A stretch of DNA of 24,481 nt from Bacteriovoracaceae bacterium (GCA_049599895.1 JBMYPC010000036.1:1-24481), one strand, 5' to 3'; positions 1 through 24,481 are shown, numbered from the stretch's first letter. A program made the numbers and translations. Notes: generated by a model from the sequence alone, not told the origin.

Positions 1-2
1 CT

Positions 3-839
3 ACCTTTGGTATTCTTACTGGTCTTTTAAGTGCTGACTCTGGAGAGCTATCTTTATTTGACGAGAAAGTTCTCAGAAAAGGAAAGCAGTTAACAAAAAG
101 CAATCAGTATCGCTCCATTGGCTACCTTCCTGAAAAAGCTCCTCTTTATGGTTATATGAGAGTCAGAGAGTTTATTGAATTTGCTTACGATATTCATTCG
201 CCATCGGGGATCAATAAAAAGTCAGCTCTTGATCGGGCCATTGAACTTTGCGGTTTGGAAGATGTTAAGCATCAGACGACTTCAACTCTTTCAAAGGGCT
301 TTAAACAAAGAGTCGCTTTGGCCTCGACTATTGTCTATAATCCAAAACTTCTTATCTTGGATGAGCCGTTTTCAGGACTTGATCCAGAGGCGACGCATTC
401 TTTAAGAGAGCTTATTTTAAAATTAAAAGGTGAACACACCATTATTTTCTCTTCTCATCAATTGAGTGAAGTAGAAAGAGTGTGTGAGCGTTTATCAATC
501 CTTAAAAAAGGTGAAGTCATTTTTAATGGCAGCCAAAGTGAGCTTGCCAATGAATACGAAAGTAACCACTTTTTAAGAATCAACGTGGACTCGTGGCGAC
601 CTGAGATTGAATCAGCTCTTAAAGAGAAGTTCTCTCTTGAGTTGATTGAAAAGAACTCTCTTCAAACCAGTGGTCTTAGCCTTAAATTTAAAACCCCTTC
701 AAAAGAAGGTGGGCATAACGATCTGATGAAGTTTCTTCTCGATAAAGATGTTTGCATTCATAGTATCGAGAAAGGACAGTCAAACCTTGAGGAGCTCTTT
801 GAAAATACTCTTGCTTCAAACTTGGAGACTTTACAATGA
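3..839 (+). CDS. ABC transporter ATP-binding protein, GldA-like (5' partial)
   Basis: Frame is open from the window start (TFGILTGLLSADSG...IGYLPE), so the real start lies upstream of the window. Signature LSKGFKQRV, Walker B LLILDEP and H-loop SSH are present. Followed by GldF/GldG-like genes. Confidence 0.9.
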   Translation, partial: TFGILTGLLSADSGELSLFDEKVLRKGKQLTKSNQYRSIGYLPEKAPLYGYMRVREFIEFAYDIHSPSGINKKSALDRAIELCGLEDVKHQTTSTLSKGFKQRVALASTIVYNPKLLILDEPFSGLDPEATHSLRELILKLKGEHTIIFSSHQLSEVERVCERLSILKKGEVIFNGSQSELANEYESNHFLRINVDSWRPEIESALKEKFSLELIEKNSLQTSGLSLKFKTPSKEGGHNDLMKFLLDKDVCIHSIEKGQSNLEELFENTLASNLETLQ

Positions 840-1582
840 ACTCTTGGTTTCGATTGGTCTTAGTTCTCTATAAAAAAGAACTCAACTCTTTTATTAGAAG
901 ACCTCTTCTTTATGTGGTCCTAAGCCTTTTTCTTTTTTTAACGGGATGGATTTTCTTTAACTATCTTGCGGCCTTAAAAGAAATGACAAACCTTACTTTA
1001 GAACTTCAGGTTCTGAAGCCTTTATTTGGCAATGTGAATTTTATTTTTCTTTTCCTGGTCCCTCTTCTTACCATGAAAAGCTTTAGTGAAGAGAGTAGAG
1101 AAGGGACTTTGAGTCTTCTTCGTATGTCAAAGCTTAGTCATCTTCAAATTGTGGTCTCTAAGTTTTTGGCCTTACAAACAATTCTTTTTGCTTTTATTTT
1201 GATTCTTGGTCTTTATCCCTTGGTGCTCTATTTTTCTGGTTATGAAAATTTTGAAATTATTGCCAGCGCTCTTTTTGGGCTCTGTTTATCTAGTGCCACT
1301 TATATTATGGTAGGACTTTTTTGTTCAAGCTTAACTAAGAACCAAGTTTTTTCTGCGCTTTTAAGTTACACCATTCTTTTTTCAACAATGCTTCTCGTTT
1401 TATCGGCTAATGCCACATCAAATTATTTAGTGGCGCAAATTCTTCAGTACGCAAGTTTTCTCTATCACTTTGAAATGATGGCCCAAGGACTTGTGAGAAA
1501 TTATAGCCTTATTTACTTTTTAAGCTTCACAGGACTTTTTGGAATCTTATCAAAGTACTCTCTTGATGCGAGGAGATGGTAA
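836..1582 (+). CDS. ABC-2 type permease, GldF-like
   Basis: KKELNSF N-terminus, PLLTMKSFSEESREGTL motif, SSLTKNQ, about 6 hydrophobic segments. ATGA overlap with the ATPase. Confidence 0.88.
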   Translation: MNSWFRLVLVLYKKELNSFIRRPLLYVVLSLFLFLTGWIFFNYLAALKEMTNLTLELQVLKPLFGNVNFIFLFLVPLLTMKSFSEESREGTLSLLRMSKLSHLQIVVSKFLALQTILFAFILILGLYPLVLYFSGYENFEIIASALFGLCLSSATYIMVGLFCSSLTKNQVFSALLSYTILFSTMLLVLSANATSNYLVAQILQYASFLYHFEMMAQGLVRNYSLIYFLSFTGLFGILSKYSLDARRW

Positions 1583-3123
1583 TGGCGACAATTTGGACAA
1601 TTCTTTTTGGAGTTCTGTTTATCGTTAATGTCGCCTCATGGGTGATTCTTTTTGAATACCGAGAGTTTAATTTGGGGCTTAGTCTGGCTTTGATGATAGT
1701 GGGATTAATTGCAGCCAAGCTGAATCAAAAAAAGATTCAAGACTTCTATCAATCTCAGTGGTTTAAGAACTTTTCAAAAAAGTTCATTAGAGTTTTTATT
1801 TGTTTCGGTATTTTGGGAATGCTGAATTATCTGGTTTTTAAAAACTCAAAGACCTATGATTTTAGTGGGCGCTTTGTTCATGGGCTTCCTCCGCAGCTTC
1901 AGACTCTGATCACAAGCTTTAAGTCACCTGTTGAAATTAAAGTTTTTTCACCTAAAAAGCATTTTGCTGTTTTTCAAAACTACCTTAAACAATTTGAGGA
2001 ATATGGATCTGAGTTTCAAATTGAGTATATTGAGCCAAGTTTAAGACCTGATCTTGTTGAGAAGTTTGGAGTGACTTCAGAGCGTATGGTCTGGATGAAA
2101 TACGGTGAGAAAGTTGTGAAGCTTTCTAAATTTACTCATCAAGACTTTGCTTCAGGCTTTCATCGTCTAAGTCGTGAGTATGAACTCAAAGTTGGTTTCA
2201 CGACGAATCACGGAGAGCCAAGTCTTGAATCAAAAGAAAAAACAGGATTGTCAGCGCTTAAAGGATTTTTAAAAAGTAATGGAATTCAAACGAAACCCAT
2301 TAATCTTCTTTCTGGTGCCTTAACTGAAAAAGAACTCGGTGAGCTTGATGCCATTGCCATTTGGGGTCCAAAGTCAGCCTTTTCTCAAGATGAGCTTTCA
2401 AGACTGCAAAACTTTTTAAATCAGGGAAAGAGTCTTTATATTGCGATTGATCCGACTCTTAATGCTGATCCTAATAAAGATCTAAGGTCATGGCTTGCGG
2501 TTAATGGAATCTTTATCGATAACGCTTTTGTGATCGATAAAAAATCTTTTGTGAATGGATCAAAAGGCTCAATTCCTTTGGTGAATAGCCAATGGGGTGC
2601 AAAAGATTATATGAAGCTTAGCTTTCCCGTCTTTTTTCCTCTTTCTGCACCGGTTTATACAACCCCAGGTTTTGAGGCCAACAATAAAAACCTAAAGGTT
2701 GAACCTGTTCTTGTCTCTTCTCATAAGCCTCATAGTTGGAGTGAAAGAAGCAAAGAAGAATTTTTAAAACAAGATCTTAAATACACAGAAGGTGTTGATG
2801 CTGAAGGACCTCTGGCTATGATGGTTCTTCTTAAAAACGAAAAAACTTCAATCTTAGGTGTTGGGTCATCAAGATTTGTCGAAAATCAGTACGCAAGGTT
2901 TTCCAATCATTTTGAACTTTTTTATCAAGGACTCAATAGTCTTGGGCCTGAATCAACTAAGATTAAGCTTTCAAATTTTGTTGCTAAAGAAGAGCCTATC
3001 TTCATAGGGCAAACCCATATGAAGCTTGTTTTCAGTATTGTTGTGATTTTTCTTCCCTTAATCTTTCTTGGCCTAAGTATTTATATCTATAGACGAGGGA
3101 TAAAGGCCCCTCAAGTAGCATAG
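1576..3123 (+). CDS. GldG-like ABC transporter auxiliary component
   Basis: N-terminal TM segments, a large soluble domain with GFTTNHGEP and GPKSAFSQDE motifs, and one C-terminal TM helix. Directly follows the permease. Confidence 0.8.
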   Translation: MVMATIWTILFGVLFIVNVASWVILFEYREFNLGLSLALMIVGLIAAKLNQKKIQDFYQSQWFKNFSKKFIRVFICFGILGMLNYLVFKNSKTYDFSGRFVHGLPPQLQTLITSFKSPVEIKVFSPKKHFAVFQNYLKQFEEYGSEFQIEYIEPSLRPDLVEKFGVTSERMVWMKYGEKVVKLSKFTHQDFASGFHRLSREYELKVGFTTNHGEPSLESKEKTGLSALKGFLKSNGIQTKPINLLSGALTEKELGELDAIAIWGPKSAFSQDELSRLQNFLNQGKSLYIAIDPTLNADPNKDLRSWLAVNGIFIDNAFVIDKKSFVNGSKGSIPLVNSQWGAKDYMKLSFPVFFPLSAPVYTTPGFEANNKNLKVEPVLVSSHKPHSWSERSKEEFLKQDLKYTEGVDAEGPLAMMVLLKNEKTSILGVGSSRFVENQYARFSNHFELFYQGLNSLGPESTKIKLSNFVAKEEPIFIGQTHMKLVFSIVVIFLPLIFLGLSIYIYRRGIKAPQVA

Positions 3124-3131
3124 GGAGAAGT

Positions 3132-4424
3132 TTGAAGTTTAATATAATCCTAGGACTTATCTTTTCAATGTTATTGGCCTTTGGTTATTACACCCAAGAA
3201 TACCTTCCTTCGCAAAATGAAAAACAAGAAGTTTTTGGCATCGTTGAAGGTGAGAACTTAAAAGAGATCAAAGCTCCTTTTTATCAGCTGTCTGCCAATG
3301 GTGAGGATCTCTTTATTAAAGTGAACGATCAAAAACTTAAAGTTGATACTGAGATCTCAAGAGAGTTTTTTAAGCTTTTAAGCACGTTGAGTGTTGTTGA
3401 AAGACTCGAATCAAAAAAGGTAAGCGAAATAGGAGAGAGTTCGTTTTTTTCTTATCAAAAAGAGCCTGAGCAAACTAGGCCTTGTCTTGAATTTCTTTTT
3501 GAAAAAGAAAAATCAGAGATTTGCATTGGAAATAAAGTGAAGTTTGATCAAAGCTTTTATCTCAAAGTCACTTCTCATAAAAAGACGAAGTTCTATCGAG
3601 CTAAAATCGATCAAATTTTAAAAGAAGTCTATAATGAAAAAGAGTACGGCCGATCTGAAGAGCATTATAGAAGTTTTCTTGGACTTGTCCTTAGTGACCA
3701 AACTCTCTTTTTTCCAAGATCTCTTTTTAGCGGCCTAGAGCTTAAAACCATGGAAGTCGTAACCACACTTGGTCGAAGGTTTTCGATTAATTTTGAAAAT
3801 CAAAGTATTGAGCCTGTTCTCTTTGAACAAATAAAGATCAATCAGAAGAAAATTAAGGACTTTCAAAAAGAACTTAGGAAGTTTAGGTTTTCAAAAACTC
3901 ATTACCCTTATTCCGAGAATCAGCTCAAAGGCTTTACCTCCCAGGTTGAATTCACACTTAAAAACAAGCAATCTTTCACGACTCGAGTCTACTCAGAGTA
4001 TGCTGGAAAAAGAGGATATTTTGTTTGGATCAAAGATTTGCCTTTTCTCTATGAAATGAAAGCCGAAAATAGCATTGTCTTTCATCCTCATCTTCAAGAC
4101 TTTTATTATAAGTCTCCTTTTCATGACAAAGTCCCTAAGAACCAAGTTTCAATCCAAAAAGTGAAAAAAGCTGAGGTGCTTAAAGGGTATTCAAAGTCGA
4201 AACTCTTTCGATTCTTGGCCACATCTACTGATTGGGTTTCACTACTTGATAAAATTGATCATAAAACGTACAGCACTAATCAACTTCTCGAAGTTAAGGT
4301 CGAAGAAAAAATCTATAAGTTATTTCAAAATCAAGAGGATTTGGTTTTAATAAATGATAAGACCAAGATAAAATACCATTACTATCGAGGCTACGAGAGG
4401 CTCAAAGAGTTAGGAATTAAATGA
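3132..4424 (+). CDS. Membrane-anchored hypothetical protein, probably DUF4340-like
   Basis: TTG start preceded by GGAG. Single N-terminal anchor. Position after a GldG-like gene is typical of DUF4340, so the family call rests mostly on context. Confidence 0.6.
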   Translation: MKFNIILGLIFSMLLAFGYYTQEYLPSQNEKQEVFGIVEGENLKEIKAPFYQLSANGEDLFIKVNDQKLKVDTEISREFFKLLSTLSVVERLESKKVSEIGESSFFSYQKEPEQTRPCLEFLFEKEKSEICIGNKVKFDQSFYLKVTSHKKTKFYRAKIDQILKEVYNEKEYGRSEEHYRSFLGLVLSDQTLFFPRSLFSGLELKTMEVVTTLGRRFSINFENQSIEPVLFEQIKINQKKIKDFQKELRKFRFSKTHYPYSENQLKGFTSQVEFTLKNKQSFTTRVYSEYAGKRGYFVWIKDLPFLYEMKAENSIVFHPHLQDFYYKSPFHDKVPKNQVSIQKVKKAEVLKGYSKSKLFRFLATSTDWVSLLDKIDHKTYSTNQLLEVKVEEKIYKLFQNQEDLVLINDKTKIKYHYYRGYERLKELGIK

Positions 4425-5083
4425 TCGAAGTATTTTCTCGCTATATTGAAACTTTTCTTCACCCTTTTCATATTCAAAGGGAGTTAGGGGATAAGGCCAA
4501 TGCTCCTCAAAAACTTTCAGAAGCACCATTGTTTGAAGAGAGATCTGTTGGAGTTAAGTTTTGGGAGGCCATCTCAATTTCTTGGATTTGGTATCTTCTT
4601 CATGTGAGCTTTGTTCTTTTTGCCCTTTATGTATCATCTCTTGTGTATGAGCAAATGGAAGGTCACGACATTCTCACTGAAATTCTTCTTGAGACTTGGC
4701 AAAGTGCAACCGCAAGGGCCGCTGTCATGGGAGTTTTGGTTTCAGCTCTTATTTTTCCAATCTCTGAGTTTATTTTTTATAAAATTATGACCAAGCTTAT
4801 TCGCTTCTTTGCCGATCTTTTTCAAAACGATGCAAGCGATGAACAGATTGATCAAGTGGTGAGTTGCGCTCTTTGCGCCAATGCTTTTTACGTCGTTCCC
4901 TTTTTCGGGAGAATGCTTTCTTATTTTGCCCTTGAGTTCTATCTTTTTGCAGGGCTTAAAAATAACCTTAGAATGTCGAATCTTCAGAGTTTCATTGTGG
5001 TTATTTCGCCAATTTTACTGATCTTTTTCAGTATGAGCGTATTTTTCACATTTATCATTTTAATGCTGGGCTTTATTTTCTAG
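4421..5083 (+). CDS. Hypothetical integral membrane protein (Yip1-like topology)
   Basis: 220 aa with 4-5 hydrophobic segments. ATGA overlap with the upstream gene. Family uncertain. Confidence 0.65.
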   Translation: MIEVFSRYIETFLHPFHIQRELGDKANAPQKLSEAPLFEERSVGVKFWEAISISWIWYLLHVSFVLFALYVSSLVYEQMEGHDILTEILLETWQSATARAAVMGVLVSALIFPISEFIFYKIMTKLIRFFADLFQNDASDEQIDQVVSCALCANAFYVVPFFGRMLSYFALEFYLFAGLKNNLRMSNLQSFIVVISPILLIFFSMSVFFTFIILMLGFIF

Positions 5084-5188
5084 AAAGTTCTGCTTTCCTC
5101 TAACTGTTTGTAGACAGAAACCCGTGGCCTTGGAAAAATACAGGTCTATTTCTTCTCTATCGATGATGTGTTGCAAAAGGGAATTTCG

Positions 5189-5839
5189 ATGATTAATAAC
5201 TTCGTGAGTCAATCAGGTTGGGTTGAGGTCGTTTGTGGGCCTATGTTTTCAGGAAAAACTGAGGAGCTCATTAGACGTGTGAGAAGAGCACAGATCGCAA
5301 GACAAAAAGTTCAAATCTTTAAACCTAAGATTGATAATCGTTACCATGACACCAATGTTGTGAGCCATTCAAGTCAAGAAGTGGAGGCAACTCCAGTTGA
5401 TAACCCTGTGGACATTCTTTTTAAGCTTTACGATACCACTCGCGTTGTCGCGATTGACGAAGTTCAGTTTTTTGATGAAGGAATTGAAAGAATTGTGACC
5501 AAGCTTGCAAGGCGTGGTCTTCGTGTGATTCTTGCTGGTCTTGATCAAGACTTTAGAGGGCAGCCTTTTGGTCCAATGCCACAGCTTTTGGCGCTAGCAG
5601 ATGTGGTCACAAAGGTTCAGGCGATCTGTACAGTTTGTGGTGCTCCTGCCACTAAGACGAGTCGTTTACAGCAAAAGAATTCAGATCAGGTTCTTATTGG
5701 CGAAGCTGATATCTATGAGGCCCGTTGCCGCCAACACCACGAAGAGCAGGTGGGACATGAACAAGAGCTTCTCGCTTTTGATTTTTTAAAGAATGAAGAA
5801 TTACCAATAAATAATAATGAAACAGTAGAGGAATCATGA
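5189..5839 (+). CDS. tdk: Thymidine kinase
   Basis: GPMFSGKTEELIRR P-loop, IDEVQF, AGLDQDF, and Zn site CTVC...CRQH. ATG at 5189 preferred over 5168 because AAGGGA precedes it. Confidence 0.97.
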   Translation: MINNFVSQSGWVEVVCGPMFSGKTEELIRRVRRAQIARQKVQIFKPKIDNRYHDTNVVSHSSQEVEATPVDNPVDILFKLYDTTRVVAIDEVQFFDEGIERIVTKLARRGLRVILAGLDQDFRGQPFGPMPQLLALADVVTKVQAICTVCGAPATKTSRLQQKNSDQVLIGEADIYEARCRQHHEEQVGHEQELLAFDFLKNEELPINNNETVEES

Positions 5840-6360
5840 AAAAATTTAAAACCCTTTTTTCCAGGGAAGACATCCAGAAAAAAGTTCAAGAAATGGGAAA
5901 GCAAATCCGTGCAGATTACGGTGATGAACCCGTCTATGCAATGGGAATCTTAAACGGAAGTTTTATTTTTGCAGCTGATCTTATTCGTGAAATCGGATCT
6001 CCCTTAGAAGTGAACTTTATTAAGGCCTCTTCTTATGGTGATAAAACGGTTTCTTCTGGGGACGTTAAAGTCTGGGGCCTTGATGGTCTTGATCTGACGA
6101 ATAAGAATGTCCTCATCATTGAAGACATCGTTGATACGGGAAATACTCTGGCGGCTTTGAGACCACTCATTGAACAAATTGGTCCTAAGTCAATAAAGTT
6201 AGCGAGTCTTCTTTTTAAGCCTTCAAGAAACATCGTCAAAGTCGACATTGATTATCTTGGTTGGGAAATCGATGATCTTTTTGTTCTTGGTTACGGCCTT
6301 GATTTAGCCGGACAATATCGTGAACTTCCAGACATTGTTGTCAATGAGGGAGAGGCCTAA
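5836..6360 (+). CDS. hpt: Hypoxanthine phosphoribosyltransferase
   Basis: PRPP-binding motif IIEDIVDTGNT, ASSYG, FVLGYGLD...YRELP. Confidence 0.96.
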   Translation: MKKFKTLFSREDIQKKVQEMGKQIRADYGDEPVYAMGILNGSFIFAADLIREIGSPLEVNFIKASSYGDKTVSSGDVKVWGLDGLDLTNKNVLIIEDIVDTGNTLAALRPLIEQIGPKSIKLASLLFKPSRNIVKVDIDYLGWEIDDLFVLGYGLDLAGQYRELPDIVVNEGEA

Positions 6361-6365
6361 AACTC

Positions 6366-7427
6366 ATGGGAGAGTCTTTAGCTCAATCAGAAAAGTTCGG
6401 TAGTGTGAGAGTCGATCTCACCGGTGGAACGATTGATATTTTTCCCATTAATTACATCCTCCCTGATGTGACCACTCTGAACGTTGCTCTTGAAATCGGT
6501 GCCAATATCAAAATCAAGCGTCTTGAATCTTCAGAGATTAAAATCATCTCTAAAGACTATGAGACTTCATTGAGTTTTGATGATTGGAAAAAGATTAAAG
6601 ATCAAAAAAATCAAGACTCTCGTTTTCGTTTTGTTTCAGAAATCATAGAGCAGGTGTTGACCGACATTTCAAGAGAAAATTCAAATCAGAACTTTGGAAT
6701 GGAAATCGAATTAAGTTCTGGTGCCCCTGCGGGAAGTGGCCTTGGTGGTTCCAGTGCTATGGGCGTAACTCTTATGGGCGCTGTCTACGAAGCTTTTAAT
6801 GAAACCTATGATCCAAAAGATGTCATTAAAAGAGTTCAGATCCTTGAGTCAAGACAACTTGATAAGGGCGTTCCAGGATATCAGGATTATTATCCTGCGA
6901 TGTTTGGAGGTGTTCTAGCTCTTTCTCCAGGAGCTTCTGAAATTGAAGTCGATCAATGTTTTAATCAAGACCTAAAAGAATTCTACGAAAATCATATCTC
7001 TCTCTTTTTCTCGAATAAAAGTCGATTCTCTGGAATTAATAATTGGGAAGTGTATAAGAACTTTTTTGACAATGATTCAGGCACTCGAGAAGGACTTGAA
7101 GACATAGCAAGACTTTCCACTGAAAACTATAAGGCCATTCAAAATAAAGACTTTAAAAAGTCGTTAAAACTTATTGTTGAAGAGGGTCTCGTAAGAGAAA
7201 AGCTTTTTTCTAAAATAGTGACTCCTGAAATTGCAGAAGTGGCGAAGCTTTGCAGTGAAAAATTTTCAGATCAGTATTATGGAATGAAAATGTGTGGTGC
7301 TGGTGGAGGCGGATGTTTTATCATGCTCCACGACCCAAGCATTAAAGCTGAGCTTCATGAAATAGTAAGAAAAAGTGAAATGGAAGCTCTCAATTTTTCC
7401 ATTTCTCATCCTAAGGATCTTTCTTGA
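6366..7427 (+). CDS. GHMP family sugar kinase (HddA / heptose-7-phosphate kinase-like)
   Basis: RVDLTGGTID, PAGSGLGGSS, GYQDYY and GAGGGG motifs. Substrate cannot be determined from sequence. Confidence 0.85.
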   Translation: MGESLAQSEKFGSVRVDLTGGTIDIFPINYILPDVTTLNVALEIGANIKIKRLESSEIKIISKDYETSLSFDDWKKIKDQKNQDSRFRFVSEIIEQVLTDISRENSNQNFGMEIELSSGAPAGSGLGGSSAMGVTLMGAVYEAFNETYDPKDVIKRVQILESRQLDKGVPGYQDYYPAMFGGVLALSPGASEIEVDQCFNQDLKEFYENHISLFFSNKSRFSGINNWEVYKNFFDNDSGTREGLEDIARLSTENYKAIQNKDFKKSLKLIVEEGLVREKLFSKIVTPEIAEVAKLCSEKFSDQYYGMKMCGAGGGGCFIMLHDPSIKAELHEIVRKSEMEALNFSISHPKDLS

Positions 7428-8371
7428 AATCCCAATGTGCCGCAGGACTTAGTCTTAAGGGTGGAAAAAGAGATCAATTCTTTTTCAGTGTTTTGGAATA
7501 CTATCCAGAAAAAAAGCGCTGGTTTTTAAGTTCTTTACTTCAAGTGAAGGATGATCCTGAAAATAAAGATGGGGATGAAGTCATTCAAAACTGGATTCAA
7601 GAACATAAAGTTCAAAATCTTGTCGTTGATGTTCCTCTTTCTCCTCCACCTATGCTTGAACTTGACCTTGGTTGGCCAAAGCCCACAGGGAAAGAAGAAG
7701 ATTTCTTAAAGCTGGTTCAAGATGAGATTCAAGAACTTTTAGAATATGATGCTCTAAAACAAAAAGAGCACCCTAAAGAATATGAAAGGGCGAGAAATCT
7801 CGATGATGAGATTGTTTATTCAAAAAACCTTTTTTCAAAATCTTCAACGGATCATATTCTTTCAAGGCCTTTTAAACGAAGGCTAAAAAAAGGCTTTCTT
7901 CCTTATTGGAATCGGACTTTAGATTTTTGGGTCTGGTGCCATTATTACGATCAAATGCTAAAGCTTTTTAATGTCTCTTTTGATTCATTTGGAAGCACAA
8001 ACCTCATGGCATTATTTCGATTTAATCACTTAAAAAAGAACTTTCCTGCTGAAACCAATCTTTATGAGGCCAGTACTGATCTTCTTTTAATTGAGCTTTT
8101 AAGATCAAAGATTATTCATAAAAAAGATCTGCTGAACTTAAATGATATGGACCTTGGGCCTGAAGCGAAGCTCAACATTCTTATGCAGATCGAAAAGCAA
8201 CTTGGTATTTTTATTTATGATCATGACTTAGAGCTTCTTGTAAAGAACCCACGAGCTTTTGAATCTTTTCTTCTCAATCTCGCAGGAAAGCTTTTTCAAA
8301 GTGGAGAGGCCAAGACTCTTCCCAAATGGACCATGCCTGAAGAGGCGAGGTTTATTGTTCCGGAGCTTTAA
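7424..8371 (+). CDS. Hypothetical protein, DUF429-like (predicted RNase H-like fold)
   Basis: TTGA start/stop overlap with the kinase. VVDVPL resembles the DUF429 IDAPL motif, with an LYEA segment and C-terminal AFESFLL. The ORF is solid but the family call is tentative. Confidence 0.55.
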   Translation: MKSQCAAGLSLKGGKRDQFFFSVLEYYPEKKRWFLSSLLQVKDDPENKDGDEVIQNWIQEHKVQNLVVDVPLSPPPMLELDLGWPKPTGKEEDFLKLVQDEIQELLEYDALKQKEHPKEYERARNLDDEIVYSKNLFSKSSTDHILSRPFKRRLKKGFLPYWNRTLDFWVWCHYYDQMLKLFNVSFDSFGSTNLMALFRFNHLKKNFPAETNLYEASTDLLLIELLRSKIIHKKDLLNLNDMDLGPEAKLNILMQIEKQLGIFIYDHDLELLVKNPRAFESFLLNLAGKLFQSGEAKTLPKWTMPEEARFIVPEL

Positions 8372-8846
8372 CTTCTTCCGTCTTTTCGACTTCAAACAAG
8401 TCTTTTTCTTTGAGGAGACCAATAAAGAAAAAGAGATAACCTAGAGCAAAGGGAATCGACTTTAGGGGGTTTGATATGACTCCAAGTAAATTTGTAAAAA
8501 TTAAAAAACCTGTAAGAAAGGCCAGATAGACTCGAGCAAAGTTTTTTCCATTGTAATAAAGAATGTACATCACAATATGAAAAAGCATAAAGAGCCCTGC
8601 GCCAAAAAGGATGCCTTTTTTCGCAAGCTCAAAGACTTCAACAAAGGTTTGCTTATCAAGTTGAGCTTCAGCTGCTAAGTTGGGATTCGTTTGCAGAGCT
8701 TCAAGAGCTTGGGAATAATACTGCTCAGTGTCTACAGAGTAGAAGCTATTGAGATAGTAGACCGTAAAGAGGTCCGTGAATAATAAAAAGAGCAGGCAAA
8801 TAATTTTAAATCTGTTTTTTCCTAATTTCTGATAGATCTCGTTCAT
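8352..8846 (-). CDS. Hypothetical membrane protein
   Basis: 164 aa with about 4 hydrophobic segments. Fills the gap between genes and overlaps the upstream gene tail-to-tail by 20 nt. Confidence 0.75.
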   Translation of the reverse strand: MNEIYQKLGKNRFKIICLLFLLFTDLFTVYYLNSFYSVDTEQYYSQALEALQTNPNLAAEAQLDKQTFVEVFELAKKGILFGAGLFMLFHIVMYILYYNGKNFARVYLAFLTGFLIFTNLLGVISNPLKSIPFALGYLFFFIGLLKEKDLFEVEKTEEVKAPEQ

Positions 8847-8954
8847 AGGGAGTTCCTGTCTTACTCTTTAAGTTGATCCGTCTAAGTTATTCATTCACAA
8901 AGATAGACGGTCGAGGCTAAAATAGCGCTGTAATCTTAGATTAGGAGATCTCTT

Positions 8955-9875
8955 TTGGCTTTGCAAATCCTCTTATTAACGATTTCCATCGTCGGGCTTT
9001 ATTTTGGTGCAGAATTTGCTCTCGATGCTTCGGAGAAGGTTGGTAAGCGCTTTGGGCTGCCACCACTTGTAATTGGTTTAGTTCTTATTGGTTTTGGAAC
9101 CTCACTGCCAGAGCTTTTTGTTTCTCAGCTCGCTAGCTTTAGGGGGCAGGGTGGAATTGCTCTTGGCAATATCATTGGTTCAAATGTGGCCAATAGTTTT
9201 CTGATTTTAGGGATTTCTTCATTAATCGTTCCCCTTAGTTTGGCCTCATCTGAGCTTAGGCCTCAGTTTATTTTTCACTTTATTGTTCATTTGATGATTG
9301 TGATCTTTTTTCAATTCTTTGGAATTAGTCCTATTTCTTCACTGTTTCTTATTCTGTTTTTTGTGATCTATATCTCTTTTACTCTCATCACTCAAAAACA
9401 TGAGGATGAAGATGAGAGTGAGACGGAGAACCTTAATTTTATGGTCTATGCAAAGCTCTTTCTCGGCTTTGCTCTTTTATATGCCAGCGGTGAGCTATTA
9501 GTTTCATCGGGAAGTGAGCTTGGAGGAATCATTGGGATCTCTCCATTTGTAATCAGTGCGATTTTTGTGGCCTTTGGAACTTCATTTCCTGAGCTTGTGA
9601 CGGCGATTCTCGCCTGTAAAAAGAAAAAAGACACCGATCTCATCGTTGGAAACATCTTAGGATCGAACATCTTTAATATTAGTTTAGTACTAGGAAGTAT
9701 TGGCTTTTACAATATTGAAACTGAGAGTCGCTTTTTATACGAAAGTTCGATACTTATGTTCTTCTGCCTGATAACTTTTGCACTTTTTAAATTTAAGAAA
9801 TCTTTGAATCGCCTTACAGGACTGATTTTCTTAAGCATTTATCTGGGCTCGGTTTATTACTGGCTTACCAAGTAG
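8955..9875 (+). CDS. Calcium/sodium antiporter (CaCA, YrbG-like)
   Basis: Two alpha repeats: GTSLPE...GNIIGSN and GTSFPE...GNILGSN. AGGAG at 8943-8947 precedes the TTG start. Confidence 0.95.
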   Translation: MALQILLLTISIVGLYFGAEFALDASEKVGKRFGLPPLVIGLVLIGFGTSLPELFVSQLASFRGQGGIALGNIIGSNVANSFLILGISSLIVPLSLASSELRPQFIFHFIVHLMIVIFFQFFGISPISSLFLILFFVIYISFTLITQKHEDEDESETENLNFMVYAKLFLGFALLYASGELLVSSGSELGGIIGISPFVISAIFVAFGTSFPELVTAILACKKKKDTDLIVGNILGSNIFNISLVLGSIGFYNIETESRFLYESSILMFFCLITFALFKFKKSLNRLTGLIFLSIYLGSVYYWLTK

Positions 9876-9934
9876 TACGAAATTCTTAACCGCTGAGAAT
9901 ATTTTGTTCTTGGCATTTTTTTAACATTTGTCAG

Positions 9935-9961
9935 TAAAGTAACTTTGATGAATTCCGAAAG
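9935..9961 (+). promoter_or_regulatory. Putative sigma28 (FliA)-type promoter
   Basis: TAAA-N15-TCCGAAAG against consensus TAAA-N15-GCCGATAA, 45 nt upstream of the ORF at 10007. Confidence 0.45.
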
Positions 9962-10006
9962 GAAAATACAATTAAGTTCTTAAGTAACTTTTATCCAAAA
10001 ATAAAT

Positions 10007-10339
10007 ATGAAGAATATCTTAATGATTGCCGTGCTCGCGCTAGCGGTTGTGGTATCAATTATTAGTCTCTCGAATAACAAACCCTATAAAACGGTATATA
10101 AAGAGGGCACGTGCCTTACTGAGAACAGACGAGACGTGGCAAGCTTTTCAAAAGACCGCACCCAGATCTACAAAGTGAAAAAGTATAAAAAGAATAGCTA
10201 TACACTTTATGCTCGGCACAGAAATGCTTGGTGGTACTTTCGTGAGATCCCAGAAAACGATCTTCTTGATCGAAGTGTTGACGTGATTAAATGTCCCGAT
10301 TTAAAACCCTCTCTACTGGAAAGTTTGAATGAAAGCTAA
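10007..10339 (+). CDS. Hypothetical exported or membrane-anchored small protein
   Basis: 110 aa with a hydrophobic N-terminus and a basic soluble part containing two Cys. Confidence 0.7.
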   Translation: MKNILMIAVLALAVVVSIISLSNNKPYKTVYKEGTCLTENRRDVASFSKDRTQIYKVKKYKKNSYTLYARHRNAWWYFREIPENDLLDRSVDVIKCPDLKPSLLESLNES

Positions 10340-10366
10340 ATCTTCTAAGCAATCTAAGTGCCTTAC

Positions 10367-10380
10367 ATGATCCAAATCAA
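10367..10380 (+). promoter_or_regulatory. Putative CRP/FNR-family binding site
   Basis: ATGAT-CCAA-ATCAA, one mismatch to TTGAT-N4-ATCAA. A -10-like TAAAAT lies at 10402-10407. Confidence 0.55.
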
Positions 10381-10443
10381 GGAAAGATCTAAAAAAGTGA
10401 CTAAAATTCTAAGATAGGAGATTCAGACTGAAAGGAGCAAGTC

Positions 10444-10638
10444 ATGAAAAGAAATGTTGGATCAGTAGATAAAATGATTCGTGTAGTTTTGGCTTTAGGG
10501 TTTTTCTCAAGCTTTTTTCTATTACAAGGAAATTTAAGGTATATCGCAGCGATTGGCTTCATTCCACTTATCACGGGAATAATTTCATTTTGTCCTCTCT
10601 ACACTTTAGTAGGGATCAAGACTTGTAAAACGAGTTAG
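10444..10638 (+). CDS. DUF2892 (YgaP-like) small membrane protein
   Basis: NVGSVDKMIR N-terminus and TGIISFCPLYTLVGIKTC C-terminus. AAGGAG RBS. Confidence 0.92.
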   Translation: MKRNVGSVDKMIRVVLALGFFSSFFLLQGNLRYIAAIGFIPLITGIISFCPLYTLVGIKTCKTS

Positions 10639-11084
10639 TCGTAGTTTCCTTGCCTTAATTTTCTTTCAACGGTTTTCTTGGCGGCATCTTGACGTTTGTC
10701 ATGCTGCTTTTTCCCTTTGGCAAGAGCAAACTCGACTTTGACTTTTGAGCTCTTAAAATAGAGGCTTGTGGGAATAAGAGTGAGCCTTTCTGCTTGGGCC
10801 CGAAGAGCGATCTTAGCGATTTCTTTCTTATGAAGAAGCAGCTTTCTTTTTCGAAACTCTTCATGGTTATGGATGTTTCCAAAGTTATAGTGAGGGATAT
10901 TCATATTTTGAATCCACACTTCACCATTTTTATCAATTGAGATAAAGGCTTCAGCAATAGAGGCCTTTCCATTTCGAAGACTTTTGACTTCGGTTCCCAC
11001 TAGCATAATTCCTGCTTCAAACTTTTCAAGTAAGAAGTAGTCGTGGCTTGCCCGTTTATGTTTTGCGATTATTTTCACACCCAT
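10635..11084 (-). CDS. smpB: SsrA-binding protein SmpB
   Basis: EAGIMLVGTEVKSLR, RKRKLLLHKKEI, AKGKKQHDKR. ATG at 11084 chosen over TTG at 11087. Confidence 0.98.
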   Translation of the reverse strand: MGVKIIAKHKRASHDYFLLEKFEAGIMLVGTEVKSLRNGKASIAEAFISIDKNGEVWIQNMNIPHYNFGNIHNHEEFRKRKLLLHKKEIAKIALRAQAERLTLIPTSLYFKSSKVKVEFALAKGKKQHDKRQDAAKKTVERKLRQGNYD

Positions 11085-11087
11085 CAA

Positions 11088-11888
11088 TTAATTATTACCA
11101 TCTTCGTACCAAAAGTTAAAGAGCCTTAAAACTTGCTCATGAGTACAGGCTTCAGCTCTGATTGTTAGGGAAACTTGGCTTTTTTCAAAGGCCTGTTTCC
11201 AGTCTTTATGAGGATAGCTTTCTTTTAAGTTTTTCATAAGCTGCTTTCTTGGGTGAGCAAAGAAATTTCGTCCAAACGCCTCGAGTTTAGGATAAATCTT
11301 AAAGTCGATGTCTGGATTATGTTTTTTTCGAAAGCTAAGGACGATGGAATCCACTTTTGGTGGAGGAGAAAAACTTCCTGGAGGAACAAGACAAAGTTTT
11401 TTCACATCAAAATAGCAATGTGACAAAAGTCCAAGTGAATTCATTTTAAACTTGGGACTGGTTTTAAGCATTTTTTCACCCATCTCTTTTTGCATCATGA
11501 GAGTCATTAAAGCGATCTTTGGATGGCAAAAGAGTTTGGCCATTAAAGGTCCTGCGATATTATAGGGGAGGTTGGAAACGAGCCAATAGGACTCATCTTC
11601 ACCTTGAAGGATTTCATTGTAATTAAACCTAAGAGCATCCCCCTGAAGAATATTTTCACTACCGACGAGGTCTGAAAGGTGTGCGATAAATTGATCATCA
11701 ATTTCAATAACCTTAAAAGGTTTATCTTTTTTTATAAGATGATTGGTAAGAACCCCTGGTCCTGGGCCAATTTCAAGAATCTTTTCGATAGCAAAAGGAG
11801 AGTTTTGATCGTCATCAATAATATCAGTCACAACTTTTTCAGATGTTAAGAAATGTTGTCCAAAGGACTTATTGGGAGTGAACTTCAT
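11088..11888 (-). CDS. rsmA: 16S rRNA adenine dimethyltransferase
   Basis: GQHFL, EIGPGPG, NLPYNI and FSPPPKVDS motifs. Confidence 0.96.
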   Translation of the reverse strand: MKFTPNKSFGQHFLTSEKVVTDIIDDDQNSPFAIEKILEIGPGPGVLTNHLIKKDKPFKVIEIDDQFIAHLSDLVGSENILQGDALRFNYNEILQGEDESYWLVSNLPYNIAGPLMAKLFCHPKIALMTLMMQKEMGEKMLKTSPKFKMNSLGLLSHCYFDVKKLCLVPPGSFSPPPKVDSIVLSFRKKHNPDIDFKIYPKLEAFGRNFFAHPRKQLMKNLKESYPHKDWKQAFEKSQVSLTIRAEACTHEQVLRLFNFWYEDGNN

Positions 11889-12976
11889 TTCGCAAGACTT
11901 TGATTAAGTTCTTTTTTATCGAGAAAGCGACCTCTGGCATCAACCCAAAGGCAATCGGGAAAAGCAACATGACTTTCAAAAGTACGAAGTCCATAATTGG
12001 CGATCATCGCTCCATTGTCTGTACAGAAACTTGGTTTTACAAGTTTGGTATTAAAATGTTTTGAAAGCTCAGCTCGAAGCCTTGAGTTGCAAGCGACTCC
12101 TCCGCCAATCACAAGGGGAAGGTCTTTATGGCCTTGCTCTTTTAAAATTTGAAAAACTTCTTCTGTTTTGAGTTTAAGAGCTTTCACGATGGCAAACTGA
12201 TAACTTGCACAGAGATCTTTAAACTCCTGACTCAGTTCAGGAACTATTTCAAGACTTACACTTTCTTTTTGAACCAGATGAGGATTCTTTTCAAGATATT
12301 GGCGAAGAGAGGTTTTGACTCCTGAGAAGCTGAGCTTACCGTCTTTTGAGCCTCGAAGCCCAATGGGAAACTCATAAGAGCTTTCATCTCCGAGCTTTGA
12401 AATTTCATCAATGATTCTCCCTGCTGGGTAGGGAAGTCCAAGGAGCTTTCCTCCTTTATCAAAAGCCTCCCCTGCAGCATCATCAATTGTGGAGCTTAAA
12501 ATTTTAAATTCAGTTGGTGAGCTCACAAGACAGAGAAGGGAATGTCCACCACTGACTAAAAGACCTACGTAAGGATAGGGGACAACTTCAGTTAAATGAA
12601 TCGCCTCAAGGTGGGCAAAGAGGTGATTCACTGTAATAAGGGGGAGCTTATGCTTAAGGCAAAGTGTCTTTGCAAAACAAAGCCCAGTTAAGAGTGGTCC
12701 TAAGAGTCCAGGTTTCGTTGTGACGGCTATGGCATCGAGTTCCGAGGCTTTTGTGTTTGAGTTATTAAGGCATTGATACACTAAAGGCCCAAGCTTTTCC
12801 ATATGGTTTCTGGAGGCAAGCTCTGGAACAACTCCTCCCCAAAACTCCAGGTCTTGAACGTAGGTATGATGGGCCTGGACAATGGGGTTTTCATTATACT
12901 CACCCGTATCGCCCTCAAGGATACAAATCGATGTGTCATCACAGCTGGTTTCAATTCCTAAGATTTTCTTTTTCAT
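11885..12976 (-). CDS. tsaD: tRNA N6-adenosine threonylcarbamoyltransferase
   Basis: ILGIETSCDDT, GGVVPELASRNH, LLVSGGH, DDAAGEAFDK and TDNGAMIA motifs. Confidence 0.97.
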   Translation of the reverse strand: MKKKILGIETSCDDTSICILEGDTGEYNENPIVQAHHTYVQDLEFWGGVVPELASRNHMEKLGPLVYQCLNNSNTKASELDAIAVTTKPGLLGPLLTGLCFAKTLCLKHKLPLITVNHLFAHLEAIHLTEVVPYPYVGLLVSGGHSLLCLVSSPTEFKILSSTIDDAAGEAFDKGGKLLGLPYPAGRIIDEISKLGDESSYEFPIGLRGSKDGKLSFSGVKTSLRQYLEKNPHLVQKESVSLEIVPELSQEFKDLCASYQFAIVKALKLKTEEVFQILKEQGHKDLPLVIGGGVACNSRLRAELSKHFNTKLVKPSFCTDNGAMIANYGLRTFESHVAFPDCLWVDARGRFLDKKELNQSLAK

Positions 12977-12989
12977 ACAATACTAATAC

Positions 12990-14642
12990 TTAGTCTGTGT
13001 CCTTTGGGCAAGCCACGGCCTTTAACTTTTTTACAAATTTGGCTTCACTAAGTTTCCCGGGAAGCCCATTATCCTGGACTTCATACCATTCTGGCGATTG
13101 ATCACTATCGTGACAACTTAGACATTTGCCTTGCATGGTTTTGTACTTCTTTTCATAGTCCACAGTTTTCTTTTCACCAGAGAAGTTCTCAAAAGGATGG
13201 TCAACATGTTTGTCATGGCAATTGAGACATTGAACATTGGCAAAATTATGGGTGATTTTGTATTTTTCTTCGAGGGCCGAAAGATCTTTAGCGATCTTTT
13301 TGGTTTGTTTTGTTGAAAGGTCTCTTACCGTCCCAGGAAAATCGAAGGCCTTATCAACTCTTCTCATGTATCGTTCAAGGTTCTTTGCTTGTTCCTGTTC
13401 ACTTAAAGCGTCGTTAACGATGGCAATCTTTTTTGAATGCCTATAACCTTTCGGATCATTATTGCCGACACTATGGCATTTAAGACAGCTCATATTATTT
13501 TCTTCTTTGGCCTTAATCAATGTCCCATAGGCAATAGAGTGAGCGGTTCCCTGCCAAAAATCACCTTGAGCTGAGTGACATTCCATACAACTATTGGCGG
13601 TGTTATAGGGGAAGACTCCATCAAGAGCATTTGATTTTTTAAAGAGTGCATCTTGTTCGGCAACTTGAATCTTTTTTAGCTCTTCTTTGTGAGCACCGAT
13701 CCAAGCAAGAAAAGGATTGGGCTTGAGTTTATCTTTTTGCTCATCTCTCATCTCATGGATCAGGTACTGATCCCCTGAGCGATCCTTCGTAAGATCAAAG
13801 ACAATTTCTCCAAGGTAATGATTACGAGAAAGGACTTGGACGATTTTTGTCTTTCCAACTTTACTAGGAGTTCTTAAAAACTTCTGTGAGTGGGCGCCAA
13901 TAATCCAATCAAACATAGGAAAAGTCTTGGCAAGCTTTCGGTCTTCTTCAAAGCCAGAATGAGAAAGAAGGATCAGCCTGTGAAATGGATTTTTCTCTTT
14001 ATAACCTTTTTTCTTAATGAGTTCTAAAACTTCATTGATCGCAATTCTTGGTGCTTTGAAATGTTTTGCATCCTCTGAGTCTCGAATCAGTGAAGGGTCA
14101 AGAACTCCTACGAGAAAAAGATTATGAGGGCCTTTTTGAATAAGATGAAATTTCTTATTCTTTGAAAAATATTTTGAGTCATCTTTGAGATTCGAAAGAA
14201 GAGTGGCAAAGTTTCTTTCTTTGATAATCTCATCAAGCTTAGCGACTCCTTCTGCAAGATCAAAATCTCCTGGCACAAAAAACTTAAGCTTCATCAGATC
14301 AAGTCCTTTAGCAAGGTTTTGCGCTTTAAAGAGAAGACTTTTTCTTAAAGAAACAGGGACATTATTTGTGTCAAAAAGAGTATCACCTGTATCCACATAA
14401 AATGTGGGATGATCAGATTGAATCTCATGAACTTTCCCTGCAAATTGCGGAAGTCCACCAAGAGGATGATGACGGCAACCACAAGGGTGGGTCTCACCTA
14501 AAATGTTATGGGAAAAAACTAAAGAAAGTTTTTTGTCCTCGATATTTGTGACGGAAAATTCAGGATCTCCAAAGGTCTCTATAAAGTAGGAACAAGAGGC
14601 GCTAAAGAGAATCAGAAGAGTTAAAAAGAAACGTGTTTTCAT
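12990..14642 (-). CDS. Lipoprotein: UshA/5'-nucleotidase-like metallophosphoesterase domain fused to a c554-like tetraheme cytochrome c
   Basis: Lipobox-like FSASC. PCGC...GGL, DTGD, LSHSG and GAHS motifs. Four CXXCH: CMECH, CLKCH, CLNCH, CLSCH. Confidence 0.85.
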   Translation of the reverse strand: MKTRFFLTLLILFSASCSYFIETFGDPEFSVTNIEDKKLSLVFSHNILGETHPCGCRHHPLGGLPQFAGKVHEIQSDHPTFYVDTGDTLFDTNNVPVSLRKSLLFKAQNLAKGLDLMKLKFFVPGDFDLAEGVAKLDEIIKERNFATLLSNLKDDSKYFSKNKKFHLIQKGPHNLFLVGVLDPSLIRDSEDAKHFKAPRIAINEVLELIKKKGYKEKNPFHRLILLSHSGFEEDRKLAKTFPMFDWIIGAHSQKFLRTPSKVGKTKIVQVLSRNHYLGEIVFDLTKDRSGDQYLIHEMRDEQKDKLKPNPFLAWIGAHKEELKKIQVAEQDALFKKSNALDGVFPYNTANSCMECHSAQGDFWQGTAHSIAYGTLIKAKEENNMSCLKCHSVGNNDPKGYRHSKKIAIVNDALSEQEQAKNLERYMRRVDKAFDFPGTVRDLSTKQTKKIAKDLSALEEKYKITHNFANVQCLNCHDKHVDHPFENFSGEKKTVDYEKKYKTMQGKCLSCHDSDQSPEWYEVQDNGLPGKLSEAKFVKKLKAVACPKDTD

Positions 14643-14693
14643 AGGCTTATTTAATCACAAAAGCCTAAAGTTTTCATGCGGAGGTAAGGCTGG

Positions 14694-15488
14694 CTACAGT
14701 TTTTTCAGTAATGCCTTGGCCTTCTTAATATTTTTACTTTTAGGGAACTCGCTAATTAAAGTTGATAAAGTTGCTTTGGCTTCATCAAGTTTCTTTGAGC
14801 GCTCAAAAGATTTCGCCATAAAAAAGAGACCATTATGATTATAATTCGACTTTGGAAACTCTGAGTAAAGCTTTGAAAAGTAAACTAGAGCATTTTGGTC
14901 CTTTTTAAGGATGTGCTCGGACATTCCAAGATTATGCAGAACTCGGGCCCTTTTACTGCCTTTAATACTTTTTGTGTTGAGAAGGGCCAAAAGCTTTGTT
15001 CGGGCAGTTTTGTAATGACCTTTTTTATAAGATCGCATGGCATCGTCATATTTTGATAATTTCTTTTGAGGAGCCTTTTTTACAGTCTTCTTTGAGGTGA
15101 GGGCCTCAAGTTTTTTAAGAACATCTTTTAAGTATTTATTATTGGCATTGGCCGTGGCCTGAATTTTAGAAATCTTTTCTTTTTGTGAGGCAAGTTCTGT
15201 TTCAATAACAGTTGATTTCTCTTCGAGAAGTTTTATTCTGGCATCAAGACTTTCCCCTTCGCTTTGAAGTTTTGTTTGGTTTTGGTAGTTCACCTCTTCA
15301 AGCTTTCCCTGAAGTTCCTGAACTTGGTTTCTCAAACTATCAAACTCGACACTCGAGTTCGCGGCCAAAGACTGGGATTGCTTAACTTGTATGGCCAGGT
15401 TATCGACCATTTGCTCACGCTGAATTTGTTCTTGAGTTTTACAAGCTCCGAGTAGAGTAATCGCAATAAGAGCGATAAGGATTTTCAT
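14694..15488 (-). CDS. cpoB: CpoB/YbgF-like coiled-coil plus TPR lipoprotein
   Basis: Lipobox LLGAC, long coiled-coil, C-terminal TPR helices ending in EFPKS. Lies downstream of pal. Confidence 0.72.
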   Translation of the reverse strand: MKILIALIAITLLGACKTQEQIQREQMVDNLAIQVKQSQSLAANSSVEFDSLRNQVQELQGKLEEVNYQNQTKLQSEGESLDARIKLLEEKSTVIETELASQKEKISKIQATANANNKYLKDVLKKLEALTSKKTVKKAPQKKLSKYDDAMRSYKKGHYKTARTKLLALLNTKSIKGSKRARVLHNLGMSEHILKKDQNALVYFSKLYSEFPKSNYNHNGLFFMAKSFERSKKLDEAKATLSTLISEFPKSKNIKKAKALLKKL

Positions 15489-15510
15489 TCAAACCTACCT
15501 TGGGTGAAGT

Positions 15511-15810
15511 TTAATAATTATCGAGAGTTTTCTTTCTTACTGATTTAAATTCAGCCTGTTCAGAAAATTTCTGTGAAAGGATAGCATATTGCTTGGCCTT
15601 ATTGAAATACTTGCGGCGATAACTGGACTTGGCTTTGAGGTAATAATATTCGGCTTTTCTAAAGAGTGCGGGGGCGAGAACTTGAGCTTTGGCCCTTTTG
15701 GCTGCGATGAACGCTGATTGGGCCAAGCTCATTTCGAGTTTGGGGCGCGTGGTAGTTAAGCCACAGCCCCATAAGCAAACGAGAACGGCAAGGAGGATCT
15801 TCCTTGTCAT
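15511..15810 (-). CDS. DUF4398-like small helical lipoprotein
   Basis: Lipobox LWGC. Ala-rich helical AAKRAKAQVLAP...KAE pattern. Adjacent to an OmpA-domain gene. Confidence 0.7.
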   Translation of the reverse strand: MTRKILLAVLVCLWGCGLTTTRPKLEMSLAQSAFIAAKRAKAQVLAPALFRKAEYYYLKAKSSYRRKYFNKAKQYAILSQKFSEQAEFKSVRKKTLDNY

Positions 15811-15828
15811 AGACGCTTACACTTCGAA

Positions 15829-16350
15829 TTACTTTTCAGTAATAACGAAGTTTCCTCTTCTGTTTTGGCTCCATGAACTTTCGTCATGTCCAAAAGCAAG
15901 TGGTCTTTCTTTACCAAAAGAAATTGTTCTTACTCGGTTTGATTCAACACCAAGAGCTGTTAAGTATTTTTTAATCGACTTCGCACGCTTGTCACCAAGA
16001 GCGATGTTGTACTGAATTCCACCTCTTTCGTCACAATGTCCTTCAACATCAATTTTGACTGATGGGTTGGCCTTAAGCCATTCAGCATTTCCTTTAAGAG
16101 TGTCTCTTGAAGCAGAAGTTAAGCTTGAAGAGTTAAACGCGAAGTATACGGTCTTGAGTGTTCCAGCTTTTCCAGAATCACTGTCTGACATAAGAGCGAT
16201 TGATGAAAGGTCAGTACTTCCAGCTCCAGAAGATGACACGTTTGGTTGACCCGCATCAGATGCGCCTTTTTTCTTTTTTGACTGACAACCTGTTAATGCC
16301 AATGTTGAGATAAGTACGAGTACAAGTGAATAGTACCAGGACTTTTTCAT
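15829..16350 (-). CDS. pal: Peptidoglycan-associated lipoprotein
   Basis: Lipobox LTGC, VYFAFNSS, EGHCDERG, YNIALGDKRA, SFGKERP and NRR motifs. AAGGAG RBS. Confidence 0.95.
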   Translation of the reverse strand: MKKSWYYSLVLVLISTLALTGCQSKKKKGASDAGQPNVSSSGAGSTDLSSIALMSDSDSGKAGTLKTVYFAFNSSSLTSASRDTLKGNAEWLKANPSVKIDVEGHCDERGGIQYNIALGDKRAKSIKKYLTALGVESNRVRTISFGKERPLAFGHDESSWSQNRRGNFVITEK

Positions 16351-16486
16351 GAAATGCTCCTTATTTATATTTATAGATTAAATTATTTAACGACTAACTT
16401 TAATTAGTTATGCGGTTTAAATTCGCTAAATCAAATAATTACAACACAGTTATGATAAAGCAAAAAATAGTAGAAGGAAAACTTGA

Positions 16487-19318
16487 ATGAGCAATAAATC
16501 AACGAATTTTAGAATATTATTGCCAATATTTCTGATTCTCGGAGCGATTTGGGCAGTTGAGCTTAGCGCAGATGTTACGCAGATTCCTGATAGCGATATT
16601 AAAGACCGCATCAACACAAGTTATGAATTTAAACTACCCACGAAATATGGAACAGCGCATTTCAAGTTCCACTTCAATAAAGGTCATGTTGATTTTGTCG
16701 CCAGATCGGAAGAAATTCTAAGGCAAACCTTTTATAAAGTTGTCGATTACTTTCAGTTTGTCCCAGATGCACCAATTAATATCATTGTGAACGGTGCTGT
16801 TTTTCAATCCAACGGTTCTGCCACTGTTTTCCCCCAGCTTGTGATTAATCTTTTTGATTATCCTCCTATGGGAATTGAGCACCTTAATACAAGTGGAGAT
16901 TGGCTTCAAAACTTAATTGTTCATGAGATCATTCACGTTATCCATCTTGCTCAAATAAATGGTGTGAATAAGGTCATTAACTTTCTTACCGGTGCAGGCC
17001 GATTAATGCCGATGATTACTCCGAGATGGTTTACCGAGGGGATTGCTGTTTGGGGGGAAACAAAGCTCACTGAACAAGGACGCCTTCGTAATTCATTATT
17101 TAGTTTTGAAACAAAAAAAGCTCTTCTTCATCCAGACTCATGTCGTGCAGTTGGTTGTTTAACGAACCCTGGTATTTATCCTTTTAGGCAGTTTCCTTAT
17201 TGGGTGGGAGCTTTCTTTTTAGATTCACTTGAAGCTGAAAAGCCTGGGACAATTAAATGTCTTGTGGAAGCAAACTCAAGAAAGATTCCTTATTTTCTCA
17301 ACTGGAGTTTTAGAGATTGTATTGGAAAAAATGCTGAGCAAAAGTTTCAAGAGTTCATAACAGATTATATTGATCGCTCCATTAAAGATGTAAAAAACTT
17401 TAAAATCCCTGGGGTCTTTGCTGATTATAAGGCCATGGACTTTGGTAAGGATCAGATTGCTTATCAGTCGGGGATGAGTGTTATTGGAGAGAATCTTTAT
17501 CTTAAACAGATTGGTCAAAGGGTGAGTAAGCTTAGAAAGATTAACCTTAACGATGGCTCTAGTGAAATTATTGATACCGAAAAAGTTTTAAGAAGCTTTT
17601 ATGATTATGACAATAAATTAGTCCTCGCCTCGATTCCTTATAGAGACGATATCCCTCTTGATTATTCTTTTCTAAAAGAAGGGAAGACTGAAGAAGAGAT
17701 CAAAACTCATAAGAGTTATCTTTATTACTTTGAATCTGAAGGCATGAGACTAGGTCTTGGCTATAAACATGGAAGATGGAGGCTTTATAAAGAAGTTGAA
17801 GCTGAAAAGAAAAAGGATCGCGCGAAACTGATTTATACCTTTCCTTATTCTTGGCAACTTTATCAACCATTTAAAACTCAATACGGAGTAAGGTTTTTAG
17901 CTTTTGATTCAAAGACCCAAAGATATAGTTTTCATGAATTTAATTTTAAAAAAGAAAGGCCTTTTGCCTTGTTTGAATTTAAGGGAACTGTGCAGGATTT
18001 CTTTTCTTGTGAGAAAAAAGTTTACGTTCGAATTGATCGTGAGCTTTTTGAGTTAAGAGAAAACTCTGGTTTAAGGCACAAACCTTCATGGCTAGATGAA
18101 GTGGCCTTTATGAGATATGGGAAAAGCCATGGTGTTGTCGCCTTTAAAAAGCTTCCTGTTGATCTTTATTATAGTAAAGGGGGCTGTAACGAGCTTTCAC
18201 TACTTATTAAGAATAAGGCCTCCAAAAAAGTTTCCTATCAAAAACAAAAAGAAGTTGAGACTGCTTCTCCAAAAACTGCTCAGAATACATTAACCGATAA
18301 AGTTTCAAAAGAATCTTCAACTTATTCTCCTCTTGGGCTGCAAAGGTTTAATTATTGGCTTTTAAATGGAAGTTTTGATGAAAATCTTCAAAACTTAAGC
18401 TTTGATACCAACTTGAGTGATCCTGGACAAAGGCTTAGCTTTAACCTTGGAGCGAGACAATATTTCGAGCTTGAAGAAACCGGTTATAACGTTGGGACGG
18501 CATGGAATTTTATGTCGAAATGGTACCTTGGTCTCAATACTTCAAAAGGTTATGGTTATTCAGGTTTTGCTGATTTTATTTCAAGCTATGAATCTCATTC
18601 AGCTTATGTGAGATGGAGAAAGTCCTTTGGACGTTTTGAATACATTCCAACTGTGGGCTATTCAGAAGGAGATTCTAGCGATTTTATCTCTAATAGGAAG
18701 TCTAAAAACTATAGCCTTACTCAAACTCTAGCGATGAAGCCAAGAAAGTATGATGATTTCTGGCACCAGTTTTCATTTCGAACAGTTACCACGAGACAAG
18801 AGACACTAGGGCGATCAAATTTCTTTTCCGATGAATACTTTGTAAATTTTATTTGGAAATATAATCATAATCTTAAGCAAAGCTTTAGTTTGACTTACGG
18901 AAAGAACCACAAAAAAGACCTTGGTTCAGGGGCTATCTTTGGTGGGCGAATGGGCTCACATAATGTTCTTGGAATAGCAGCCCAAGATCTTTTTGGAAAC
19001 GAAATCTATACTTTACGAACTCAATTTGATTTAAAGATTGCTCATCTTTATAAGAGTGCGACGTTGTTTCCTTTAGGAACTCAAGAGATTTTCATTCTTG
19101 CTGGAGTTGAGCGCTTTAAAAGTGATTTTGTTTATATTGATGATACGCTTTGGGGAAAGAATGAACTGAACTCTTATCACGGTGGTGTTCGTTTTAAGAT
19201 GCTGGCTTCATATTTCATAAATATCGATGTTGATCTTCTTTATGTCGTGACGGAAAAGCCAAGCGGTGACGATTTCGGAGAATATGTTCCAACAATTCAG
19301 ATGTCTTATTGGCCTTAA
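16487..19318 (+). CDS. Large exported protein: gluzincin-type HEXXH domain plus putative C-terminal outer-membrane beta-barrel
   Basis: Signal peptide. HEIIH followed by PRWFTEGIAVW. Aromatic beta-strand-rich middle and alternating amphipathic strands in roughly the last 300 aa. Confidence 0.65.
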   Translation: MSNKSTNFRILLPIFLILGAIWAVELSADVTQIPDSDIKDRINTSYEFKLPTKYGTAHFKFHFNKGHVDFVARSEEILRQTFYKVVDYFQFVPDAPINIIVNGAVFQSNGSATVFPQLVINLFDYPPMGIEHLNTSGDWLQNLIVHEIIHVIHLAQINGVNKVINFLTGAGRLMPMITPRWFTEGIAVWGETKLTEQGRLRNSLFSFETKKALLHPDSCRAVGCLTNPGIYPFRQFPYWVGAFFLDSLEAEKPGTIKCLVEANSRKIPYFLNWSFRDCIGKNAEQKFQEFITDYIDRSIKDVKNFKIPGVFADYKAMDFGKDQIAYQSGMSVIGENLYLKQIGQRVSKLRKINLNDGSSEIIDTEKVLRSFYDYDNKLVLASIPYRDDIPLDYSFLKEGKTEEEIKTHKSYLYYFESEGMRLGLGYKHGRWRLYKEVEAEKKKDRAKLIYTFPYSWQLYQPFKTQYGVRFLAFDSKTQRYSFHEFNFKKERPFALFEFKGTVQDFFSCEKKVYVRIDRELFELRENSGLRHKPSWLDEVAFMRYGKSHGVVAFKKLPVDLYYSKGGCNELSLLIKNKASKKVSYQKQKEVETASPKTAQNTLTDKVSKESSTYSPLGLQRFNYWLLNGSFDENLQNLSFDTNLSDPGQRLSFNLGARQYFELEETGYNVGTAWNFMSKWYLGLNTSKGYGYSGFADFISSYESHSAYVRWRKSFGRFEYIPTVGYSEGDSSDFISNRKSKNYSLTQTLAMKPRKYDDFWHQFSFRTVTTRQETLGRSNFFSDEYFVNFIWKYNHNLKQSFSLTYGKNHKKDLGSGAIFGGRMGSHNVLGIAAQDLFGNEIYTLRTQFDLKIAHLYKSATLFPLGTQEIFILAGVERFKSDFVYIDDTLWGKNELNSYHGGVRFKMLASYFINIDVDLLYVVTEKPSGDDFGEYVPTIQMSYWP

Positions 19319-20181
19319 GGGTTGTAGTAACCAGCTTCTTTAAGAAGCTCGAGAATTTCATCAAGCTTTGAGAAATACTTGTCTTCTGTTTTTTTCGTCT
19401 TAAAAGGACGCCAACCGGGAAGCTTGTCTTGTCCGTCAGTATCGGACATGGCATATCGGATAGCTTCACGAACATTGGTTTCATTGAATTCAAATTCTTC
19501 ATATTGAAACTTCTTCTTTAAAGCTTGGGCCCAAATAAATTCAAAATAGGGAATCTGAACTTTTTTGATGGCCTTACTCTTTCTCACTAACCAAGCAAGT
19601 CCACGATAAAAATCAAAATCAAGTTTTTTAAGCTTTTTGGGAAGATTATGATAATCAGTTTCACTATTTTGTTTTACTGGATAAATAAATTTTCGGCTTT
19701 TCATCTTCTCGATGAATTCATCCTGACTAAGATCAGAATAGTCTCCAAGCATTTTATAGGTCATTTGAAATTTTGAGACATCAAGATCTTTGCGCTTTTG
19801 AAGCTTTGGATAAATTTTTTGGAGAGTGTACAGGGTATGGTGGCGATCGAGAATCCATTTTTTGCCATCAGGCCCAAGAATATAAGGGATTGGTTTATCG
19901 GCAAGAATTTCAAGAATTCCATCCTGGTCAGATTTGAGAATTTCATTTTTAAAAACAATGATCCTGGGAATTCCAATCACGTGTTGAGTAGGGTGAACTT
20001 CATCAAAAACTTTGCCCAATTGTTGCCTGTGAACTTTAATCGGAACCATGTCCGAAACAGAGGGAGGGATCTGTCTGAGATTTTTAAAGATTTTAACAAG
20101 ACAATAAAACCGAACGTCTTTTCCCTTCGCATGAGCGAATTGGCAAAAGAGACTGAGGACAATGACCAGCAGTGTTTTCAA
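19315..20181 (-). CDS. ParB-like (ParBc_2 type) protein with signal peptide
   Basis: HPTQHVIG, ILGPDGKKWILDRHH, DFYRGLAWLVR and YFEFIWA motifs. Signal peptide ending FAHA. TTG start with AGGA upstream. Confidence 0.8.
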   Translation of the reverse strand: MKTLLVIVLSLFCQFAHAKGKDVRFYCLVKIFKNLRQIPPSVSDMVPIKVHRQQLGKVFDEVHPTQHVIGIPRIIVFKNEILKSDQDGILEILADKPIPYILGPDGKKWILDRHHTLYTLQKIYPKLQKRKDLDVSKFQMTYKMLGDYSDLSQDEFIEKMKSRKFIYPVKQNSETDYHNLPKKLKKLDFDFYRGLAWLVRKSKAIKKVQIPYFEFIWAQALKKKFQYEEFEFNETNVREAIRYAMSDTDGQDKLPGWRPFKTKKTEDKYFSKLDEILELLKEAGYYNP

Positions 20182-20317
20182 GTTCGATCCTAAGAGAAGT
20201 TGTAGGGTTAAGAAAAGTGTATCGAAGGAATGTTAGGGGTTTATTAAGGGGGGCAAAGAATGGATGCTGATTGAATTTTAACTAGCTCTATTTATCACTT
20301 TAATATTAAGGGTTTAA

Positions 20318-21910
20318 CTAGTCCCAAGGGCAATCTATTGAAGGCCAGGTACTAACATTTCGAGTGCTTGATCCGAATTCAGGACTGTTTTTTGTTAGAA
20401 TAATATCTTTGAGTTCATATTCAAGAGTTTGCTCATTAAAACGCAATATGGAAAAGTCCACCGTGTAGTTGAGATAGTTTTTGTTACCTACAGTTCCGCA
20501 TTTAAGGCTACCAGTCTCGCAGACCTTTTTGTAATAAGGAGGCCAGTGGCCAAAAAAGCTTATTCCTTGAATTCCTTGATCATCCGAGAGGTTTCCACGG
20601 TGATTGCCTTTTTGATCGATTCCTCTTAAAGGGCTAATGGTTGGAATGTCTTGAAGAGTTTGTAAATCATCAATTGTTGGAATACCTTTTAAGAGTGCGG
20701 AAGAAAACTGTCCTGTAGGTAATCCAGGAAGTGCTCGAAATAATGGCTTGAGTTCTCTGTTAAGGATTGCAAGATCAACTTTTGGGTCACGCATTTCAAA
20801 AGAGAGGCGATACTTCTCACCTTCTTTAAATTGATGGCCTTTGACCTTTTGATAGTCTGTACTTAAAACACCCTGCCAGTTTGGTGGGGCCACTCCACCT
20901 TCATGCCAGCTTTTGACAAACTTTGGTCTGCTCCCCTGTTCAATTTTAAATAGATTCACTTTTGCAACAAATGGCTTTTGAAAGTCACAGGCACTTGTGC
21001 AAAGACCATCTTCACATAAAGTTTTTTTACAGATGTTATTCACAAAAAGATGGGATTTTAAATAAGAGTTCTGTTCATCTTTCCGAATGCTAATTTTTCC
21101 AACTTCGTGCTCAGGTAAAAAGTATGTATTGATAAAGTCGGGGTATTTTCCAATTCGAAGCTCACTGAGTTTAGTCATTCCCTTTAAAGGGTCCAGTCTT
21201 GCATGAACAACTTTTGATCCAAGTAAATTAAAGTCATCTGTATTACCAGTATCATTGGCGGCAGTATTGATTGTCAGATAAGAGGTGACTTCCATTGAGC
21301 GAAGCTGATTCTGTTTAAGATAGCTTTTATCAAGGCAGTTAGGATTGATATCATAAGAGAGAATGAATTCACTATCTGGAAAGATTCTAAAAAAACAAGT
21401 TCCTCCTGCTACAATGGCCTCTTGAGGATCGAGCTTATTAATGGTGCAATTTCTTTGATTTGGTCTATAGCTAAGCGGGCGAGTTGATTTATGTTTTACT
21501 CTTCTTACTAGGCAATGCTTATTAAAGTTCTTTTTATCTTCGAAATACTTTTCTCTTTCAGAGAAATTGAGGCTTTGGAATTTGGTATCTTTGATTGAGC
21601 AAAAGTCTTCTTGGAGTTTTCCATCATAATAGACTTTTAGATCGTTGGCATCATGTCCATATTCAATAGGGCCAAAACCAATGAGAAGAAGTTTTCTTTG
21701 CCGTCCTGCTTCAGCACAGTTAAAAATTCTTGTACCAGGAATTTGATTTGATCGATTAGGTCCTTCGAGACGATAGGGAAAGGATAAGTTTTTATCAATG
21801 TTGCCACCATGATAAAGAGTATCATGACCATGAATCTTACAACCTGGGTTCTCTTGAGAAAGAACCGAGAAGCTGAAGAATAAAAGAAAAATGGCAATAA
21901 TATTTTTCAT
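20318..21910 (-). CDS. Hypothetical secreted Cys-rich protein
   Basis: 530 aa ORF with signal peptide (MKNIIAIFLLFFSFSVLS) and 14 Cys. No recognised catalytic motif. Confidence 0.8.
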   Translation of the reverse strand: MKNIIAIFLLFFSFSVLSQENPGCKIHGHDTLYHGGNIDKNLSFPYRLEGPNRSNQIPGTRIFNCAEAGRQRKLLLIGFGPIEYGHDANDLKVYYDGKLQEDFCSIKDTKFQSLNFSEREKYFEDKKNFNKHCLVRRVKHKSTRPLSYRPNQRNCTINKLDPQEAIVAGGTCFFRIFPDSEFILSYDINPNCLDKSYLKQNQLRSMEVTSYLTINTAANDTGNTDDFNLLGSKVVHARLDPLKGMTKLSELRIGKYPDFINTYFLPEHEVGKISIRKDEQNSYLKSHLFVNNICKKTLCEDGLCTSACDFQKPFVAKVNLFKIEQGSRPKFVKSWHEGGVAPPNWQGVLSTDYQKVKGHQFKEGEKYRLSFEMRDPKVDLAILNRELKPLFRALPGLPTGQFSSALLKGIPTIDDLQTLQDIPTISPLRGIDQKGNHRGNLSDDQGIQGISFFGHWPPYYKKVCETGSLKCGTVGNKNYLNYTVDFSILRFNEQTLEYELKDIILTKNSPEFGSSTRNVSTWPSIDCPWD

Positions 21911-21937
21911 AAAAAAAAAGGTCTCCCGAAGGAGACC
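21911..21937 (-). terminator. Intrinsic terminator
   Basis: Minus strand reads GGTCTCC-TTCG-GGAGACC followed by 9 T, 12 nt after the stop of the 270 aa gene. Confidence 0.9.
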
Positions 21938-21949
21938 CTAAAGCTCTAA

Positions 21950-22762
21950 TTAAATGTCGCTAGGATCAACAATCGTTGTCTTAACTTTTACTCTTGCACC
22001 ATGCTTTCCATTTGGACGACGATCAAGAGAGTTTTCTTTGAAGTAGTATCTTGTGACACACTTGCCAGGAGCATTTCCACCAAGGCTGTGGTTTGACCAA
22101 AGAGTCTTTGCACTAACATTCGCTGATGTCCAGTCTGCACTTTTCTTTAGTACACCATCACAGTAAAGTTCTCCCTTTACGAGAAGACCTGAAAGCGATC
22201 TGTAGTTGTTGTTATAGAGGCTTGCAAAAGTTAATTCAGACTTTGCAACAAAATGTGTTCCAACTGGTCCACTGTGAAATCTTGGTCCGTAGTAACATAC
22301 GTCGATGAAGTACTCTGTTCCAAATCTTTCAGTTGAAAGTTCAAACTTTAAGTAAGTGAGAACTTTGTTTTTTTCGTTAGCACCGTCAAAGTCAACTTTG
22401 TGCTTTGTAAGGTCAGTTGTATAAAGATTTTGAAAACCAGTTGCTGTTACATAGTTATTTGATCCATCAGATCTTTTTCTTGTTGTAGAACCAGCATCAG
22501 TAAGAGTTGATGTCCAAATATCAAATGTTCCCATTTTATATTCGATTACATCTTGTAAGTACTCACCGCTGTCATCAGTTGTAACTGTTCCGTTACCTTG
22601 AGTGTCAGAAGCATTGCCTGCAGGGTTAACGTGCTTGATACCAGCATTACATACATAAATGTCTGGACCACTTGATTGAACATCAAAAGTGAACTCACTT
22701 GTGATTGCATGTGCGTTTGTCGTAAGACCTACCAACGCCATTAATGAAATAAGTTTTTTCAT
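21950..22762 (-). CDS. Hypothetical secreted beta-rich protein (270 aa)
   Basis: Start moved to MKKLIS (ATG 22762) because GGAGG lies at 22767-22771 and this gives a clean signal peptide ending NAHA. Thr/Ser/Gly/Asp-rich with 4 Cys. Confidence 0.85.
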   Translation of the reverse strand: MKKLISLMALVGLTTNAHAITSEFTFDVQSSGPDIYVCNAGIKHVNPAGNASDTQGNGTVTTDDSGEYLQDVIEYKMGTFDIWTSTLTDAGSTTRKRSDGSNNYVTATGFQNLYTTDLTKHKVDFDGANEKNKVLTYLKFELSTERFGTEYFIDVCYYGPRFHSGPVGTHFVAKSELTFASLYNNNYRSLSGLLVKGELYCDGVLKKSADWTSANVSAKTLWSNHSLGGNAPGKCVTRYYFKENSLDRRPNGKHGARVKVKTTIVDPSDI

Positions 22763-22797
22763 TTTTCCTCCGGTTAAACAAACAAGCCAAAGAGACT

Positions 22798-22826
22798 TTA
22801 TCGGCATTGTTTGAGTGTTAATTTTA
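22798..22826 (-). promoter_or_regulatory. Putative sigma28-type promoter
   Basis: Exact GCCGATAA at 22805-22798. The upstream TAAA is spaced 17 nt away rather than the canonical 15. Confidence 0.45.
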
Positions 22827-22890
22827 TGGTGTATGTGTATGAAAAAAAATAGGGATTGCCAATGATTCTCTGTAAAGTTTTTGCAAAACT

Positions 22891-23442
22891 CTAATCAATG
22901 TTTTGAATCGTGTAGAAGCCTGTGTCTAGGTAGGTCATTTTAAAAAAGACATCGTCACAAATGACGTACTTAACGTCATTAACATGACGGTTTTTTGTTT
23001 TTTCAAAAACGATTATCGGATCATTATCAACTTCACTTGGACATAGGTTGAGAAATCTTTCTTCGAGAATAGGATCGTTATAACGATAAACTAAATTCAG
23101 AAAACTCTTTTTATCAATTGTAAGAAAGCCATCGTTTAATAGAAAATCTATCATTTCATTTTCAGAAATAGTCTCATTGGAGTTCAAATAAAGTGTCCCA
23201 ATATTTTCAAAGAAATGGGTGAGCCTTAATGAGGCACCAATACTATTGGTCGTAGGAGTTTCGTAGATTAAGCACTGGTTTTGATTCTGGCAGAGATCCA
23301 TGCAAAAAGTTTCATCGGCTTCGCATTGAAAGCTTAAAAGCTTCCTTAAATCTTCGTTATATTCAATATTGGTTTCAAGGCCAAGGGCTTGCAAGCACCA
23401 AAAGAGGATAAGACCTAAAATAGCGAAATGTCTCATTGGCAA
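22891..23442 (-). CDS. Hypothetical secreted acidic Cys-containing protein
   Basis: Signal-like N-terminus and six Cys in the mature part (C-x5-C-x3-C-x5-C cluster plus two more). The start may be the second Met at 23436, which gives an ATGA overlap. Confidence 0.75.
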   Translation of the reverse strand: MPMRHFAILGLILFWCLQALGLETNIEYNEDLRKLLSFQCEADETFCMDLCQNQNQCLIYETPTTNSIGASLRLTHFFENIGTLYLNSNETISENEMIDFLLNDGFLTIDKKSFLNLVYRYNDPILEERFLNLCPSEVDNDPIIVFEKTKNRHVNDVKYVICDDVFFKMTYLDTGFYTIQNID

Positions 23443-24479
23443 TCCTTTGGAATTTTGGGTTTCATCGGTCTACAACTTTTTCCGGAGAGGCCTCGTGCTC
23501 CTCCAATTGTTCTTGATTCAATATGTGAGGTCTTAATTTTAATTTTCTCTTTGCAGCCACTGTACTTAATTTCATAAGTACGACTTGATATCTTTTCAAT
23601 ATTAGTGACGAGACCAAGGTTGAATGGATCAAGAGTCGAGATTAGTTTTTCTTCACATGAGCTGAGAAGACAGCGTTTTCCCTTACTGAGCTTTTCAACA
23701 CACTTTTTTGGGATCTTTCCAAATTTATTATAAGTTTCCATTAAGTGGTTTAGATTAACTTTCCAATCTCTTGGGACATCGTGAGGGTCTTTAAGACCTT
23801 TAAAGAGGCGTACAAATGCTCTCACTACATACATAATGCCGCCGACAGGACCAGCAAAACCAGAGGCGAGAGAAGCAACCGATTCAAAGTTGAGGCGACA
23901 GTCAAAACAGAACTTTCTCTTTGTCGGTTTGTCTGTTTCTATTTCCGTTGCTGAATAGACTGTGATGTTTCTTTTTTGAGCTGTATGGCAAAGACCAACA
24001 GAAATTCCGTTAAACTGATAAAGGGAATTCTGATTGATTCTAGGCCCGGAAATCGCGATGGCGCAAGGAGCACCAAAAAGTGGTCCAAGGTCTAAGGAGA
24101 GGGCGACATCAAGTTTCTTTTTATCTTTTATAGGCTCGTATTCAATTTTCCCTTCTTCGACAAGAGTTTTAAAGCTTGTGACTCGTCCAGGCTTTAAGTC
24201 GATTCTTGAATAGAGAAGGCCCTTAGAAAAAAAGCTAATAGCTGCATTTGCAAGGTCTGAGAAAAAGGCCACAAGTGAGGCTTGAGTTTTATACCAAGGA
24301 TCATAGACTTCACATGCGACTCTTTCAGCGTAGGGATTAAAGGCGCCTGGAGAGTTTTGAATTTGAGTGGGAAAGAACGCGGCTTGAAATTTTGAAACTT
24401 TATAGAGATCAACGATTGAGCTTAAAACTAATCGAGCACAATCAATTGGAGAATAACAAATCTCCGTATCGATTCCACT
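23433..24479 (-). CDS. Hypothetical Cys-rich protein (5' partial)
   Basis: Manual translation shows no in-frame stop from 24272 to the window end (SGIDTEICYSPIDCARLVL...ACEVYDPWYKTQASLV), so the gene begins outside the window. Confidence 0.8.
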   Translation of the reverse strand, partial: SGIDTEICYSPIDCARLVLSSIVDLYKVSKFQAAFFPTQIQNSPGAFNPYAERVACEVYDPWYKTQASLVAFFSDLANAAISFFSKGLLYSRIDLKPGRVTSFKTLVEEGKIEYEPIKDKKKLDVALSLDLGPLFGAPCAIAISGPRINQNSLYQFNGISVGLCHTAQKRNITVYSATEIETDKPTKRKFCFDCRLNFESVASLASGFAGPVGGIMYVVRAFVRLFKGLKDPHDVPRDWKVNLNHLMETYNKFGKIPKKCVEKLSKGKRCLLSSCEEKLISTLDPFNLGLVTNIEKISSRTYEIKYSGCKEKIKIKTSHIESRTIGGARGLSGKSCRPMKPKIPKDCQ

Positions 24480-24481
24480 TT

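Follow-up and report, generated by a model that had tools for sequence, protein, structure and literature searches.

Donor-strand fibres with which the locus described here can be compared include the chaperone-usher pili (type 1, P, CFA/I, Csu), the WxL or Elr pilus and the TasA superfamily (TasA, CalY, AbpA/AbpX, CanA, thread, tafi). The N-terminal donor-strand pili known from two-membrane bacteria depend on an usher. A dedicated adjacent signal peptidase is frequent, though not universal, in the TasA superfamily, and in curli the pore by which fibre subunits cross the outer membrane is an oligomer built with beta-strands from a small protein. Usher-free donor-strand pili, both TasA-like and WxL, have been described from one-membrane cells (10.1101/2024.12.30.630787; 10.64898/2026.10.17.759780). 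TasA-like filaments are reported to be limited to monoderm cells (10.1101/2024.12.30.630787), and the Elr system, in which a WxLIP-family protein chaperones a donor-strand pilus, occurs in Bacillota only, with sortase anchoring of the pilus and a membrane-anchored chaperone (10.64898/2026.10.17.759780). In Bdellovibrio, fimbriae of 3-4 nm without basal machinery, their source unidentified, were seen at the biting pole, and rare periplasmic filaments were observed in B. bacteriovorus (10.1101/2022.06.13.496000). The thin polar fibres of this genus remain partly without assigned genes.

The window, that is the whole stretch of 24,481 nucleotides of Bacteriovoracaceae DNA that was analysed, carries at 20318-24481 four minus-strand ORFs, as confirmed here. 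They are four of the five core members of a conserved module of the Bdellovibrionota, a diderm phylum and the one that the preliminary description had correctly guessed for the host. We consider, with a probability of roughly 0.6, that the module builds a thin pilus on the cell surface, its subunits joined by donor-strand exchange under the guidance of a chaperone and probably exported with no usher involved. The features concerned are:

23433..24481, minus strand: gene D (family c1), partial ORF 23433-24479, C-terminal 348 aa, running off the end of the contig
Contig C83:13273-13701: N-terminus of D, the middle of which falls in the assembly gap
22891-23436, minus strand: gene C (family c3) from ATG, 181 aa; from TTG, 22891-23442, 183 aa
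22798..22826, minus strand: possible FliA (sigma28) promoter, TAAAA-N17-CCGATA, one mismatch
22805-22798, minus strand: GCCGATAA upstream of B, part of the sigma28-like region
22771-22767, minus strand: GGAGG ribosome-binding site of B, 4 nt upstream of the ATG
21950..22762, minus strand: gene B (family c0), encoding 270 aa, the predicted main subunit of the fibre
Residues 1-19 of the 270 aa protein, minus strand: Sec-type signal of B
22667..22705, minus strand: predicted donor strand, mature residues 1-13 of B (x-F-x-F-x-V-x-S-S-G)
21911..21939, minus strand: terminator-like hairpin (stem 21939-21918) and U-run between B and A
20318..21910, minus strand: gene A (family c4), encoding a 530 aa protein with 14 Cys, predicted to be an assembly chaperone
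Mature residues 375-434 of A, minus strand: predicted disordered loop

The preliminary description had presented a cluster of four co-oriented genes. The four ORFs stand, but a fifth module gene (c2) and the N-terminus of D lie at the end of contig C83, and C more likely starts at ATG 23436, overlapping the upstream stop as ATGA, than at the TTG that had given it about 183 aa. The signal-like N-termini reported for the three complete proteins were borne out, A, B and C each beginning with a basic and hydrophobic, Sec-like stretch (sequence read and hydropathy scan), and the mature cysteine counts of 6, 4 and 14 were right: C has 7 (one of them in the signal peptide), B 4 and A 14, with 13 in partial D. 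The genes also co-occur across genomes, as had been anticipated. Among 251 genomes of the phylum, c0 is present in 45, c4 in all 45 of these and c2 in 43 of the 45, and c3 was found in 35 of 49 related loci. The distribution is patchy: within the host's own family, which is represented by 57 other genomes, c0 was found in only 25. A metagenome scan yielded nine distant loci, none of which bridges the gap in gene D.

No Pfam or NCBIfam match above cut-off was obtained for the window proteins or their relatives, PDB sequence searches with six profiles reached a best E of only 0.19, and the earlier remark that no enzyme family is recognisable agrees with these searches. The ESM Atlas gave no feature hits, and its models were of low confidence, with TM below 0.5 by query; a word-indexed search with the c4 profile was uninformative, as it returned the window protein alone although dozens of relatives existed. 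Profile-profile alignment of c0, c4 and c1 was confined to the signal peptides, and these families are therefore not paralogues. Literature on Bdellovibrio with donor strands held nothing on the module in titles or the beginnings of abstracts, searches by its B. bacteriovorus locus tags led to unrelated papers only, and six HD100 tags are absent from a transposon-screen supplement whose tags may be those of a different strain.

Once exported by Sec and freed of its signal, B is predicted to fold as a beta-sandwich that is held by disulfide bonds and leaves a groove open. The AF2 monomer (pLDDT 93, pTM 0.90) has a free N-terminal strand, residues 1-14 being unpaired, and four Cys are invariant across 146 aligned c0 sequences. 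Fold comparison gives the model no clear structural relative. Its best match is to galactose-binding-like domains (Z 5.8) and all matches fall within the common range, including two at Z 4.8: the TasA fibre 8aur, tied at rank 13 with an rmsd of 3.9 over 131 aligned residues, and CfaE, with an rmsd of 3.6 over 122 aligned residues and level with unrelated entries; pilin families missing from these lists are not thereby excluded as relatives. In a Foldseek search no hit had a TM above 0.3 relative to the query, and a PDB sequence search with B gave four matches, all at E of at least 0.19, hence no like chain. None of the 146 c0 members matches the fimbrial Pfam families, Peptidase_M73 (PF12389) or, at E <= 0.05, WxL.

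The evidence for polymerisation comes from the N-terminus of B, where donor positions 5, 7 and 9 are hydrophobic in 90-97% of sequences and positions 4, 6 and 8 in at most 8%. A trimer model scored 0.77, against 0.00 for the best of three controls, and seats the donor strand in the neighbour's groove, with at least 80% of contacts shared between runs and a partner pLDDT of at least 83. Of 30 known self-pairs, 20 attain the score mark, and of 23 single chains, 1 does so; this calibration holds only roughly for three copies and a purpose-made alignment. Covariation links F7 to F121 (z 6.2), V9 to Y132 (z 6.8) and D8 to R238 (z 5.2), and its best registers (sum 246, difference 112) agree with the trimer model; the 25 pairs of that model have a mean z of 0.72, compared with -0.06 over all donor pairs, and none of 20 shuffles attained the model's value. 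Covariation and model share one alignment and are thus not independent. Residues 15-24 covary and pair with 131-139, which puts residue 15 far from the groove entrance, so that filling of the groove by its own strand is unlikely.

Models and covariation both point to a subunit that is completed by the N-terminal strand of its neighbour, this strand lying antiparallel to the last strand of the acceptor. The predicted donor strand follows directly upon the Sec signal, as it does in the TasA superfamily. Residues 6-13 would fill the groove of the next subunit, antiparallel to 232-240 and parallel to 121-123, and their insertion would produce a head-to-tail chain of B. Polymerisation by donor-strand exchange is what we predict for B, in keeping with the beta-rich polymerising subunit that had been proposed. 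The donor motif is present in 49 of 56 c0 genes with c4 next and absent from 13 of 15 located only behind c4. Paralogues of B carry variable extra domains, collagen repeats included, and those without a donor strand, which occur in other genomes, may, to judge by their sequences, cap the fibre tip.

The ribosome-binding site and terminator attributed to B were both confirmed, the stem at 21939-21918 having a z of -2.67 with none of 200 shuffles folding equally well. The ATG of A comes directly after the U-run, with no obvious ribosome-binding site, and a hairpin below -10 kcal/mol lies in 36 of 56 c0-to-c4 gaps (a raw count, with no shuffle baseline). Terminator and strong ribosome-binding site together would yield many B per A. 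The greater abundance expected of B is likewise reflected in its codon score percentile of 99.5, against 26, 6 and 10 for its three window neighbours, and in a B. bacteriovorus proteome, where a subunit, Bd2927, was the sole detection among 12 tags searched. Counting against the pilus reading, Bd2927 reaches a middling 5.0, where two abundant proteins stand at 8.3-8.7, Bd0749-Bd0754 are missing from a 2195-protein proteome of B. bacteriovorus, and both copies of the module in this species are silent by RNA-seq.

From its fold matches and the pairing of the two genes, we infer that A is the cognate periplasmic chaperone of B, which would cap the groove until assembly. Its AF2 model (pLDDT 86, pTM 0.84) is a two-domain beta-sandwich, and pilus chaperones make up 9 of its 15 top fold matches. 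WxLIP ranks first (Z 8.8, rmsd 7.3, 246 aligned), with the CfaA complex at Z 7.3 (rmsd 5.9, 202 aligned) and CsuC at Z 6.8 (rmsd 5.8, 190 aligned); CfaA, CsuC, FimC and PapD span Z 5.7-7.3, and eight PapD-type chaperones Z 4.8-7.3 with rmsd 5.7-6.9. These rmsd values are high (5.7-7.3 A overall), Z exceeds 8 in one match only, and antibody Fabs and CEP192 are interspersed among the chaperones, two-domain beta-sandwiches being common. Mature A, with 512 aa and 7 possible disulfides, is double the size of the matched chaperones; Foldseek gave no convincing match and Pfam nothing at E <= 0.1. As for pairing, c4 is directly next after 56 of 90 c0 genes, and the two are duplicated together in loci L070 and L069, where c1, c2 and c3 remain single. 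Past the signal, the highest 19-residue hydropathy of A is 1.14, so it has no membrane anchor.

The remaining partners are characterised from their sequences. In c2, strands 82-90 and 120-128 alternate hydrophobic and polar residues (161 sequences) and show a weak antiparallel covariation ladder; no lipobox was seen and there is no C-terminal aromatic residue. This amphipathic beta-hairpin makes c2 a candidate outer-membrane pore, oligomerising through the long hairpin into an exit, although the hairpin could instead pack within a soluble fold. The c1 relatives of D are 820-930 aa long, with about 22 Cys in most, and neither D nor c1 matched any family or PDB entry. D as a divergent usher was ruled out, since full-length c1 relatives have no usher match and only three strongly alternating strands in 915 positions; it is a putative large secreted accessory protein, not usher-like. 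C, with no match to any family, is a putative small secreted Cys-rich accessory protein, c3 being about 190 aa, secreted-type, without a long hydrophobic segment past the signal (hydropathy scan) and with four invariant Cys. Together, D and C may form an assembly platform.

With chaperone-usher pili the module shares a diderm host, a Sec-type signal, an alternating-hydrophobic N-terminal donor strand that is predicted to run antiparallel to the final strand of the acceptor, an adjoining two-domain beta-sandwich protein resembling PapD-type chaperones, and donor-less paralogues as possible tips. It differs in that no usher (PF00577) was found in the host genome (97% complete; search positive in the E. 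coli control), neither fimbrial nor PapD families are matched by sequence, the B model is as jelly-roll-like as pilin-like, with an internal strand as the groove's second wall, the chaperone candidate has 512 aa and 7 possible disulfides, and three extra uncharacterised proteins are present. What it shares with the Elr pilus of Enterococcus (pilin ElrD, chaperone ElrE of the DUF916/DUF3324 WxLIP type) is usher-free, chaperone-guided donor-strand exchange, here predicted; unlike that system, it belongs to a diderm host, A lacks a membrane anchor, and Pfam searches gave neither a WxL nor a DUF916 match. To curli it is related by analogy only: CsgG (PF03783) was absent from the host genome (control positive in 4 of 14), and B, unlike a repeat amyloid, is a folded domain with disulfide bonds. 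The type IV pili, MAT trimeric fibres and MIDAS adhesin of Bdellovibrio occur in the same organisms but have other genes and another architecture. Given a subunit and a chaperone-like protein in a diderm phylum with no usher, another route across the outer membrane would be needed. The module is likely a new chaperone-guided pilus pathway with a predicted fibre; that it is specifically a Gram-negative pathway in which a chaperone works with an oligomeric c2 hairpin pore on a D/C platform, explaining some of the 3-4 nm Bdellovibrio fimbriae, we put forward tentatively, as a possibility still open to considerable doubt.

An alternative which we regard as unlikely makes B a self-assembling matrix fibre in the manner of TasA or archaeal cannulae, leaving the periplasm folded by a general route (e.g. 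type II secretion) and polymerising outside, with A, C, D and c2 as nucleators, tips or anchors instead of a chaperone and a pore. The same donor-strand evidence (B monomer, trimer, covariation) would suit it, as would the TasA fibre among B's tied fold matches (Z 4.8), partners all rich in disulfides, which are frequent in extracellular proteins, and the 2-5 fold rise of Bd0751 and Bd0754 in host-independent growth. Against this, the best fold matches of A are chaperones, A is duplicated with B while c1, c2 and c3 stay single, the TasA Pfam family is matched by 0 of 146 c0 members, and TasA-like filaments are reported to be limited to monoderms. The module and the TasA superfamily have in common a donor strand straight after the Sec signal and a beta-sandwich subunit of similar size. 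PF12389 was not found in the host genome (search positive in the B. subtilis control), no signal peptidase matched among representatives of the conserved module genes, and the module has a dedicated four-gene partner set.

It is more improbable that the product stays in the periplasm or envelope or forms a short closed oligomer, even though the searches of the genome turned up no known outer-membrane assembly protein, donor-strand trimer models can close as rings, as noted for WxL (10.64898/2026.10.17.759780), and periplasmic filaments do occur, rarely, in B. bacteriovorus (10.1101/2022.06.13.496000). The extra domains of B paralogues, collagen repeats among them, resemble adhesin tips, and high codon adaptation with a dedicated terminator suggests a long polymer.

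The preliminary description had further suggested an attack-phase surface apparatus; a fibre touching prey, with the c2 hairpin entering the prey membrane, that would account for the 3-4 nm polar fimbriae on attack-phase cells now appears very improbable. In its favour are those fimbriae at the biting pole, the presence of Bd2927 protein in attack-phase cells, the 2-6 fold lower levels of Bd2925-Bd2930 in host-independent cells and the FliA-like site upstream of B. All 12 HD100 module genes (both copies) are, however, classed silent in attack- and growth-phase RNA-seq, Bd2927 protein is flat across the cycle, the module genes show no rise upon prey entry, and c0 is patchy within the host family (25 of 57). 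The passages on fibres, pili and adhesins in a 2026 review tie polar fibres to MAT fibre proteins and do not mention the module (PMC13689555). The sigma28-like element reported earlier is present, and its promoter class is one in use by the host genome (of 52 motif hits, 33 have a spacing of 15-17), but conserved sigma28 control of the c0 family was ruled out, its score being reached in 2 of 89 upstream regions against 1 of 89 antisense controls. That the genes are unrelated secreted enzymes, as the database names 'protease' (c0, c2) and 'cation-transporting ATPase' (c3) imply, is already largely refuted and scarcely credible, given no enzyme family match in any module protein, a secreted-type c3 of 190 aa that lacks any extended hydrophobic stretch past the signal, an all-beta B with a donor strand, and strict co-occurrence.

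The pilus of the preferred reading would likely serve adhesion to surfaces, biofilm matrix or prey, outside the standard attack phase. The analysis corrects the 'protease' and 'ATPase' labels of the module genes and offers testable candidate identities for two uncharacterised operons of B. bacteriovorus, Bd0749-Bd0754 and Bd2925-Bd2930. The module is also a candidate for the thin fimbriae imaged by cryo-tomography, and B. bacteriovorus, a genetically tractable predator, carries two copies of it.

The four genes claimed by the preliminary description, with their sizes and cysteine counts, are all present on the minus strand of the window, which is an entire contig, as are the GGAGG site, the GCCGATAA octamer and the terminator.

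Genes of the module in the window
A, 530 aa, minus strand
B, 270 aa, minus strand
C, 181-183 aa, minus strand
D, partial, minus strand

Profiles from relatives located the beginning of D on the end of contig C83 of the same genome, together with a fifth gene of about 180 aa that belongs to a family here called c2. The operon order is most likely c2-D-C-B-A, with an assembly gap within D and the join taken from the gene order of relatives. At residues 64-67 of C (window:23240-23253), Thr and Ser replace a C-x-x-C pair of at least 90% of aligned relatives, a joint loss of two cysteines that probably form a disulfide in those relatives. Close behind A, in the same orientation, comes a gene (window:19315-20181) for a ParB-like nuclease (PF08857, E 2e-32) whose N-terminus resembles a signal; it is outside the module in relatives. 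The window also encodes a 943 aa secreted-looking protein (window:16487-19318), with an HEIIH zinc-peptidase-like motif, a beta-rich and aromatic C-terminal part, no Pfam match and a weak flagellinolysin match (E 2.5e-4) far below cut-off. A 550 aa protein (window:12990-14642) carries four C-x-x-C-H haem-binding motifs near its C-terminus, and its N-terminal region is presumably metallophosphoesterase-like.

B probably polymerises via donor strands (probability roughly 0.8), the N-terminal strand of the mature protein being predicted to fill the groove of the next subunit. Its AlphaFold2 model (146 sequences) is all-beta, with pLDDT 93 and pTM 0.90, and leaves the first 14 residues unpaired. 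The N-terminal segment, which begins where the signal peptide ends, is highly conserved: mature positions 5, 7 and 9 are 90-97% hydrophobic and positions 4, 6 and 8 no more than 8%, and S-S-G comes next. Modelled as three copies, B scored 0.77 (best control 0.00), with at least 80% of contacts common to runs and a partner pLDDT of at least 83; of known self-pairs 20 of 30 pass this mark, and of single chains 1 of 23, numbers that apply only roughly here. In this model, residues 6-13 of one copy run antiparallel to residues 232-240 and parallel to residues 121-123 of the next copy, and the covariation registers agree with this arrangement. The 25 model pairs reach a mean z of 0.72, a value attained by 0 of 20 shuffles, against -0.06 for all donor pairs; covariation and trimer model rest on one common alignment. 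Models and covariation thus support the beta-rich polymerising subunit proposed earlier.

In a fold search, B was closest to galactose-binding-like domains (Z 5.8, rmsd 3.7, 116 aligned), with the TasA fibre, RrgB and CfaE at Z 4.8-4.9; as judged from the model, this search names no relative, and Foldseek with the same model returned nothing useful. The donor motif, searched with a pattern that overlooks a few clear cases, occurs in 49 of 56 B genes that precede A and is missing in 13 of 15 lying only behind A. Several donor-less paralogues carry an additional N-terminal domain, and one module-distant B-family protein ends in C-terminal collagen repeats (E 9e-20); donor-less and collagen-bearing proteins would suit tips. 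B-family genes away from the module (L035:7980-9584, L016:7992-8879 and L023:10085-11380, in three related loci) are possible orphan tips or subunits.

The model of A (75 sequences; pLDDT 86, pTM 0.84) is mostly beta and in two parts. A disordered loop at mature residues 375-434 (window:20609-20788) repeats a hydrophobic residue roughly every three positions across the family, Gly or Pro frequently standing in between, and is possibly a decoy or membrane-touching segment. Among 48,161 chains, the best fold match is WxLIP (Z 8.8, rmsd 7.3, 246 aligned), and the top 15 include eight chaperone-usher chaperones at Z 4.8-7.3 (CfaA complex, CsuC, YadV, FimC complex, CupB2, PapD complex, EcpB and FaeE). 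A recent preprint describes a DUF916/DUF3324 protein, of the family called WxLIP, as chaperone of an Enterococcus donor-strand pilus (10.64898/2026.10.17.759780). On balance, the modelled fold favours A as a pilus chaperone; this is a lead, because the fold matches are not close and sandwiches of two domains occur widely, and it is made firmer by the tight pairing of A with B.

Profiles for usher, CsgG and TasA found no match in the 97% complete genome, and their controls, run in other genomes, did match. The D family, with about 22 Cys and only three strongly alternating strands in 915 positions, is unlike a barrel. In c2 (161 sequences), strands 82-90 and 120-128 show hydrophobic/polar alternation, together with aromatic residues at the ends and glycines that never vary. 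Weak covariation, on sums 205-211, points to a single long hairpin spanning 70 to 138. Hairpins of this kind, if they oligomerise, could make up the outer-membrane exit for the fibre; c2 as the pore is speculative and the weakest step.

The module is predicted to work like chaperone-usher pili and WxL/Elr pili, but it has no usher and no WxL or DUF916 sequence match and so belongs to neither; by sequence it also falls outside the TasA family, whose filaments are described as confined to monoderm cells (10.1101/2024.12.30.630787). For B. bacteriovorus, thin 3-4 nm fimbriae without basal machinery are reported in a study that leaves them unidentified (10.1101/2022.06.13.496000), and a 2026 review ties polar fibres to MAT proteins, the module being absent from its fibre passages (PMC13689555).

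The claimed abundance of B over its neighbours fits its codon usage, which places it at the 99.5th percentile among 2378 ORFs, higher than two flagellins (98), against 26 for A, 6 for C and 10 for D (75 for c2; the reference is 26 ribosomal-cluster genes, one probably non-ribosomal). Of 56 B-A gaps, 36 contain a hairpin below -10 kcal/mol after B. B. bacteriovorus HD100 has two module copies, Bd2925-Bd2930 and Bd0749-Bd0754, the latter assigned from gene sizes, names and the order of accessions. Published tables name the B paralogue Bd0749 'pilus assembly protein'. Of 12 tags searched in the HD100 cycle proteome (2195 proteins), Bd2927 alone was detected; this protein, the second copy's main B homologue, had 11 unique peptides and values of 4.9-5.5 throughout the cycle, Bd2928 being outside the tag search (PMC12546842). 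In RNA-seq, all 12 module genes fall in the silent class, both in attack phase and in growth phase at 3 h (PMC3627812). Microarrays recorded no clear change at prey entry. Host-independent cells had 2-6 fold lower levels of each of the six genes Bd2925-Bd2930; in them Bd0751 and Bd0754 were up, and Bd0750 and Bd0752 were down (PMC2797640). Of the sigma28-like element suggested earlier, the fit stands, a FliA-like site before B matching a class used in the genome, but it is not a family feature. An attack-specific role of the apparatus is therefore unsupported, though it may still exist in this organism.

None of the five families matched Pfam, NCBIfam or PDB sequences (for c2, one representative against Pfam and a profile against PDB), in keeping with the claimed absence of a recognisable enzyme. 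The database labels 'protease' and 'cation-transporting ATPase' are unsupported.

Among cluster representatives, 122 are related to B at E <= 0.001. Scanning one genome per species with a pattern yielded 49 loci, many stopping at contig edges, with titles naming Bdellovibrio, Halobacteriovorax, Bacteriovorax and related taxa (four are vague). The host probably belongs to the Bacteriovoracaceae, judging by what the nearest named c2 relatives are called. By BLAST clustering, all four window families occur in 32 of the 49 and all five in 30. The co-occurrence expected earlier was confirmed in 251 genomes drawn evenly from the phylum, the window's own included: profiles matched B in 45, A in 47 (one marginal, E 3.7e-4) and c2 in 46, and the 45 genomes with B have A in every case and c2 in 43, related genomes not being independent and profiles having been built from loci found via B. 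Two genomes without B or A carry c2-family matches (G156:C1:2800951-2801355 and G218:C1:3206567-3206968), and c2 may act on other cargo.

Gene order is variable, A directly following B in 56 of 90 distinct B-family genes. Two genomes (L069, L070) each hold two B-A pairs beside a single set of c2 and the C and D families; another (L071:307-11148) has six B-family genes, a possible subunit repertoire, around one set of these families and A. A sixth family (c5, about 400 aa; Bd0748) occurs in 25 of the 49 loci (e.g. L027:11469-12665, L036:11790-13007), but the window's genome yielded none. Its invariant residues, D-C-A-D and His, are reminiscent of papain-like/NlpC-P60 enzymes, and 8 of 24 match DUF4846 weakly (best E 1.6e-4); where present, it could serve fibre processing or anchoring.

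A literature search covering few subscription journals found no description of the module. It is real, conserved and apparently undescribed, and, since in the host's family 25 of 57 other genomes carry B, it is an accessory unit.
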